The notes under the pieces are model-generated. The model was not told the DNA's origin. It saw only the letters and a program-made list of their open reading frames with translations, and did not search any database. This document shows, in pieces, positions 1-64,000 of a stretch of DNA of 64,000 bases; the stretch's first letter is position 1, and the number at the start of each line of letters is the position of its first letter. Source of the stretch: Eubacteriales bacterium (GTDB lineage: Bacteria > Bacillota > Clostridia > Oscillospirales > CAG-382); the NCBI GenBank assembly GCA_045596605.1, contig JAZOCR010000143.1:3743-67742 (forward strand), written 5' to 3'. Both the position numbers and the translations under genes were made by a program.

Positions 1-223
1 ACGGATACTCCAAACCTTCATAAAGCTTCCAGTCAAGTCCTATAAATTCGGATATGTTGATTTCTTTGTTTTCGGTTTGGTCTTTTACATCATCCTTGAC
101 AGCATCAAGGGTTTCACTTGCGTTGTCTTTTCCCTTTTCGGCGTCATTTTCGCCGAAGGAGCAAGCTCCAAGAGATATGAGCATCAATAATGCCAATAGG
201 GCTGAAAGTGTTTTTTTAGTCAT
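1..223 (-). CDS. Lipoprotein, N-terminal part only (gene runs off the window start)
   Basis: Absent from the ORF track because it is truncated. On the reverse strand, GAGGAGG (231-237) lies 7 nt before the ATG (221-223). The N-terminus MTKKTLSALLALLMLISLGAC is a signal peptide with lipobox LGAC. The frame stays open to position 1. Confidence 0.6.
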   Translation of the reverse strand, partial: MTKKTLSALLALLMLISLGACSFGENDAEKGKDNASETLDAVKDDVKDQTENKEINISEFIGLDWKLYEGLEYP

Positions 224-603
224 AATAATGCCTCCTCGTGTGGATTGGGTTGACTCAAGAGCGTCCTGCCACTGCGATTGATATATTCCTTAAAATAATT
301 GTATCACATGCCAATGACAATTTCAAGATGTTTTGGAATTTTCTTAACCACAGATAAATGATTTGTAAATGTTGACAAAAATTCCAACAGCGATTATGGT
401 GCCGGCAGCTTTGAAAACACCGAAAATGTTAAAACGCCATTTTTATCACAAAAAAGAAAAAGCCGGGGTAAAATGGCGAAACCCAAGCCCCAACATATTC
501 AGTATAACATACTCGAACCAAGTTGTCAATATATGGTTGTGCATTACCTCTAAATTCTGCGTAATAAACAAAAATATTTTAGTAACTTTGTTTAAAATAC
601 ATA

Positions 604-632
604 TTGCAAAACCGGAAAATGTATGCTATAAT
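604..632 (+). promoter_or_regulatory. Sigma-A type promoter (TTGCAA, 17-nt spacer, TG-extended TATAAT)
   Basis: TTGCAA at 604-609, spacer of exactly 17 nt, TG at 624-625, TATAAT at 627-632. No ORF with an RBS follows it. Confidence 0.55.
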
Positions 633-639
633 ATAGACA

Positions 640-1118
640 CAAAGGAAAGAGAGGTACACTCCAATGAGAAAATAAACCTCAAAGCTTTTACGAAAGACAA
701 AAGAAGTTCAGAATCGATAACGGAGCTCTGACAGGGAAAAACGACGGAAAGAACAGGTCGTATTAAGGCTCGGATATGTATAGGCAAATACAGAAATAAA
801 ATATGTATCCGAAAAAAGAAAAACAAAGGTCTTTCAGTAAAAGCAGGACAAATCGCCCTTGCAGGAAAACAGAAAAATCAAACGGATTCCACGTATGGAA
901 AATGAAAAGAAAAAAAGGTTTAACTTTGAAAATCCGGGCAAGAGGCAGACAAAAGAAAGCGAGGATAAAAAAGATGTTAGATATCAAGGAGAGCCGGAAA
1001 TAGCTCCGAACTGTGCGTAAAGAAGCATAGATTCGGAGCTGTTTCCATTTTAAAAGACAATTAACAGAGAGTTTTGTCTGCACGGGAAAATATCCTCTTG
1101 CAGAATTTTTCTTTTTTT
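640..1118 (+). ncRNA. Candidate non-coding transcript or very long 5' leader (purine-rich, ORF-poor)
   Basis: It lies downstream of the 604-632 promoter. My hand count for 641-1000 is about 47% A and 70% purine. Hairpins sit at 771-811 and 887-900. Terminator-like stems at 1002-1040, 1055-1079 and 1078-1103 are followed by a T-run at 1106-1118. I recognised no known RNA family. Confidence 0.3.
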
Positions 1119-1280
1119 GGGGGGAGCTTCTCACGATTATCACATTGCGCACACTTTTAGGGGTGCAATAATTTTGCGCATGTTCAAATCAAGTTAACAA
1201 ATAGGTGATATTATGTTATGTGTGTTATTGTAAAATACCATAAATATGCGTATAAAAAATATAACAGGAGATAAAAAGCT

Positions 1281-2252
1281 ATGATCGAAATTAAAAATCT
1301 CGTCAAGCGTTACGGCGCAAATATAAAGGCCGTGGATAATATATCCTTCAGCGTTAACGACGGAGAAATCATGGGTTTTCTCGGACCTAACGGCGCAGGT
1401 AAAAGTACAGCCATGAACATTCTCACAGGATACCTTTCCGCAACCGATGGCGTGTGTCTTATCGACGGCGTGGATATCCTTGAGCACCCAATTGAAGCAA
1501 AGAAGAAAATAGGGTATCTTCCGGAGCAGCCCCCTCTTTACCTTGAAATGACGGTGCTTGAATACCTCAATTTTGTATATGACCTTAAAAAATGCACCCT
1601 TAACAGAAAAAAGCATATAGCAGAAATCTGTGAGGTTATAAAAATCACGGATATGGCACATAGACTTATCGGCAACCTTTCAAAGGGCTACAGACAGAGA
1701 GTCGGCATCGCCCAGGCGCTTATCGGAAACCCCGAGGTGCTTATCTTTGACGAGCCTACCGTAGGTCTTGACCCGATGCAGATTATAGAAATAAGAAACC
1801 TTATTCGCTCCCTCGGTAAAAACCACACCGTTATCCTCAGCACGCATATACTTCCTGAGGTACAGGCAGTGTGCGACAGAATCGTGGTTATAAACAAGGG
1901 TAAAATCGTTGCAAACGCAACTGCTCAGGAGCTTGATAAGCTTTCCGGTACAACCGGCAGATACAGACTTAAGGTCAGCGGAAATCCGCAGGACGTTCTT
2001 GCGATTCTCCGTAGTATTGACGGCATAACGAAGGCAGAAAAGCTTGTTGAGGAGCAAAACACACCGGACTGCTCCGCATTTATGATTGAATGTGCTTCCG
2101 GCGACGATATAAGAAAATCGGTGTTTTACGGACTTGCAAAAGGAAATATGGCAATACTTTCCTTTGAGCCGGTCAGCGCAAGCCTTGAAGATGTTTTCAT
2201 TTCGCTCGTAGAGCACGGCACGGGAAATGTAAAGGAGGGTAAAAAACGATGA
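1281..2252 (+). CDS. ABC transporter ATP-binding protein (ABC-2 / GldA-like)
   Basis: Walker A GPNGAGKST, signature LSKGYRQR, Walker B LIFDEPTVGLD. AGGAG RBS at 1266-1270. First gene of a 4-gene operon. Confidence 0.9.
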   Translation: MIEIKNLVKRYGANIKAVDNISFSVNDGEIMGFLGPNGAGKSTAMNILTGYLSATDGVCLIDGVDILEHPIEAKKKIGYLPEQPPLYLEMTVLEYLNFVYDLKKCTLNRKKHIAEICEVIKITDMAHRLIGNLSKGYRQRVGIAQALIGNPEVLIFDEPTVGLDPMQIIEIRNLIRSLGKNHTVILSTHILPEVQAVCDRIVVINKGKIVANATAQELDKLSGTTGRYRLKVSGNPQDVLAILRSIDGITKAEKLVEEQNTPDCSAFMIECASGDDIRKSVFYGLAKGNMAILSFEPVSASLEDVFISLVEHGTGNVKEGKKR

Positions 2253-2959
2253 ACGCAATATTTAAAAGAGAGATGCGCTCCTATTTTTCATCTCCTATAG
2301 GCTATATATTTATGGCGGTGTTCCTTGCAATGTCGGGATTTCTCTTTTCCATTATGACCTTTATGTCAAAGAGCTCGTCGGCAAGCGGATATTTCGTATC
2401 CCTTATATTCATTTTTATAATAGTAATTCCGCTTCTTACCATGAAGCTTATGGCGGAGGAAAGAAAGCTGAAAACAGAACAGATTCTTCTGACGTCACCG
2501 GTAAGCCTTTCAGGAATTGTAATAGCAAAATTTCTTGCAGCCTTTACAATGTTTGGGCTTACGTTTATCGTGTCGGTAATTATCAACTTTTTCGTGCTTG
2601 CAAGATTTACTGACACAATAAGCTACGCAGAGGTTCTTGGTAACGTTATAGGTATACTTCTTATAGGTGCTGCCTTTATCGCCATAGGACTGTTTTTGTC
2701 CTCGCTTACGGAAAGCCAGATAGTTGCCGCAATTACCACTATTGCCGTAATACTCGTCATGGTGCTCCTGGATGCAGTGTCCCAGTATATAGGAAACGAC
2801 GCAATTCGTGCAGGAGTAAAATGGCTGGCAATAGCAAGCAGATTTGCCCCCTTTTCAGCGGGAGTCTTTGATCTGTCCTCTATAATTTACTACATAAGCC
2901 TTGCGGTAATTTTCCTTTTCCTTACCATTCGTGTTTACGAAAAACGCAGATGGAGTTAA
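2249..2959 (+). CDS. ABC-2 family permease (GldF-like)
   Basis: ATGA overlap with the upstream ATPase gene. Polytopic hydrophobic protein of about 236 aa with about 6 TM segments. Confidence 0.8.
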   Translation: MNAIFKREMRSYFSSPIGYIFMAVFLAMSGFLFSIMTFMSKSSSASGYFVSLIFIFIIVIPLLTMKLMAEERKLKTEQILLTSPVSLSGIVIAKFLAAFTMFGLTFIVSVIINFFVLARFTDTISYAEVLGNVIGILLIGAAFIAIGLFLSSLTESQIVAAITTIAVILVMVLLDAVSQYIGNDAIRAGVKWLAIASRFAPFSAGVFDLSSIIYYISLAVIFLFLTIRVYEKRRWS

Positions 2960-4468
2960 ATGCAAAAAAGCATGCAGAAAGGAATGACGAAAATGAACAT
3001 TAAAAAAATTACAGGCTCAAAAGGCTTCAGATACGGCTCAGTAGCAGTGGCGTTTTCCTGCGTGTTCGTTGCGATAGTGCTGGTAATTAATATAATCATA
3101 ACGGCTCTTGGTACAAAATTTTCTCTTTACGTGGATATGACGAATCAGGAGTTTTATACAGTATCTCAGGCGAGCAAGGAGCAGCTTTCCGGGATAGATA
3201 CCGCCGTGGAAATAGTATTTTTCCAAAAGAGCGATAAAATTTCCGATAATAGCTATCTCGGCTACGTAAAGCTGCTTGCACAGGAGTACGAAAAGAGCTT
3301 TGACTTTGTGGAGGTAAAGTTCCTTGACCTTATGAGCCAGCCCACGGCATCTAATAAGTATAAGCTTTCAAGCTCTGACTATATTTATTCAACCACCGTC
3401 GTAGTGCATTGTCCTGAAACTCAAAAAAGCAAAATAATCCAGCAGGAAGGCTTTTATACCTTTACCACCGACAGCTCCGGTAATAAAACCGGCGTTTACG
3501 GCTTTAACGGAGAAAAACGCTTTACCGCAAATATACTTCAGGTTACAAGCGACAAAAAGCCGATAGCACTCTTTACAACGGGACACGACGAGACGTCTTC
3601 GGTAAGCCTTTACAATCTTCTCTCAGAGGAGGGCTACGAGGTAGGTCTTATTGATCTTACCACCCATGAAATTCCCGAGGATACACAGCTTCTTATAATA
3701 AGTAATCCTACCCGTGACTTTGCAGGTCTTGCTGCAGAAAACAACGGAGGAACCAATGAAATACGTGCGATAAACAATTACCTTGCCAATGGCTACGGAA
3801 ACGTTATGGTGTTCCTTTCGCCGGAAACTCCCGAGCTCCCCGAGCTTTCGGAGTATCTTTCGGAATGGGGAATCGGATACGACTCCGGCAAGGTGCTTAT
3901 GGACAGTGCATCAAACACCATTGACACAAGCAACCTTCAGATAATTGCAGGCTATTGCGGAGCGTCTGACAGCTACGAATATCAGCTGCATAAGACTGCT
4001 TCCTCAAAATCCGTAAAAATGATAAGCGCACGCAGCACAGTGCTGAAGGCTCTTGACAGCAGTGCCGTTCCGGTTCTCGCTGCATCGCCCTCCTGCGTAA
4101 GCGTTACGGGTGACAATAAGACCGAGCCCTGTGCAAGCTCACCGCTCGTACTGCTTTCAAGCAGATCCAGGTACGTGAACAACCAGGAAGTAAGATCCAA
4201 TATGCTTGTTTTCAGCTCGCCCTACTTCTTTAACAGCGAATATACAAGCACGTCGGTTTACGGTAACGCCGAAATGCTCTACGGAGCAATGAAGCTTTTC
4301 GGAAATAACGCAGTATCAGTGGATATTTCCACAAAGCCCTTTGGCGATACGTCCCTTGATATAACAAACTCTACTGCAACTGCAATGACGGTAGTTATAG
4401 TTGCCGTGTTGCCGGTGATTATACTCGTATTTGGAATCGTTGTGTGGCTCAGGAGAAAATCAAGATGA
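2960..4468 (+). CDS. GldG-like ABC transporter auxiliary protein
   Basis: Third gene of the operon. It has an N-terminal TM, a large extracytoplasmic region and a C-terminal TM (VVIVAVLPVIILVFGIVVWL), the usual GldG-family layout. The start may instead be the ATG at 2993, which follows AAAGGA. Confidence 0.7.
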   Translation: MQKSMQKGMTKMNIKKITGSKGFRYGSVAVAFSCVFVAIVLVINIIITALGTKFSLYVDMTNQEFYTVSQASKEQLSGIDTAVEIVFFQKSDKISDNSYLGYVKLLAQEYEKSFDFVEVKFLDLMSQPTASNKYKLSSSDYIYSTTVVVHCPETQKSKIIQQEGFYTFTTDSSGNKTGVYGFNGEKRFTANILQVTSDKKPIALFTTGHDETSSVSLYNLLSEEGYEVGLIDLTTHEIPEDTQLLIISNPTRDFAGLAAENNGGTNEIRAINNYLANGYGNVMVFLSPETPELPELSEYLSEWGIGYDSGKVLMDSASNTIDTSNLQIIAGYCGASDSYEYQLHKTASSKSVKMISARSTVLKALDSSAVPVLAASPSCVSVTGDNKTEPCASSPLVLLSSRSRYVNNQEVRSNMLVFSSPYFFNSEYTSTSVYGNAEMLYGAMKLFGNNAVSVDISTKPFGDTSLDITNSTATAMTVVIVAVLPVIILVFGIVVWLRRKSR

Positions 4469-5937
4469 TAAAAAAACGACTTAAAACCATAGTTATTCTG
4501 CTTGTGGCAGTTATCGTGCTGCTTGCGGCGTATTTAATTGCAAAACCCTTTGTCTTTGACGAGAGGGAAGCAGAGCAGGCTCTTTACGACGAGGACGGAG
4601 ATGCTCTCGGAAACGGCGGCAGACCCTATATATTCAACCCGATTGAATTTGAAAACGTGAAATCCATATATGTAAACAACTCCTTTGGAGAATATTGCTT
4701 TGTAATGGATTCCGTTTCAAAGAGTCTTGTTCTTGAGGGAAAGGAAATGCTTTCCTTTAACGTAGAGCTGCTGTCCTATCTTTACGTAAATGCATGCGAG
4801 CCTCTTGCAATGGCAAAGCTTGAGGACGCCTCTTCTGACCTTTCAGAATACGGACTTGCCGGCGGCGTTTCTAAGCAATACTATACCGTAACGGACACCG
4901 AGGGTAACCGGAATACCGTTTACATAGGAGACCTTATTCCAACCGGCGCAGGATATTACTGTAAAAATGCGGATAAGCCGCACGTTTATATTGTATCGAC
5001 GCTGATAGATACAAACGTACTTGCAAGCGTAAACGACTATATAGTTCCCATGATTGCGCCGCCTATATCCACAAATGACGTGTATAACGTTGAAAATCTG
5101 CAAATCGTGCATGACGGCGAGCTTCTTGTGAGCTTTGAAAAGGCAGAGGCAGAGATATACAATGCGCAGGATGGTACCGCAAGAACACACGTTATGACCT
5201 ATCCTGCGGGTTATAACGCTTCACAGGATACTCTGAATGCTATTCTTGAAAAGCTGTGTGGCTTGACGGGCTCTGCGGTTGTTGAGTCAGATATTCCCGA
5301 AGAAGAAATGAATGAAATTCTTGAACGTTACGGATTTTTGAATCCCTCACGGGAGCTTATATATACCCTTGGCGGCAAGGAAAACAGAGCGATTTTCGGC
5401 AACAAAACTGAGGACGGTACAGAATACTACGCTCTTAATTTGAGCCAGCAGACGATATGCACAGTTCCCACTGCAGACGTTGAGTTTATCGACTATGAGC
5501 TTATAGATTTTATTGATAGCTTCCTTTTCCGAATGAATATAGACAGCGTTGCAAGCGTTGAGCTGCGAACAAAGAAGCATTACGAAACCTTTGAGCTTAC
5601 CGGAGAGAAAAACGAGCTTTCAGTTATACGCAGCTCCAACAAAGAGAGCATTGATACCAATAATTTCAGACAGCTCTATATGGATATTCTTATGTTAGCC
5701 CTCGACGACTACGCCGATGCTCCGGAAACCCCCAACGAAATTTTAGCATTTACCGTTACAGACCGCAGCGGCACCGCTTATGAGTATCGCTTCTATGATT
5801 TGTCTACCCGTAAGGTGTTCTTTACCGTAAACGGAGTAGGACAGTTCTGCGCAAACCGTGATACCGTTGAGAGGGTAATAAACGACGTTGATAAGCTTAT
5901 AAAGGGAGAGAAAATAACCTCATCCGTGCTTGCCTGA
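4465..5937 (+). CDS. DUF4340-like protein (usual partner of GldG-like ABC operons)
   Basis: The ATG at 4465 overlaps the upstream TGA (ATGA). AGGAG at 4451-4455. Single N-terminal TM (TIVILLVAVIVLLAAYLIA) followed by a soluble domain. The track start at 4444 (GTG) is less likely. Confidence 0.65.
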   Translation: MIKKRLKTIVILLVAVIVLLAAYLIAKPFVFDEREAEQALYDEDGDALGNGGRPYIFNPIEFENVKSIYVNNSFGEYCFVMDSVSKSLVLEGKEMLSFNVELLSYLYVNACEPLAMAKLEDASSDLSEYGLAGGVSKQYYTVTDTEGNRNTVYIGDLIPTGAGYYCKNADKPHVYIVSTLIDTNVLASVNDYIVPMIAPPISTNDVYNVENLQIVHDGELLVSFEKAEAEIYNAQDGTARTHVMTYPAGYNASQDTLNAILEKLCGLTGSAVVESDIPEEEMNEILERYGFLNPSRELIYTLGGKENRAIFGNKTEDGTEYYALNLSQQTICTVPTADVEFIDYELIDFIDSFLFRMNIDSVASVELRTKKHYETFELTGEKNELSVIRSSNKESIDTNNFRQLYMDILMLALDDYADAPETPNEILAFTVTDRSGTAYEYRFYDLSTRKVFFTVNGVGQFCANRDTVERVINDVDKLIKGEKITSSVLA

Positions 5938-6062
5938 TTAGTCGGCAGATAAAACTAATATCAAATTTAAAGCCTTGGCAAAAGCGTAAGCTATGTCAAG
6001 GCTTGCGTTTTATACAATTCGGAATCCTGAATGCGGAGTTCGGAGTTAATAAAATTTATGTT

Positions 6063-6117
6063 TAGGGTGCGACGTCTCAGACGCAACGGATAAAATTGTC
6101 CTCTGAACGATTTTCAG
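6063..6117. repeat. Short intergenic hairpin motifs shared with distant spacers
   Basis: The 14-mer TAGGGTGCGACGTC (6063-6076) recurs at 10476-10489. The 12-mer TCCTCTGAACGA (6099-6110) recurs at 45273-45284. Confidence 0.7.
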
Positions 6118-6325
6118 GTTGCTTTTTTACAATAAAAAGGTAATACATACCCTTACCTGCTTGTGCACAATGAATTTTCAGCGAAAAAAATCTCAAAAAC
6201 CTTTGTATAATTCTCCAAAATTCATATTTTTCAATATTTTTTCAGAGAAATTGTTTAAATGTTCAAAATATCGTGGTATAATCTATAAAATTAAACTTAT
6301 AACGAAAAAGCAAAGGAGTACGAAA

Positions 6326-7828
6326 ATGGCTTACTATTACACCGAACCCTCACGTACATTCAGTGAATATCTTCTTATACCGGGATACTCTGACGCAAAC
6401 TGCATTCCCTCAAACGTATCGCTGAAAACGCCTCTTGTAAAATTCAAAAAAGGCGAAGAACCGGCAATTTCAATGAATATACCGCTCGTTTCTGCAATAA
6501 TGCAGTCTGTATCTGACGATAAAATGGCTATCGCACTTGCGAAAGAGGGTGGAGTATCATTTGTTTACGGCTCTCAGACAATTGAGCAGGAAGCCGAAAT
6601 GATAAGAAGAGTAAAGAACTATAAAGCAGGCTTCGTAACCTCCGATTCAAATATAAGTCCCGATGCAACACTTGCAGACGTTATTGCTCTCAAAGAAGAG
6701 CTCGGACATTCTACAATTGCAGTAACTGAGGACGGAACGGCAAACGGCAAGCTTCTCGGTATAGTTACCGGCAGAGATTACAGAGTAAGCCGTATGGCAA
6801 TGGACGAAAAGGTTCACACCTTTATGACCCCCCTTGAAAAGCTTATCACAGCACCCGAGGGAACAACTCTCAAGGAGTGCAATAATATAATCTGGGATAA
6901 TAAGCTCAACTCACTTCCCATCGTAGACGCAGAGGGCAGACTCCGCTACTTCGTATTCAGAAAGGACTACGACCAGCACAAGGAAAACCCCCACGAGCTT
7001 CTTGATAAGGATAAGAGATACGTCGTTGGCGCAGGTGTAAATACCCGTGACTACGCAGAGAGAATCCCCGCCCTTGTTGAAGCAGGTGCAGACGTTCTCT
7101 GTATCGACTCCAGCGAAGGCTTTACCGAATGGCAGTCAAGAACAATCGCTTTTGTTCGTGAAAAATACGGCGACAGCGTGAAGATCGGCGCAGGTAACGT
7201 GGTTGACGCAGAGGGCTTCAGATTCCTTGCCGAAGCAGGCGCAGACTTTATTAAAATAGGTATTGGCGGCGGCTCTATCTGTATTACCCGTGAAACAAAG
7301 GGTATAGGCAGAGGACAGGCAACTGCAGTAATTGAGGTTGCAAAGGCACGTGACGATTATTTCAAGGAAACAGGCGTATATATTCCGATATGCTCCGACG
7401 GCGGTATAGTTCACGACTACCATATCACCCTTGCACTTGCCATGGGCTGTGACTTCTGTATGCTTGGAAGATACTTCTCAAGATTTGACGAATCTCCCAC
7501 AAATAAGATTATGGTAAACGGAAGCTATATGAAGGAATACTGGGGCGAAGGCAGCGCAAGAGCACGTAACTGGCAGAGATACGATATGGGCGGCGCAGCA
7601 ACACAGTCCTTCGTTGAAGGCGTAGACTGCTACGTACCCTACGCAGGACCTCTCCACGATAACCTTGCAATAACACTTGCGAAAATCCGTTCCACAATGT
7701 GCAACTGCGGAGCACTCTCCATCGCAGAGCTTCAGGATAAGGCAAAGCTTACACTCGTAAGCTCCGTATCCATCGTCGAGGGCGGCGCACACGACGTTCT
7801 TGTTAAGGATTCAAACGTAAACAGATAA
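6326..7828 (+). CDS. guaB: IMP dehydrogenase
   Basis: Start at ATG 6326 after AAAGGAG (6312-6318). Tandem CBS region, and a catalytic loop [12 protein letters not shown] that resembles the IMPDH GSICTT motif. About 500 aa. The longer track ORF from 6119 covers AT-rich promoter sequence. Confidence 0.87.
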
Positions 7829-7845
7829 TTTTAAATAATAACAAA

Positions 7846-7881
7846 AATGCTTCTTGGGAAAAATCTCGGGAAGCATTTTTA
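7846..7881 (+). terminator. Intrinsic terminator after guaB
   Basis: AATGCTTC (7846-7853) pairs with GAAGCATT (7870-7877) and is followed by TTTTT. Confidence 0.6.
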
Positions 7882-7983
7882 TAGAATAGTGCATTTTTGG
7901 TGTGCTAGGGATATCTCACTTTAAATACTCACTTTGTAATGCGTTTTTGGTAGCCAATCAAGTAGCAGTAGCCAAGCCCTATG

Positions 7984-8158
7984 GAGAAATTTTTTCGCTT
8001 TGCGGAAAAATTTTCCCTCTGCTTGTGCGTGGCAGTTGTAATAAATTTCAATCAAGCTACCGTGCGTGCGGGGATAGAGTTGTTAGAGAAAGGGGGTATC
8101 CCCCTTTCTCTAACGGGCATTTTTGGATTACTTTTTGTTGCTCGTGACAAAAAGTAAT
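7984..8158. repeat. Cluster of three strong stem-loops in the guaB-rny spacer
   Basis: First, 7984-8017: imperfect GAAATTTTTTCG / CGGAAAAATTTTC. Second, 8083-8113: perfect 14-bp stem TTAGAGAAAGGGGG / CCCCCTTTCTCTAA with loop TAT. Third, 8127-8158: ATTACTTTTTGT / ACAAAAAGTAAT, which resembles the hairpin at 45295-45326. Confidence 0.65.
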
Positions 8159-8243
8159 ATATTTGCACGCAGATACGAAACTGTGTAAGCTTTTGCTTGT
8201 ATAGCATTACCAACATAAAATAAGAAAAATTAACATATAACAC

Positions 8244-8272
8244 TTGACATTTTCGCATCTTTAGGTTAAAAT
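8244..8272 (+). promoter_or_regulatory. Sigma-A type promoter (TTGACA-17-TAAAAT) about 460 nt upstream of rny
   Basis: TTGACA at 8244-8249, 17-nt spacer, TAAAAT at 8267-8272. Confidence 0.5.
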
Positions 8273-8732
8273 ATCATTATCGGATAGTGTTGCTAATGGG
8301 CAAACTCCCATTTGTTATAAATAACGTCTGCCGGAAACAGGATAGTACAGCAGCGTTAAACCCGATAAAGGACTAATTACTTGCATTGAAAAAGCAGTGC
8401 ATTTCTTATTAAAATATTTTTCTTTATTCTATCCGGCAACGCCGGCTTACATATCTTCGTAAAAACGAAGCTTTTGAAAAAAGCAAAGCACAGGAGCGTA
8501 AAATGCTTTGCAAAGGAAAATTGAATATTATTTTTGTAAGATGAGGGCAAAGAATCAGAACAGATTCAGGAGAAAAGGCCAAGATGTTCCTGCACGCTGC
8601 GAAACACACGTTAGTCGTGTGTATGCTCATCGCAGGTGTATTCGGAAAAAATCCTCGCTTTCTGAAGCTTGACTGACATTTTATGCCTTCGGTGCACCGG
8701 TTTTTCATTGCCGAAAAACTACGGAGGTGCGT

Positions 8733-10283
8733 ATGGACTACATTAAATGGATTGTGCTTGGCGCAGTTGCCATTGTCGCAGTAATTGTAGCTTATGTTAT
8801 AGGCTATAATATGCGTAAGAAATTTGGTGAAGCCAAGATAAAATCCGCTGAAGACGAAGCAAAACGAATCCTTGACGAAGCGCTGAAGGATTCGGAAACC
8901 AAGAAAAAAGAAGCGCTTATCGAAGCAAAAGAAGAAGCACTAAAGCTCAAGAACGAAGCAGAACGTGAAGCAAAGGAACGCAGAAACGAGGTTGCCCGCC
9001 TTGAACACCGTGCACAGCAGAAAGAAGAAACACTGGACAGAAAAATCGAACAGTGCGAACAGACAGAAGAAAAGTACAAATCAAAAATTGCCGAGTGCGA
9101 TAAGAAGTATGAGGAAATAAACCAGCTTTACGACAAGCAGATTGCAAAGCTAGAGGAAATCTCCGGACTTACCTCCGAGCAGGCAAAGGAATATCTCCTT
9201 GAGCAGCTCGAAGCGCAGATACGTCACGAAGCGGCAATGAAAATCAACGAAATCGAACAGAGAACCAAAGAGGAAGCCGACGAAAAGGCAAGAAATATTA
9301 TATCTCTTGCAATTCAGCGCCTTGCCTCCGAGCAGGTTGCCGAAGCTACAGTTTCTACGGTTGCCCTGCCCAACGATGATATGAAGGGCAGAATAATCGG
9401 GCGTGAAGGACGTAATATCAAGTCTATTGAAGCAATAACAGGCGTTGATATTATTATCGACGATACACCCGAAGCAATTACCGTTTCCTGCTTTGACCCT
9501 GTACGCCGTGAAATCGCACGTCTTGCTCTTGAAAGACTTATCAGCGACGGCAGAATTCACCCCTCCCGCATTGAAGAAATGGTTGAAAAATGCACTAAAG
9601 AGGTGGAAACCATTATCAAGCAGTCCGGTGAGCAGGCTACCTTTGAAACAGGTGTTAACGGTCTTAACCCCGAGCTTGTACGTATGCTTGGCAGACTTCG
9701 CTACAGAACAAGCTACGGTCAGAATGTGCTTATCCACTCTATCGAGGTTGCACATATAGCAGGTATTATGGCAGATGAGCTTGGCGTTGACTCAACTCTT
9801 GCAAAAAGAGCAGGTCTTCTCCACGATATCGGTAAGGCAGCGAGCCACGAAATCGAAGGCTCTCACGTTACTCTCGGCGTAGATATCGCACGCCGCTTCA
9901 ATGAAAGCCGTGACGTAATTCACGCAATTGAAGCCCATCACGGCGATGTTGAGCCCCAGACAGTTGTTGCAATGCTTGTTCAGGCGGCGGACGCAGTATC
10001 TGCGGCACGCCCCGGTGCAAGACGTGAAAATCTTGAATCCTATATCAAGAGACTTCAGAAGCTTGAAGAAATCGCAACAGGCTTTGAGGGTGTTGATAAG
10101 TGCTTTGCTATCCAGGCAGGTCGTGAGATTCGTGTTATGGTTAAGCCCGAAAAGGTTTCCGATGACGATATGACACTTCTCGCACGTGATATCGCAACCA
10201 AAATCGAGGACGAGCTTGAATATCCCGGACAGATTAAGGTTAACCTCATAAGAGAAAGCAGAAAAGCAGATTTTGCAAAATAA
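8733..10283 (+). CDS. rny: Ribonuclease Y
   Basis: N-terminal TM, a long coiled-coil rich in E/K, a KH domain ([11 protein letters not shown]) and an HD domain (LLHDIGK). ATG at 8733 lies 5 nt after GGAGG (8723-8727). The track GTG at 8727 is less likely. Confidence 0.93.
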
Positions 10284-10290
10284 TAATATG

Positions 10291-10330
10291 CGCTTCCGCA
10301 GGACTTCGCCGCGGAAGCGTTTTTCTTTTT
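10291..10330 (+). terminator. Intrinsic terminator after rny
   Basis: CGCTTCCGC (10291-10299) pairs with GCGGAAGCG (10311-10319), followed by TTTTTCTTTTT. Confidence 0.8.
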
Positions 10331-10475
10331 ATGCAAAGATTTTTGCACATTGTTTGCCAAACACACCCTTTTGTGTTTCAAAACTGTAAAATAAAATCCA
10401 TACGGGAGATAATTCATACTTTAATGTAGAAATGGTATAAAAAATAAATTATAATAAATACAATTGAAGTTATTG

Positions 10476-10500
10476 TAGGGTGCGACGTCCTCGGCGCACC
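10476..10500. repeat. Short GC hairpin motif (GGTGCG-N10-CGCACC), second copy of the 6063 motif
   Basis: TAGGGTGCGACGTC at 10476-10489 is identical to 6063-6076. The stem is GGTGCG (10479-10484) / CGCACC (10495-10500). Confidence 0.7.
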
Positions 10501-10532
10501 ATTATATAAAGTAAATAAGCAAAGGAGAAAAA

Positions 10533-11597
10533 ATGTCAGATAAAAAAACTTGCAACAGCCGCCTTGGCTCTACCGGCGGACAGGCAGTCCTTGAAGGCGT
10601 AATGATGAAGTCAAAGGATAAGGTGGCTTTGTCAGTCCGTGATACAAGCGGAAAAATACGTACCGAGGTAACGGATAGCAAACCGCTTACCTCTAAAAAT
10701 AAATTCTTCAGAATCCCCATTATCAGAGGCATAGTCGGCTTTGTTGACTCAATGATTCTCAGCTTCAGCACACTCTCAAGGTCTGCAGATATGCTCGGTA
10801 TCGAGGAAGAAGAAACCAAATTTGAAAAGTGGCTTAGCAAAACCTTTGGCAAAAGCATCGCAGCTATAGCTTCCGTTATTGGAACAGTGCTTGGCGTCGG
10901 ACTGTCACTTGTGCTCTTTATGTGGCTACCGAAGCTCATTTCAAACTTCCTTGTGCCCGCAGAGCTTGTAGATGCAAATTACGGCTTTGCAGTACTTAAA
11001 AGCTTTATTCAGGGTGTACTCAGAATTATTATTTTCCTTGCGTATATAGGACTTGTGTCCTTTATTCCCGATATAAAACGCACCTTTATGTATCACGGTG
11101 CAGAGCATAAGTCTATTTTCTGCCACGAAAGCTGTCTGGAGCTTACCGTTGAAAACGTAAAGAAAATGTCAAGATTCCACCCCAGATGCGGAACAAGCTT
11201 CCTTGTCGTAATGATGGTTATCGGAATACTCATAGGTATTCCCTTTGCAAATCTTAAAGACGGAATATATATGGTGCTAAAGCTCCTCACGCTGCCTCTT
11301 GTGGTAGGTGTAGGCTATGAGTTTATAAGATACGCAGGAAGACACGACAATACACTTGTACGTGTCCTGTCAGCACCGGGACTCTGGGTGCAAAGACTTA
11401 CCACCAAAGAGCCTACCGATGATATGATTGAGGTTGCAATACGCTCCCTCAAAGCATCGCTTCCCGAAACTTACCCTGAAATCCTCGTGGAGCTTTCGGA
11501 AAATGAAGCCGCAGAGGGCGCAGAAGTAGCAGAAGAAGCAGGAGAAACAGAAGAAAATGAACCGGACAACGCACAGAATATGTCCGAAGGTGAATAA
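10533..11597 (+). CDS. DUF1385 family membrane protein (YqhQ-like)
   Basis: The N-terminus GGQAVLEGVMMK is typical of DUF1385. HGAEHK motif. Located immediately upstream of prmC as in many Firmicutes. RBS AAAGGAG. Confidence 0.85.
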   Translation: MSDKKTCNSRLGSTGGQAVLEGVMMKSKDKVALSVRDTSGKIRTEVTDSKPLTSKNKFFRIPIIRGIVGFVDSMILSFSTLSRSADMLGIEEEETKFEKWLSKTFGKSIAAIASVIGTVLGVGLSLVLFMWLPKLISNFLVPAELVDANYGFAVLKSFIQGVLRIIIFLAYIGLVSFIPDIKRTFMYHGAEHKSIFCHESCLELTVENVKKMSRFHPRCGTSFLVVMMVIGILIGIPFANLKDGIYMVLKLLTLPLVVGVGYEFIRYAGRHDNTLVRVLSAPGLWVQRLTTKEPTDDMIEVAIRSLKASLPETYPEILVELSENEAAEGAEVAEEAGETEENEPDNAQNMSEGE

Positions 11598-12439
11598 TGA
11601 CTTATAACGAATTTAAAACCGAAGCAGTGGAATTGCTCTCTAAATGTCCCGACGTGGAAAATCCGGACTTTGAAATATCAACTATAATGTGCCATATAGC
11701 AGGCGTTGGCAAAGCAAGGCTTCTTGCGATGCGTACAGAGGAGCTTTCCGAGGACTTGCTCTATAAAATGAGAGACGCAGTAGAGAGAAGACTTCAATGC
11801 GAGCCTCTGCAGTATATAATCGGCGAATGGGAGTTTTTTGGTCTTCGTATGTTCTGTGGTGAGGGCTGCCTTATACCAAGACCCGAAACCGAGCTGCTTG
11901 TGGAAAAAGCCATAGAGCTATTGCCGCCCGGCGCACATTTCCTTGACCTTTGCAGTGGAAGCGGATGTATATCCGTGGCAATACTCAATAACCGCAAGGA
12001 CGTTACCGGAACGGCTGTGGATATTTCTGCTGCCGCACTTGGATATGCAAAAAAGAATGCAAAGTATCACAAGGTTGAAAACAGACTTGAAATAGTAAAT
12101 ATGCCGCTTGAGGATTATCTTCCCGTAAAAATTCCATACTGCATAATTTCAAACCCGCCTTACGTTAAAACCGAGGATGTGGAAGCCTTTCCACCGGTGA
12201 TGAAATACGAGCCGAGAATAGCCTTTGACGGCGGTCACGACGGACTTGAATACTATAAAACCATCGCAATGCGCTACTGCTCAAGATTTCTCGCAAACGG
12301 CGGTTATCTTATGCTTGAAGCAGGCTACGATACCGTTCGAGAGGTTGAAGCAATACTCAAATACCGCAAAATGCGCACGGAAATTCTGACGGATATGTTT
12401 GGAGTTGAGCGTGTGTGCATCGGAAAAAAGGTAGAATAA
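11597..12439 (+). CDS. prmC: Peptide chain release factor N5-glutamine methyltransferase
   Basis: NPPY motif (IISNPPYV), SAM-binding DLCSGSGCI, and a TAATG overlap with the upstream gene. Confidence 0.9.
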   Translation: MTYNEFKTEAVELLSKCPDVENPDFEISTIMCHIAGVGKARLLAMRTEELSEDLLYKMRDAVERRLQCEPLQYIIGEWEFFGLRMFCGEGCLIPRPETELLVEKAIELLPPGAHFLDLCSGSGCISVAILNNRKDVTGTAVDISAAALGYAKKNAKYHKVENRLEIVNMPLEDYLPVKIPYCIISNPPYVKTEDVEAFPPVMKYEPRIAFDGGHDGLEYYKTIAMRYCSRFLANGGYLMLEAGYDTVREVEAILKYRKMRTEILTDMFGVERVCIGKKVE

Positions 12440-12516
12440 AATATATTAAATGAGTAAATTCCTGTATTTTTGCGGTGATTTACTCATTTGTTATAATGTT
12501 TTGAGAGGTATTGAAA

Positions 12517-13779
12517 ATGGAAAGAAGCTATAAAAGTACGAAAATTGCCTGCTACATAGGGTATATGACCCAGGCAATAGTTATAAATCTTGCGCCGATA
12601 TTTTTCGTTATTTTCAGCGATGCATACGGCGTGGATAACGCAAGACTCGGAACTCTCGTGCTTGTAAATTTCCTTGTGCAGATACTTACAGACCTTGTTT
12701 CCGTAAAGCTTGTAAACAAAATAAACACCCGTCTCTGCGCCGTGCTTGCCCACGTGTTTTGCTTTGCGGGACTTATGCTTCTCGGAGTCTTGCCACTCCT
12801 TTTTGAAAATACCTACCTCGCACTTATGCTTTCCACCGTAATTTATTCGGTGGGCGGCGGACTTACCGAGGTTATTTTAAGTCCCATTATAGACGCTATC
12901 CCGATAAACGACGCCAATAACGGAAAAGCAAAAGCGGCAGCAATGAGCTTTCTTCATTCCTTCTACTGCTGGGGACAGGTGGCGGTTGTCCTTGTTTCCA
13001 CGCTTGCTCTGTACGTTATGGGCGATAATCTCTGGACGCTTATACCGATGTTCTGGTCGCTTGTGCCCCTTTGTAACGCAGTGAAATTTCTGTTTGTTCC
13101 GATACCTGCCTTTGTCAGCGAAAAGGAAAGAACACCCGTTAAAAAGGTTGTGTTTTCCCGCCTTTTTGCTTTGTCAGCGGTACTTATGATATGCGCAGGC
13201 GCATCTGAGCTTGCAGTGTCCCAGTGGGCGTCAATGCTTGCAGAAAAAGGACTCGGAGTTTCAAAGGTGGCAGGTGACCTGCTTGGTACCTGTGCTTTCG
13301 CTCTTTTTATGGGCGTAGGCAGAATACTTTACGGAATATTCGGTACAAGACTGCACCTTTCGAGAAGCCTGCTTTTTTGCGCAGGCACGTGCGTGCTGGG
13401 CTATCTTATGATAATACTGCCTAAAAATCCGGCACTTGCCCTTGCCGGATGCTCCGTATGTGGATTTTCCGTAAGCGTTATGTGGCCGGGAGTTCTCAGC
13501 CTTGCTTCAAGAGAGTTTCCGAGAAGCGGAGCTGTGCTCTTTAGCCTTCTTGCAGTGTGCGGAGATATAGGCTGCTCGCTTGGTCCTTGGCTTACCGGTA
13601 TAGCTTCCGGTGCTGCCGATACCAGGTGGCTTTCAGAAGCGGCAGTGTTTTCGGGGCTTGCCCCGGAGCAAATCGCACTCAAATGGGGACTTCTCGCAGC
13701 AGGCATTTTCCCACTTGTGATGATTTTTGCCGTGCTTGCGTTTATGAGAATGAGGAAAAAGAACAGATTAAAACAGTGA
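12517..13779 (+). CDS. MFS transporter
   Basis: About 12 predicted TM helices over 420 aa. ATG at 12517 lies 8 nt after GAGAGG. The track TTG at 12511 is less likely. Confidence 0.75.
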   Translation: MERSYKSTKIACYIGYMTQAIVINLAPIFFVIFSDAYGVDNARLGTLVLVNFLVQILTDLVSVKLVNKINTRLCAVLAHVFCFAGLMLLGVLPLLFENTYLALMLSTVIYSVGGGLTEVILSPIIDAIPINDANNGKAKAAAMSFLHSFYCWGQVAVVLVSTLALYVMGDNLWTLIPMFWSLVPLCNAVKFLFVPIPAFVSEKERTPVKKVVFSRLFALSAVLMICAGASELAVSQWASMLAEKGLGVSKVAGDLLGTCAFALFMGVGRILYGIFGTRLHLSRSLLFCAGTCVLGYLMIILPKNPALALAGCSVCGFSVSVMWPGVLSLASREFPRSGAVLFSLLAVCGDIGCSLGPWLTGIASGAADTRWLSEAAVFSGLAPEQIALKWGLLAAGIFPLVMIFAVLAFMRMRKKNRLKQ

Positions 13780-13799
13780 TAATGAAGTAAAAGTTTTAT

Positions 13800-14050
13800 A
13801 CGGCACGGAATATTTCCGTGCCGTATAATTTTTGATGGTATAAGGCTCTCCCTCTGGGAGAGCTGTCAGCGAAGCTGACTGAGAGGGGGGATTTCCCGAT
13901 GCCGAGAGCTGTCAACGAGACTTATTGAGAGGGGGTAATTCCCGATGCCAAGAGCTGTCAACGAGACTTATTGAGAGGGGGGGGATAACATTCAACTCCC
14001 TCTCCGACACGCCTCTCGGCGTGCCACCTCTCCCCAAGTGGAGAGGCGAA
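13800..14050 (+). repeat. Modular stem-loop repeat element, copy A (terminator + module A + 2x module B + module C)
   Basis: Terminator hairpin ACGGCACGGAA-TAT-TTCCGTGCCGT at 13800-13824. Module A has hairpins GCTCTCCC/GGGAGAGC (13845-13863) and GTCAGC/GCTGAC (13865-13879). A ~48-nt module B (..GAGAGCTGTCAACGAGACTTATTGAGAGGG) is tandemly duplicated, ending in a G8 run at 13977-13984. Module C has hairpins CACGCC/GGCGTG and CCTCTCC/GGAGAGG. Positions 13800-13889 are identical to 16733-16822. Confidence 0.85.
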
Positions 14051-14067
14051 TCCGCCACAACCGGTAG

Positions 14068-14568
14068 TCATGATTTGCCGAGGCTATTTGCAAGGTTGAT
14101 AATTTCTATCTTTTTTCTTTTGGCGTAGTCAAATGTTTTTGCCGCACCGCCGAATGAGTATTTTATGTAGCAGATTAAATAATCTGATTTATCAACCATA
14201 TATTGATTTGTCTTAATTATTTTTAGCCTTGGGGGAGTATTTAAAGGGATATTCGGTATAAATACTTCGTCAAACCATTTTAATTTTGAGTTGCCTATTT
14301 TGTTTTCCGCTTTGTTTAAATATGGAATTACAAGGTAAGCACGAAATTTATTACATTCTTCCTTTAATTCGTATATCGCTGTTGCTACTATGTTGTCAAA
14401 ATCTCCGTAATTGCCAACATAGCAATAAACTATATCGGCGGTCTGAGCAATGCTCCGAAGTGTTTCTTTGATTTGATTTTTTATTATATCGTTATCTTCT
14501 GAAATTTGAGAGTGTCCTGCGAAACAACAAGATTTTTTTGTAACTATATCTTTGCTTGAAATCATCAT
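14068..14568 (-). CDS. SLOG-superfamily DUF1273 protein (YpsA/YoqJ-like)
   Basis: The N-terminal CCFAGHS motif resembles the DUF1273 CFTGHR signature. About 166 aa. I place the start at the ATG-ATG at 14568 because a perfect TTGACA-17-TATAAT promoter (14597-14625) lies inside the longer track ORF. AGGAAAG RBS. Sampled lines are very AT-rich, about 20-35% GC. Confidence 0.7.
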   Translation of the reverse strand: MMISSKDIVTKKSCCFAGHSQISEDNDIIKNQIKETLRSIAQTADIVYCYVGNYGDFDNIVATAIYELKEECNKFRAYLVIPYLNKAENKIGNSKLKWFDEVFIPNIPLNTPPRLKIIKTNQYMVDKSDYLICYIKYSFGGAAKTFDYAKRKKIEIINLANSLGKS

Positions 14569-14596
14569 ACAATTGTTCTTTCCTGATTTTTTTACA

Positions 14597-14639
14597 ATTA
14601 TACTATACTTTTTGGCATATGTCAAGTGTTTAGAACACT
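14597..14639 (-). promoter_or_regulatory. Promoter of the SLOG gene with an overlapping palindromic operator candidate
   Basis: Reverse strand: TTGACA (14620-14625), 17-nt spacer, TATAAT (14597-14602). The palindrome AGTGTT-TAG-AACACT (14625-14639) abuts the -35. A third AACACT half-site (14677-14682) abuts the + strand -10 (TATAAT 14683-14688) of the XRE gene. Confidence 0.55.
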
Positions 14640-14719
14640 AATATAGAGATTAGCACCTATTATAATTTGTGATAAAAACACTTATAATAAGTTCAAATCA
14701 CAATAATAGTGAGGCAACT

Positions 14720-15079
14720 ATGAAACATAACGATGATTTTTATTACGCAATAGGTCAACGTATTAAAGAAGCGAGAATAAATAAGAAAATAACGCAGGAA
14801 GAGCTTGCCGTAATGGTTAACCTCGGAAGTGCACAGCAAATAAGCGTAATTGAAAGAGGACTTGGCGGTATGTCCCTTGAAAAATTTGCGCAGTTTTGTA
14901 AAGCACTCGACGTAGACGCAGAATATCTGCTGTTTGGCAATTCTTCAAGAGAAACGGCTACGCCTATCGGCAGATATCTTTCATCTATGACAAGCTCGCA
15001 GGCAAGGTGCGCAGAGGAGCTTATTGCTGTTTTTGCGAAGGCTCTCGATGAGGAAAATAAACTTCGGAGCGATAATTGA
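14720..15079 (+). CDS. XRE-family helix-turn-helix transcriptional regulator
   Basis: HTH_3 pattern IGQRIKEARINKKITQEELAVMVNLGSAQQISVIERG. ATG at 14720 after GTGAGG (14709-14714). Divergent from the SLOG gene. Confidence 0.8.
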   Translation: MKHNDDFYYAIGQRIKEARINKKITQEELAVMVNLGSAQQISVIERGLGGMSLEKFAQFCKALDVDAEYLLFGNSSRETATPIGRYLSSMTSSQARCAEELIAVFAKALDEENKLRSDN

Positions 15080-15104
15080 TATTACTTTAAAAACACGGAA
15101 AGCA

Positions 15105-15130
15105 AAAAGGGGCGAAATTCGCCCCTTTTT
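15105..15130 (+). terminator. Intrinsic terminator after the XRE gene
   Basis: AAAAGGGGCG (15105-15114) pairs with CGCCCCTTTT (15120-15129); T-run follows. Confidence 0.8.
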
Positions 15131-15166
15131 AATATATGCAGAATAATTGATTTGCATAAAAAAGTA

Positions 15167-15195
15167 TTGACACATAAATCTCCATATGCTAAAAT
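15167..15195 (+). promoter_or_regulatory. Sigma-A type promoter (TTGACA-17-TGcTAAAAT)
   Basis: TTGACA at 15167-15172, 17-nt spacer, TAAAAT at 15190-15195 preceded by TGC. Confidence 0.6.
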
Positions 15196-15239
15196 GAAAA
15201 TAGAAATAGCCCAAACGGCTATGAAGAAAGGAGACAATT

Positions 15240-16718
15240 ATGAAAAAACTCACATCAGTTATCCTCGCACTTGCACTTTTGCTCTCTGTCTTTTCCCTTA
15301 CCGCCACGGCAAAGAGTAGCAGCGTCAAGGTGCAGATTGCCCCCTTTTATACCCAGATAAACGACATCAGCATATATAATTCGGGGGTAAAATATCCGCT
15401 TATCCTGTATAAAGACGTGACGTATATCCCCGTGACATACTATCTTTCTATGGAATTGGGACTTGTTTCCGGATATGACAGTGATGAAGGCTTTTACATA
15501 GTGCGTGACCACTCTGGAGTTGATGAAACGCTTCTTCCCGAAAACCCCATTGACCTTTTCGGCGGATATGCCAAGAACAGCTACGGAAAGCAGTACGACG
15601 CAGTTATTCCCGACTATCCTGTGTACCTGAATGGCGTAAATCTTATGGAGAAAAACAGCCAGTATCCCGTTCTTAACTTCCGTAACGTTACCTATCTTCC
15701 GATGACCTATGAAATAGCAGTGGAGGAGTTGAATTTTAATCTGAAGTGGTCGGGCAAGGATTATTCCCTGTATATTGACAGCTACAACGGAATGAACGGC
15801 GGAATATACCTAACGGATATGTCAGAGGGACAGATGAATTTCCAGAAGCTCGTAACCGTTTACCGTGAATATCTGCACGATGAAAAGACCGGTGCAATGG
15901 GCTACGAAAGGCTTTACGACTATTACGCACAGTACACCTTTGACGCTGAAAAGGATGAGCTTTTGACTCTCGAAAACACAAGCGTGCCGCAGGAAATAAA
16001 ATATTATAACGCCACTGGTACTCTTGGAGCAACGGCGGTAAATATCGAAATCAGTGGCGGTAAGCTGTATTTTGACAAGCTTGAGCTATGCCCACTTCCC
16101 GACGGATATAATTCTGCTAAGGGTAAAAAATATACCGATGGCGAAAAGACTTTCGTTCTTGCAACTGCGTCAAATAATACTGTTCCATCACGGTATGTTC
16201 CCCGTAAAGAATTCCTTTTTGAGATAGATACCAATAAAGCAAAGCTCCTTTCACAGTTGGATAGTTCAAAAACTCTCTCCGGAATTTATAAAGGAGCAGA
16301 TGAAGCCTATTATATCAGCTTTAATTCTCTTTCGCCCTTTGGAAGTGCGAAATACGAAAACTATTTCTCGCTTGTTATGAAATATACCGCAGACGGCAGA
16401 CTTGTAAATATAGCTGAGGACTACGGCTTCGGAAGCCTCAGTGTTGTCGGCGCATATGACGGAAAGCTCTACGTTCGTGCTGTGAATTATTACAGCGCAA
16501 AAGATTCACTTGGACTTGAAAACTTTTCCTACGATCCGGTGCATAGTGGATATTACGTAATTGATACAAAGAATGGCGGAAAAATGTCGAGGCTTTATCC
16601 CTATATAAGCGGAGAACTGTTTGTAGGCTATGACGGCTCACTCTACTGCATTACCGACTACGCAAAAAATCAAAGGCTTGTAAACCTTAATACCGGAAAA
16701 ATGTACGAGTTTAAATAA
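15240..16718 (+). CDS. Secreted protein: N-terminal stalk-like repeats plus a C-terminal beta-propeller-like (DUF5050-like) region
   Basis: Signal peptide MKKLTSVILALALLLSVFSLTATA. A two-fold repeat of the YP(L/V)L..(K/R)(D/N)VTY(I/L)P(V/M)TY pattern recalls copper-amine-oxidase-N-like stalk domains. The C-terminus is rich in YY and GxLY strands. The family assignment is from memory. Confidence 0.6.
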   Translation: MKKLTSVILALALLLSVFSLTATAKSSSVKVQIAPFYTQINDISIYNSGVKYPLILYKDVTYIPVTYYLSMELGLVSGYDSDEGFYIVRDHSGVDETLLPENPIDLFGGYAKNSYGKQYDAVIPDYPVYLNGVNLMEKNSQYPVLNFRNVTYLPMTYEIAVEELNFNLKWSGKDYSLYIDSYNGMNGGIYLTDMSEGQMNFQKLVTVYREYLHDEKTGAMGYERLYDYYAQYTFDAEKDELLTLENTSVPQEIKYYNATGTLGATAVNIEISGGKLYFDKLELCPLPDGYNSAKGKKYTDGEKTFVLATASNNTVPSRYVPRKEFLFEIDTNKAKLLSQLDSSKTLSGIYKGADEAYYISFNSLSPFGSAKYENYFSLVMKYTADGRLVNIAEDYGFGSLSVVGAYDGKLYVRAVNYYSAKDSLGLENFSYDPVHSGYYVIDTKNGGKMSRLYPYISGELFVGYDGSLYCITDYAKNQRLVNLNTGKMYEFK

Positions 16719-16732
16719 GGCATAATAACGAC

Positions 16733-16866
16733 ACGGCACGGAATATTTCCGTGCCGTATAATTTTTGATGGTATAAGGCTCTCCCTCTGGGAGAGCTGTC
16801 AGCGAAGCTGACTGAGAGGGGGTAACTCCCGACGCCGATAGCTGTCAATGAGACTTATTGAGAGGG
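16733..16866 (+). repeat. Modular stem-loop repeat element, copy B (terminator + module A + 1x module B)
   Basis: Positions 16733-16822 match 13800-13889 at 90/90 nt. The next ~44 nt match module B of copy A with a few substitutions. Confidence 0.85.
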
Positions 16867-16957
16867 CAACAAATATACTGTATTACCTATTGATTTATTT
16901 TCAAAAACGTGCTATACTGTTTACAGGCATCTATTTTACGAAAGGAATCACAGATAA

Positions 16958-17170
16958 ATGATAAAAGAAAAAATAGACCGCATAAACCAGCTTGCAAAAA
17001 AATCAAAGACCCCCGAGGGACTTACAGATGCGGAGAGGGCAGAGCAAAAGGCACTCCGTGACGAGTATATCGCCGAATATCGTGCACAGTTTACCGGTAT
17101 CCTTGAAAACACCTATCTCCAAAGACCCGACGGCACCAAGGAAAAGATACAGAGAAAGGATAAAAAGTAA
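16958..17170 (+). CDS. DUF896 (UPF0291, YnzC-like) small protein
   Basis: The 70-aa sequence IDRINQLAKKSKTPEGLTDAERAEQKALRDEYI fits the DUF896 pattern. A TTGATT-17-TATACT promoter lies upstream. Confidence 0.8.
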   Translation: MIKEKIDRINQLAKKSKTPEGLTDAERAEQKALRDEYIAEYRAQFTGILENTYLQRPDGTKEKIQRKDKK

Positions 17171-17237
17171 TCTTTTTTTCTTTAAAGATGGCACTTTTTG
17201 GTGACAAGGGATTTGTTTCCAAATAATTAACGGTGGC

Positions 17238-17268
17238 AAAACAGAGGCTTAAAAGGCCTCTGTTTTTA
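17238..17268 (+). terminator. Intrinsic terminator after the DUF896 gene
   Basis: CAGAGGCT (17242-17249) pairs with GGCCTCTG (17255-17262), followed by TTTTT. Confidence 0.7.
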
Positions 17269-17460
17269 CTTTGCGCCGGATATGTGTTTCAGAATTGTGA
17301 ATTTTAAAGATTTTTATGTAATTTAAGGCTTAAAATCGCCTGATTCATTTGACTTTTTGCGGCACTTGTGATATAATAATGAAGATGGGTATATATTTTA
17401 ATATGTAGAATTTTTTGGAACTTTTTGCCCTGCCGCTATGCGACAGTATGGAGGACTATA

Positions 17461-18309
17461 ATGACGTACGACAACAGAGCAATAGGTGTTTTTGATTCGG
17501 GACTCGGCGGACTTACGTCGGTTCGTGAAATTGAAAGAGTGCTCCCGAATGAAAATATAATATATTTCGGTGATACCGGCAGAGTGCCCTACGGCACAAG
17601 GTCGGCAGAAACTATTCTGAAGTACTCCCGTGACGATTTGCGATTTCTTGAAGGCATGGGCGTGAAAGCGGTGCTTGTTGCCTGCGGTACGGTAAGCTCT
17701 ATTGCCCTTGACATTCTTGAAAAGGAATCCGCTGTGCCGATTGTGGGCGTCGTGAAGCCTGCTTCAAAAGAGGCGGTGCGTCTTTCAAGAGAAAGGAGCA
17801 GTGGCGTGTGTGGGAATATCGCCGTTCTCGGAACTCCCGCAACTGCAAAAAACGGTGCTTACGAAAGAGAAATACTTAAAACGCAGCCGGACGCAAGGGT
17901 TATGTCTGTAGGCTGCCCGATGTTCGTTCCGCTTGTGGAAAACGGCTATACCGAAAAGAATAACCCCGTAACGCTTCTTGTTGCAAAGGAGTATATCGGT
18001 AAGCTTTCGGATTTTGCACCATCTGCGATAATTCTCGGCTGTACCCATTATCCGCTCATAAGGGAAACTATTGAAGGTGCGTGCCTTGAGGTGCTCGGAT
18101 ATGTTCCGAAAATAGTTGACGCAGGAGCCTGTGCTGCAAAGGAGCTTTCAGTGCTTCTTTCGGGAAAAGGCATTTGTGCAGACGGAAAGCAGTCAGGCAG
18201 CTCGGAATTTTTCGTCAGTGACGAAACCCATAATTTCAGTGAAACGGCGTCGGCTTTTCTCGGACGGCGTATCGACAAGGTAAGTAAGATAAACGTAGAA
18301 AAGGAATAA
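17461..18309 (+). CDS. murI: Glutamate racemase
   Basis: IGVFDSGLGGLT, both catalytic-Cys contexts (LVACGT and ILGCTHYP), ATG at 17461 after GGAGG (17450-17454). Confidence 0.9.
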   Translation: MTYDNRAIGVFDSGLGGLTSVREIERVLPNENIIYFGDTGRVPYGTRSAETILKYSRDDLRFLEGMGVKAVLVACGTVSSIALDILEKESAVPIVGVVKPASKEAVRLSRERSSGVCGNIAVLGTPATAKNGAYEREILKTQPDARVMSVGCPMFVPLVENGYTEKNNPVTLLVAKEYIGKLSDFAPSAIILGCTHYPLIRETIEGACLEVLGYVPKIVDAGACAAKELSVLLSGKGICADGKQSGSSEFFVSDETHNFSETASAFLGRRIDKVSKINVEKE

Positions 18310-18334
18310 GTATAACAAAGACGGAAAATTAAAT

Positions 18335-19027
18335 ATGGCTACTAAATACTATGGCAGAACACAGTACGACTTTGAGCCCAACGTGAGAATACTTCTTAAA
18401 AGGCAAAGCGTTTTTGTGAAAATGCCGGAGCCTGACGTTACAAGTCCTCTGTACGGAAAAATCGACAACGGAACAGATGACAGTGCGGGCTATGATGAGA
18501 GAAAATACAACAATTCAATAATGCGCTTCAGCCCTCTGTTTCACAGAATGAGAACGCTTCGGAAAAATATTGAGAGAACGGACTCATTTCTGGAGAAGGA
18601 CGAGCTGTATAGCGAAACCGCCCCGGCGCTTCCGGGTGAAAGCGAATTTTACTGCGACGGCAGACTTGATATAACTTGTGACGGCAAAATCATCCGCATC
18701 GCAGACGGCGAGGAAATAGAAATAACAAATGACGGTACGGTGTACTGGAAGAAAAACGACCCCTTTACGCCGGTACTTACCTTGGAAAAAGGACAAAGAA
18801 TCTCTCACGCAGATTATCCCTATCTTGATTTTCTCCTGAAGCTTGGCGTAGAGCCGGAGCTTGTTTCAAGAACCTGCGTGACTCTTGATTTTTCCGACGG
18901 TATTTCCGAGTACGGTGGAACTCTTGAGCTTTCATACGTGGTTGAGCTTTGCGGAGCGGAGCTTGAAAGCACGAGGCTGACACTTACGCTTTATCCGATT
19001 CTCGGTGAAAAGCAGTGCCTTGATTAA
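18335..19027 (+). CDS. Hypothetical protein (C-terminal half possibly DUF1934-like)
   Basis: 230-aa ORF tightly spaced after murI. The weak resemblance of the C-terminal beta-rich region to the YwiB/DUF1934 pattern is from memory only. Confidence 0.5.
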   Translation: MATKYYGRTQYDFEPNVRILLKRQSVFVKMPEPDVTSPLYGKIDNGTDDSAGYDERKYNNSIMRFSPLFHRMRTLRKNIERTDSFLEKDELYSETAPALPGESEFYCDGRLDITCDGKIIRIADGEEIEITNDGTVYWKKNDPFTPVLTLEKGQRISHADYPYLDFLLKLGVEPELVSRTCVTLDFSDGISEYGGTLELSYVVELCGAELESTRLTLTLYPILGEKQCLD

Positions 19028-19065
19028 AGCTACAGAAAAGGTAAAAGGATTTTTGAAAGGAAAAG

Positions 19066-20787
19066 GTGTTAAAATTGAAATTTGCAAAAAGATTGTGTGC
19101 TGTGATGCTGTGCATTTCGGTATGTCTGTCAAGCCTTGTTTTTGCACAAGGCGGCGAGGGATATTATGCAGGCAGCACACCTGATTATAAAGAAGAATAC
19201 AGCAGCTATCAGTATGATTTATTTATGGAAATATTCAAAATGTATTCGGAAACCCATTTATATGAGTTTACCGAAGAGGAGCTTACAGAAGCCTTTGTTA
19301 TGAAGCTTCTGCATGACTACCCTGAGCTGTTTAAGCTGTTTGTAAATACTATGCTCGGAACTATGGATGGGTACAGCTCCTATTATGAAACCGGCACAGG
19401 CATTGCGGCGGGCAAGAGCACTATTGGATACGGAATAGCCCTTGGAGATGAAACAAGCTACGAGGCTCGCAAGATGGGACTCACAGAGCCGGGAATCTAC
19501 GTAACGCAGGTGCTTTATAACTCCAACGCACTAAAAGCAGGAATAAAGGTAGGCGACAGGCTTGTGAGCGTTGAGGGGATATCCACCGAGGGAATAACTC
19601 CTGATGCAGCACTGGGGCTTGTCAGAATGCTTCCATATGTAAAGGAAGAAGCTTTTGATGAAAATGGTAACAGCCTTGGTATTCCGGATGAGCCGGAATT
19701 TATCGTAGACGAGACTACAGGAAAAAAATCCTATCCTTTGCATCTTACCCTTGAAAGAAACGGCAAGACCTATGACGTTTCGCTTACTAAGGGAGAAATG
19801 CTTGCGTCGAATATTACCTACGATGCACAGGAGGATAAAAGCTACGCCTATATAGGAATATCCTCCTTCCAGGGCGACACCGTCGTTCAGGATTTCAAAG
19901 CTGCACTTCAAAGCGCAGAAAGTGACGGGCGTAAAAACCTTATAATAGACCTTCGTGGAAACGGTGGCGGCGTTCTTGACTACGCAAAGGAAATGGCTGA
20001 TATGCTGGTAACGGGCAAGGACAAGGTTCTGTTTTACATAAACTCCAGAGGCGTGGAGGAGCCGGAGGCGGTGCTTTCCGATGACGAAGGCTACGAGTTT
20101 GATAAAATAACACTTATAGTGGATGAATATACCGCAAGTGCATCAGAGCTTTTTGCTATGATTTTGCAGTATTACTGCGATGCAAAGCTCGTAGGAAAAA
20201 CCACCTACGGAAAGGGCGTGGGACAGTCTGCATATGAATTTGCTACCGGAGATATGTTCACTATTACAACCTTTGAAATGCTGACACCGGACCTTGAGTC
20301 CTACAACGGTGTGGGACTTATCCCTGATGCTGAAATAAAGACTTGCCTTAAAAAATACACCTTCCCCGAAAGCCTTGAAATTTTCAACTATATAAATTAC
20401 AAGGAAATTTCAGAGGGAACGCAGAGTGACACTGTGCTGGGACTTGAAAAAAGACTGTATATGCTTGGATATCTACGCTTGGAAAAGGTAGACGGCATAT
20501 ATGACAAGAGTACTACCTCTGCGATAAACTCAATGAAGCTGTACCGCACGAAGGAGCCGACAGGACTTCTTGACGACGAGGACGTAGAGCGTATAACCCT
20601 TGAAATAAACAACCTCAAAAATTATTACTACGAGTACGATTCACAGATTGAAGTTGCTGAAATGTCCTTCAGCTCTCTGTCGCAGGCGAAGCGCCGTGCA
20701 AAAGAGCTTGAAAATGCATCAAAGAAGGTAGAGCAGCATAAGGCGGAATACCTTGAAGAAGCCCGTAAGGAAGCAATGGGGGAATGA
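19066..20787 (+). CDS. S41 family C-terminal processing peptidase with PDZ and peptidoglycan-binding-like domains
   Basis: Signal peptide, PDZ (GIKVGDRLVSVEG), DLRGNGGG, catalytic-Ser context TASASE, and a PG_binding_1-like C-terminal segment (LGLEKRLYMLGY). The start is GTG 19066 or TTG 19075. Confidence 0.85.
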   Translation: MLKLKFAKRLCAVMLCISVCLSSLVFAQGGEGYYAGSTPDYKEEYSSYQYDLFMEIFKMYSETHLYEFTEEELTEAFVMKLLHDYPELFKLFVNTMLGTMDGYSSYYETGTGIAAGKSTIGYGIALGDETSYEARKMGLTEPGIYVTQVLYNSNALKAGIKVGDRLVSVEGISTEGITPDAALGLVRMLPYVKEEAFDENGNSLGIPDEPEFIVDETTGKKSYPLHLTLERNGKTYDVSLTKGEMLASNITYDAQEDKSYAYIGISSFQGDTVVQDFKAALQSAESDGRKNLIIDLRGNGGGVLDYAKEMADMLVTGKDKVLFYINSRGVEEPEAVLSDDEGYEFDKITLIVDEYTASASELFAMILQYYCDAKLVGKTTYGKGVGQSAYEFATGDMFTITTFEMLTPDLESYNGVGLIPDAEIKTCLKKYTFPESLEIFNYINYKEISEGTQSDTVLGLEKRLYMLGYLRLEKVDGIYDKSTTSAINSMKLYRTKEPTGLLDDEDVERITLEINNLKNYYYEYDSQIEVAEMSFSSLSQAKRRAKELENASKKVEQHKAEYLEEARKEAMGE

Positions 20788-20870
20788 CGGGGGCGCAGCG
20801 AGTTAAGAGCAGCGCAGTGCTGAAAAATCATAATTATATATGGCTATTATAAAAAAGGACGGTATAAACA

Positions 20871-23435
20871 ATGAGTGACAACAACAATATTATGGACGGA
20901 ACCTTCAGCGAGTATCATAAGAATGACAAAATCGTGGACGTAGAGATTTCCAGAGAAGTAAGAACCTCATTTATGGACTATGCAATGTCGGTAATCGTGG
21001 ACAGAGCACTTCCCGACGTTCGTGACGGATTAAAGCCCGTACATAGAAGAATACTCTATTCAATGTACGAGGACGGACTTACCTATAATAAACCCTTTAG
21101 AAAATCCGCTACCACCGTAGGTAACGTGCTTGGTCATTATCATCCTCACGGTGACGCATCGGTATACGACGCAATGGTAAGACTTGCACAGCCCTTCTCT
21201 ATGCGTTACCCCCTTGTTGAAGGACACGGTAACTTCGGTAACATAGACGGCGACGGCGCTGCTGCATACCGTTATACTGAGGCAAGACTTGCAAAAATGT
21301 CCGAGGAAATGGTAACAGACCTTGATAAAGACGTCGTTGACTTTATGCCGAACTTCGACAACAAGCAGAAGGAGCCGACGGTGCTTCCCTCAAGATTCCC
21401 AAATCTCCTTGTAAACGGCTCCGTTGGTATTGCCGTAGGTATGGCTACCAATATTCCTCCTCATAATCTCTGTGAGGTAATAGACGGCGTTATCCACCTT
21501 ATAGATAACCCGGATGCGGAAATTACCGAGCTTATGAACTTCATAAAGGGTCCGGACTTCCCCACAGGCGGTACTATTTACGGTATGAACGGCATATACG
21601 AGGCGTATATGACCGGCAGAGGTAAAATTCCCGTTCGTGCAAAATGCGATTTTGAGGAGAAAAAAGGAAAAACCTCCATTATTGTTACGGAAATACCCTA
21701 TATGCAGAGAAAGGGAGCTCTTGTTGAAGCGATAGCTGACCTTGTTAAGAACAAGAGAATAGAGGGCATTACTGCGATAAACGACGTTTCGGATATGAGA
21801 AACGGTACAAGAGTTGTTATTGAGCTTCGCCGTGACGCAAATCCCAATCTTATACTTAATCAGCTTTATAAGTACAGTCCGCTCCAGGATACCTTTGCGG
21901 TTAATATGCTTGCGCTTGTTGGCGGTGAGCCTAAAACCCTCAATCTCAAAGAGATGCTTCGCCACTATCTTGACCACCAGATAAATGTCGTAACAAGACG
22001 CCTTCAGTACGACCTTGAAAAAGCGCAGAGAAGAATGCATATTTTGGAAGGCCTTAAAATCGCAATTGACAATATCGACGAGGTTATAAAGATAATCAGA
22101 GCTTCAAAGACCATTCCGGACGCAAGAGAAGCACTTATTGCCCGCTTTGCACTTTCGGAAATTCAGGCGCAGGAAATCGTTCAGATGCCTCTTGGACGTC
22201 TGTCGGGACTTGAAATTGATAAGCTCCTTGAAGAAATTGAAGCACTTCGCAAGAAGATAGAAAACCTTGTTGAAATCCTTGCAGATATTACCAAGATTGA
22301 AAATATCGTTCGTGAGGACCTTCTTGAAATCAAGAGAAAGTATGGCGACGAAAGAAAAACAAGAATCGAGCAGGTTGAAAACGAAATTCTTATGGAAGAC
22401 CTTATCGAGCGCCGTGACTGCGTTCTGACAATCAGCCACGCAGGCTACATCAAGAGAATGGATGCAGATACCTATAACGCACAGCGTAGAGGCGGCAGAG
22501 GTGTTATCGGTATGCAGACCAAGGAGGAGGACTTCGTTCAGGACGTTATTATCGCCCATAGCCACGATTATCTTCTTATGTTTACAAGCTACGGCAGAAT
22601 GTACGTTAAGAAGGGCTACGAAATCCCTGAGTCCGGCAAGGCGTCAAAGGGTACGAATATCATAAATATCATTGACGTTGATAAGGACGAAAAGCTTACT
22701 GCAAGCGTTTCTGTGACCGAGTTTGACAGCGAAACTTACCTTACTATGATAACAAAGAACGGCATCATAAAGAGAACAGAGCTTTCGGCGTACAAGAACT
22801 ACCGTAGAGGCGGTCTTAACGCAATAAATCTCGACGAGGGTGACGAGCTTCTCTACGTCCTTAAAACCACCGGCGACTGCGATATTCTCGTTGCAACCCA
22901 TAACGGTCTTGTCGTACGCTTCTCTGAAGAAAGAGCAAGAAGCATCGGCAGAACTGCAAGAGGCGTTAAGGCTATTGAGCTTGCAGAGGACGACTTTGTT
23001 GTAGGCGCAGTTGCAATTACTCCTAATGATGAAAGAAATATTATAACTATTACCGAAAAGGGACTTGGTAAGCGTGCAAGCACAGACGAATTCCCGGTAC
23101 ACAACAGAGGCGGTAAGGGCGTTATAGGTCATAAGCTTACGGATAAGTCCGGCAAGCTCTGCGGCATTGCTGCAGTAGGTGCTGACGACGATATTATGCT
23201 TATTACCAACGAGGGCGTAATTATCAGAATCCATACAGAGGACATTTCGCTTCTCGGCAGAAACACCCAGGGCGTTAAGGTGATGAGAGTTGATGAAAAC
23301 GTATTTATTTACGGCATAACGGTTGTTAAGAAGGAAGAGGAAAAGGAAGAGGAAGAAGCAGACGAAGGCGTAGAAAATAGCGAAAATATTCCGACTGCAG
23401 ACCTTGCAGAAGCCGCAGAAAAGACGGAAGAATAA
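20871..23435 (+). CDS. gyrA: DNA gyrase subunit A
   Basis: DGLKPVHRR, the AAAYRYTE active-site Tyr region, a QRDR-like [14 protein letters not shown]-terminal beta-pinwheel repeats and an acidic tail. No gyrB is adjacent. Confidence 0.97.
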
Positions 23436-23947
23436 TGAAAATATATTCCTTTGAGTACGAAAAGCACTCGGAAAACGCAACCGATGATATAATAATCAGC
23501 GCAGTAAAGCTTTATCTTGAAGATAAGGGCAGGGATTCCGACGAGCTCCGAATAAGCGTCATCCGTGACGAATATGGAAAACCTCACATCACGGGCACAG
23601 ACGAAATTTTCGTCAGCGTTACCCACGCAGAAGCTCTCCTGCTTGTTGCGGTAGCACCATATGAAATTGGAATTGACGCTGAAAAAAGAGGAAGACGGGT
23701 GAAGCATCCCGCTTCTCTTTCAAAAAGATATTTTTGCGAAGATGAAATAGAATGTCTCGGAGAAACCCCCGATATAGATGAATTTGTTGATATGTGGGTA
23801 AAAAAGGAAGCTCTTTCAAAGCTTATCGGCAAAGGAATTCCCTGTATGCGCGAAATGAGCGTTTTTTCAGATAAAGTAATTTTTGAGCGTATTTCCGATT
23901 ACGACGGTTTTACCGTGTATACCGTGAAATACAGTGAAAGTAAATAA
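23435..23947 (+). CDS. 4'-phosphopantetheinyl transferase (Sfp-type)
   Basis: GKP...SVTH, GIDAE and W.KKEALSK motifs. The ATG overlaps the gyrA stop (TAATG at 23433-23437). Confidence 0.8.
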   Translation: MKIYSFEYEKHSENATDDIIISAVKLYLEDKGRDSDELRISVIRDEYGKPHITGTDEIFVSVTHAEALLLVAVAPYEIGIDAEKRGRRVKHPASLSKRYFCEDEIECLGETPDIDEFVDMWVKKEALSKLIGKGIPCMREMSVFSDKVIFERISDYDGFTVYTVKYSESK

Positions 23948-23977
23948 AAGCAAATATCAGTTTAAGGAGAAAGAAAA

Positions 23978-24634
23978 ATGAGCAAATCAAACGCAAAAAG
24001 AATGGATAAAAAAACTATTTTAAAAATGACACATCTCGCAATACTTGCGGCAATAATTGTTGTACTGCAAATTTTCTGTACAGTATTAACTTCTATGACG
24101 GGATTTGTGCCGATAACACTTGCACTTGTGCCAATTCTTGTAGGTGCTGCACTTTACGGAAAAGCAGCAGGAGCATTTTTGGGAACTGTGTTTGGTATCA
24201 TAGTTTTATGTATTGACCCGACTGCACATTTTCTCATCGGTCTTGATAAAGGAAGCACATTTTTGAACATAGTGCTCACAATAATTCTATGTATAGGCAA
24301 GGGTGCTGCAGCAGGCTTTGTTTCAGGGCTTATGTACGAAATATTTTCTAAAAAGAGTAAACTTGCAGGAGTTATTTCTGCGGGAGTGCTTTCTCCCATT
24401 GTAAACACAGGTATATTTGTTTCCGGTATGCTGATATTTTTCAACAGCACTATCAATGAATGGCAGGTAGGCTTTGCGCTGAATAATCCGGATAAACCCG
24501 CTACAATGATAGCTTACATAATATTTGGACTTTGCGGTATAAATTTCTTGATTGAGCTTCTGGTTAATTCAATTCTTGTACCTGCAATCGTAAGAATAAT
24601 TAATGTTTCGACAAACAAGAAAGGCAAAGATTAA
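23978..24634 (+). CDS. ECF transporter S component (substrate possibly pantothenate, judged from context)
   Basis: About 6 TM helices over 218 aa. AAGGAG RBS. Lies directly upstream of a type II pantothenate kinase. The substrate is inferred from context only. Confidence 0.65.
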   Translation: MSKSNAKRMDKKTILKMTHLAILAAIIVVLQIFCTVLTSMTGFVPITLALVPILVGAALYGKAAGAFLGTVFGIIVLCIDPTAHFLIGLDKGSTFLNIVLTIILCIGKGAAAGFVSGLMYEIFSKKSKLAGVISAGVLSPIVNTGIFVSGMLIFFNSTINEWQVGFALNNPDKPATMIAYIIFGLCGINFLIELLVNSILVPAIVRIINVSTNKKGKD

Positions 24635-24668
24635 AAGCTATTATTCTTAAAAGTAAAGGAAAGTAGTT

Positions 24669-25505
24669 ATGAGTAAAATAATAATTGGTATTGACGTCGG
24701 TGGAAGCACCACTAAAATTGTGGGGTTTCAGGGCGAAAAAATGATAAACCCCACATTTGTTAAGGCAGGAGACCCGGTGGCTTCCGTTTACGGAGCCTTC
24801 GGAAAATTCACATCGGAAAACAAAATAAAGCTTTCCGACATTGAAAAGGTAATGATGACGGGAGTTGGCTCGTCCTTTATAGATAGCGACCTTTACGGCA
24901 TACCCGCAGTACATAAAACCGAATTTGACTGCGTTGGACTTGGCGGTCTTTATCTCTCCGGACTTCGTGAGGCGATAATTGCAAGCCTTGGCACAGGTAC
25001 GGCTCTTGTGCACGCAGAGAGGGATGGTGCTATCGAGTATCTCGGCGGTACGGGCGTTGGCGGCGGTACGCTTATCGGACTTTCAAAGAAAATGCTCGGC
25101 GTACAGAATGTTGACAATATAGTTGAGCTTGCTTCTGACGGTGACCTTGATAACGTAGACCTTCGCATAAAGGATATCACCAATAAGGATATGCACCCCG
25201 GACTTCCGGACTTTATGACAGCTGCAAATTTCGGTAAGCTTTCCGACGTTGCAAGTAAAAGCGACGTAGCTCTCGGAATTATAAACCTGGTTTTCGAGTC
25301 GGTCGGTGTGCTCGGCGTTTTTGCAACAAAGAGATTTGGTATACAGGATATAGTGCTGACGGGAAACCTTACGACTATTCCCTATGCAAAACCGATATTT
25401 GATAATCTTTCAAATATGTTCGGAGTGAATATCCTGATACCTGAGAACGCTCAGTACGGAACGGTTATAGGTGCGGCACTTTCCGGAGTGCGTGAAAGCC
25501 TGTAA
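24669..25505 (+). CDS. coaW: Type II pantothenate kinase
   Basis: ASKHA-fold N-terminus IGIDVGGSTTKIVGF, GGTGVGGGTLIGLS, about 278 aa, as in Staphylococcus-type CoaW. Confidence 0.8.
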   Translation: MSKIIIGIDVGGSTTKIVGFQGEKMINPTFVKAGDPVASVYGAFGKFTSENKIKLSDIEKVMMTGVGSSFIDSDLYGIPAVHKTEFDCVGLGGLYLSGLREAIIASLGTGTALVHAERDGAIEYLGGTGVGGGTLIGLSKKMLGVQNVDNIVELASDGDLDNVDLRIKDITNKDMHPGLPDFMTAANFGKLSDVASKSDVALGIINLVFESVGVLGVFATKRFGIQDIVLTGNLTTIPYAKPIFDNLSNMFGVNILIPENAQYGTVIGAALSGVRESL

Positions 25506-25539
25506 GCACGCTTTTTCACGAAAATTTGGAGGAACGGCT

Positions 25540-26337
25540 TTGAAAATAGGTGCAAGCACAAAATCCTTCGGTGGAAAAACTGTAAAAGAAGTGGCAGAGA
25601 TTTTTGCAAAATGCGGTCTTACAGCTGCAGAGCTTTGCTTTTGCCAGAGTGACCTTTTGGGCTTCCGGTATAACCTTTGCGGAAATTCTGATTTGCCAAG
25701 CCTTGAAAATGTAAGAAATGCTACTGAAACCTTCAGGGACTTCGGCATAGACGTATGTGCTCTCGGAGTATACCTTAACTTCTGGAGCGGAACGGACGGC
25801 GAAATCTTTGATACTCTACGCCTTTTTACCGAGTACTGTGATATAGCGTACAGCCTTGACATCAGAGCTCTTTGCACCCATACGGGCAATACAAGTCAGA
25901 TACCAATGTCAAAAAGCTTTGGAAATGGGCTTTGTGAAAAAATGTACGAAGGCTTTACTTGTGCCTGCATTGAGGCGAAAAAGCGTGGGCTTACTGTTGC
26001 GGTAGAGTGCGGTGAAACGGATGCGGTGCAGGATTATAAGGGCTTTACAAAGCTTTGCGAGTACGTAAGAGAAAGCATCGGCAGCAGTGATATGCTGAAA
26101 TATATTTATACTCCCGTATTTTCAAAAAAAGTCTCGGACTCTGAAATTGCAATGATTCACCTGCGGGACAGAAAAAAAGACGGTAAATACTTTGAACGCT
26201 TCGGAGAGGGAGATGTGGATTTTTCTCCGTTCATCCCGGAGCTTGGACAAATGAAGGAGCTGCCGGTTATTCTTGAGTACGTCAACAGCGAAAACCTTTC
26301 GGATACGGTTAAAAAATTCCGTGAAATGACATTTTGA
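25540..26337 (+). CDS. Sugar phosphate isomerase/epimerase-like TIM-barrel protein
   Basis: Probable TTG start at 25540, 7 nt after GGAGG (25528-25532), giving LKIGASTKSF. The xylose-isomerase-like TIM pattern is a low-specificity call. Confidence 0.55.
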   Translation: MKIGASTKSFGGKTVKEVAEIFAKCGLTAAELCFCQSDLLGFRYNLCGNSDLPSLENVRNATETFRDFGIDVCALGVYLNFWSGTDGEIFDTLRLFTEYCDIAYSLDIRALCTHTGNTSQIPMSKSFGNGLCEKMYEGFTCACIEAKKRGLTVAVECGETDAVQDYKGFTKLCEYVRESIGSSDMLKYIYTPVFSKKVSDSEIAMIHLRDRKKDGKYFERFGEGDVDFSPFIPELGQMKELPVILEYVNSENLSDTVKKFREMTF

Positions 26338-26405
26338 AGCATATTGGCTTTTTATCTGCACGGTAAAATACTTGGATTTTTACGAAACATAAAGGGGATA
26401 ATGGA

Positions 26406-27365
26406 TTGAATAAAGAAAATATAATGAAAATTTCTTTGGAAATATTCTCCTTGCTTCTTATAGCGGCAGCCTTTTTCTTCGCCGTATCAGGCAGCATGGG
26501 CGACATGAATGCCGGACAATCGGAGCAGGATGGCACTGAAAGTAAGGACGAATTGCAGTCGTCGTTTGCAGAAGATACGGATAAAGAAGAGGAAAACGCT
26601 TCGCAAAGCGGTGAAAGGGGCGAAAACAACGAAAGTGTTGAGCTGTCGCAGGATGCCACGGAAGCAACCGTCGGTGTTTTTGAAATAAACAGATATAAAA
26701 ATGAACGGACGGCAGTCTGGGACAAGGGCAGGCTGATTGACGCTCCGTACATAAATCAGAAAGAGGATTTTCCCAACGGCTGCGAAAGCGTTTCAGCAGT
26801 TATGGCACTTCAGTATCTGGGTGTTGATATAGACGCACATACCTTTATTGAGGAGTATCTCGACATGGGAAGCTCACCCTACTATGTAGGTGGCGTGTGC
26901 TATGCCTGTGACCCGAGAGAGCAGTTTCCCGGAGACCCAAGACAAAAAAGCGGCTGGGGCTGTTATCCCGAGGTTATAAAAAAGGCGATAGACAAAATGG
27001 AGCTGTCAGATATGGAGGCGTTTGTAGTAAAGGGCGCAGAAATCCCCGAGCTTTGTGCAGAATATATCGATAAGGGAATCCCCGTTGTTATCTGGGCTAC
27101 CATTAATATGGCAGTACCCTCACAGTACGTTACCTGGAATATCGAGGGCACAGACGAAAAGCACACCTGGATAACTCCCTTCCACTGCGTGCTTTTTGTG
27201 GGCTACGACGAGGAATACTACTATTTCAACGACCCTATGGCGCAGAAAAATATGCGGTATTCTAAGGAAAGGGTAGAGCGTGCTTACAAGGGAATCGGCA
27301 GTGAAGCGCTTGTAATACTGGAAAAAGGACAAAAAATCCAAAATACGGCACAAAATCTTGAATAA
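26406..27365 (+). CDS. Membrane-anchored C39-like cysteine peptidase family protein
   Basis: N-terminal TM, acidic low-complexity linker, a Cys motif (FPNGCESVSAVMALQY) and a His motif (HCVLFVGYD). An alternative start is ATG 26424. Confidence 0.65.
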   Translation: MNKENIMKISLEIFSLLLIAAAFFFAVSGSMGDMNAGQSEQDGTESKDELQSSFAEDTDKEEENASQSGERGENNESVELSQDATEATVGVFEINRYKNERTAVWDKGRLIDAPYINQKEDFPNGCESVSAVMALQYLGVDIDAHTFIEEYLDMGSSPYYVGGVCYACDPREQFPGDPRQKSGWGCYPEVIKKAIDKMELSDMEAFVVKGAEIPELCAEYIDKGIPVVIWATINMAVPSQYVTWNIEGTDEKHTWITPFHCVLFVGYDEEYYYFNDPMAQKNMRYSKERVERAYKGIGSEALVILEKGQKIQNTAQNLE

Positions 27366-27450
27366 ACCCCTTGAAATATTGGGATTTATGTGTTATTATA
27401 TAGTTTAAGATATTTTATTATGTAAATTTATAGAAAAGGAATTGATAAAA

Positions 27451-28842
27451 ATGCAGAACAGCGAAAAGACAATGGAAAAAATCGTTGCCTACTGTAAAGG
27501 CAGAGGCTTCGTTTACGCAGGCAGTGAAATTTACGGCGGTCTTGCAAACTCATGGGACTACGGTCCCCTCGGCGTTGAACTCAAGAACAACGTAAAAAAA
27601 GCTTGGTGGAAAAAGTTCGTTCAGGAGTCAAAGTACAACGTAGGTCTTGACAGCGCAATCATTATGAACCCTGAAACATGGGTAGCTTCAGGACACCTTG
27701 GCGGCTTCTCAGACCCGCTTATGGACTGTAAGCAGTGTAAGACCCGTCACAGAGCAGATAAGCTTATCGAAGATTACGTAGCAAAGAACGGTCTTTCAGA
27801 TAACCCTGCAGGCATGTCTGACGCTGAGATGATGGACTATATAAAGGCTCACGGCATTGTTTGCCCGGACTGCGGCTCCGGTGACTTCACAGATATCCGT
27901 AAGTTCAACCTCATGTTTAAGACCTTCCAGGGCGTAACCGAGGACAAGAGCTCTACTCTTTATCTCCGTCCTGAAACAGCACAGGGTATCTTTGTAAACT
28001 TCAAAAATATCCAGAGAACAACGAGAAAGAAAATACCCTTCGGCGTTTGCCAGATAGGTAAGTCCTTCAGAAACGAAATCACTCCCGGTAACTTCACCTT
28101 CAGAACCCGTGAGTTTGAGCAGATGGAGCTTGAATTCTTCTGTGAGCCGGATACCGACCTTGAATGGTTTGCATATTGGAGAGGCTTCTGCAAACAGTGG
28201 CTTCTTGACCTTAATATGAGAGAAGAAAACCTCAGACTTCGTGACCACGACCCCGAGGGGCTTTCCTTCTACTCCAAGGCTACCACAGACTTTGAATTCC
28301 TCTTCCCCTTCGGCTGGGGCGAGCTCTGGGGTATTGCCGACAGAACAGACTACGACCTTACACAGCATACAAAGCACTCCGGCGAAGCTCTTGAATACTT
28401 CGACCAGGAAGCAAACAAGAAGTACATTCCTTACGTTGTTGAGCCTTCCCTTGGTGCTGACAGAGTTACACTCGCATTCCTTATCGACGCATACGACGAG
28501 GAAGAGCTCGAAGGCGGCGACACAAGAACAGTCCTCAGACTTCACGGTGCTCTTGCTCCCTTCAAGGCAGCAGTTCTTCCCCTTTCAAAGAAGCTTTCCG
28601 AAAAGGCAACCGAGGTTTACGACGAGCTTCGTAAATACTTTATGGTTGACTACGACGAAGCAGGCTCTATCGGTAAGAGATACAGACGTGAGGACGAAAT
28701 TGGTACTCCCGTATGTATTACCTACGACTTTGACTCTGAAAATGACGGCTGCGTAACCGTTCGTGACAGAGATACAATGCAGCAGGAAAGAATCAAGATA
28801 GAAGACCTCAGAAAGTATATCGAGGACAAAATTGCATTCTGA
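27451..28842 (+). CDS. glyQS: Glycine--tRNA ligase (dimeric GlyQS type)
   Basis: Class II motifs ([29 protein letters not shown]) and an anticodon-binding C-terminus. ATG at 27451. Confidence 0.95.
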
Positions 28843-28857
28843 TTTTAGATAAAGCTT

Positions 28858-28890
28858 TCCCCGAATGGATAAAACCGTTCGGGGATTTTT
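28858..28890 (+). terminator. Intrinsic terminator after glyQS
   Basis: TCCCCGAA (28858-28865) pairs with TTCGGGGA (28878-28885), followed by TTTTT. Confidence 0.8.
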
Positions 28891-28963
28891 ATGTTGTATA
28901 ATGAAAGCTGCCGGCATCGTAGGGGTAGCTTCCAAAAGCTTTAGCTTTGCACAGTGTCGCCAA

Positions 28964-29115
28964 GGCTCTCCCTCGGGGAGAGCTGTCAGCGAAGCTGACT
29001 GAGAGGGAATGACTCCCTCTGACGAGAGCTGCAAACGAGGCTGACTGAGAGGGGCGAAGCTCAACACCCTCTCCGACACGCCTTTTGGCGTGCCACCTCT
29101 CCCGTAGGGAGAGGC
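28964..29115 (+). repeat. Modular stem-loop repeat element, copy C (module A + variant module B + module C)
   Basis: GGCTCTCCCTCGGGGAGAGCTGTCAGCGAAGCTGACTGAGAGGG matches module A of copies A and B with one substitution. Module C (CCCTCTCCGACACGCC..GGCGTGCCACCTCTCC..GGAGAGGC) matches 13998-14047. Confidence 0.8.
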
Positions 29116-29276
29116 ATATATGGCTATCCATATAGGGAGGCTACAGATGGTGCTACATATGTTGTGGCAGGGAATTGACGCTGTGAAATTTTTTACAACT
29201 TTTTTGCAATATGTATGAGAAATATTTTGTACCTTGTATTAAAATAAGAGTATAAGAAACGTGGGGAGGTGCAGAA

Positions 29277-30248
29277 ATGGATAATTCTTTTAAGGTTTAT
29301 AAAAAGCACAGAATAAAAAACTATATTTCTGTTTCGTCAATTGTTACCATACATTATTTTGAATTTGCCAAGGACTACCACTTCGACGGAGAAAGCCACG
29401 ATTTCTGGGAGCTCGTGTACGTAGACAAGGGTGAGATTATCGCAACTGCCGACACAAGTGATATAACGCTCCGTCAGGGTGAGGCTCTTTTCCATAAGCC
29501 CTACGAGTTTCACAGACTGCGCTCAAACGGAGTGTCTGCGCCAAACGTGTTTATTATAAGCTTCGTTTGCAGTGACGCCTGTATGAAGTACTTTGAAGGT
29601 AAGCATATAAATGTTCCCGCAAAGCTCAGAAGGCTCATATCGGATATTATAACGGAAAGCCAGGACACCTATAACCTTCCGGTTTTTGACAGAAACCTTA
29701 AGGATTTAAAGCTTTCAAGGGGCGCACGCTTCGGAGGCTCACAGATAATAAAAATGCGTCTTGAGGAGCTTCTTATAAAGCTTTATCGTGACGGCGAAAG
29801 CAGACGTGAGGCACCTGTTTTGCATACGCACATGGGAAAGGGAGAAAAAGGCACCTTCGGCAGTACCAAAGCAAGGTACGGAAACTCCGTACCCGATGAG
29901 GGAGAAGAAAATATTTCCGCACGCATTATAGAGATAATTAAAAAAGAGGGAATATACGGAGATATCGACCTTGACAGGATTTGTCTTCTTGTAAATTACA
30001 GAAAAACATATATTTGCACTCAGTTTAAAAAAGCCTGCGGCTACAGCGTAATGGAATACGTAAATATACTGAAAATTGATGAAGCAAAAAGGCTAATACG
30101 TGAGAAAAACCATAATTTTATGCAAATCTCAAATATGCTCTGCTTCAATAACCCCCACTATTTTTCAAAGGTGTTCAAGAAGGTTACGGGACTTTCACCC
30201 AGAGAATATCTCAATACGGTGAATAAGTATACCGCAGAAAGCAAATAA
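29277..30248 (+). CDS. AraC family transcriptional regulator (cupin + HTH)
   Basis: N-terminal cupin-like region and a C-terminal AraC HTH (FNNPHYFSKVFKKVTGLSPREY). Confidence 0.85.
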   Translation: MDNSFKVYKKHRIKNYISVSSIVTIHYFEFAKDYHFDGESHDFWELVYVDKGEIIATADTSDITLRQGEALFHKPYEFHRLRSNGVSAPNVFIISFVCSDACMKYFEGKHINVPAKLRRLISDIITESQDTYNLPVFDRNLKDLKLSRGARFGGSQIIKMRLEELLIKLYRDGESRREAPVLHTHMGKGEKGTFGSTKARYGNSVPDEGEENISARIIEIIKKEGIYGDIDLDRICLLVNYRKTYICTQFKKACGYSVMEYVNILKIDEAKRLIREKNHNFMQISNMLCFNNPHYFSKVFKKVTGLSPREYLNTVNKYTAESK

Positions 30249-30364
30249 GCCTTGGGTATTTTTTGTAATAATTGTTAATTTTTATTTATAGTGTTTTCTT
30301 TTTGACTTATTTGTGGTATAATTAACTTTACATGATAATTTATATATAATATGGAGAACTTTAA

Positions 30365-30622
30365 ATGAAGAAAATCTCATATAATCCCTCTGGCGTGTGC
30401 TCAAAGCAGATGAATATAGAAATAGACGACGAGGGAATAATCAGAAAGGTTCAGATAGTCGGAGGCTGTGCGGGAAATACCCAGGGCGTGTCAAGACTTG
30501 TTGAGGGAATGAACGCAAAAGAGGCGGCAGAGAGAATAAGAGGAATAAAATGCGGCTTCAAATCTACTTCCTGCCCAAATGAGCTTGCAAAGGCTATACT
30601 TAAATGCATTGAAAACGAATAG
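30365..30622 (+). CDS. TIGR03905-type small 4-Cys (TSCPD-like) protein
   Basis: 85 aa, with GGCAGNTQG and CG.KSTSCP motifs typical of that family (from memory). Confidence 0.7.
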   Translation: MKKISYNPSGVCSKQMNIEIDDEGIIRKVQIVGGCAGNTQGVSRLVEGMNAKEAAERIRGIKCGFKSTSCPNELAKAILKCIENE

Positions 30623-30657
30623 TAACAGATAGTGTAAAGTTTTGAAAGGAGAAAATT

Positions 30658-32373
30658 ATGTGTTACAAAGCAGAGTATGAGAAGTGGATTAACAATTCGG
30701 CTCTTGAGGAGGAAATACGCAAGGAGCTCGAAGCAATAAAGGATAGTGACGATGAAATAAAGGCAAGATTTGCTATGCCGCTTTCCTTTGGTACGGCAGG
30801 ACTTCGTGGAATTATGCAGGCAGGCATAAACGGTATGAATAAGTATACAGTAGCCCAGGCAACAAAGGGACTTGCAACGCTTGTTGCGCAGAGCGGCGGT
30901 GAAAAGCGTGGCATTACCATTGCCTGCGATACGAGAAATAATTCTGTTTATTTTGCAAAAATATGTGCACAGGTACTCGCTGCGTGCGGTATTAAGGTTT
31001 ACCTTTTTGACGGTCCAAGACCTACCCCCGAGCTTTCCTTTGCACTTCGTGAGCTTTCTGCTATTGCCGGTATAAACATCACCGCTTCCCACAATCCAAG
31101 ACAGTACAACGGCTATAAGGTTTACTGGGAGGACGGAGCGCAGATTTCTCCGGACCATGCAAAGGTTGTTTCCGACGAAATCGCAAGAACCGATATTTTC
31201 TCGGTTGAGCTTGCAGATTTTGATGAGGCGGTAAAAGACGGAACTATCGAAATTATCGGCGAGGAAATTGACAATAAATTTATAGAAAAGATACTTGAAC
31301 AGAGAATATGCCCTGAGGCGGTAGCCGAGGTTGCAGATAAATTTAAGGTTGTTTACACTGCTATTCACGGCACAGGTGCAGTGCTTGTTCCAAGAGCACT
31401 TGAGAGAGCAGGACTTCGTCATCTCATAGCAGTTCCCGAACAGATGAAGCCCGACGGAAACTTCCCTACAGTCAGAGTGCCCAACCCCGAGGAAAAGGAC
31501 TGCTTTGATATGGCAAAGCGACTTGCCGAGGAAAACGGTGCTGAGCTTATAATTGGCACTGACCCCGATGCTGACAGAGTGGGCGTGCTTGTTAAAAAAG
31601 CAGACGGAGAATACTATTCCTTTAACGGAAACCAGATAGGTGCACTTCTTTGTAACTACATTATTTCCGAAAGAAGAAAGAAAGGCACACTCCCGGAAAA
31701 TGCCTGCGTTATAAAGTCTATCGTTTCCTCCGAGCTTGCAAGAAGCATTTGTGAAAAGAACGGAGTTACAATGGTTGACGTTCTCACGGGCTTCAAGTTT
31801 ATCGGTGAAAAGATAAAGGAATACGAAACGACACTCGAGCATACCTTCATTTTTGGCTTTGAGGAAAGCTACGGCTACCTTGCAGGAACCTATGCAAGAG
31901 ATAAGGACGCAGTTCTTGCAACGCTTCTTATTACAGAAATGGCGGCGGTATACTCAAGAGAGGGAAAGAACCTCTACGACGTGCTTATGGATATTTTCGC
32001 AGAGTATGGAACCTATCTTGAAAAGATTGATAACATCGCAATGGCAGGTCTTGACGGCCTTGAAAAAACAAGAAGGCTTATGAGTGACCTTAGAGCTGCC
32101 ACAGTATCCGAAATCGGCGGTGTAAAGGTAAGCTACTATGCAGACTACCTTGAGGATAAAAAGGTGTCTGACGGTAAGATTTCATCAACGGGACTTCCAA
32201 AGTCCGATGCGGTTTATTTCTCACTTGTTGACGGCTCGGCAGTTGTTGTACGTCCCTCCGGAACAGAACCAAAGGTTAAGGTTTATTACCTTGTAAACGG
32301 CAAGGACAGTGGCGATGCAGAGAATAAGCTTGAAAAGGTAAGAGCTGACTTTACAAAAATACTCGGTCTTTAA
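30658..32373 (+). CDS. Phosphoglucomutase/phosphomannomutase family protein
   Basis: Active-site TASHNP, metal loop GTDPDADR, and the four-domain length of 571 aa. Confidence 0.9.
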   Translation: MCYKAEYEKWINNSALEEEIRKELEAIKDSDDEIKARFAMPLSFGTAGLRGIMQAGINGMNKYTVAQATKGLATLVAQSGGEKRGITIACDTRNNSVYFAKICAQVLAACGIKVYLFDGPRPTPELSFALRELSAIAGINITASHNPRQYNGYKVYWEDGAQISPDHAKVVSDEIARTDIFSVELADFDEAVKDGTIEIIGEEIDNKFIEKILEQRICPEAVAEVADKFKVVYTAIHGTGAVLVPRALERAGLRHLIAVPEQMKPDGNFPTVRVPNPEEKDCFDMAKRLAEENGAELIIGTDPDADRVGVLVKKADGEYYSFNGNQIGALLCNYIISERRKKGTLPENACVIKSIVSSELARSICEKNGVTMVDVLTGFKFIGEKIKEYETTLEHTFIFGFEESYGYLAGTYARDKDAVLATLLITEMAAVYSREGKNLYDVLMDIFAEYGTYLEKIDNIAMAGLDGLEKTRRLMSDLRAATVSEIGGVKVSYYADYLEDKKVSDGKISSTGLPKSDAVYFSLVDGSAVVVRPSGTEPKVKVYYLVNGKDSGDAENKLEKVRADFTKILGL

Positions 32374-32414
32374 GAAAAATTAAATAAAACTTCCGAAAGG
32401 ATTGAAAAATAAAA

Positions 32415-33863
32415 ATGGCAGATAAGAAAAAAGTAGAAAAAATAACCTCCCGTGACGTTGATTTTGCGCAGTGGTATACCGACATCGTAAAAAATGCAGA
32501 CCTTGTTGACTATTCAGGCGTAAAGGGCTGTATGATTATCCGCCCCTACGGCTGGGCAATCTGGGAGAATATTCAGAGCATTCTCAATAAGATGTTCAAG
32601 GAAACAGGACATTGCAATATATCAATGCCGATGTTTATCCCTGAATCACTTCTCAACAAGGAAAAGGACCACGTTGAAGGCTTTGCCCCCGAGGTTGCCT
32701 GGGTAACTCACGGCGGTAGCGAAAAGCTTACTGAAAGACTTTGCGTAAGACCTACCTCTGAAACCCTTTTCTGCGAGCACTATGCGCAGATTATAAAGTC
32801 ATACAGAGACCTTCCAAAGCTCTATAATCAGTGGTGTAGCGTTGTAAGATGGGAAAAGACCACAAGACCATTCCTTCGTAGCCGTGAATTTCACTGGCAG
32901 GAAGGTCACACAATGCACGCAACAGCGGCTGATGCACAGGAAGAAACACTCCGTATGCTGAATGTGTACGCAGACTTCTGCGAAAAGTATCTTGCTATTC
33001 CCGTTGTAAAGGGCAGAAAGACAGATAAGGAAAAGTTTGCAGGCGCAGAGGATACATATACAATTGAAGCACTCATGCACGACGGACGTGCGCTTCAGTC
33101 CGGTACCTCCCATTACTTCGGTGACGGCTTCGCAAAGGCATTCGATATTCAGTATCTTGACAAGGATAACACACTTAAATATTGCTTCCAGACCTCTTGG
33201 GGTATGTCCACAAGAATCATTGGTGGTATCATTATGACACACGGCGATGATAACGGTCTGGTTCTTCCGCCGGCAATTGCACCTACACAGATAGTTGTTG
33301 TACCCGTACAGCAGCATAAAGAGGGCGTTCTTGAGAAGGCGAACGAGGTTTACGAATCTCTCAAGGATAGCTTCAGGGTTGAAATTGACGACCGTGACCA
33401 GAGCCCCGGCTGGAAGTTCGCAGAGCACGAAATGCGTGGCGTTCCGGTAAGACTTGAGCTTGGACCCCGTGATATTGAAGCAGGCGTGTGCGTTCTCGCA
33501 CGCCGTGATAACGGTGAAAAGATTACTGCAAATCTTTCCGAACTTCCCGAAGTTCTCACAAAGCTTCTTGACGATATTACAAAGAATATGTACGAGAGTG
33601 CAAAGGCACGCCGCAACAGTATGACCTATACTGCGGAAAATCTCGACGAGCTGAAAACGATTGCCGCTACAAAGCCCGGCTTTATCAAGACCAAGTGGTG
33701 CGGTAGCCTTGAATGTGAAATGGCACTCAAGGAGCAGGCAGACGTTACCTCAAGATGTATGCCCTTTGACGAGGCAGAGGTAGGCGAAGAGCTTCACACA
33801 GACGTATGCGTTTGCTGTGGCAAGAAAGCCGAAAAGACTATCCTCTGGGGTAAAGCATATTAA
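32415..33863 (+). CDS. proS: Proline--tRNA ligase (archaeal/eukaryote-like type, no INS editing domain)
   Basis: Class II motifs ([25 protein letters not shown]), 482 aa, C-terminal zinc-binding-like domain. Confidence 0.95.
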
Positions 33864-33877
33864 TAAATAAGCAGTAA

Positions 33878-33915
33878 AGCGTTCCTTTGATTTTGCTTCA
33901 GAGGAACGCTTTTTG
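33878..33915 (+). terminator. Intrinsic terminator after proS
   Basis: AGCGTTCCT (33878-33886) pairs with AGGAACGCT (33902-33910), followed by TTTT. Confidence 0.8.
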
Positions 33916-34059
33916 TCGCAAATTGCAGAAAACTGTTTTGTTTTGCAAAAGGAAAGATTTTCAAAAGGGAAATCGGAATATAAATTTATATAATGTTAAT
34001 TGACAAGGGTGCTTATTTCTGCTATCATATTTATATAGAGAAAAAAGAAAGGACGAAAA

Positions 34060-35022
34060 ATGTTGAAGAAGATAAAATTTTTAACGGTAGTCTTTATCGT
34101 TTCCGCCCTTTTTGTAAGCTCCTGCGTAAAACCGTCCGAGCATTCTACAGATAATGAAGTAAAGGATAAGGAAGTCCTTAAAGTGCAGAGCGAAAAGGAA
34201 AATGAGAATGATGATACAGAGCAAGAAGAAAATAGCTCTGAAAATGCTCCCGATGACCAAAACAGAATAGACGAAGAAGCCTTCGAAAAAGAGGAAAGTG
34301 CCGAAGTTATTTCTGCCGACAGGTGGAAAATAAAGCCCAATTATACTTATGACTTTATAGAAACCTTCGGAAATTCGCAGTATTCAATATATAAACAGGG
34401 CGACGCCTACGGTGTTATGGATATTGACGGATATTATATCGGCGAAAAAACCTACTCCGAGCTTATATATTGCTCCACTCACGGGCTTTCAAGCAAGGAC
34501 GTAAAGGATACACCGGAGAAGCTTTCCGAAGACCTTGCCGTTTCTCCCGACTGTGGCTACAGAAAGGACGAAACAAGTGACGCCATATACGTTTTTGACA
34601 GCACCCGTGACAGAGTTTACGTAGCAGGCTACAAGGACGGAGTATTCAGAATAGCTGATATCACCGATACGGAATTTTTTGCGCAGAATGAAAGATATAT
34701 AGTTGTGCTGTACGACTGCGATGCGGATATTATGATGTACGAGGGAATAGGAATGAATAGCCTTTCCGAGGTCTTTAAGGCGGAGAATACCGAAATGCAT
34801 TACGGCGTCATTGATACCGATATGGACTACGTAATTGCCTGCATATACGATGAAGTACGTGACGGGAACGACTGCTATATCGTAAAGCAGAACGGCAAAT
34901 ACGGCTACCGTGCAATAAGCGGAAAAGAGTATTACCCCTGCGTGTTTGATGCGGCAAACACAGCCTATGGCGGCAGAGCATGGGTTAAATTTGACGGCAA
35001 GTGGGGGACAATCAAGTTTTAA
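34060..35022 (+). CDS. Lipoprotein with WG/KWG-type repeats
   Basis: Signal peptide with lipobox (LFVSSC), an acidic linker, and repeated G.YG / GKWG segments (GKYGYRAISG, DGKWGTIKF). Confidence 0.7.
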   Translation: MLKKIKFLTVVFIVSALFVSSCVKPSEHSTDNEVKDKEVLKVQSEKENENDDTEQEENSSENAPDDQNRIDEEAFEKEESAEVISADRWKIKPNYTYDFIETFGNSQYSIYKQGDAYGVMDIDGYYIGEKTYSELIYCSTHGLSSKDVKDTPEKLSEDLAVSPDCGYRKDETSDAIYVFDSTRDRVYVAGYKDGVFRIADITDTEFFAQNERYIVVLYDCDADIMMYEGIGMNSLSEVFKAENTEMHYGVIDTDMDYVIACIYDEVRDGNDCYIVKQNGKYGYRAISGKEYYPCVFDAANTAYGGRAWVKFDGKWGTIKF

Positions 35023-35081
35023 AGAGAATAAAAAATAAGGCTGTTTCAGAGTTTTTCTGAAGCGGCCTTGATTATTCAACC

Positions 35082-35110
35082 TTGACAACAAGTGAAATTC
35101 ATATTATAAT
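35082..35110 (+). promoter_or_regulatory. Perfect consensus sigma-A promoter (TTGACA-17-TATAAT)
   Basis: TTGACA at 35082-35087, 17-nt spacer, TATAAT at 35105-35110. Serves the frameshifted gene that starts at 35164. Confidence 0.65.
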
Positions 35111-35163
35111 GTAAGTGTAACAGATTTCAGGCAAACTATAATTGTTTTAAAGGATACACACAT

Positions 35164-35644
35164 ATGAAAAAAACTTGTTCTGTTTATAATTGCCGTTGCG
35201 GCAATAATTGCAACTGTTATAATTATAGACTCTATTCCCAAGCACGACGAGGGAGAAATCGAGCTTTTCGAAATATACCGGGATGATTTTGAGCTTATAA
35301 CGGAGTATATAATTCAAAATTTTGATTCCGAAGCTCGTAACAGTATGCATATTGAGTTTACAGAAGATGGAAAAGTAGGATTGTATGAAAACGGTAATAT
35401 ATATCCGGAGCAAGAAATCCAAAATGCATTTAACAACATTTTAAATGCTTTTCAGCATTATGAATTCAGTTTTGTTGAAATAACTCCCGAGCGTGTTTCA
35501 TACGGTGGTCTGGGATATAGAATGTATGTGTACTCAAGAAATGGAAAGGTTCCGGATTATTTCTACCACAAGGGTGACCGTATGGATGAAGACTGTTACT
35601 ATCTTGGTGATAATTGGTATTTACTGAAAGTTAACTTTATATAA
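35164..35644 (+). pseudogene. Small membrane-anchored protein gene interrupted by a +1 frameshift in an A7 tract
   Basis: AAAGGA RBS, then ATG 35164-35166, then A7 at 35167-35173. With A6 the frame would read MKKLVLFIIAVAAIIATVIIIDS... continuously into the track ORF 35345-35644 (35174 is in frame with 35345). With A7 the ATG frame stops after 40 codons. Confidence 0.6.
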
Positions 35645-35707
35645 AAGCACTCCAAAGGCGGCGCCGAAGCCGCTGCAAATGCTGATGCTTAAAACACCTT
35701 CAAATAA

Positions 35708-35751
35708 ACAAAAATCGGAAACGCACTTGCGTTTCCGATTAATCTTTTTTT
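35708..35751. terminator. Bidirectional intrinsic terminator (aspS on minus, frameshifted gene on plus)
   Basis: ATCGGAAACGCA (35714-35725) pairs with TGCGTTTCCGAT (35728-35739), flanked by an A-run upstream and a T-run downstream. Confidence 0.75.
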
Positions 35752-35758
35752 AGAGTTA

Positions 35759-37540
35759 TTATTCCTTAACGTCAATCTTAATGTGCAAATCTTCAAGAGC
35801 TTTTGCATCAACGCTTGCCGGCGCCATGGTCATAAGCTCAACTGCCGCCTGATTTTTCGGGAACGCAATAACGTCACGAAGGCTTTCAGCACCGAGAAGC
35901 TGCATACAAAGTCTGTCAAGACCGATGCCCATACCACCGTGAGGCGGTGCGCCATACTGGAACGCATCTGTAAGGAAGCCGAACTTTTCATAGGCTTCTT
36001 CATCGCTAAAGCCCAGAAGTGAGAACATTCTCTTCTGAAGGTCGGGATTTGTAATTCTTATAGAGCCTGAAGAAAGCTCAATACCGCCAAGCACAAGGTC
36101 GTATGCCTTTGCACGAACGTTTGCCTTGTCAGTTTCAAGATAGTCAAGACACTCGTCGAGAGGAGAGGTGAAGGGGTGATGCATTGCGTCCCAGTTGCCT
36201 GTCTCTTCGTTGTATTCAAAGAACGGGAACTCTGTAATCCAGAGAAGTCCAAGTCCCTTTTTCTCAATCTGAAGCTTGTTTGCAGTTTCAATACGGAGAA
36301 GACCAAGCTGCGAGAGAACGTGTCCCTTGTTTTTGTCAGCGATAATCATAACTACGTCGCCGACTTTAGCACCGGTCTTTGCAATAATTGCCGCCATTTC
36401 TTCTTCTGTCATAAACTTTGCAAAGGATGAGGAAACGCCTTCCTCTGTCATTCTTATCCACGCAAGTCCCTTTGCACCACAGCTCTTTGCGTATTCCGTA
36501 AGCTTGTCAATTTCTTTTCTGGTAAGTGTCTTTACACAGTTTTCAGCCTTGATAGCTCTTACAGTACCGCCTGCCTCAAGTGCAGACTTGAATACTACAA
36601 ACTCACTGTTCTTCACTTCTTCGGAAAGGTCAATAATTTCCATACCGTATCTTACGTCAGGCTTGTCAGAACCGAAACGCTCCATAGCTTCACTATAGGT
36701 AAGTCGGGGGAGAGGTGTTTCAATGTCAATTCCAAGACATTCCTTGTAAACACGCTTCATATATCCCTCGCCAATGGAGAGTACGTCTTCCATATCAACA
36801 AAGGACATTTCAAGGTCGATCTGAGTAAATTCCGGCTGTCTGTCAGCACGCAGGTCCTCGTCTCTGAAGCAGCGTGCAATCTGCATATATCTGTCAAAGC
36901 CTGCAACCATAGAAAGCTGCTTGTAAAGCTGAGGCGACTGGGGAAGCGCATAGAAAGAGCCCGGATGAACACGGCTCGGAACAAGATAGTCTCTCGCTCC
37001 CTCGGGAGTGGACTTTATCATCATAGGAGTTTCAATTTCGATAAATCCGTTCTCGTCAAAGTAGTCACGTGTTACCTTTGCAACCTTGTGTCTGAAAAGA
37101 ATATTCTTCTGAAGATCAGGACGACGAAGGTCAAGATATCTGTATTTAAGTCTTATTTCGTCCTTAACGTTAGAGTTTTCCGAAATTTCAAAGGGCGGAG
37201 TTTTGCTCTCGCCGAGAATTTTAATTTCAGTTGCAAAAATTTCAACGTTACCGGTGGGGATGTTGGGGTTCTTGCTTGAACGCTCACGAACAGTACCTGT
37301 TACCGCAAGCACGTATTCAGAGCGTGCCGCTGCCGCCTTTGCGAATACATCCTTGTCGCTTGTTTCGTCAAGAGCTATCTGAACGATACCGCTTCTGTCA
37401 CGAAGGTCTATAAATATGATGCTTCCGAGGTCTCTCTGCTTCTGCACCCAGCCCATTACCGTTACGACTTCGCCGATTTTTGCCTCGGTTACCGTACCGC
37501 AGTAGTCACTGCGTTTTGTGTTTCCCAGAAATTCTGCCAT
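35759..37540 (-). CDS. aspS: Aspartate--tRNA ligase
   Basis: OB-fold N-terminus, class II motifs (FRDEDLRADRQPEFTQ, GGMGIGLDR), bacterial insertion domain, 593 aa. Confidence 0.97.
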   Translation of the reverse strand: MAEFLGNTKRSDYCGTVTEAKIGEVVTVMGWVQKQRDLGSIIFIDLRDRSGIVQIALDETSDKDVFAKAAAARSEYVLAVTGTVRERSSKNPNIPTGNVEIFATEIKILGESKTPPFEISENSNVKDEIRLKYRYLDLRRPDLQKNILFRHKVAKVTRDYFDENGFIEIETPMMIKSTPEGARDYLVPSRVHPGSFYALPQSPQLYKQLSMVAGFDRYMQIARCFRDEDLRADRQPEFTQIDLEMSFVDMEDVLSIGEGYMKRVYKECLGIDIETPLPRLTYSEAMERFGSDKPDVRYGMEIIDLSEEVKNSEFVVFKSALEAGGTVRAIKAENCVKTLTRKEIDKLTEYAKSCGAKGLAWIRMTEEGVSSSFAKFMTEEEMAAIIAKTGAKVGDVVMIIADKNKGHVLSQLGLLRIETANKLQIEKKGLGLLWITEFPFFEYNEETGNWDAMHHPFTSPLDECLDYLETDKANVRAKAYDLVLGGIELSSGSIRITNPDLQKRMFSLLGFSDEEAYEKFGFLTDAFQYGAPPHGGMGIGLDRLCMQLLGAESLRDVIAFPKNQAAVELMTMAPASVDAKALEDLHIKIDVKE

Positions 37541-37608
37541 TTTTGTTTATCCTTTCAAAGCTTGTTGTATTTGTTGTTCCGTGCATTATTGTTTCGACTA
37601 AGCTGCGC

Positions 37609-38871
37609 TTAAAGCTTCGCAATCACATCTGCGGCACAAGATAGGTCGATATCCAGTTTTTCGCCGTCACGAAGATTTTTAAGCTGTGCCTTTCCCGCCT
37701 CAAGCTCACTGTCGCCTATAACAAGTGCGTACTGTGCACCGATTTTATCAGCATACTTCATCTGTGCCTTAAGGCTTCTGCCAACGATATCGCAATCTGC
37801 AATTATTCCCATAAGGCGAAGCTTATGTACAAGCCCTGCCGCATACTGCGCTGCCGCATCTCCCATGGGAGCAACGTATATTTTCGGAAGCTTCTTTTCA
37901 GGAAGCACTATCTTGCCCTTTTCTGCATTTGCACGCATTGCAAGAATAAGTCTTGTAAGTCCCAAACCAAAGCCGATACCGCAAAGTGCAGGACCGTCAA
38001 GCTCCTTTACAAGTCCGTCGTATCTTCCGCCACCGCATACAGTGCTCTGCGCACCGATGTCATCGGAAATAAACTCAAATACCGTTCTCACATAGTAGTC
38101 AAGCCCACGCACGATTTTCGGGTTGACAGTATATTCTATTCCCATTGTGTCAAGAGTCGTCTTGAGGGCGCTGAAGTGACTGTCGCACTCCTCGCAGAGA
38201 TAATCAATTGTTTTGGGACAGTCTGCGGCAATTTTTGAGCATACGGGGCTCTTGCAGTCGAGAATACGTAAGGGGTTTGTCTTAAGTCTTTCACGGCAGG
38301 TGTCGCAGAGCTCCTCCTCGTGTGCCGAGAAATATTCCACAAGCGCCTGTCTGTACTTCGGACGGCATTCGGGACAACCGATAGAATTTATGTTAAGGGT
38401 GTTTGTAATTCCGATTTTTGAAAGCACAGTGTCCGCAATGGAAATAACCGTTGCATCGGCAATTGCAGTAGGAGCACCGAACATCTCAACACCAAACTGA
38501 TAGAACTCACGTGAGCGTCCTGCCTGAGGCTTTTCGTAACGGAAGAAGTTGGAAATGTAGTAAAGGCGAAGGGGCATAGGCTCGCCTACAAGTCCGTTTT
38601 CTATTATGCTTCTTACAACGCACGCCGTACCCTCGGGACGAAGACAAAGCTCGTTTCCGTCACGGTCTGGCATAGTGAACATTTCCTTCTGAACTATATC
38701 CGTAGTGCTTCCGACGCCACGTCTGAAGAGCGCACTGTTTTCAAAAGTGGGGAAGCGGGTTTCAAAAAATCCGTATTTTTCAGCGGTTTCACGCATTATT
38801 CCCTCGGCATATTGCCACAGCAGAGCCTCATCGGGAAGAATGTCGAGAGTACCTTTTGGCTTCTGTATCAT
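37609..38871 (-). CDS. hisS: Histidine--tRNA ligase
   Basis: Class II motifs (RYEKPQAGRSREFYQ, GGGRYDGL), 420 aa, upstream of aspS in the same orientation. Confidence 0.97.
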   Translation of the reverse strand: MIQKPKGTLDILPDEALLWQYAEGIMRETAEKYGFFETRFPTFENSALFRRGVGSTTDIVQKEMFTMPDRDGNELCLRPEGTACVVRSIIENGLVGEPMPLRLYYISNFFRYEKPQAGRSREFYQFGVEMFGAPTAIADATVISIADTVLSKIGITNTLNINSIGCPECRPKYRQALVEYFSAHEEELCDTCRERLKTNPLRILDCKSPVCSKIAADCPKTIDYLCEECDSHFSALKTTLDTMGIEYTVNPKIVRGLDYYVRTVFEFISDDIGAQSTVCGGGRYDGLVKELDGPALCGIGFGLGLTRLILAMRANAEKGKIVLPEKKLPKIYVAPMGDAAAQYAAGLVHKLRLMGIIADCDIVGRSLKAQMKYADKIGAQYALVIGDSELEAGKAQLKNLRDGEKLDIDLSCAADVIAKL

Positions 38872-38921
38872 TTATTTCATCCTTTCAAGCTTGGTTTTTT
38901 TACATACTTCTACAAATAAAT

Positions 38922-38950
38922 ATTATACTCCAAACAGCGCACTTTGTCAA
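38922..38950 (-). promoter_or_regulatory. Perfect consensus promoter of hisS-aspS
   Basis: Reverse strand: TTGACA (38945-38950), 17-nt spacer, TATAAT (38922-38927). The leader is only about 45 nt, which leaves no room for a T-box. Confidence 0.65.
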
Positions 38951-39049
38951 GAAGGAATAAAGCCAAAGGGTAAAATAATTTGCCGGAAAGCCCCTCAAAA
39001 AGAAAAATCTTATGCTTACCGGGAATTTGATAAGCATAAGATTAATTTT

Positions 39050-40063
39050 TTAATTTATTGGTTTGAGATTATATTCGCTTTCGCCGGCATATTCGTCCCA
39101 GCCATCTGTAGCAGGGTCGTAGTAAATGGTCGGCTCTCCGAAATAATTGCTTTCTTCAGTAAACTCGGGACAGTCACCTATAAAGCGAAGCTCGATTTGC
39201 CACGCAGGAGAAGCGCTCTTTACTGTAAACGGCAACGGAGAAAATTTGGTTACACCCTCCGGAATAACTATTTCAACGTCTGATGTTATACCAAAGAAAG
39301 CATAGCCGTCTATTTCTTCTCTGCCTTTGTCAAATATGATTTTTTCAAGGCTTGGATTGTCATAAAATCTCGCCTCATCAACCGCCATAAGATTAAGTGT
39401 GGCAGGAATGTTTACGGTTTTAAGAGAAGTACATAAGCCGAAAGCACCTGCGCCGATTTCTGTAAGGTTTTTCGGCAAAGTAATCTCCGAAAGCACTGAG
39501 CACTCATAAAAGGCTTTTTCTCCTATCTCGTTTAGAGTTTCCGGCAGTTTTATTTCTTCGAGAGTTGAACACTTTGTAAAGGCAAGACCGTCAATCTGTT
39601 CGATTTGTGTCGTTGAAATATCAAGCTCCCGGAGTTTTTCGCAGTCCTCAAAAGCACAACCGCCAATAATTGTCAAATTTGAATTTTCAGGAATTGTCAC
39701 GTCTTCAAGTTCTTTACAGCCTTTAAAAGCACAATAACCGATTGACTTTACCGAATCCGGAATTACGATACTTTTTATATTGCAGTTTTCAAATGCGCCC
39801 TCGTTTACTGCATCGGGTGAGCTTTCGTCTTTAGCCCCTTTTATTGCAGTTACGGGAATACCGTCAATTTTTGCCGGAATAACCACGTTTTCTGATGTAC
39901 CTACGTACTTGTTTATATAAATAAATTTTCCGCTTTCAGATACTTCGTATTGAAAATCGCTTGCAGGATTTTCTGCAAGTGTTTTGTCAGACTGAGTGTC
40001 ACACCCCACAAAAGACGAAATAGTCATTATAAGAGTCAAAAGTAAAGAAATAGCAGTTTTCAT
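39050..40063 (-). CDS. BspA-type leucine-rich-repeat lipoprotein (paralogue 1)
   Basis: Start at MKTAISLLLTLIMTISSFVGC (lipobox) after AAAGGAG. Repeats follow the pattern IP.SV..IG..AF..C..L. A 13-bp-stem terminator lies at 39006-39043. Confidence 0.8.
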   Translation of the reverse strand: MKTAISLLLTLIMTISSFVGCDTQSDKTLAENPASDFQYEVSESGKFIYINKYVGTSENVVIPAKIDGIPVTAIKGAKDESSPDAVNEGAFENCNIKSIVIPDSVKSIGYCAFKGCKELEDVTIPENSNLTIIGGCAFEDCEKLRELDISTTQIEQIDGLAFTKCSTLEEIKLPETLNEIGEKAFYECSVLSEITLPKNLTEIGAGAFGLCTSLKTVNIPATLNLMAVDEARFYDNPSLEKIIFDKGREEIDGYAFFGITSDVEIVIPEGVTKFSPLPFTVKSASPAWQIELRFIGDCPEFTEESNYFGEPTIYYDPATDGWDEYAGESEYNLKPIN

Positions 40064-40095
40064 AAATATGCTCCTTTCAGGTGAAGTGAATTTGC

Positions 40096-41019
40096 TTACC
40101 AAATCTCAGCCGGGAATCCGTTCCAAGTTGGCGAAGTAAAGCCCTCAGCGCCCTTGTGAAAATACACAGTGAAATCTGAGGTGTATTCTTTGGAGCTATC
40201 TCTAAATGCATCGTCTATGGTTTCCTTTCCAAAAAGAAATTCTTCCGGCGCATTTCCTTCAAATTTTACGGTCTTTAAACCGCAGTTTATAAATGAATAC
40301 TTGGATAGTGATTCTACTGTTTTTGGAATAACAATTTCTGACAACCTAAGATTATGTGCAAAAGCTGCGTGCTGAATGGTTTTCAAGCCTTCGTTTAGTA
40401 TTACTTTTTCTAAATCATAACATCCACAAAAAGCTTGCATTCCAATTTCTTCTACTGTACTGGGCAATACAACCTTTTTAAGATTTGTTTCATAAAAAGC
40501 CTCTGCCGGAATACACTTAACTCCCTCTTTTAGCTCAACAGTTTCAAGCCCTGAACAGGAAAAAACTGCCCAACTATCAGTATTTAAACAATCCGAAGGA
40601 ATGGTGACATGCTTCAATGAAGTACAATAAGAAAACGCTTCTGCACCTATTTCTGTCAGCGACTTCGGCAAAACTACCTTTTCAAGACTTGTGCAAGATT
40701 CAAATGCACTTCCGCCGATGGTTTTTAATGTTTCCGGCAAAGTTACAGAAACAGTAACGGAATCCGGAGTGTCAAGTATTCGAAAATCAGACAGCTCCGT
40801 TACCGGCTTTCCGTCAATTTCAGCAGGCACAACTACGTGCTCAAAATCACCGGAGTAGTGAGTTATTGTGATTCCACCGTCTTCATTTTCTGTGTATCCA
40901 AAGTATTCAAGCGGAGTTTCGGGTAAGTCTTTTATGTTGCCGGATGTTTTATCACCACAGCCAACAAAGGATGAAATAGTCATTATTAATGTCAAAAGTG
41001 AAGAAATAGTAGTTTTCAT
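40096..41019 (-). CDS. BspA-type leucine-rich-repeat lipoprotein (paralogue 2)
   Basis: The signal peptide MKTTISSLLTLIMTISSFVGC and the 5' UTR are almost identical to those of the downstream paralogue. Same LRR pattern. Confidence 0.8.
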   Translation of the reverse strand: MKTTISSLLTLIMTISSFVGCGDKTSGNIKDLPETPLEYFGYTENEDGGITITHYSGDFEHVVVPAEIDGKPVTELSDFRILDTPDSVTVSVTLPETLKTIGGSAFESCTSLEKVVLPKSLTEIGAEAFSYCTSLKHVTIPSDCLNTDSWAVFSCSGLETVELKEGVKCIPAEAFYETNLKKVVLPSTVEEIGMQAFCGCYDLEKVILNEGLKTIQHAAFAHNLRLSEIVIPKTVESLSKYSFINCGLKTVKFEGNAPEEFLFGKETIDDAFRDSSKEYTSDFTVYFHKGAEGFTSPTWNGFPAEIW

Positions 41020-41127
41020 AAATATACTCCTTCCAGGGGAAAAATATGGTTATCTCTTTGAAAAAAATTATCCTTATTATAATAATACAGAATTGCTTCC
41101 GGGAAATCCACATATAAAAGCTACGCG

Positions 41128-42048
41128 CTAATTCTTGAAAGCCGCCTTTCGCCCGTCTACCGCCGTTTTTCTGAAAACCGTCGGCGTAGTGCCGGTGTAT
41201 TCTTCAAACTTGCGGCTGAAATGCTGATTGGTCTTAAAGCCGCATCGCATTGAGATGTCTTTTATCGGAAGGCTGGTAAACTCCAGATGCTTCTTGGCGA
41301 CGGTAATTCTGTATTGCCATAAAAATTCTATCGGAGTTACGTACAGCTCACTTTTAAAAAGCTGTGTCAGAGTAGAATGATTCATCGCCGATGCCTTGGC
41401 TATATTCTGCAAGGTAAGATTCTCGTGATAATGGCTTTCAATATAAATTACTGCATTTCTGAGGTGAGAATTTTTGATTTTGTTTGTAGGTGCCTCTGAA
41501 TTGTCTTGACCGATTATTCCGTACGCTCTTTCAAGAAGCAATATCATCTCCAGGAAATAGGAGCGGCTTCTGCAGGACCAATACCAGTCGTGCTGATTGT
41601 GAAGCTCGTTTTCAAGCTTCAGGAACAGCCTGTTCAGATTGTCGGTATATTCCTCAAATAGCGGAAAAACGAATCTGTTTTCATCTGTAAAGGGCCTGAG
41701 TAAAAACATATCGTGACTTGAAGCCACCTGCTCGTAATTATCACTATGTACCCTTTCAAAGGTCATATTTATATTAAGGAAAATCGGATGAAAATATATA
41801 GAATCGCATTTCAGATCAGATTTTCTGACAAGCTTTGGCTGCTCTCTTTCATCAAAGCAGACAAAGCAAGGTCCGATAGCCTCAAATACGAAATCTCCGA
41901 CCTGGAAATATGCACTTCCTTCATAAATGATCAACATTAAAAAACAATGCCCTTTTATATCAAGATCCCCAAGGTTATCATTTTTAACACACTGAACCGA
42001 TGCAATTTTTCCAATGTCAAATTCTCGTCCTACGGTTTGTGGTATCAT
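41128..42048 (-). CDS. AraC family transcriptional regulator
   Basis: C-terminal AraC HTH (CGFKTNQHFSRKFEEYTGTTP). I place the start at MIPQTV (42048) because a TTGAAC-17-TATAAT promoter and a GTGAGG RBS lie inside the longer track ORF. Confidence 0.8.
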   Translation of the reverse strand: MIPQTVGREFDIGKIASVQCVKNDNLGDLDIKGHCFLMLIIYEGSAYFQVGDFVFEAIGPCFVCFDEREQPKLVRKSDLKCDSIYFHPIFLNINMTFERVHSDNYEQVASSHDMFLLRPFTDENRFVFPLFEEYTDNLNRLFLKLENELHNQHDWYWSCRSRSYFLEMILLLERAYGIIGQDNSEAPTNKIKNSHLRNAVIYIESHYHENLTLQNIAKASAMNHSTLTQLFKSELYVTPIEFLWQYRITVAKKHLEFTSLPIKDISMRCGFKTNQHFSRKFEEYTGTTPTVFRKTAVDGRKAAFKN

Positions 42049-42256
42049 TTTATCGACCTCACTGTCTGTATTTTGATTTCTGAATACTATTATAGTGTAA
42101 ATTGTCTTTTTGTTCAATCTGATTTAAACATAATTTTAACAGCAGATAAAAACTTTTTATGGATAGATAATCCAAAGCGGAATATTTTTGATGCGCAAAG
42201 GGGAAACAGACTAATACTTATTGTGCTTACAAATAAGCGTAGATTTTTGTGAAAGT

Positions 42257-42382
42257 TTACATTTTGCGCTTTTTTTCCTTTTCCGGAAAACTTATTTCAA
42301 GCCCCAGCATTGACGCATAATCCGGATTACTTTTTATTTTGTTATATAGTTTAATTGCAAGTATTCTTGATTTTACGTTCAC
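42257..42382 (-). CDS. Candidate 41-aa small protein (below the ORF-track cutoff)
   Basis: On the reverse strand, GAGGTG lies 6 nt before the GTG at 42382. It encodes VNVKSRILAIKLYNKIKSNPDYASMLGLEISFPEKEKKRKM. A TATAAT-containing sequence lies upstream. No homology is known to me. Confidence 0.3.
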   Translation of the reverse strand: MNVKSRILAIKLYNKIKSNPDYASMLGLEISFPEKEKKRKM

Positions 42383-42547
42383 TTAAGGCACCTCTTTCTT
42401 AAAGTGCTTTTGTTTTTGGTGTCTGTATTATACAGTATCGCAAATAAAAAGTCTATAGCAAAAGGTGCAAAATTGACAGTTAAAATTTGACAAAAAGTGC
42501 AAAATAAGGATGATACAAGTAGCGTAAGGCGTTTTTCGGAATTAAGC

Positions 42548-43060
42548 TTAAGTGTTCCTAAAGGTATTGTATTTTTCAATGTTGATTTTTTCCGTAGCAA
42601 TCATTTGCTCCGTCCAGAGCTGAAGTGATTCAACCGTTACAGAGATGCGTTCAAGCTCTTTCTGAATATGTATGAAATCCCGAAGCTCGTCATCGTCAAT
42701 TACACCGTCTGCCGTAATTTCTATTAATCTCTCCTGACTTTTCTTCATAGAGTTAAGAGATGCAACCATAGATAAAATGATTTTTTCCAGATCGTTGATT
42801 TTTACTTCCGGAACATAGCTCTTTCCTATCTCACATTCCTTTGAGCAGAAGTGATTGCAAAGAGAGGGCATTTTGTATGCTTTTGAAAGAATCAAAACCT
42901 CTTCCGGATGTATTGGAAATTTGCCGTTTTCTATTCTTTCAAGACGCTCTGCTGTAAGAACGCCAAGCTTGTTTTCGGCTATGATATCGCAGACCTCATC
43001 CCGTGACAGCCCCAATTCGTTTCTTATTGTCTTATATGTGTTTTCCTTGCTTGTATTCAT
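42548..43060 (-). CDS. XRE-family HTH protein with a Cys-containing middle region and helical C-terminal domain
   Basis: HTH (IRNELGLSRDEVCDIIAENKLGVLTAERLERIENG). The start is probably the ATG at 43060 (MNTSKEN), 13 nt after GGAGG. The track TTG at 43099 has no RBS. Confidence 0.7.
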   Translation of the reverse strand: MNTSKENTYKTIRNELGLSRDEVCDIIAENKLGVLTAERLERIENGKFPIHPEEVLILSKAYKMPSLCNHFCSKECEIGKSYVPEVKINDLEKIILSMVASLNSMKKSQERLIEITADGVIDDDELRDFIHIQKELERISVTVESLQLWTEQMIATEKINIEKYNTFRNT

Positions 43061-43202
43061 ATTGTCTGCGTTGCCTCCAAAAATTACAAATTTATTCAAT
43101 ATTATTTAGTATTATATCATATATTCATACATATGTAAATAGCAAAGTCAATATTTTTATAGCTCCCAATTGCTTTTTGATATGTAACGTAATAACAAAA
43201 AT

Positions 43203-43231
43203 AAAGACGGCACCCTGTGATGCCGTCTTTT
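43203..43231 (-). terminator. Intrinsic terminator after rnpB
   Basis: Reverse strand: AAAGACGGCA-TCACAGGG-TGCCGTCTTT followed by a T-rich tail. Confidence 0.75.
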
Positions 43232-43232
43232 G

Positions 43233-43616
43233 TCTTGACCTGCCAGTAAGCCGTGTTCTGTATCTGGCAATCATCTATCTTGTCCTTACGTTACCGTAAG
43301 GCTCTGTGCCACTTGCGGCGAGCCGAGCAAGCTTTGCACCGGAACCGGTGCGTGCCACCTCGTGTTGCTTCGGATAGGGTTTACAGGAGTCCTGTGTTAC
43401 CATAGGACCCGGTGAGCTCTTACCTCGCCTTTCCACCCTTGGCTCTGCGAATGCTCGCTTTCATACCTCCATAAAGAAGTAGTAGCCGGTATATCTCTGT
43501 TGCACTCTCCCTGGGGTCACCCCCGGCGGACGTTATCCGTTATCCTGCTCTGTGAAGCACGGACTTTCCTCACTCAGACCAAAAAGGTCCTTTGCGCGAT
43601 TGCCTTGACAGGTCAG
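43233..43616 (-). ncRNA. rnpB: RNase P RNA
   Basis: The reverse strand contains GAGGAAAGTCCG, AGGGTGGAAAGGCGAGGTAAGAGCTCACCG, GTAAACCC, AGATAGATGATTGCC and ACAGAACACGGCTTAC in the canonical order. P1 pairs TGACCTGTCA (5' end) with TGGCAGGTCA (3' end). It has its own promoter and terminator. Confidence 0.92.
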
Positions 43617-43621
43617 AAAGT

Positions 43622-43650
43622 AGTATACCACGATTTTTTTAATATTTCAA
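43622..43650 (-). promoter_or_regulatory. Promoter of rnpB (TTGAAA-17-TATACT)
   Basis: Reverse strand: TTGAAA (43645-43650), 17-nt spacer, TATACT (43622-43627). The predicted start near 43615 matches the 5' end of P1. Confidence 0.65.
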
Positions 43651-43738
43651 GTACGCAGAGATTTTTTTTGATAATAAAGAAAAACTCCCGGAAAACCCTG
43701 TTTCCGGGAATAGTTTTTCAATATTCTCTTATGTAAAA

Positions 43739-44200
43739 TTACTTAAGGAAGGGAAGGCTTCTGATGATAACGGGTTCAACCGCCTTGCCCATACAAGCCT
43801 GAACGAGAGTGATGATCTGTACTACTCCGAGTACGCCCATTGCAATAACGCCAACTATCGGAACGATAATTGTCCAGCAAAGAATTGCTATAACAAGTCC
43901 GAGAGCCCAGCTTGTAACGAAGAACTTCATAGCCTGTCTTGCGTGGAAGTCAACGAAAGCGGAATTGGGTGCACAGATTTTTGCAACGAGTATACCGAGT
44001 ATGCTTGCAATGTAGGGAAGAAGTGCCCACACCTTGTTGTCGGAAATGTCCTTTGCGTCAAATTCTGCTGTGCGGTCGTGGGGGTTGTACTTGGGTGCGT
44101 AAGGCTGCTGCTGATAGCCGTTCGGCGCATAGCCCTGATTGGGGTTGGGGTTCTGGTAGTACTGCTGATTCTGCTGATTCTGGTTCTGCTGATTGTCCAT
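43739..44200 (-). CDS. DUF4870-like membrane protein with a Q/N-rich N-terminus
   Basis: The N-terminus MDNQQNQNQQNQQYYQNPNPNQGY is followed by 3-4 TM helices and the FHARQA motif typical of DUF4870 (from memory). Confidence 0.7.
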   Translation of the reverse strand: MDNQQNQNQQNQQYYQNPNPNQGYAPNGYQQQPYAPKYNPHDRTAEFDAKDISDNKVWALLPYIASILGILVAKICAPNSAFVDFHARQAMKFFVTSWALGLVIAILCWTIIVPIVGVIAMGVLGVVQIITLVQACMGKAVEPVIIRSLPFLK

Positions 44201-44294
44201 AGTTTCTCCTCCTGTGTTTTGCGAGTGCTGTTTTTATAGCAACGCATATTTGTTTTATATAATTTTCCCATCCGGGAATAATTACCCTTTCAAG

Positions 44295-44921
44295 TCAGAC
44301 TCCTTTTGTTGAAAGTCCTTTTTCAAAGTTATCTTTTGTTATTTCATAAACGTGTATAGTCTTGTATTCGCCCTTGACAAACATTGAATTGCGGTAAATT
44401 CCCTCAAGAGTCATACCAAGCTTTGCCATCACACGCATAGAGGCGTTGTTGCCCTCCATGAACTTTGCGCATATTTTTTCCGCACCAAAGCTTTCAAAAC
44501 AGAACTTCATCACAGTCTGAGCTGCCTCTGTTGCATATCCCTTTCCCCAGAATGAAGGTGAAAGAACATAGCCTATTTCAATGGAATTATCCTTTTCGTC
44601 AAAGGAGGTTATACCGCACGTGCCTATAAATTTTCCACTTTCCCTGTGGGTAAGTCCGAAGTCCCAGAAGGCACCGCTGTCGTATTTTTTCTGAAGAAGC
44701 TTTATGTACCGCTCTGTTTGCGTAATGCTTACGTGGGGTGTCCATAAAAGATATCGTGTTACCTCGGGAAGCCTTGAATACTCGTACATATCAGCCGAGT
44801 TTTCCGGGAGGATTTTTTTGTAAATCAGCCTCGTGCTTGAAAGCTCCGGAGGGGCCTTAAACACCTTTCGTATTTTTTCACCGAGAGTGTAGGGCATTTC
44901 TGTGCGGTGTCTTAAAAACAT
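44295..44921 (-). CDS. GNAT family N-acetyltransferase (RimJ/RimL-like)
   Basis: Acetyl-CoA-binding pattern WGKGYATEA, about 208 aa. A TTGCAT-17-TATAAT promoter lies about 80 nt upstream. Confidence 0.85.
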   Translation of the reverse strand: MFLRHRTEMPYTLGEKIRKVFKAPPELSSTRLIYKKILPENSADMYEYSRLPEVTRYLLWTPHVSITQTERYIKLLQKKYDSGAFWDFGLTHRESGKFIGTCGITSFDEKDNSIEIGYVLSPSFWGKGYATEAAQTVMKFCFESFGAEKICAKFMEGNNASMRVMAKLGMTLEGIYRNSMFVKGEYKTIHVYEITKDNFEKGLSTKGV

Positions 44922-45261
44922 AAATTAAATCTACTCCTTCGCAGAGTGCTTTGCCCTGCAAGGTATCGCAAGTGATGATCGCTCTCTGTTCTTTGTAATA
45001 TTATATCATATGTTCCACAAAAATGCAAGAGAAATATAACTAATTTAATAAATTAATCAAAGGAGCAAGTTTTTAAAACCACAGATTTATTACATAATTG
45101 CACATACCGTCTTTGAATGTATGTGCAGTATTGTAATCTTGATATGGTATTAAATTTTCACTTTGTACATGATAGAATTGTGTGGTTAAAAATTTAATCT
45201 CTATTGTTTCGGGAACTAAAGGGCGGTTATGCAAATCTTTGTGCGAGTTAAAGGGAGTTTT

Positions 45262-45326
45262 CAGAGGACTTGTCCTCTGAACGACTTCTTTTTGAATACT
45301 TTTTCTTTTCGCAAAGAAAAAGTATT
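45262..45326. repeat. Two stem-loops of the short intergenic motif set
   Basis: CAGAGGA-CTTG-TCCTCTG at 45262-45279, whose TCCTCTGAACGA is shared with 6099-6110. AATACTTTTTCTTT-TCGC-AAAGAAAAAGTATT at 45295-45326 is a 14-bp stem resembling 8127-8158. Confidence 0.6.
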
Positions 45327-45432
45327 ATTCTGATAAGTTTCGGCAGAACATAGCCTCCGTCAGGTCGGTCTGCATATAAAAAAGAGTGGTGCCCCAAAGG
45401 GCACCACACCACTCTACTTCAAAATATCAAAT

Positions 45433-46056
45433 TCACATCTCACGTCTGCCCTCAATAGCTTTAAAGAGGGTAAATTCATCAGCATATTCAAGGTCGCCGC
45501 CAACGGGAATGCCGTAGGCAAGACGGGTAACCTTGACTCCAAGAGGCTTTGCAAGCCTTGAAATGTACATAGCTGTCGCATCGCCTTCAACGGTGGGATT
45601 TGTCGCAAGTATAAGCTCGATTTCATCATCGCTTTCATTCTGAAGCTTTTCTATCCTTGAAAGCAACTCCCCGACGGTGATATCATCAGGACCTATTCCA
45701 TTCAGAGGCGATATAACGCCGTGAAGAACGTGGAAAGAACCCTTGTAGTCGTTTATGCGCTCAACCGCCGCAACGTCACGGGGGTCCTCAAGAACACATA
45801 TCTGACGCTTGTCACGTTCAGGGCTCGCACACACCGAGCATACTTCACTGTCGCATATGTTCTGGCAAACCGAGCATCTGCGTGTCTGTGCTTTTGCCGC
45901 CAGAAGTGCGTCGGAAAAAGCCTTAACCTCGGCATCACTCAGCGTCAGAACGTGAAAAGCGAGCCGGTATGCAGACTTTCTGCCCACTCCGGGAAGACTT
46001 CTGAACTTATCCGCAAGATTTTCCAGTGCGGGAACGTATTCTTTACCGCCCTGCAT
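45433..46056 (-). CDS. recR: Recombination protein RecR
   Basis: HhH (LPGVGRKSAYRLAF), a C4 zinc finger (CSVCQNICDSEVCSVC) and a Toprim domain. A terminator lies at about 45375-45416. Confidence 0.95.
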   Translation of the reverse strand: MQGGKEYVPALENLADKFRSLPGVGRKSAYRLAFHVLTLSDAEVKAFSDALLAAKAQTRRCSVCQNICDSEVCSVCASPERDKRQICVLEDPRDVAAVERINDYKGSFHVLHGVISPLNGIGPDDITVGELLSRIEKLQNESDDEIELILATNPTVEGDATAMYISRLAKPLGVKVTRLAYGIPVGGDLEYADEFTLFKAIEGRREM

Positions 46057-46059
46057 AGC

Positions 46060-46407
46060 TTAGAAAATTCCGGGCATTGAAATGCTGCCGGTAATCTTGT
46101 TCATTTCTTCGCTGTTGGTGTCTTCAACCGTCTTTATTGCTTCATTCACCGCCGCAACGATGGTGTCCTCAAGAGTTTCAATATCGTCAGGGTCAACTAT
46201 TTCTTCGGAAAGCTTAATAGAGAGAACCTCCTTCTTTCCGTTTATCTTAACGTTTACAGCACCGCCGCCCGCAGCAATGTCGTATTCTCTTGCGTCAAGC
46301 TCCGTCTGAAGCTGCTCCATATCCTGCTGCATCTTCTGTGCCTGCTTTATCATTGACTGCATATTCTGGGGGCCGCCGCCCATACCTTTTGGTAATCTTG
46401 CTTTCAT
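46060..46407 (-). CDS. ybaB: YbaB/EbfC family nucleoid-associated protein
   Basis: 115 aa with the typical MQ-rich N-terminus and AGGGAV..KI.G core. Lies 3 nt upstream of recR. Its own perfect TTGACA-17-TATAAT promoter is on the reverse strand at 46455-46483. Confidence 0.92.
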   Translation of the reverse strand: MKARLPKGMGGGPQNMQSMIKQAQKMQQDMEQLQTELDAREYDIAAGGGAVNVKINGKKEVLSIKLSEEIVDPDDIETLEDTIVAAVNEAIKTVEDTNSEEMNKITGSISMPGIF

Positions 46408-46526
46408 TTTCTTTATGTCCTTTCGAGTTTTGTTTTATTTTAATAAGCATTGTAATTATATCACAACCCATAAAACTTGTCAAGCGTTTGAACGTATAGG
46501 ATTTTGAGTAAATTTTCCCGAAAGAC

Positions 46527-46555
46527 TTGAAATATCAAAAGGAATATGCTATAAT
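46527..46555 (+). promoter_or_regulatory. Promoter of pnuC (TTGAAA-17-TGcTATAAT)
   Basis: TTGAAA at 46527-46532, 17-nt spacer, TATAAT at 46550-46555 preceded by TGC. Confidence 0.65.
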
Positions 46556-46561
46556 AAAGTC

Positions 46562-46711
46562 AAACCGTAGTGTTGCAGTGTTATTGATATTATGCCGCAC
46601 ACACTTATATCTCTGCCACCGGGTAGAAAAAATGCCAAGGCATTCGGCGTACATCGTTAGGTCTTAGAAGATGTGCGTGCGAATGCTTATTTTTTTAGAC
46701 AGGAGAAGATT
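46562..46711 (+). promoter_or_regulatory. pnuC leader with terminator/antiterminator alternative (candidate riboswitch or attenuator, class unknown)
   Basis: The terminator at 46640-46696 has a 16-bp stem with one bulge (GCATTCGGCGTACATC / GATGTGCGTGCGAATGC) followed by TTATTTTTTT. AATGCC (46631-46636) can instead pair with GGCATT (46639-46644), sequestering the terminator 5' arm. Confidence 0.5.
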
Positions 46712-47428
46712 ATGAAAAGAATAAAATCCCATATCGGCTATTTTACAAAAGGAGAGCTTATGCTATGGTGCTCTTCGGTGCTGCTTATACTTGCTGCATT
46801 TTTATTGTTTGACAGAGAAAATCACCTCACACTTGCAGCATCGCTTATAGGCGTAACTTCACTTATTTTCTGCGCTAAAGGAAATCCGATAGGGCAGGTG
46901 CTTATGCTGATGTTCAGTGTCATATATGGCATAATTTCTTATTCCTTTACATATTACGGAGAGATGATAACCTACCTTGGAATGACGGCGCCGATGGCAG
47001 TATTTTCTCTTGTAAGCTGGCTTCGTCACCCCTTTAAAGGAAAAAGGTCAGAGGTTGAGGTGAATAAGATTTCCGTAAAGGAAATGGTTTTCGCTCTCGT
47101 ACTTACAGCTCTTGTTACCGTAGCTTTTTATTTTATTCTCCGCTACTTCAATACCGCAAACCTTTTCCCAAGCACTGTTTCCGTAACAACAAGCTTTTTT
47201 GCCGTTTATCTGACGTTCAGACGCAGTGAATATTATGCTCTTGCCTATGCTGCAAACGACGTCGTGCTGATAATTTTATGGATACTTGCCACCGCTGAAA
47301 ATATATCCTATCTGTCGGTAATTATTTGTTTTATCGTTTTTCTTGTAAATGACCTTTACGGATATTATAATTGGCACAGAATGAGAAGAAAGCAAGCAGA
47401 AAAAGTCTCGTATATGGATGTAAAATAA
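46712..47428 (+). CDS. pnuC: Nicotinamide riboside transporter PnuC family protein
   Basis: About 7 TM helices and PnuC-like segments (LIGVTSLIFCAKGN, WLRHPF). AGGAG lies 6 nt before the ATG at 46712. Confidence 0.85.
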   Translation: MKRIKSHIGYFTKGELMLWCSSVLLILAAFLLFDRENHLTLAASLIGVTSLIFCAKGNPIGQVLMLMFSVIYGIISYSFTYYGEMITYLGMTAPMAVFSLVSWLRHPFKGKRSEVEVNKISVKEMVFALVLTALVTVAFYFILRYFNTANLFPSTVSVTTSFFAVYLTFRRSEYYALAYAANDVVLIILWILATAENISYLSVIICFIVFLVNDLYGYYNWHRMRRKQAEKVSYMDVK

Positions 47429-47613
47429 CACTTCTTTCAAATTTTATGCCGAAAGTGTATGATAATTGTAAATTATTGTAAATAATGCAAAAATTGTTAT
47501 ATACAAAACGGAAAAAGTATGTTATAATGAATCGGGATAATGTGCATAAGATTTTGCGAGCATGACAGCGTACTTAATTATGCACCATATTTTCGGAAAG
47601 GAATGATGTCTTC

Positions 47614-48492
47614 GTGGCAGAAAAATATAAAGATAAAAAGCCATACGGTAAAAAGGGAGCACCCTACGGCAAACCCTTTGGCGCAAAGGATTCAAAGCCT
47701 TATGGCAGACGAAAACCCTCATCAAAACCTGAGAGGGAAGAAAGAGAAAACAGTGAAGAGCTTTCCAACGGCTCAGTACCCGGCAGAAATGCAGTCCGTG
47801 AGCTTCTGAAGTCCGGTCGTGATATTGAGAAGATATTCGTAAGAGAGGGCGACAGAGAGGGCTCCATAACAGTCCTTGTTGCACAGGCACTTGAACGGGG
47901 CATACCTGTCATAGAGGTAGATAAAAACAAGCTTGATGCACTCTGCGGATACGAACAGCATCAGGGAATAGTCGCAATAGCCTCCGAAAAGGAGTACGTT
48001 ACTCTTGACGAGGTGGTAAGGATAGCCGAGGAAAGAGGAGAAAAACCGCTCATCGTAATATGTGACGGAATTTCCGACCCCCATAACCTCGGAGCAATAA
48101 TCAGATGTGCCGAGGGCGCAGGGGCACACGGAATAGTGCTTCCCAAAAGACGTGCCGCAGGAATTACACCGGCGGTGGTTAAGGCGTCAGCCGGCGCAAC
48201 CGAGCACATAGCGGCGGTCAAGTGCTCAAATATCAGCGATACCATACGTAAGCTTAAGGATATGGGCTTCTGGATATTTGCGGCAGAGGCAGACGGAACA
48301 AGCTATACCGAGGCAGATTATAATTGCCCGTGCGCACTTGTTCTTGGAAGCGAGGAGCACGGCGTGTCGGATATAGTCAAGAAAAATTCCGATTTTATAG
48401 TTTCAATACCTATGAAGGGGAAGGTCAATTCCCTTAACGTCTCAACTGCGGCGGCGGTGCTGCTTTATGAGGCAATAAAGCAGAGAAGCTGA
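47614..48492 (+). CDS. rlmB: TrmH-family 23S rRNA 2'-O-methyltransferase (RlmB-like)
   Basis: SpoU substrate-binding and methylase domains (DPHNLGAIIRCAEGAG, LVLGSEEHG, SLNVSTAAAVLLYE). GTG start. A K/P/G-rich N-terminal extension carries KPYG-like repeats. Confidence 0.85.
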   Translation: MAEKYKDKKPYGKKGAPYGKPFGAKDSKPYGRRKPSSKPEREERENSEELSNGSVPGRNAVRELLKSGRDIEKIFVREGDREGSITVLVAQALERGIPVIEVDKNKLDALCGYEQHQGIVAIASEKEYVTLDEVVRIAEERGEKPLIVICDGISDPHNLGAIIRCAEGAGAHGIVLPKRRAAGITPAVVKASAGATEHIAAVKCSNISDTIRKLKDMGFWIFAAEADGTSYTEADYNCPCALVLGSEEHGVSDIVKKNSDFIVSIPMKGKVNSLNVSTAAAVLLYEAIKQRS

Positions 48493-48536
48493 GAAGGCTG
48501 CGATGCAGTAAAAGTTTAAGAAAGGAAGTAATCTTT

Positions 48537-50912
48537 ATGCAGACAAACGGAAACACCTCACCGGAGGGCGCAAAGAACCAAATTTCTCTCGACAGCATCA
48601 TAAACGAATTTGAAAATAACGGCACTGCGGACGATTCTCAGAAAAAAATAAATCCTATGGATAAGCTGAACGAAATGTTCAGAAAGCAGGAAGAGGATCT
48701 GGATTGGCTCAACGATTTCGTGCTTGAAGCGGAAGAAGGAGAAGAATCCGATGCAGAGGAAGAGCAGGAAAGTGTCAGTGAGATAATTGCTGAAAATGCC
48801 GAAGTCGAAGAAATACACCAGGCAACGGACGAGGAAATATCCGAGGATATTACTCAGGCAATAGCCGAAGCAATAGCAGGAGAGGAGCTGCCGCCGGAGG
48901 AATACCCGGATAACGACGGGGCTACAAGACAGTTCAATGCTGTAAAAGAAGCATCAGATGAAGAAATAGGCTTTGAGATGTTTGAAAATGATACGTCAGA
49001 GCCCGAAGAAGAAACAGAAGTGGCTAATGAAATAGAAGATGACGTTTCGGACGTACAAGAGCCGGATGAGGTAGACGGCTATCTTACCAAGCTTTTCGGA
49101 GGCTCAGACGATGATTTTTCCGAGGACGAAAACGTCGCCGTGGCAGAAAAAAAGCCGGAAAAGAAAAAGTCCGAGCATAAAAAAATAGCCAAAGAGCTCG
49201 GAGTGTACGAGGAAATAGATATGTCGGATCCGGGCGCCGTGAACGCCGGAAAAAACCGATACTATACAAAGAAGCGCAATGCTCTTGTTTCTCTTTTCTG
49301 CGTAACCCTTTGTATGCTTGTCGGATTATATGTAGAGCTTGCACCCATAGCATCGCTTCCGCATTTTGAAATTCTTTCACCGGCAAATCCTGCCGTATAT
49401 GCGCTTGTGGCTCTTCAGGTTCTTTGCTTTGGTGCAATATGCATGCTCGAAAGCCTTGAAAGAGGTCTTTTCGCAATTGTTGACAAGAGATTTTCGCCGG
49501 CGTCATGTGCGCTTGTAATTGCTGCTGTGAGTGCGCTTCAGGCAGTGCTTACCGCAATTTTCAGCACTGGCTCAGATGGAGTAAGACTTTTCTGCTCGGT
49601 AGGACTTCTTGCACTGTTTATGCTTTCCGCATCTGATTATCTGCGTGCATCTGCAGATTACAAAGCCTATAAAATTGCAAGCTCCACCTCAAATAAATTC
49701 GGTGCCTTTGAAATAGCAACAGATTCTGCGGAATGTGAGCCCTTTTCTTCACACATTGACCTTGAAGAAGCAAAGGCGATAACTGTAAAAAAGGGCGCAG
49801 TTTACGAGGGATTCGTTGAAAGAAACGAGAGAAGACCTGAGGGCGAGAAAAAGCTTGGAAGACTTGCAGGCATTGTGGCTATAGTGGCACTTGTTGTAGG
49901 CGTGTTTATGGCTGTTGCCACCAAGAGCGTTTACGATGGCTATACCAGCGCAGCAATTGTGCTTATTTCCTCACTCCCCATAAACATATTCTTTGTGTCT
50001 GCACTTCCAAAGTACATAGCGGCAAAGCAGGGTAAGCAAATAGGCGCCGCACTTATAGGTCAGAACGCAAGCGAGGAGTACAAAGGACTGTCAGTGGTTA
50101 CCTTTGAAGATACCGAAGTGTTCTTGCCTAAGGACGTGCGTATTTCAAGCATAAAAACCTATAGTGGAATGGCACTTGACGAAGCCGTGGTTCTTATGTC
50201 AAAGATTTACGGTAAAATAGGCGGACCACTTTCAAAAATATTCGCAAAAATGGTGGATACTGAAACCGGAAAATCCGAGGTTGAGCTTGAAAAGGTTTAT
50301 CCCGACGCTCTTTGGGTAAAGGTGGACGGAAAGAACGTATGTCTTGCAACCTCCTCGTATCTTTCTGCAAACGGAATAAAAATAATATCCGACAGCGTTG
50401 ACACAGCCTTCGAGCAGTCTCACGGAAGTATTCTTTATTTGGTTTCGCTAAATAGAGTAATGGCAAAATTCTACATAAAGTACTCTGTAAATCCTAACTT
50501 TGAGAGAACTCTCAGAGAGCTTCACGAAGCGAACCTCTGCGTTGGTATAAAAACACTTGACCCTTGCATAAACAACGACCTTGTATTCGGTTGCCTTGAA
50601 AGAGCAAACTATGCACTCAGCGTTGTGAAAGGCTCAGGCGAGGAGGATATCCCGGGCGTATGTGAAACTGTAAGCTCCGGAGTAATTGCTCTCGGAAGCG
50701 TTCATAACTTCCTTGAAATGCTGCTTCTGTGCGAGCGCACCGGAAGAAACGTCAAGATAAATAACGTAATAAAGCTTATAAGCACCTTGCTTTGCCTTGT
50801 GCTTTCAACGGCTTTCGTTTTGTCAAACAGCGCACTTAACGTAGTATTCTGTCTGATAATTCAGATTTTCTGGCTGCTTCCTGTAGCGGTTATTTCCTAT
50901 TTCAATAAATAA
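48537..50912 (+). CDS. Degenerate P1B-type ATPase homologue with a long acidic N-terminal region
   Basis: A ~240-aa D/E-rich N-terminus precedes the TM helices. The segment SSLPINIFFVSALPKYIAAKQGKQIGAALIGQNASEEYKGLSVVTFEDTEVF is colinear with CopA CPC..ATP..GILIK..FDKTGTLT. TGDN is replaced by TLDP, and the actuator region is very short. Confidence 0.6.
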   Translation: MQTNGNTSPEGAKNQISLDSIINEFENNGTADDSQKKINPMDKLNEMFRKQEEDLDWLNDFVLEAEEGEESDAEEEQESVSEIIAENAEVEEIHQATDEEISEDITQAIAEAIAGEELPPEEYPDNDGATRQFNAVKEASDEEIGFEMFENDTSEPEEETEVANEIEDDVSDVQEPDEVDGYLTKLFGGSDDDFSEDENVAVAEKKPEKKKSEHKKIAKELGVYEEIDMSDPGAVNAGKNRYYTKKRNALVSLFCVTLCMLVGLYVELAPIASLPHFEILSPANPAVYALVALQVLCFGAICMLESLERGLFAIVDKRFSPASCALVIAAVSALQAVLTAIFSTGSDGVRLFCSVGLLALFMLSASDYLRASADYKAYKIASSTSNKFGAFEIATDSAECEPFSSHIDLEEAKAITVKKGAVYEGFVERNERRPEGEKKLGRLAGIVAIVALVVGVFMAVATKSVYDGYTSAAIVLISSLPINIFFVSALPKYIAAKQGKQIGAALIGQNASEEYKGLSVVTFEDTEVFLPKDVRISSIKTYSGMALDEAVVLMSKIYGKIGGPLSKIFAKMVDTETGKSEVELEKVYPDALWVKVDGKNVCLATSSYLSANGIKIISDSVDTAFEQSHGSILYLVSLNRVMAKFYIKYSVNPNFERTLRELHEANLCVGIKTLDPCINNDLVFGCLERANYALSVVKGSGEEDIPGVCETVSSGVIALGSVHNFLEMLLLCERTGRNVKINNVIKLISTLLCLVLSTAFVLSNSALNVVFCLIIQIFWLLPVAVISYFNK

Positions 50913-50946
50913 GCAAATCAGAGGATAGTTTTCAGGAGAAATCATA

Positions 50947-51762
50947 ATGGTTGAAAAAATTAAAGAAATACTTTCAAATCTTGCTTCTATAGCAATGACC
51001 GCAGGCGTGCGTCTTGTCGGTGCAGTGCTTATCGTAGTTATAGGCTTTGTCGTTATAGGCAAGCTTACCAAATATTTTAAAAATCACAGACGAATATCAA
51101 AGGTTGAAAAAAGTGTAGTAGACTTTCTCTCAAGCTTTGTTTCGGTAGCACTTAAGATTGTAGTCGTACTTACCGCAGCAAATTACCTCGGTGTTCCTAT
51201 GACCAACCTTGTGGCAATACTCGGCTCATGCGGACTTGCAATAGGTCTTGCACTTCAGGGAAGCCTTGCAAACCTTGCGGGCGGAATTATGATACTTATA
51301 TTCAAGCCCTTCAAGGACGGAGATTATGTTTCAGTAAACGGACTTGACGGAACAGTTACAGGAATAACCATTCTTTATACTTATCTTAAAACCCCCGACG
51401 GCAAAACAATAGTTATTCCCAACTCAACCACGTCAAACTCCTCTGTTATAAATTACTCAACAGAAAAGTACCGCAGAGTTGATATCCCCGTGTCTGTGTC
51501 ATATAAGAGTGACGTAGAACAGGTTAAAAAGATACTTCTCGATTTTGCAAAGTCGGTACCTTACGTTGAAAAAGACCCGGAATGTGCGGTGGTTATCTCT
51601 GCATATGCAGACAGCTCTATTGATTTTACAATAAGAGCCTGGACAGAAAGCTCCCATTACTGGGATGTAGCAGGTGCAATTAACTACGGACTTCAGAAAA
51701 CGCTTGCAGATAACGGAATTGAAGTGCCTTATCCTCAGCTTGACGTTCATTTTGATAAATAA
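50947..51762 (+). CDS. Small-conductance mechanosensitive channel (MscS family)
   Basis: 3 TM helices plus the MscS beta domain (GDYVSVNGLDGTVTGITILYTYLKTPDGKTIVIPNS). Confidence 0.88.
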   Translation: MVEKIKEILSNLASIAMTAGVRLVGAVLIVVIGFVVIGKLTKYFKNHRRISKVEKSVVDFLSSFVSVALKIVVVLTAANYLGVPMTNLVAILGSCGLAIGLALQGSLANLAGGIMILIFKPFKDGDYVSVNGLDGTVTGITILYTYLKTPDGKTIVIPNSTTSNSSVINYSTEKYRRVDIPVSVSYKSDVEQVKKILLDFAKSVPYVEKDPECAVVISAYADSSIDFTIRAWTESSHYWDVAGAINYGLQKTLADNGIEVPYPQLDVHFDK

Positions 51763-51874
51763 ACATGGAATAAAACACTTGACAAATCGTATTGTCTGTA
51801 TTATGAATACACAAATATAGCAATTCAGTAACGTTTTAATATGCATTTCCAATACAAGTGTAAATGCAAAAATC

Positions 51875-51926
51875 AAAGAGAGAACAAAGCGGATAATTTT
51901 CGCAAAGTTCTCTCTTTTTATTTTTG
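51875..51926 (+). terminator. Intrinsic terminator downstream of the MscS gene
   Basis: AAGAGAGAAC (51876-51885) pairs with GTTCTCTCTT (51907-51916), followed by TTTATTTTT. Confidence 0.75.
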
Positions 51927-51980
51927 TATCATTATATAAGCATACGCAAGAGTTCAGAAAATGATACTATGCTGTTTGCA

Positions 51981-52469
51981 TTACAGATAGGAAAAAAGTA
52001 GTCTGTTACTGTGTGAGTCCATGTTTTGCACATCAGGTATCTCGTATCTGTTATCGTTTGAATCTCTGATCATAACCCTGTTACCGCGCAGATGCTTGAT
52101 GTCACTGTGCCTGTTACGAATATCAAAGGTTATCTCACCGCGATCTGTTTCAACAGTCCACTTGAGAACCCCGAATTTATCAACACATTTGAGAACCTTT
52201 TTTATTCTGGGTATCATATAATACTCATTAAAGCATCCCTCAATTGCACGGCGTGATTCTTCGTCCATTTCTTCGAGGTCACGGATATATCCTACCTCTT
52301 TCTCGTGGCGATCAAGCAAGGTTATATACATCGTGTGGTTTGTGATAGGAAAAAGCTTTCTTGGCTCAAGGTCCTCATACACCGTTCCGTCTTTTAGTAT
52401 AAGACGAATTGAATAAAGGCTCGTGCGTTCTATCTTTCCCATGTATTTATCAATATATATTCTTCCCAT
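51981..52469 (-). CDS. DUF1854 domain protein
   Basis: 162 aa directly downstream of an ABC exporter gene, the usual DUF1854 context. The family call is from memory of the pattern (LFPIT...YI...D...E). Confidence 0.75.
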   Translation of the reverse strand: MGRIYIDKYMGKIERTSLYSIRLILKDGTVYEDLEPRKLFPITNHTMYITLLDRHEKEVGYIRDLEEMDEESRRAIEGCFNEYYMIPRIKKVLKCVDKFGVLKWTVETDRGEITFDIRNRHSDIKHLRGNRVMIRDSNDNRYEIPDVQNMDSHSNRLLFSYL

Positions 52470-52478
52470 TATTTTACC

Positions 52479-54746
52479 TCACTCAAAGTTCTCTGTACGC
52501 TTTGACTCGGCTATTTTATCAGCCATAGACTGTATCTCAACGAGCTTGTAATATTTACCCTTAAGCGCCATAAGCTCTTCCGGAGTACCGCATTCAATAA
52601 TGGAACCGTTGTCTATTACAACTATCTTATTTGCCTTTGAAAGAGTTGAGAGTCTGTGCGCTATCATTATAGTAGTTCTTCCGGCAATAAGCTTTTCAAT
52701 TGCCTCCTGAATAAGGTGCTCTGTTTCTGAGTCTACAGACGCCGTAGCCTCATCAAAAACAAGCATTGTAGGGTCGCGGAGCATGGCACGCGCAATAGAT
52801 ATACGCTGGCGCTCACCGCCTGAAAGGCCCACGCCTCTCTCGCCAAGCACCGAATCGTATCCATCGGGCTGGCGGATGATAAATTCATGTGCGTTAGCGA
52901 TATCTGCGGCATTTATTACCTGTTCTACCGAAAAGCTGGTATCACCATACGCAATATTATTGTATATCGTGTCATGGAACATCTGCGGCTCCTGCTGAAC
53001 ATAACCAATTCGCTCTCTGTAATAGTGCATATCTATATCTTTGATATCTACACCACCAATAGTGATAGTACCTTCATAATGATCATAGTAACGCAAAAGA
53101 AGATTTATCAAAGTTGATTTTCCAGAGCCGGTTGTTCCTACTATTCCTACTATATCACCAGGCTCAATGGTGAGATTTATATTTTTAAGTACCTTTTTAG
53201 TCCTGTCAAAAGAAAAGCTGACGTTTTTGAACTCTATTCTTCCACCCATATCCGCATCAGTATTACCACGGCCAAAATCGTGTTCAGGCTCAGCATCAAG
53301 TATATCCATTATACGCTCTACGGAAGCTATTGCTCCTTGAACAGAGTCGGAAAGATTTGCAAAGAAGTTTACAGGCTCATAAAACATTGTTGCATAGGAA
53401 ATAAATGATACCAGAAGGCCAACCGAAATCGTACCGGAGTTTCCAAGTTCAATGCCGTTTATTACAAGAGTACCACCAAGCGCCCATATTATAACGCTTC
53501 CGCAGCTCATAAGGCAGTTTACGATAGCAGGATACGCATTAAGTATCTTACCTGCCTTGGTATTGATAATACGCCACTCTTCTACTGTGCTTTCAAATTT
53601 TTCTGCCGACCTTTTCTCGTTGGCAAAAGATTTTACAACTCGTATTCCGGGAATAGTATCCGTGAGCACAGAGGTGACAGCAGAAGACCTTTTCCAGATG
53701 CGTCGGTAAAAAGGAGCGATCTTCTTTCGGAACAATCGTGAACCGATAACTACTATCGGAACCGGAACAAGCGAAAAAAGAGTCAATTTCCAGTTTATGA
53801 AAAGCATAACTACGATGATGCCGATAAGCTTGAAAAACTGCACGACAACTTCCTGTGTCATTCTGAGCATAAACGCCTGAATTGTAGCTGTGTCACTGCT
53901 TATGCGGTTTATTACCGAACCCGTAGAGGTTTTATCGTAAAAACGCATAGGTAAGTACTGCGCTTTTTCATAAACGTCAATTTTCAGTCTGGAAATTATT
54001 TTATTTCCCGAAACACGAAGCATATATCCTCGCACACCGGCAAGAAGCCAGTGTAACACATGTGTTGAAACAAGCAGAATTACAACAACAGAAAGTGCGT
54101 ATTTGTCTTTGTTTGGCAAAATTTCATCCACCATAGATTTTGTAAGAAGTGGAGGAAGCATTGCCATTGCTGTGGTAAGAACTGAAATAATTACAGAAAT
54201 AACCAGTATCAGTGTTTCCGGCTTTATATACTTCACAAGACGACTGAAAAGCTTTCCTTTTTTCATGCAGTACACACAGGGAGCACCGGGAGAAGAAAGC
54301 GTTCTTCCGCATTTAGGACACACAGAAAGCATCTTATCATAGACCGAACTAATCATATCAAGTGCCACTTCTTGGTGAACACCGTCGCGAATATCCTTAA
54401 CGTAAGTAACGAATGCATCGCAAAGTGATGTAACCGTGAAAGTAAATCTGAAAATATCCACATAATTTTTTCCGTCGAAGGAAATACGCATAACCGCATT
54501 TCCGTACATACGTTTATTATATATTTCTTTAACATCTGAAAATGTGTATTTTTCAGAGCATTCATTATCGGTAAAGCTGTAGGTAAAAAAATGGGTTGAT
54601 GTAGCAAGAAGTATGTTCTGACCATACTTTGCGTTCTTTGACACTTCGCCCACTATCCCAAAAAGTATCGGCTCGTCAGATAAAGTAAGCAATTTATCAA
54701 TCTGTTGGTCGGTTAGATTTTTATTGATCAAAAAAATTTTTTCCAT
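52479..54746 (-). CDS. ABC exporter (fused permease-ATPase) with an extra N-terminal domain and zinc ribbon
   Basis: Walker A GTTGSGKST, signature LSGGERQR, Walker B LVFDEATS and a 6-TM exporter domain. It is preceded by about 150 aa of soluble domain and CPKCG..(12)..CVYC. Confidence 0.92.
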   Translation of the reverse strand: MEKIFLINKNLTDQQIDKLLTLSDEPILFGIVGEVSKNAKYGQNILLATSTHFFTYSFTDNECSEKYTFSDVKEIYNKRMYGNAVMRISFDGKNYVDIFRFTFTVTSLCDAFVTYVKDIRDGVHQEVALDMISSVYDKMLSVCPKCGRTLSSPGAPCVYCMKKGKLFSRLVKYIKPETLILVISVIISVLTTAMAMLPPLLTKSMVDEILPNKDKYALSVVVILLVSTHVLHWLLAGVRGYMLRVSGNKIISRLKIDVYEKAQYLPMRFYDKTSTGSVINRISSDTATIQAFMLRMTQEVVVQFFKLIGIIVVMLFINWKLTLFSLVPVPIVVIGSRLFRKKIAPFYRRIWKRSSAVTSVLTDTIPGIRVVKSFANEKRSAEKFESTVEEWRIINTKAGKILNAYPAIVNCLMSCGSVIIWALGGTLVINGIELGNSGTISVGLLVSFISYATMFYEPVNFFANLSDSVQGAIASVERIMDILDAEPEHDFGRGNTDADMGGRIEFKNVSFSFDRTKKVLKNINLTIEPGDIVGIVGTTGSGKSTLINLLLRYYDHYEGTITIGGVDIKDIDMHYYRERIGYVQQEPQMFHDTIYNNIAYGDTSFSVEQVINAADIANAHEFIIRQPDGYDSVLGERGVGLSGGERQRISIARAMLRDPTMLVFDEATASVDSETEHLIQEAIEKLIAGRTTIMIAHRLSTLSKANKIVVIDNGSIIECGTPEELMALKGKYYKLVEIQSMADKIAESKRTENFE

Positions 54747-54850
54747 ATTTGTACAGTCCTTGTTATGTTCCTCTTTTTTGTTTTTTTATTGTATCATTAT
54801 CTGACAAAAAAGTCAACTGATTCCGGTAATATTTTACCTTTATGGTCGTA

Positions 54851-54889
54851 TAAAAAATCACACCCTGTATGTCGGGTGTGATTTTTTTC
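54851..54889. terminator. Bidirectional terminator after the DUF4830-like gene
   Basis: ATCACACCC (54857-54865) pairs with GGGTGTGAT (54874-54882), flanked by an A-run and a T-run. Confidence 0.75.
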
Positions 54890-54899
54890 CGGACGTATT

Positions 54900-55424
54900 T
54901 CAACACTTAGAGTTGTCACTCTCTCCAAAGTCAATAAAGGTGCGGACAAATCCACCGTAGTCACGGGAGGAAATGTCACCGCCTACAACCTTGTTTTTGT
55001 GTACGAATAACGTAAGATATACCTTGCCTGACTGACTTGGGTCGGGGGAAGGATAGTTTGTAATTTCAAAGGTGTAACGGTGCAGAGTTTTACCTCTGTA
55101 TTTTGAAAGGTCAAAGCCCTGCTGCCTCTGAATGTCGTTGTACTTTTTGTATACCGCATCAAAAACCTTGGGCAAATCAACGTCGGTGGAGTTGTATGCA
55201 GGAGTTTTCACCTGGATACCAAGAGAAGAAATGAAATTCTGCAGATCCTCCTCCGTCTTTATACCGTCAAACTTAATGCTTTTTTCCGATGCCGCAACAG
55301 TCAGAGCGTTTGCGGAGGCATCCCTTTCCGGAAGAAATCCTATAACTGCAGCTACCGCTATGGCGGATAAAAGCAGCAGCCCCACAAGCTTTATTTTTGA
55401 TGCCTTCAGTGAATAAACGAACAT
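54900..55424 (-). CDS. DUF4830-like membrane-anchored protein
   Basis: N-terminal TM (LVGLLLLSAIAVAAVIGF) plus about 140 aa of soluble domain. The family call is from memory. Confidence 0.65.
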   Translation of the reverse strand: MFVYSLKASKIKLVGLLLLSAIAVAAVIGFLPERDASANALTVAASEKSIKFDGIKTEEDLQNFISSLGIQVKTPAYNSTDVDLPKVFDAVYKKYNDIQRQQGFDLSKYRGKTLHRYTFEITNYPSPDPSQSGKVYLTLFVHKNKVVGGDISSRDYGGFVRTFIDFGESDNSKC

Positions 55425-55537
55425 AATATATAACCTCCCGCAAAAGTATCTTAAATACTTGATTTGTCGTAGTAATATTTATATTAACGGCGACAGCTTC
55501 TTATGACGGGAGATCTGAAAATTTTATTTGATTTTTT

Positions 55538-56029
55538 TTAAGACTTGCTTTTTTTAGCTCTGAGACTTGCAAAAAAATCCCTTAGCAAATCCGAGCATTC
55601 TTTTTCAAGTATGCCAAATTCCACCTTTGGCCTATGATTAAAAGGAAAGTCATTCATGTTCACGACGCCACCGAAGCAGCCTGCCTTGCTGTCGGGAGCA
55701 CCAATATACAGGTTTCTTATACGGGAATTTATTATCGCCCCCGCACACATAGGACAAGGCTCAAGGGTAACGTAAAGGTCACAGTCAAAAAGTCTCCAGC
55801 CACCAAGTCTTTTGCATGCCTTGTTTATCGCTTCAAGCTCTGCGTGGTAAAGAGCGTTTTTACCCCTTTCACGCCTGTTTCTGCCACTTGCGACTATGTG
55901 CCCTGCGTAAACCACAACAGCTCCGACGGGAACTTCACCCTCAAGGGCCGCCTTTTCTGCCGCACGAAGTGCTGCTCTCATATAGTAGTTTTTGGATTTT
56001 TCCTTTATCGGTATTATATCTTTTTTCAT
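55538..56029 (-). CDS. tadA: tRNA adenosine(34) deaminase
   Basis: CDA zinc motifs HAELEAI and PCPMCAGA, 163 aa. Confidence 0.93.
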   Translation of the reverse strand: MKKDIIPIKEKSKNYYMRAALRAAEKAALEGEVPVGAVVVYAGHIVASGRNRRERGKNALYHAELEAINKACKRLGGWRLFDCDLYVTLEPCPMCAGAIINSRIRNLYIGAPDSKAGCFGGVVNMNDFPFNHRPKVEFGILEKECSDLLRDFFASLRAKKSKS

Positions 56030-56030
56030 A

Positions 56031-57068
56031 TCATCTGAAATATGTGCTCATCGTTTCAAGGAAAACAAGGATAAAGTAAATTATCATTACAGGAGAGGCA
56101 AAGGCAGAGAAGGTCTCTCGCACTGTAAGCTTTCCGAAAACGGGGGCACAGTCATTCCTTTCGGATAGTTGTATTTTGTTCTTTCCCACAAGATAGACGG
56201 CGCAGATAAGCCCTGCGGCGAGAAGCACCACATAGCTAAGAGAGCTGTAAAGGTTAAAAATTTCAGGAGAAACCAGCACCTCGATGTAGTCAAGGGAGCA
56301 GGAGTATGCGTTGTTAAGAAAATGAATAACAACGCAGGTAAGTATCGAGCCTGTTTTTACAGCAATAAATGCAAGAAGCAAGCCGTAAACAAAGCTGTAC
56401 ATCATCTGCTCAATGCTTCCGTGAACGGAGGCAAAAAACACTGCACTTCCCACAATTGCAAAGGATTTACCGTAAGGCATGAGCTCTGATAGAATTATCC
56501 CTCTGAAAACAAATTCCTCAAGAAGCGGGGGAAGAAGAGCGATGGAAATGAAATCAATAATAAATTCAGTGGTGTTCTGCGCTACCGGCATATCGTAAAC
56601 TGAGCTGTCAAAGCCGAGAAGTCCGGTAAAAATCGAACTAAGCCCCGACATAGTGTAGGCAAAGGCAAAACAGCATGCCGCAAAGCATAAAACCGACATA
56701 GGACCAAGCTTTTGTTTTTCCTCGTCAGACTTTATTTTAAGGCACCGGGAAAAATGCTTTTTCCTCAGAACTATATAAACAATGCCGGGCACGGCAAGCT
56801 GAGCTACGTACAGGAAAACGTCAATAATACGGCTTACGAAATCCAGTGCATTATCTGTAAGCTGAACGTAAATTTGCAAATATTCAATTACTGCATAATA
56901 AATTATCAGAAATACAAATACAGTAAGGTACGTTCCGAGAAGCATACAGCAAATGCAGGACAAGGTCTTTCTAAGCTCTTTTTTTCTTCTGCTTTTTTCT
57001 ATCGCTTCACGGTAGTAAAGCTCATCCGGAATATCGTTTTGAAAATTTGTGCTATTCAAATGCTTCAC
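56031..57068 (-). CDS. CPBP family intramembrane glutamic endopeptidase
   Basis: Polytopic membrane protein with EEFVFRG and FASVHG motifs. Confidence 0.8.
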   Translation of the reverse strand: MKHLNSTNFQNDIPDELYYREAIEKSRRKKELRKTLSCICCMLLGTYLTVFVFLIIYYAVIEYLQIYVQLTDNALDFVSRIIDVFLYVAQLAVPGIVYIVLRKKHFSRCLKIKSDEEKQKLGPMSVLCFAACCFAFAYTMSGLSSIFTGLLGFDSSVYDMPVAQNTTEFIIDFISIALLPPLLEEFVFRGIILSELMPYGKSFAIVGSAVFFASVHGSIEQMMYSFVYGLLLAFIAVKTGSILTCVVIHFLNNAYSCSLDYIEVLVSPEIFNLYSSLSYVVLLAAGLICAVYLVGKNKIQLSERNDCAPVFGKLTVRETFSAFASPVMIIYFILVFLETMSTYFR

Positions 57069-57217
57069 CTTCTTTTGTAGTGGGCTAAGGCTTATACTTT
57101 TTATATAATATCATACTTTTGTTATTTATTCAAGAGTTATATTGTAAAGTAGGGAAATAAAAATACCGCCAAAGCAGACAAAGTCTTGCTTTGACGGTTT
57201 ATGTAAGCCTATATACC

Positions 57218-58534
57218 TTATGACATTACCTTGGATTTAAGATACCCCTGAAGACTCGCCGCTCCCTGTACGTTGTTTATAATAAGAGCGTCGGTAATGC
57301 CGTATTCTGAAATAATGCTGCTAACGGAGTCAGTGTCCTTGCGAATGTCAATAACTATAATTTCATCGTAGTAGTCAACCATATAGGGCACAAACGCATT
57401 ACCGTAGGACTCCTTGAAAACGATAAGCTTTTTGCCTGTGGTGTTTGACGTCTTAATGTGGGTAAAGGGCTGGTCACCGCATATAAACATTACGGAATAG
57501 TTGTTGGTGTTTGTGTTCAGCACCTGACCCTTATATGTAATGCCACCGCTTGTGTATGTCATTGTTGCTTCGGCTTTAGGAAGATGTGCAACCGTGTAGT
57601 CCGGATTTGTTTTAAGAGAAGCAGCACCGCCGGAGAAGCCGTAAAGAGAACCGGTGTAGCCGGTATTTATAACCGTCGTGTAATCAGAAAGCTCACGGGG
57701 AGTTATGCCGTTTGCTTCACAGTAAGCACGGGAGGCGTAGTATGCACCAAGACTTGTCCAGTGATGGTCCGTTCTGTAGTATGTGTATTCACCCTTGTGT
57801 GCGGAAAGCTCACCCATACAGTCTGCCTTTTTTACAGACTCCGACATCATAGCATATGTAGCACTTATGTGCTTGGTCTGATTTTCCTCGCCGTCTGCAT
57901 ACCCCTCCGGAGAAAGAAAAGCACACGCCTTGGGAATAAGCAGGCTTGTTACGTTAAGAGAGGGATACTTTGCCGCAAAGTCGTTTACAATCTGTGCATA
58001 TGACTCGTTGCCGCTTTCTCTGAGTCTGAAGTATTCAAGCCCGTAGTCACCGCAGACAAGAACGCTGTTTGCGTAGTATGCGGATATGCTGTTTGAAAAG
58101 TGACCGGTATTCTGGGTTTCCGGAATATACTGGGTTACTCCGTTTTTGTAGTTTACAGTGTTGTCGCAGGTCGCACATTTTGCGCTCTTTCCGTCGGCGG
58201 AAGTAACGTAGTTGTGTTCTATAACGTCTGCCAGAGTAATGCCGCATTCTGTGCAGGTTTCCTCTATTCTGCAGGTTGCCGCTCCCGAGGACTTGTGTCC
58301 GTGAGCCTTTTCTATTAGGGCAGAGCATACGGTACATACCGAGTCGTTTGTACAGTCAGCCGCTTTATCAGGAGTATGCTCTGTTGCGGCAGTTACTACC
58401 TTACCGCAGGAATCACATACCTTGTCAAGAGTGCAGTCCACAGTTGTTACCGTGTGGGTGTGAGCGCACCCGGTGAGAAAAGCAGTAATAATGATAGCCG
58501 TAATTAATGAAGTATGAAGCATTTTGTTTTTCAT
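57218..58534 (-). CDS. DHHW family lipoprotein with an N-terminal Cys-rich repeat region
   Basis: Lipobox (FLTGC) and the eponymous YYRTDHHWT motif. The N-terminus carries three C..(5-6)..C..CG-like repeats. Confidence 0.8.
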   Translation of the reverse strand: MKNKMLHTSLITAIIITAFLTGCAHTHTVTTVDCTLDKVCDSCGKVVTAATEHTPDKAADCTNDSVCTVCSALIEKAHGHKSSGAATCRIEETCTECGITLADVIEHNYVTSADGKSAKCATCDNTVNYKNGVTQYIPETQNTGHFSNSISAYYANSVLVCGDYGLEYFRLRESGNESYAQIVNDFAAKYPSLNVTSLLIPKACAFLSPEGYADGEENQTKHISATYAMMSESVKKADCMGELSAHKGEYTYYRTDHHWTSLGAYYASRAYCEANGITPRELSDYTTVINTGYTGSLYGFSGGAASLKTNPDYTVAHLPKAEATMTYTSGGITYKGQVLNTNTNNYSVMFICGDQPFTHIKTSNTTGKKLIVFKESYGNAFVPYMVDYYDEIIVIDIRKDTDSVSSIISEYGITDALIINNVQGAASLQGYLKSKVMS

Positions 58535-58650
58535 TACCTTTGTCCTTTACTGAAATAGGTTTAATATATTCATATTTATTATCCGGTTTTGATATTTTAC
58601 CACAAGAAAAAAGAGAATTTATAAACGCAGTATAAAATAATGTCGAATTT

Positions 58651-59262
58651 TTACTTATTTCCTTTCGACGTTTTACTGCGCTTTTTTGAATTTTTCTTTG
58701 TGGAAAATCCAAAATATCCGATTTTTCGTCCAAGCTCAAAATATTCTCCGTGAGCAAAAGCCATAAGACCGGCATTATCAAGATGAAGCTTTCCGCCGCT
58801 GTCAATAAGAGCCTCGTCAACATTTGTGCAAAGAATATCCGCCACAAACATATCATGACTTCCAAGCTCCACAATATCCGTCACACGACACTCAAGGGAA
58901 AGAGGACATTCTTTTATGGCTGGTGCCGAAACAGTATTTGATTTTTCTTCGGTAAAATCACACTTTTTAAATTTGTCAACCTTTTTGCCGGTGTAAATAC
59001 CGCAGTAGTCAACCTTTTTTGCAAGTGCCTTTGTCGGAAGATTTATAACAAATTCACCGCTGTTTTTTATTATATCGTAGGAGCATCTGCTCTTTCTTAT
59101 GGAAACGTAGGTCTTTGCAGGCACCGTATTTATTATTCCGGTCCAGGCGACCGTTATAATATTTGACTTCTCGTTTCCCTCCTTGTCCTTTCCCTTGCAG
59201 GATACAAGAACCGCAGGAAGCGGAGCAAGAAGCGCACCTCCACGCCAGCTTGTTTTTGCCAT
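58651..59262 (-). CDS. Flavin reductase-like (FMN-binding split-barrel) protein
   Basis: The pattern LLAPLPAVLVSC...ITVAWTG is typical of flavin reductase domain proteins. A basic C-terminal tail is present. Confidence 0.7.
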   Translation of the reverse strand: MAKTSWRGGALLAPLPAVLVSCKGKDKEGNEKSNIITVAWTGIINTVPAKTYVSIRKSRCSYDIIKNSGEFVINLPTKALAKKVDYCGIYTGKKVDKFKKCDFTEEKSNTVSAPAIKECPLSLECRVTDIVELGSHDMFVADILCTNVDEALIDSGGKLHLDNAGLMAFAHGEYFELGRKIGYFGFSTKKNSKKRSKTSKGNK

Positions 59263-59363
59263 AGCCTTTATACCTCAACTGTTTTAAAATTTACATATAA
59301 ATGTTTTAAAATAAATAAAAATGCTGTAAAATAACTCTATCACTAAAGAAAAGAGAACTTATA

Positions 59364-60263
59364 ATGAAAGTAAATACCGGAAAATTTGTCGGACATATAC
59401 TTGCATTTATCGTTGAAGCCATATGGGCGGTAACCTACGTTGCCACAGAGCTTCTTATAAAATCCGGCTTCACCGAGCTTCAGATACTCGTAATGCGCTT
59501 TGTCCTTGCACTTTTGGTGCTGTATATAATAAATCCGAAAATCTATAAGCCGCAAAGCTTAAAGCAGGAGCTGTCTTTCTTTCTTCTTTCGGTTTTCGGA
59601 ATGACCTGCTATTACCTTTTTGAAAACCTTGCAATAGGAAAAACCGACGGCACAAACGTGTCAATCATCATAAGCTTTGCCCCAATCCTTACACTTATCG
59701 GCAGCGTTTTGCTGCGCAAAAAAGATAAGGTTACGTTTTTTGAGGTTTTCGGCTTTATCCTTGCAATAACCGGGGTTATAATGGTGGTGTTCAACGGCAC
59801 CGTCGTACTGTCCTTTAATATGCTCGGATATATCCTTGCCTTTGGCGCAGCGCTTTCCTGGGCAATATATTCAGTAATGCTGGAAGGATATCTTCAGAAA
59901 TACGACAGCATAATTATCACAAGACGAATGCTTATATATTCATTACTTCTTCTTGTCCCCGCAATGCTTGCAAAGGACGGCGTGCCGAGTCTTCCCCTTG
60001 TTTTCACACCGGGCGCACTCCTGTCGCTTTCACTTCTCGGAATTTTCGGCGGAAGCCTTTGCTATATATGGTGGAACAGCGCAGTAAAAAGAATAGGCGT
60101 TGTTACCACAACCAACTACATATACCTTAGTCCCTTTATAACTATGATTTTTGCATATTTCGTAGCGGATACAAGAATAACCCCTATGGGCGCACTTGGC
60201 GCAGTTCTGATAATCGGTGGGGTAGTCCTTTCCGACCTGAAGCCGGCAAAGGCAAAAGAATAA
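59364..60263 (+). CDS. DMT superfamily (EamA-type) transporter
   Basis: 10 TM helices in two EamA-like halves, 299 aa. Confidence 0.85.
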   Translation: MKVNTGKFVGHILAFIVEAIWAVTYVATELLIKSGFTELQILVMRFVLALLVLYIINPKIYKPQSLKQELSFFLLSVFGMTCYYLFENLAIGKTDGTNVSIIISFAPILTLIGSVLLRKKDKVTFFEVFGFILAITGVIMVVFNGTVVLSFNMLGYILAFGAALSWAIYSVMLEGYLQKYDSIIITRRMLIYSLLLLVPAMLAKDGVPSLPLVFTPGALLSLSLLGIFGGSLCYIWWNSAVKRIGVVTTTNYIYLSPFITMIFAYFVADTRITPMGALGAVLIIGGVVLSDLKPAKAKE

Positions 60264-60285
60264 CCCTTTTAGATAAAATACTCTA

Positions 60286-61017
60286 TTAAAGGGGCTTCTT
60301 GACTATCTGAGCGTATCTTCTCGGATACTGCATCGGTGTGGATTTTACTTTCTTTATTACCACAAGAGAATGATGAAGCACCTCGCCGTCTGTGCTTTGC
60401 GGAAGCTCTACCTCATATGTCTTCACGTATTTTCCACCAAGCTTTGCAATTGCTCCCTTTGATATTTCAAGTTCCTCACTTGCACCGGTTGCCTTGTAGG
60501 CAATAAAGGCTCCTCCCACCTTTACAAAGGGAAGACAAAGCTCAAGCAGCACCGGCAGTGATGCTACCGCTCTTGAAACAGCAACATCAAAATTCTCACG
60601 GTACTTCTTGTCTGAGGATACCTCCTCTGCACGAACCGGAAGAAATTCGGCGTCTATTCCAAGCTTTTCGCAGGCACTCTGTGTGAATTTCAGCTTTTTA
60701 GCCGTGCTGTCAAGGAACGTGGTCTTTATGTCACGTCTTACGTGGGACAGCGGAAGTCCCGGAAAGCCGGCACCGCAGCCAACGTCTATTACCGATGCAC
60801 CACCCGGAATAAGGTAAAAAATCAGTGACGCAAGTGAGTCCGCAAAATGCTTTATCGCAACACCCTCATGCGTCTTTATTGCGGTAAGATTTGTGTGGGA
60901 GTTAAATTCCAGAAGAAGTTCACACAGCACACCAAAATCCGAAAGTGCACTCTCTGTAATACTTATGTTGTTTTTTTTGCAGAAATCCTGTAAAATAGTT
61001 ATAACCTCAGAGTTCAT
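60286..61017 (-). CDS. rsmG: 16S rRNA (guanine527-N7)-methyltransferase
   Basis: GidB pattern: NLTAI...HF.DSL and DVGCGAGFPGLPL. Confidence 0.92.
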   Translation of the reverse strand: MNSEVITILQDFCKKNNISITESALSDFGVLCELLLEFNSHTNLTAIKTHEGVAIKHFADSLASLIFYLIPGGASVIDVGCGAGFPGLPLSHVRRDIKTTFLDSTAKKLKFTQSACEKLGIDAEFLPVRAEEVSSDKKYRENFDVAVSRAVASLPVLLELCLPFVKVGGAFIAYKATGASEELEISKGAIAKLGGKYVKTYEVELPQSTDGEVLHHSLVVIKKVKSTPMQYPRRYAQIVKKPL

Positions 61018-61859
61018 TGTTTGCTCCGTTCTGCCACAGTGGCGAAAAATTTATAAAGGCGGTGGTTTACATTTTTGAAAGCTTACTTTGCGAATTTTTC
61101 AGTACCGAAAAAATAAAATATTATTCCTGCCTTGAGCTTTCCGACTGTGAGCTTATTTACCCAAGAAAGCTCCCGGACTTTACAAAAAGCGTCTGCTTTT
61201 TTCTTATTCCGTACTATGTGAAAGATGAGAAAAAAAGAAACGTTTCACTGTACGCCGTGCCCCGTGATTATCACCTTTACGTAAAAGAGCTTGAAAAGCG
61301 CCTTTTGAAGCTTATAAGTGATAAAAACGAAGGTGTTACAGTGCGTGTGTTTGCCGATAATTCCCCTTTTTCCGAACGCATCTGCGCAGAAAAAGCAGGG
61401 CTTGGTAAAATAGGCAAAAACAGACTTCTCATAAATTCCGAGTACGGAAGCTACGTGTTTATAGGGAGTATTTGCATTTCACATAATATCAGCATATCAC
61501 ACCTGGCGGAAAATTTCAAGTGTGACATATGTGGAAATTGTGAAAAGTGTAAGACAGCTTGCCCATATATGTCAGGAAAAAGCGAAATCTGCCTTTCCGA
61601 GCTTACACAGAAAAAGAAGTTTTCGGAAGATGAAACAAAAATTATTTCTTCTCTCGGCGTGCGCTGGGGCTGTGATATATGTCAACAGGTTTGCCCGCAA
61701 AACAACAATGTCAGCGAAACACCTATAGATTTTTTCAAAAATCACAGAATGCCTTTTGTGACAAAGGAGCTTATAGAGCAGATGTCCGATGATGATTTTT
61801 CACAGCGTGCATATGCGTGGCGTGGAAAAAACGTAATACTTAGAAATTTAAAGCTCTGA
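61017..61859 (+). CDS. QueG-like 4Fe-4S protein (epoxyqueuosine reductase family, short form)
   Basis: Two ferredoxin-type cluster motifs (CDICGNCEKCKTACP and CDICQQVCP). The true start is probably downstream of 61017 (for example GTG near 61062), because 61017 abuts the divergent rsmG start codon. Confidence 0.6.
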   Translation: MFAPFCHSGEKFIKAVVYIFESLLCEFFSTEKIKYYSCLELSDCELIYPRKLPDFTKSVCFFLIPYYVKDEKKRNVSLYAVPRDYHLYVKELEKRLLKLISDKNEGVTVRVFADNSPFSERICAEKAGLGKIGKNRLLINSEYGSYVFIGSICISHNISISHLAENFKCDICGNCEKCKTACPYMSGKSEICLSELTQKKKFSEDETKIISSLGVRWGCDICQQVCPQNNNVSETPIDFFKNHRMPFVTKELIEQMSDDDFSQRAYAWRGKNVILRNLKL

Positions 61860-61941
61860 TTTTCAATATTCGGCTCTTTTCGAGCGTGCAGATATGTTAT
61901 ACTCTCTTTTGAATTGTAATTTTTCAAAGGGGAGTATTTTT

Positions 61942-62871
61942 ATGGGGATAAACAGTAAATTCAAAATCAAATCAGGGCAAAAAAAGGACACACAAAAAAA
62001 CTGCACGGGAGAAATTTTTAATATTCCACCCTATCTTATCTGCCCAAGTCCGCTTCTTCCCAGAACGGATTTCTCTGATACCTCGCTTTGCAGTCTTGCA
62101 GACAGTATACGCAGATACGGCATGCTTCAACCTCTGTGTGTGTGTCTTTCAAAGGACGGAAAATACGAGCTTGTCGCAGGCGAAAGAAGACTTCGTGCGG
62201 CGCTTCTTCTGAAGCTTCCCACTGTCCCTTGTGTGCTTGTGGGAAGCTATGGAAAAGACGCAGAATATCTTTCTGTCATTGAAAATATTCAGCGTGAGGG
62301 GCTTAATATGTTTGACGAGGCAAAAGCCATAAAAAGACTGATGGAGAGAGATAAGATTTCCCAGGAACAGCTTGCGCTTATTTTGTCAAGCAGCACTGCG
62401 CAGATTGAAAAAAAGCTAAGGCTCACACAGTTTTCAAGAGCGGAAATGCAGGAGATTCTGCACCTTGGAATATCACCTGACATCGCTTCACTTTTTCTTG
62501 ACGTGCCCTGTTCTGTCCGTTATTATACCATAAAGCTTTGTACCGAAAAGGAACTGAACGAAAGCAGTATAAGAACTGTCTGCAAGAGGCTTTCAGAAAT
62601 AAAAAATCCTTCTCCCGATGACCTTGAAGAAATACTTTCAAAGGTTATCATAAAAAAGGAAGAGTCTTCTATAGAAGATACAGAGCAAAGTGAGAAAGCA
62701 GATATAAAAGAAAAAAGAACGCAGAAAATAGTGCTTCACGACCTTCGCTCCTTTGAGATTTCGCTGGAAAAATCCTGTGACGTGCTTCGCAGAGCAGGAC
62801 TCTATGCAGGCTTTGATAAGCAGGAGAATAACAGCGAAACGGTTTATACCGTCAGAGTCAAAAAAGAATAA
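61942..62871 (+). CDS. ParB/Noc-like protein (ParB N-terminal CTPase-fold domain + HTH)
   Basis: LQPLCV..YELVAGERRLRAA arginine-patch motif and ENIQREGLNMFDEA. ATG at 61942 lies 7 nt after AAGGGGAG. No ParA is adjacent. Confidence 0.8.
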   Translation: MGINSKFKIKSGQKKDTQKNCTGEIFNIPPYLICPSPLLPRTDFSDTSLCSLADSIRRYGMLQPLCVCLSKDGKYELVAGERRLRAALLLKLPTVPCVLVGSYGKDAEYLSVIENIQREGLNMFDEAKAIKRLMERDKISQEQLALILSSSTAQIEKKLRLTQFSRAEMQEILHLGISPDIASLFLDVPCSVRYYTIKLCTEKELNESSIRTVCKRLSEIKNPSPDDLEEILSKVIIKKEESSIEDTEQSEKADIKEKRTQKIVLHDLRSFEISLEKSCDVLRRAGLYAGFDKQENNSETVYTVRVKKE

Positions 62872-62968
62872 GCGCCGCATTAAAATTTACAAATTCTTAT
62901 TTATGCTTGCCCCTATATGTGATAAAATAATCCACGAACAAAAAGAAATACGGAGAATATAATAAGAA

Positions 62969-63628
62969 ATGAAAATAAAACACGCAATATTCGATCTTGA
63001 CGGAACACTTCTCGACTCAAACGGCGTATGGATGGACGCAATTTTCAACTATATAGATAAAATGTGCAGCTTCAAAAGAGAGGATATCCCGCAGGAGTTT
63101 GAAAGTGAAGTGGTTTACGGCGGCTCAAAAAAGGTTTTCGCTTATCTTGAAAGTGTAATGGGGGACAAAAATCCTCTTATTATGAAAAGAAAAGCATTGA
63201 TGGATTTTGCAGAAAACGCCTATAAAACCCCAAAGGAGAAAAAAGGCGGCGCACGGGAATTTCTTTCAAAGCTCAAAGGTGCAGGTGCAGACGTTTGCGT
63301 CGTTACTGCAACGCCAACCTACCTCGCTACACAGGCACTGGAGCTTTCCGGGCTTCTCGGCTACGTTGATTTTATTATATCTGCCGCTGAGAGAAAAAGC
63401 GGCAAGGATAAACCCTATATACTTATCGAGGCGGCGGCAAGAATGAACGCAGAGCTGTGTGAATGCGTAATTTTTGAAGACGCAATATACGGAATAAGAA
63501 CCGGAAAAGAGCTCGGAATGACAGCAGTAGGTATAAAGGACAGATACTGTACCGAAAATACGGCAAAGGATATAAAGAATACCTGCGACGTGTATATCAC
63601 CGACTTTACCGAAATACACCTTGACTAA
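62969..63628 (+). CDS. HAD-superfamily hydrolase (subfamily IA)
   Basis: Motif I FDLDGTLLDS, motif II VVTAT, motif IV FEDAIYG. Confidence 0.85.
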   Translation: MKIKHAIFDLDGTLLDSNGVWMDAIFNYIDKMCSFKREDIPQEFESEVVYGGSKKVFAYLESVMGDKNPLIMKRKALMDFAENAYKTPKEKKGGAREFLSKLKGAGADVCVVTATPTYLATQALELSGLLGYVDFIISAAERKSGKDKPYILIEAAARMNAELCECVIFEDAIYGIRTGKELGMTAVGIKDRYCTENTAKDIKNTCDVYITDFTEIHLD

Positions 63629-63663
63629 CTAATTATATCATATTTTTATTATCGGAGGAATGT

Positions 63664-64000
63664 ATGGTTTCCTGTACAATAAGTGAATGCGCAAAAATAC
63701 TTCTTTCCAAAAACAGAATAATGATTCTTGTCCACTCAAATCCGGACGGCGACTGTATAGGCTCGGGTGCGGCACTTGCAAAGGCTTTGACTAATCTTGG
63801 GAAGGATGTGCGCCTTGTGTGTGCACACGCACTTCCAAAAAGACTTGCGTTTATATGTAAGGGCTTGAAAGAAGAAGTTCTTTGCTTCGCAGGTGAGCCG
63901 GAGCAGGATTTTGACGCAGAGCTTGTCGTTACGGTTGATACCGCATCACCGGAGCTACTTTCAAATCTTCGTGAAAAATATCAGGATAGAATAAATCTCT
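63664..64000 (+). CDS. DHH family phosphoesterase (NrnA-like), N-terminal part; continues beyond the window
   Basis: GGAGG lies 5 nt before the ATG at 63664. DHH motifs I/II are present (ILVHSNPDGDCIGS). Open to the window end. Confidence 0.8.
   Translation, partial: MVSCTISECAKILLSKNRIMILVHSNPDGDCIGSGAALAKALTNLGKDVRLVCAHALPKRLAFICKGLKEEVLCFAGEPEQDFDAELVVTVDTASPELLSNLREKYQDRINL

Follow-up and report, generated by a model that had tools for sequence, protein, structure and literature searches.

Coordinates in this report are those of the window, the whole 64,000-nucleotide stretch of Eubacteriales DNA that was analyzed. At 48537-50912 on the forward strand, the ORF list gives a complete, uninterrupted reading frame of 791 aa, with an AGGAAG ribosome-binding site 8 nt upstream of its ATG at 48537. 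An earlier note on this DNA had placed an intact ORF of this length between rlmB and an MscS gene, and curated models identify both neighbors accordingly (TIGR00186 for RlmB, Pfam and NCBIfam for MscS). The genes and signals at the locus are as follows.

47500..47528, + strand: candidate operon promoter upstream of rlmB, TATACA-17-TATAAT with a TG (consensus scan, 10 of 12 matches)
47614..48492, + strand: rlmB, 23S rRNA Gm2251 2'-O-methyltransferase (TIGR00186, 237 bits against a cutoff of 160; Pfam SpoU_sub_bind and SpoU_methylase)
48537..50912, + strand: degenerate P1B-type ATPase homolog, here called the pseudo-pump (ORF list, hhalign, Foldseek, dN/dS 0.10)
50947..51762, + strand: gene for an MscS-type mechanosensitive channel, 34 nt downstream (Pfam, NCBIfam)

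The junctions between rlmB, the pseudo-pump gene and mscS are operon-like, and no convincing terminator was found between the three genes. The candidate promoter is the best sigma-70-like match, as judged from consensus alone. At first inspection the pseudo-pump itself is anonymous. A Pfam search with the single 791-aa sequence gave no match, and the model TIGR01525 scored 20.9 bits on it, below the curated cutoff of 346; 41 of 57 family members match that model, all under the cutoff. The sole match of a phmmer search against the PDB was spurious, being due to low complexity, and was rejected. Because these single-sequence searches (Pfam, phmmer) were uninformative, profiles were needed.

With profiles, the window protein is confirmed as a true homolog of the P1B-type ATPases, far beyond chance. 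The family profile matched LpCopA (3rfu) with E values of 6.8e-12 and 2.6e-17 and, in a database of 5.8 billion sequences, reached genuine proteins with HMA, E1-E2 and Hydrolase domains (E 1e-28). Comparison with genuine P1B pumps by hhalign gave a probability of 99.7% (E 8.4e-27), the alignment running colinearly over 535 columns between MA and M6. The core of the protein was modeled with a pLDDT of 89.9, and its best Foldseek matches are P1B pumps throughout the top 14 (E down to 2.8e-15, TMq 0.53-0.57). Moreover, the 4+2+2 hydropathy pattern is that of the eight-helix P1B topology, M2 and M4 each being followed by a cytoplasmic insert. The colinearity of the C-terminal part with heavy-metal P-type ATPases, proposed earlier by eye, is thus found again both by profile-profile comparison and by Foldseek on the predicted model, and the profile searches do recover a P-type ATPase relationship.

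By sequence profile and by structure, the best matches are the P1B-1 copper exporters (CopA; LpCopA, PDB 3rfu/4bbj; ATP7B), with which the pseudo-pump shares the fold, the eight helices MA-MB-M1-M6, the P and N domains and the proline kink of M4. A working pump is defined by an invariant catalytic Asp, a TGE loop, the MA/MB helices and an xPC motif, and the elements needed for the phosphoenzyme cycle are described as essential (PMC8880997). Compared with CopA, the pseudo-pump has no HMA domains, carries LPI for CPC, EDTEV for DKTGT, GGPL for SEHPL and Gln/Trp for the Met/Ser of M6, and has lost GDGxND and TGES by deletion; a polyanionic, disordered N terminus has been added, and copper-homeostasis genes are not adjacent. 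Its parts map to the window as follows, all on the + strand.

48537..49211, +: polyanionic N-terminal extension (aa 1-225), predicted disordered, replacing the HMA domains (composition, pLDDT)
49065..49100, +: short conserved motif D-x-x-D-x-x-L-[ML]-x-x-F-G (DEVDGYLTKLFG, aa 177-188; column counts)
49278..49640, +: transmembrane (TM) helices MA, MB, M1 and M2 (aa 248-368; hydropathy, hhalign colinear with pump MA/MB)
49662..49832, +: actuator-domain remnant (aa 376-432), a two-stranded beta-hairpin without TGES (hhalign, structure model)
49857..50009, +: M3-M4 (aa 441-491), with L480-P481-I482 replacing the metal-binding CPC (alignments to LpCopA)
50022..50750, +: P/N headpiece homolog (aa 496-738; LpCopA and CopB P/N domains aligned, dN/dS 0.044)
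50103..50123, +: degenerate phosphorylation motif F523-E-D-T-E-V-F529, in pumps V/F-D-K-T-G-T-L (same register in three alignments)
50220..50231, +: G562-G-P-L565, replacing the N-domain SEHPL (alignment to LpCopA "sehPL")
50463..50483, +: hinge strand A643-K-F-Y-I-K-Y649 ("AKFYIKYsvn" aligned to "ALLVVEDPIK")
50553..50564, +: T673-L-D-P676, counterpart of TGD[N/S] (three alignments)
50757..50900, +: M5-M6 (aa 741-788; hhalign "AMLISS" to "IQIFWL")

What is kept is the full P1B topology (MA, MB, M1-M6) and a folded P/N headpiece. Both MA and MB, the P1B-specific helices, are retained by hhalign, which also places G310 at the pump motif G...NMD; conservation in MA-M2 reaches 80% for E267, 90% for L293, 86% for Q294 and 95% for G310. 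The M4 xPC/CPC and the M5/M6 metal ligands are absent. The earlier note had read CPC as having become SLP, a register that the alignments correct: CPC aligns with L480-P481-I482, in which the proline is conserved (P481 97%; P491, also in M4, 92%) and is all that is kept of the motif, its flanking residues being aliphatic or small and never Cys. In M6, hhalign puts Q776 (88%) and W779 (83%) at the metal-binding Met/Ser positions of the CopA MxxSS motif; elsewhere in M5-M6, P782 and S749 are conserved at 69% and 60%.

The elements lost for the E1-E2 phosphoenzyme cycle are the Lys, Gly and Thr of DKTGT, the GDGxND strand that binds Mg2+ (HAD motif IV), the dephosphorylation loop TGES with most of the actuator, the His of SEHPL and the Cys ligands of CPC. 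The DKTGT, TGDx and SEHPL positions were mapped by three independent alignments that agree, and two substitutions first noticed by eye, DKTGT to EDTEV (E524-D-T-E-V) and TGDN to TLDP (T673-L-D-P), stand in all of them. In the hhalign comparison, about 60 template columns that include lTGES fall on gaps, so that most of the actuator domain is deleted. The remnant is not the short loop that had been described; it is a confidently modeled beta-hairpin module of about 55 residues, with strands at 387-393 and 413-423 (pLDDT >83) and with family-specific conserved residues (F378, S382-S383, K387, G425-F426, R429). A further stretch of about 35 template columns, MvGDGiND among them, is unmatched, and the Lys region before it is deleted too. 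That no GDGxND is evident was therefore seen correctly, although its strand has been deleted rather than mutated.

The headpiece that surrounds these losses has a Rossmann-like pattern of strands and helices (pLDDT ~90). In the structure model, strand beta1 ends at residue 524, the former phosphorylation position. Over 173 members this column reads D80/E45/N12/A11 (D 46%, E 26%), about one-quarter of members having N, A, S, G or Q. The next residue, D525 (87%), replaces the pump Lys with Asp, and the commonest 524/525 pairs are DD (59), ED (45), DA (18), ND (12) and AD (11), so that Asp occurs at one of the two positions in essentially every member. Farther along the motif, the Gly and Thr of DKTGT are lost, position 527 is E92/D44 and F529 is conserved at 94%. 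In the N domain, 92% of members have Gly where SEHPL has its ATP-binding His; the replacement is itself conserved (G562 88%, G563 92%, P564 88%, L565 94%), with GGP[LIMV] in 148 of 173 members and SEHPL in none. Y649, which stands at the Asp of the pump hinge motif DPxK, is present in 172 of 173 members, and the hinge strand also conserves A643 (90%) and K644 (87%). The counterpart of TGD, HAD motif II in pumps, keeps its Thr (T673 80%, plus 13% Ser) and its Asp (D675 98%), the Gly and the Asn/Ser being replaced (P676 96%). The claim that every catalytic motif is degenerate is accordingly right for most of them and slightly too strong in view of T673, D675, the M4 Pro and an Asp at the phosphorylation site or beside it, which are kept. 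Together, [D/E]524-D525, E/D527, T673 and D675 would form a conserved acidic pocket at the former phosphorylation site, as deduced from the alignments and secondary structure rather than from distances in the model.

The N-terminal extension fits its earlier description as a D/E-rich region in place of HMA domains. Residues 1-240 are 31% D/E with a net charge of -57 and are predicted to be disordered (pLDDT <50 across most of aa 1-225); between residues 61 and 200 the D/E content is 39%. Across the family the extension is about 200-600 residues long, with a median of 326 aa and a median net charge of -50; in 169 of 172 proteins the charge is below -10, and in none is it positive. No recognizable domains were found in the family's longest extensions and no tandem DNA repeats under the acidic region in the window. 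The arm does carry one short conserved motif (column counts over 173 proteins, 167-168 aligned: D177 68, D180 77, L183 86, F187 84, G188 86), of which residues 180-186 are modeled as a short helix.

The family is large. At 50% identity, 1,969 cluster representatives match it at E<=1e-30 and 4,198 at E<=1e-3; we put its size at about 2,000 or more clusters, an approximate figure because genuine pumps may be present among the weakest of the 4,198 matches. Judged by source names, from which the broad taxonomy was taken, the hosts are Clostridia, Eubacteriales, Oscillospiraceae and Ruminococcaceae metagenome-assembled genomes; the scan of a genome collection covered close relatives. The family is abundant in rumen and gut Clostridia and is at present annotated only as "hypothetical protein", neither Pfam nor NCBIfam having a model for it; no cultured host was found in 30 sampled clusters. 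One protein (P0174) considered as an evolutionary intermediate was rejected as such and is a further degenerate branch.

Two results speak to whether the gene is being maintained. None of the 173 members examined has the canonical catalytic motifs (DKTGT, SEHPL, GDGxND), so the degeneration is a conserved trait and close orthologs do not retain DKTGT/TGDN. Against an 88%-identical ortholog (dS ~0.65), dN/dS is 0.10 for the whole gene, 0.044 for the P/N domain and 0.19 for the N-terminal tail, compared with 0.047 for RlmB and 0.059 for MscS. The gene is under strong purifying selection, and the P/N domain, the most constrained part of the pseudo-pump, is held at an omega as low as that of rlmB. 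Together with the retained fold, these data support the earlier reading of a conserved pseudo-enzyme that keeps the membrane scaffold and is not decaying. The roles put forward with that reading, as a channel, a sensor or an anchor of the acidic domain, are candidates.

The only conserved genomic partner is rlmB, a gene on which the earlier note laid no weight. At all 18 assessable loci, which reach down to ~23% identity, it directly precedes the pseudo-pump gene in the same orientation, with a spacing of -4 to +59 nt, and the remaining neighbors vary. The window RlmB has a basic N-terminal tail of ~55 aa. Such a tail occurs at 7 of 10 loci and is missing from the other 3, and so is not supported as a feature that the acidic arm requires. 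No RlmB fusion proteins occur among 253 sequences.

We favor, as somewhat more probable than otherwise, the reading that this is a large unnamed family of catalytically inert P1B descendants that serve as non-pumping membrane scaffolds or receptors with an acidic capture arm, preferably linked to the translation apparatus. The window protein is most likely a non-pumping scaffold or sensor presenting the acidic arm, possibly linked to RlmB. It would not pump, and would act as a membrane-embedded scaffold or receptor in which a rigid headpiece offers its acidic pocket to a cation, a basic ligand or a partner protein. The long arm, with its short helical motif, would be a membrane-tethered electrostatic capture device for cationic partners. 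In the favored version, arm and headpiece would recruit or buffer basic RNA-binding translation proteins at the membrane, with RlmB (often basic-tailed) or 50S assembly components as candidate partners; this version is favored because rlmB is the only conserved neighbor. RlmB is a soluble enzyme for which we know of no membrane connection, and the adjacency could reflect co-expression or inherited gene order instead of a physical or functional link. A bolder form of the proposal would make this the first recognized stand-alone P-type-ATPase pseudo-pump family, a membrane hub whose arm and pocket capture basic translation components (RlmB, 50S assembly factors or proteins) and thereby tie the modification of large-subunit rRNA, or the making of ribosomes, to the membrane in gut Clostridia; in that form we regard it as doubtful.

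The same acidic features could instead serve a cation sensor, buffer or passive conduit, in which pocket and arm bind Mg2+, Ca2+ or polyamines and the TM core senses or passes them without ATP, in the service of ion or osmotic homeostasis. The acidic cluster conserved at the old phosphorylation site agrees with this, as do an arm rich in D/E and nearly without His (0.8%) or Cys (0.1%), the conserved polar intramembrane residues E267, Q294, S/N483 and Q776, the helix-breaking P481, and the mscS gene directly downstream in the window and in some relatives. However, mscS follows in only part of the closest clade: the adjacency is lost even within the >55%-identity clade, being absent in loci L008, L009 and L012 and at every divergent locus. 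For this reason the connection with MscS and osmotic stress at which the note hinted loses weight, and MscS as a functional partner was rejected. Nor were conserved metal- or ion-homeostasis genes found near the pseudo-pump loci, the conserved W779 and the aliphatic residues at the pump ion site suggest plugging rather than a pore, and the strict rlmB pairing is left unexplained. We consider a cation-handling role unlikely.

Pseudo-enzymes that regulate active relatives are a general precedent, and retention of the whole P1B scaffold, including the MA/MB platform helices, would suit a dead paralog that pairs with a live P1B ATPase, or with some other transporter, and controls how active its partner is or where it is localized. 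But no copA, copZ, csoR or other P-type ATPase gene lies near any of 20 loci, where the conserved neighbor is rlmB, and the pseudo-pump is 64% identical where RlmB is 93% identical, much faster evolution than a tightly co-evolving subunit would suggest. This makes such pairing improbable.

With the Asp kept precisely at the phosphorylation position in ~46% of members, residual non-canonical phosphorylation may occur. That the protein is still an enzyme, with the retained Asp and T673/D675 supporting either phosphorylation, by ATP or by a small phosphodonor, or hydrolysis to power transport, is nevertheless very improbable. The near-universal Asp at 524 or 525, the 93-98% conservation of T673 and D675 and the strong constraint on the P/N domain fit such a role. 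Against it stand the deletion of the GDGxND strand with its preceding Lys region and of the TGES loop, the Gly in place of the SEHPL His, the tolerance of N, A, S, G and Q at position 524, and the description of the missing elements as essential to the cycle (PMC8880997). Finally, a recent pseudogene or miscalled ORF, a broken copA decaying in its genome, has nothing but the missing motifs in its favor and is refuted by the intact 791-aa ORF, the omega of 0.10 at dS ~0.65, the high-confidence structure model and the thousands of homologous clusters that share both the altered motifs and newly conserved ones (GGPL, Y649, Q776/W779).

The pseudo-pump has partial parallels elsewhere. In FUPA family 24 (mycobacterial CtpH/CtpI; TC 3.A.3.24), functional motifs are found only in the C-terminal half of very long proteins (PMC3573892). 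This is a precedent for a P-type ATPase-derived segment without functional motifs, although in those proteins the dead module is joined to a working pump, whereas here it is the whole protein and forms a large family of its own; the acidic disordered arm and the rlmB synteny also set the pseudo-pump family apart. The N-terminal half of FUPA family 24 is said, in the 2010 work of Chan et al., to be a type I ATPase that has lost its function. Transceptors such as yeast Snf3/Rgt2 and Ssy1 combine a transporter fold that does not transport with a long cytoplasmic extension that recruits partners. Their architectural logic is similar to that of the pseudo-pump, but the analogy is functional only: they are eukaryotic, and the folds are unrelated (MFS/APC against P-type ATPase). 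Inactive HAD-fold pseudo-phosphatases, such as the FCP1-like domain of Tim50, keep a Rossmann-like HAD-type domain for binding after catalytic loss; unlike the pseudo-pump, they belong to a different HAD branch, are soluble or cross the membrane once, and have no P-type membrane domain.

Few membrane enzymes are as well understood as the P-type ATPases, and our literature search found no stand-alone catalytically dead lineage and nothing relevant on P-type ATPase pseudo-enzymes or an rlmB-linked membrane protein. Because thousands of clusters keep the scaffold under selection of housekeeping strength, the fold must have a second, non-pumping use. The strict rlmB pairing and the universal polyanionic arm are concrete, testable leads, and defining the family would at least close the annotation gap left by "hypothetical protein". 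No defense-system or phage affiliation of the gene was found. The one RNA element near it is RNase P RNA, 5 kb away.

The pseudo-pump, a catalytically degenerate homologue of the P1B-type ATPases, is encoded by an intact open reading frame between rlmB and an MscS-type channel gene, where the earlier note had placed it; the ORF list and the TIGR00186 model agree on this. The local features are:

47500-47528, best promoter-like match, 5' of rlmB (consensus match only)
47614-48492, + strand, rlmB, upstream of the pseudo-pump gene, SpoU-type methyltransferase (TIGR00186)
47614-47780, + strand, strongly basic N-terminal tail of RlmB, about 55 residues, Lys/Arg-rich, probably disordered, KYKDKKPYGKKGAPYGKPFGAKDSKPYGRRKPSSKPERE
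48537-50912, + strand, pseudo-pump gene, ATG start, 791 aa
50947-51762, + strand, MscS-type channel gene (family models), 34 nt downstream of the pseudo-pump gene

The curated equivalog model identifies the methyltransferase as RlmB, with 237 bits where 160 is the cutoff. By consensus matches only, an AGGAAG ribosome-binding site precedes the pseudo-pump ATG and no convincing terminator separates the three genes in the window.

Hydropathy reveals eight hydrophobic segments in a 4+2+2 pattern:

Segments 1-4, aa 248-270, 285-305, 320-343, 350-368
Segments 5-6, aa 441-463, 469-491
Segments 7-8, aa 741-760, 766-788

P1B pumps are defined by this same layout, MA-MB-M1-M2 / M3-M4 / M5-M6 (PMC8880997). 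The P-type ATPase relationship is barely visible to single-sequence searches: Pfam gave no match, phmmer against the PDB found nothing relevant, and the NCBIfam model TIGR01525 scored 20.9 bits (E 1.4e-4; cutoff 346), with below-cutoff matches in 41 of 57 family members searched singly. Profiles settle the question. Legionella CopA (3rfu) was matched at E 6.8e-12 by a profile of 23 homologues and at E 2.6e-17 by one of 57 diverse homologues, which also recovered genuine HMA + E1-E2_ATPase + Hydrolase pumps at E 1e-28 to 1e-11 among 5.8 billion sequences. Profile-profile comparison with a genuine-pump alignment spanned 535 columns, MA to M6 (99.7% probability, E 8.4e-27). Colinearity with heavy-metal P-type ATPases had been noted earlier by eye, with profile searches named as the place where it might fail; the relationship was found.

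The predicted structure agrees with the sequence on the P1B relationship. The full-length AlphaFold model is confident over aa 230-790, with pLDDT <50 over most of 1-225, and a core-only model (aa 226-791, 32-sequence alignment) has a mean pLDDT of 89.9 and a pTM of 0.85. In Foldseek against the PDB, a check proposed in the earlier note, the first 14 places are held by P1B pumps only (ATP7B, LpCopA, ZntA, CadA, HMA4; E down to 2.8e-15, TMq 0.53-0.57), and KdpB and the P2/P3 pumps rank after them.

Three independent alignments gave an identical motif register:

V/F-D-K-T-G-T-L (phosphorylation site) has become F523-E-D-T-E-V-F529
C-P-C (M4 metal site) has become L480-P481-I482
S-E-H-P-L (N domain) has become G562-G-P-L565 (S-E-H to I-G-G)
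T-G-D-N/S has become T673-L-D-P
D of the D-P-x-K hinge has become Y649
A-M-x-x-S-S (M6) has become I-Q776-I-F-W779-L

The placement of E524 at the phospho-Asp position fits the first P-domain strand, which stops at residue 524 in both models. Other elements are deleted, not mutated: the profile-profile alignment lacks about 60 actuator-domain template columns, including TGES, and about 35 with the Lys region and MvGDGiND. What is left of the actuator is a confidently modelled two-stranded hairpin (aa 387-393 and 413-423). The motif losses first listed by eye are right overall and need small corrections: the counterpart of CPC is LPI, not SLP; the actuator is indeed reduced, with TGES gone, but is a small folded module, not a short loop; and most rather than all motifs are degenerate, since TGD keeps its Thr and Asp, and M4 its Pro. 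The pseudo-pump is a P1B ATPase homologue, though probably not a functional member; the alignments show a P1B-derived membrane protein stripped of the loops and residues that the phosphoenzyme cycle needs.

When 1.84 billion 50%-identity representatives were searched exhaustively with a profile, 4,198 proteins passed E<=1e-3, of which 3,008 passed E<=1e-10 and 1,969 passed E<=1e-30. These numbers give an approximate family size, since genuine pumps may be among the weakest matches; the best 150 of the 4,198 are all full-length, at >338 bits. The motif degeneration is conserved, with DKTGT, CPC, GDGxND and SEHPL present in none of 173 family proteins examined and GGP[LIMV] in 148. The columns of these 173 proteins form a new conserved signature:

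MA/MB: E267 80%; L293-Q294 90% / 86%; G310 95%
Actuator remnant: F378 90%; K387 91%; F426 87%
M4: P481 97%; P491 92%
P/N headpiece: G508 96%; D525 87%; F529 94%; G562-G-P-L565 88-94%; A643-K644 90% / 87%; Y649 172/173; T673 80% (+S 13%); D675 98%; P676 96%
M6: Q776 88%; W779 83%

Selection on the pseudo-pump is shown to be strong. In a Nei-Gojobori comparison with the orthologue at locus L020, which is 88% identical, dN/dS for the whole gene is 0.10 (dS ~0.65). The acidic tail has 0.19, the core 0.069 and the P/N domain 0.044, next to 0.047 for the flanking rlmB and 0.059 for mscS. The most "degenerate" domain, having the lowest ratio, is thus the most constrained. This ratio, which the earlier note had suggested determining, and a large family with the same losses bear out its view of a conserved pseudo-enzyme, not a decaying gene.

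In a divergent sub-branch (P0023, P0024, P0131, P0155, P0166, P0174), the phosphorylation site reads D-A-x-[ED]-L-F: the Asp is in its canonical place, and Ala stands in for the Lys. The GGP-like motifs of this sub-branch are weaker, and rlmB precedes its members too where context is known (L006, L007). P0174, of a divergent 678-aa branch, was rejected as an evolutionary intermediate, as it too is without any catalytic motif.

Residue pairs at 524/525 are DD 59, ED 45, DA 18, ND 12, AD 11, SD 8 and GD 6 (173 proteins), so that one or other of these residues, at which strand beta1 ends, is essentially always Asp. At position 527, 79% of members have Glu or Asp, and T673 and D675 persist. The old phosphorylation site is converted, not erased, from D-K-T-G-T to an acid-rich loop beside the retained T-x-D, and from these residues we infer a putative binding pocket for a cation or basic group.

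The acidic arm before helix MA, polyanionic, cytoplasmic and disordered by prediction, is a family-wide trait. Residues 1-240, described earlier as D/E-rich, are 31% Asp+Glu with a net charge of -57 (aa 61-200 are 39% acidic); the other 551 residues are charge-neutral. Among 172 members, the medians for the pre-MA segment are 326 residues in length (longest 660), 0.26 in acidic fraction and -50 in net charge; the charge is below -10 in 169 members and positive in none. Pooled over the members, Glu makes up 16% of the arm and Asp 11%, against 0.8% for His and 0.1% for Cys; with so little His and Cys, the arm does not replace the HMA domains as a binder of soft metals. Its sequence is unconserved save for D-x-x-D-x-x-L-[ML]-x-x-F-G (aa 177-188 of the window protein) and E-[YF]-T-[DS]-x-x-Q, directly before MA. 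The longest N-terminal extensions contain no Pfam domains, and no tandem DNA repeat underlies the acidic region.

An RlmB-type gene lies directly upstream on the same strand at all 18 loci with upstream sequence (L014, cut at a contig end, is outside the 18), spaced from a 4-nt overlap to 59 nt, and this extends to lineages with just 23-31% identity to the window in the pseudo-pump core. RlmB evolves much more slowly, at 93% identity where the core has 64% and 48-63% where it has 23-31%. All other neighbours vary: MscS, an EF-G paralogue, a radical-SAM/DUF2344 pair or a divergent sigma factor lies downstream, and MscS is absent even in some relatives with >55% identity. These loci show rlmB and the pseudo-pump gene to be an operon-like pair. 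Of 10 loci that pair RlmB with an acidic-tailed pseudo-pump, 7 have a basic RlmB tail of 36-73 aa (the window, L001, L004, L005, L018, L019 and L020) and three do not (L006, L016 and L017); no RlmB fusion was found among 253 proteins. RlmB of E. coli or B. subtilis size has no such tail.

The pseudo-pump probably does not pump. Its transmembrane core, in which Pro, Ser/Asn, Gln and Trp occupy the former ion site, would be an anchor; the headpiece (P/N domains) would be a binding module around the acidic pocket, and the arm may catch cationic partners at the membrane. Since no neighbour but rlmB is conserved, we favour a tie to RlmB or to biogenesis of the large subunit; this is the weakest step, because synteny alone underlies it. 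Next in plausibility is a hard-cation or polyamine sensor, buffer or passive conduit, followed by a regulator of a live pump and then by a non-canonical enzyme. A pseudogene, last of the four, is ruled out by the conservation data.

The pseudo-pump represents a new, large, unnamed family. No family in Pfam, NCBIfam, PADLOC or PHROG covers it, nothing on P-type ATPase pseudo-enzymes or on an rlmB-linked membrane protein came up in full-text searches, and "hypothetical protein" is the sole name that its entries carry. The named sources, none of them a cultured host, are all metagenome-assembled genomes, largely gut and rumen, with the labels Clostridia, Eubacteriales/Clostridiales, Oscillospiraceae or Ruminococcaceae. 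To our knowledge, the nearest precedent is FUPA family 24 (CtpH/CtpI). In those double-length proteins only the C-terminal half has functional motifs (PMC3573892). They combine a dead module with a live pump in one chain, whereas the pseudo-pump family is stand-alone. Homology, motif loss and selection support the overall interpretation of the earlier note; what makes this family of dead pumps of interest is its scale, its constraint and its strict pairing with rlmB.

In one divergent lineage (L004, 7652-10230; L019, 6965-9552) the pseudo-pump gene is followed by radical-SAM (Radical_SAM_N2) and DUF2344 genes, the coding regions overlapping or abutting, and in another (L016, L017) by an EF-G paralogue and an ALGX-domain gene. 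Elsewhere in the window are:

43232-43615, - strand, RNase P RNA, bacterial class A, full-length match at 228.7 bits
43739-44200, - strand, 153-aa ORF with a Gln/Asn/Pro/Tyr-rich low-complexity N-terminus (MDNQQNQNQQNQQYYQNPNPNQGYAPNGYQQQPY...), then hydrophobic membrane-like segments
51981-54746, - strand, ABC exporter-type gene, 755 aa (ABC_membrane + ABC_tran), with an N-terminal extension of about 170 aa that has two Cys-x-x-Cys pairs (CPKCGRTLSSPGAPCVYC); a DUF1854 gene follows it
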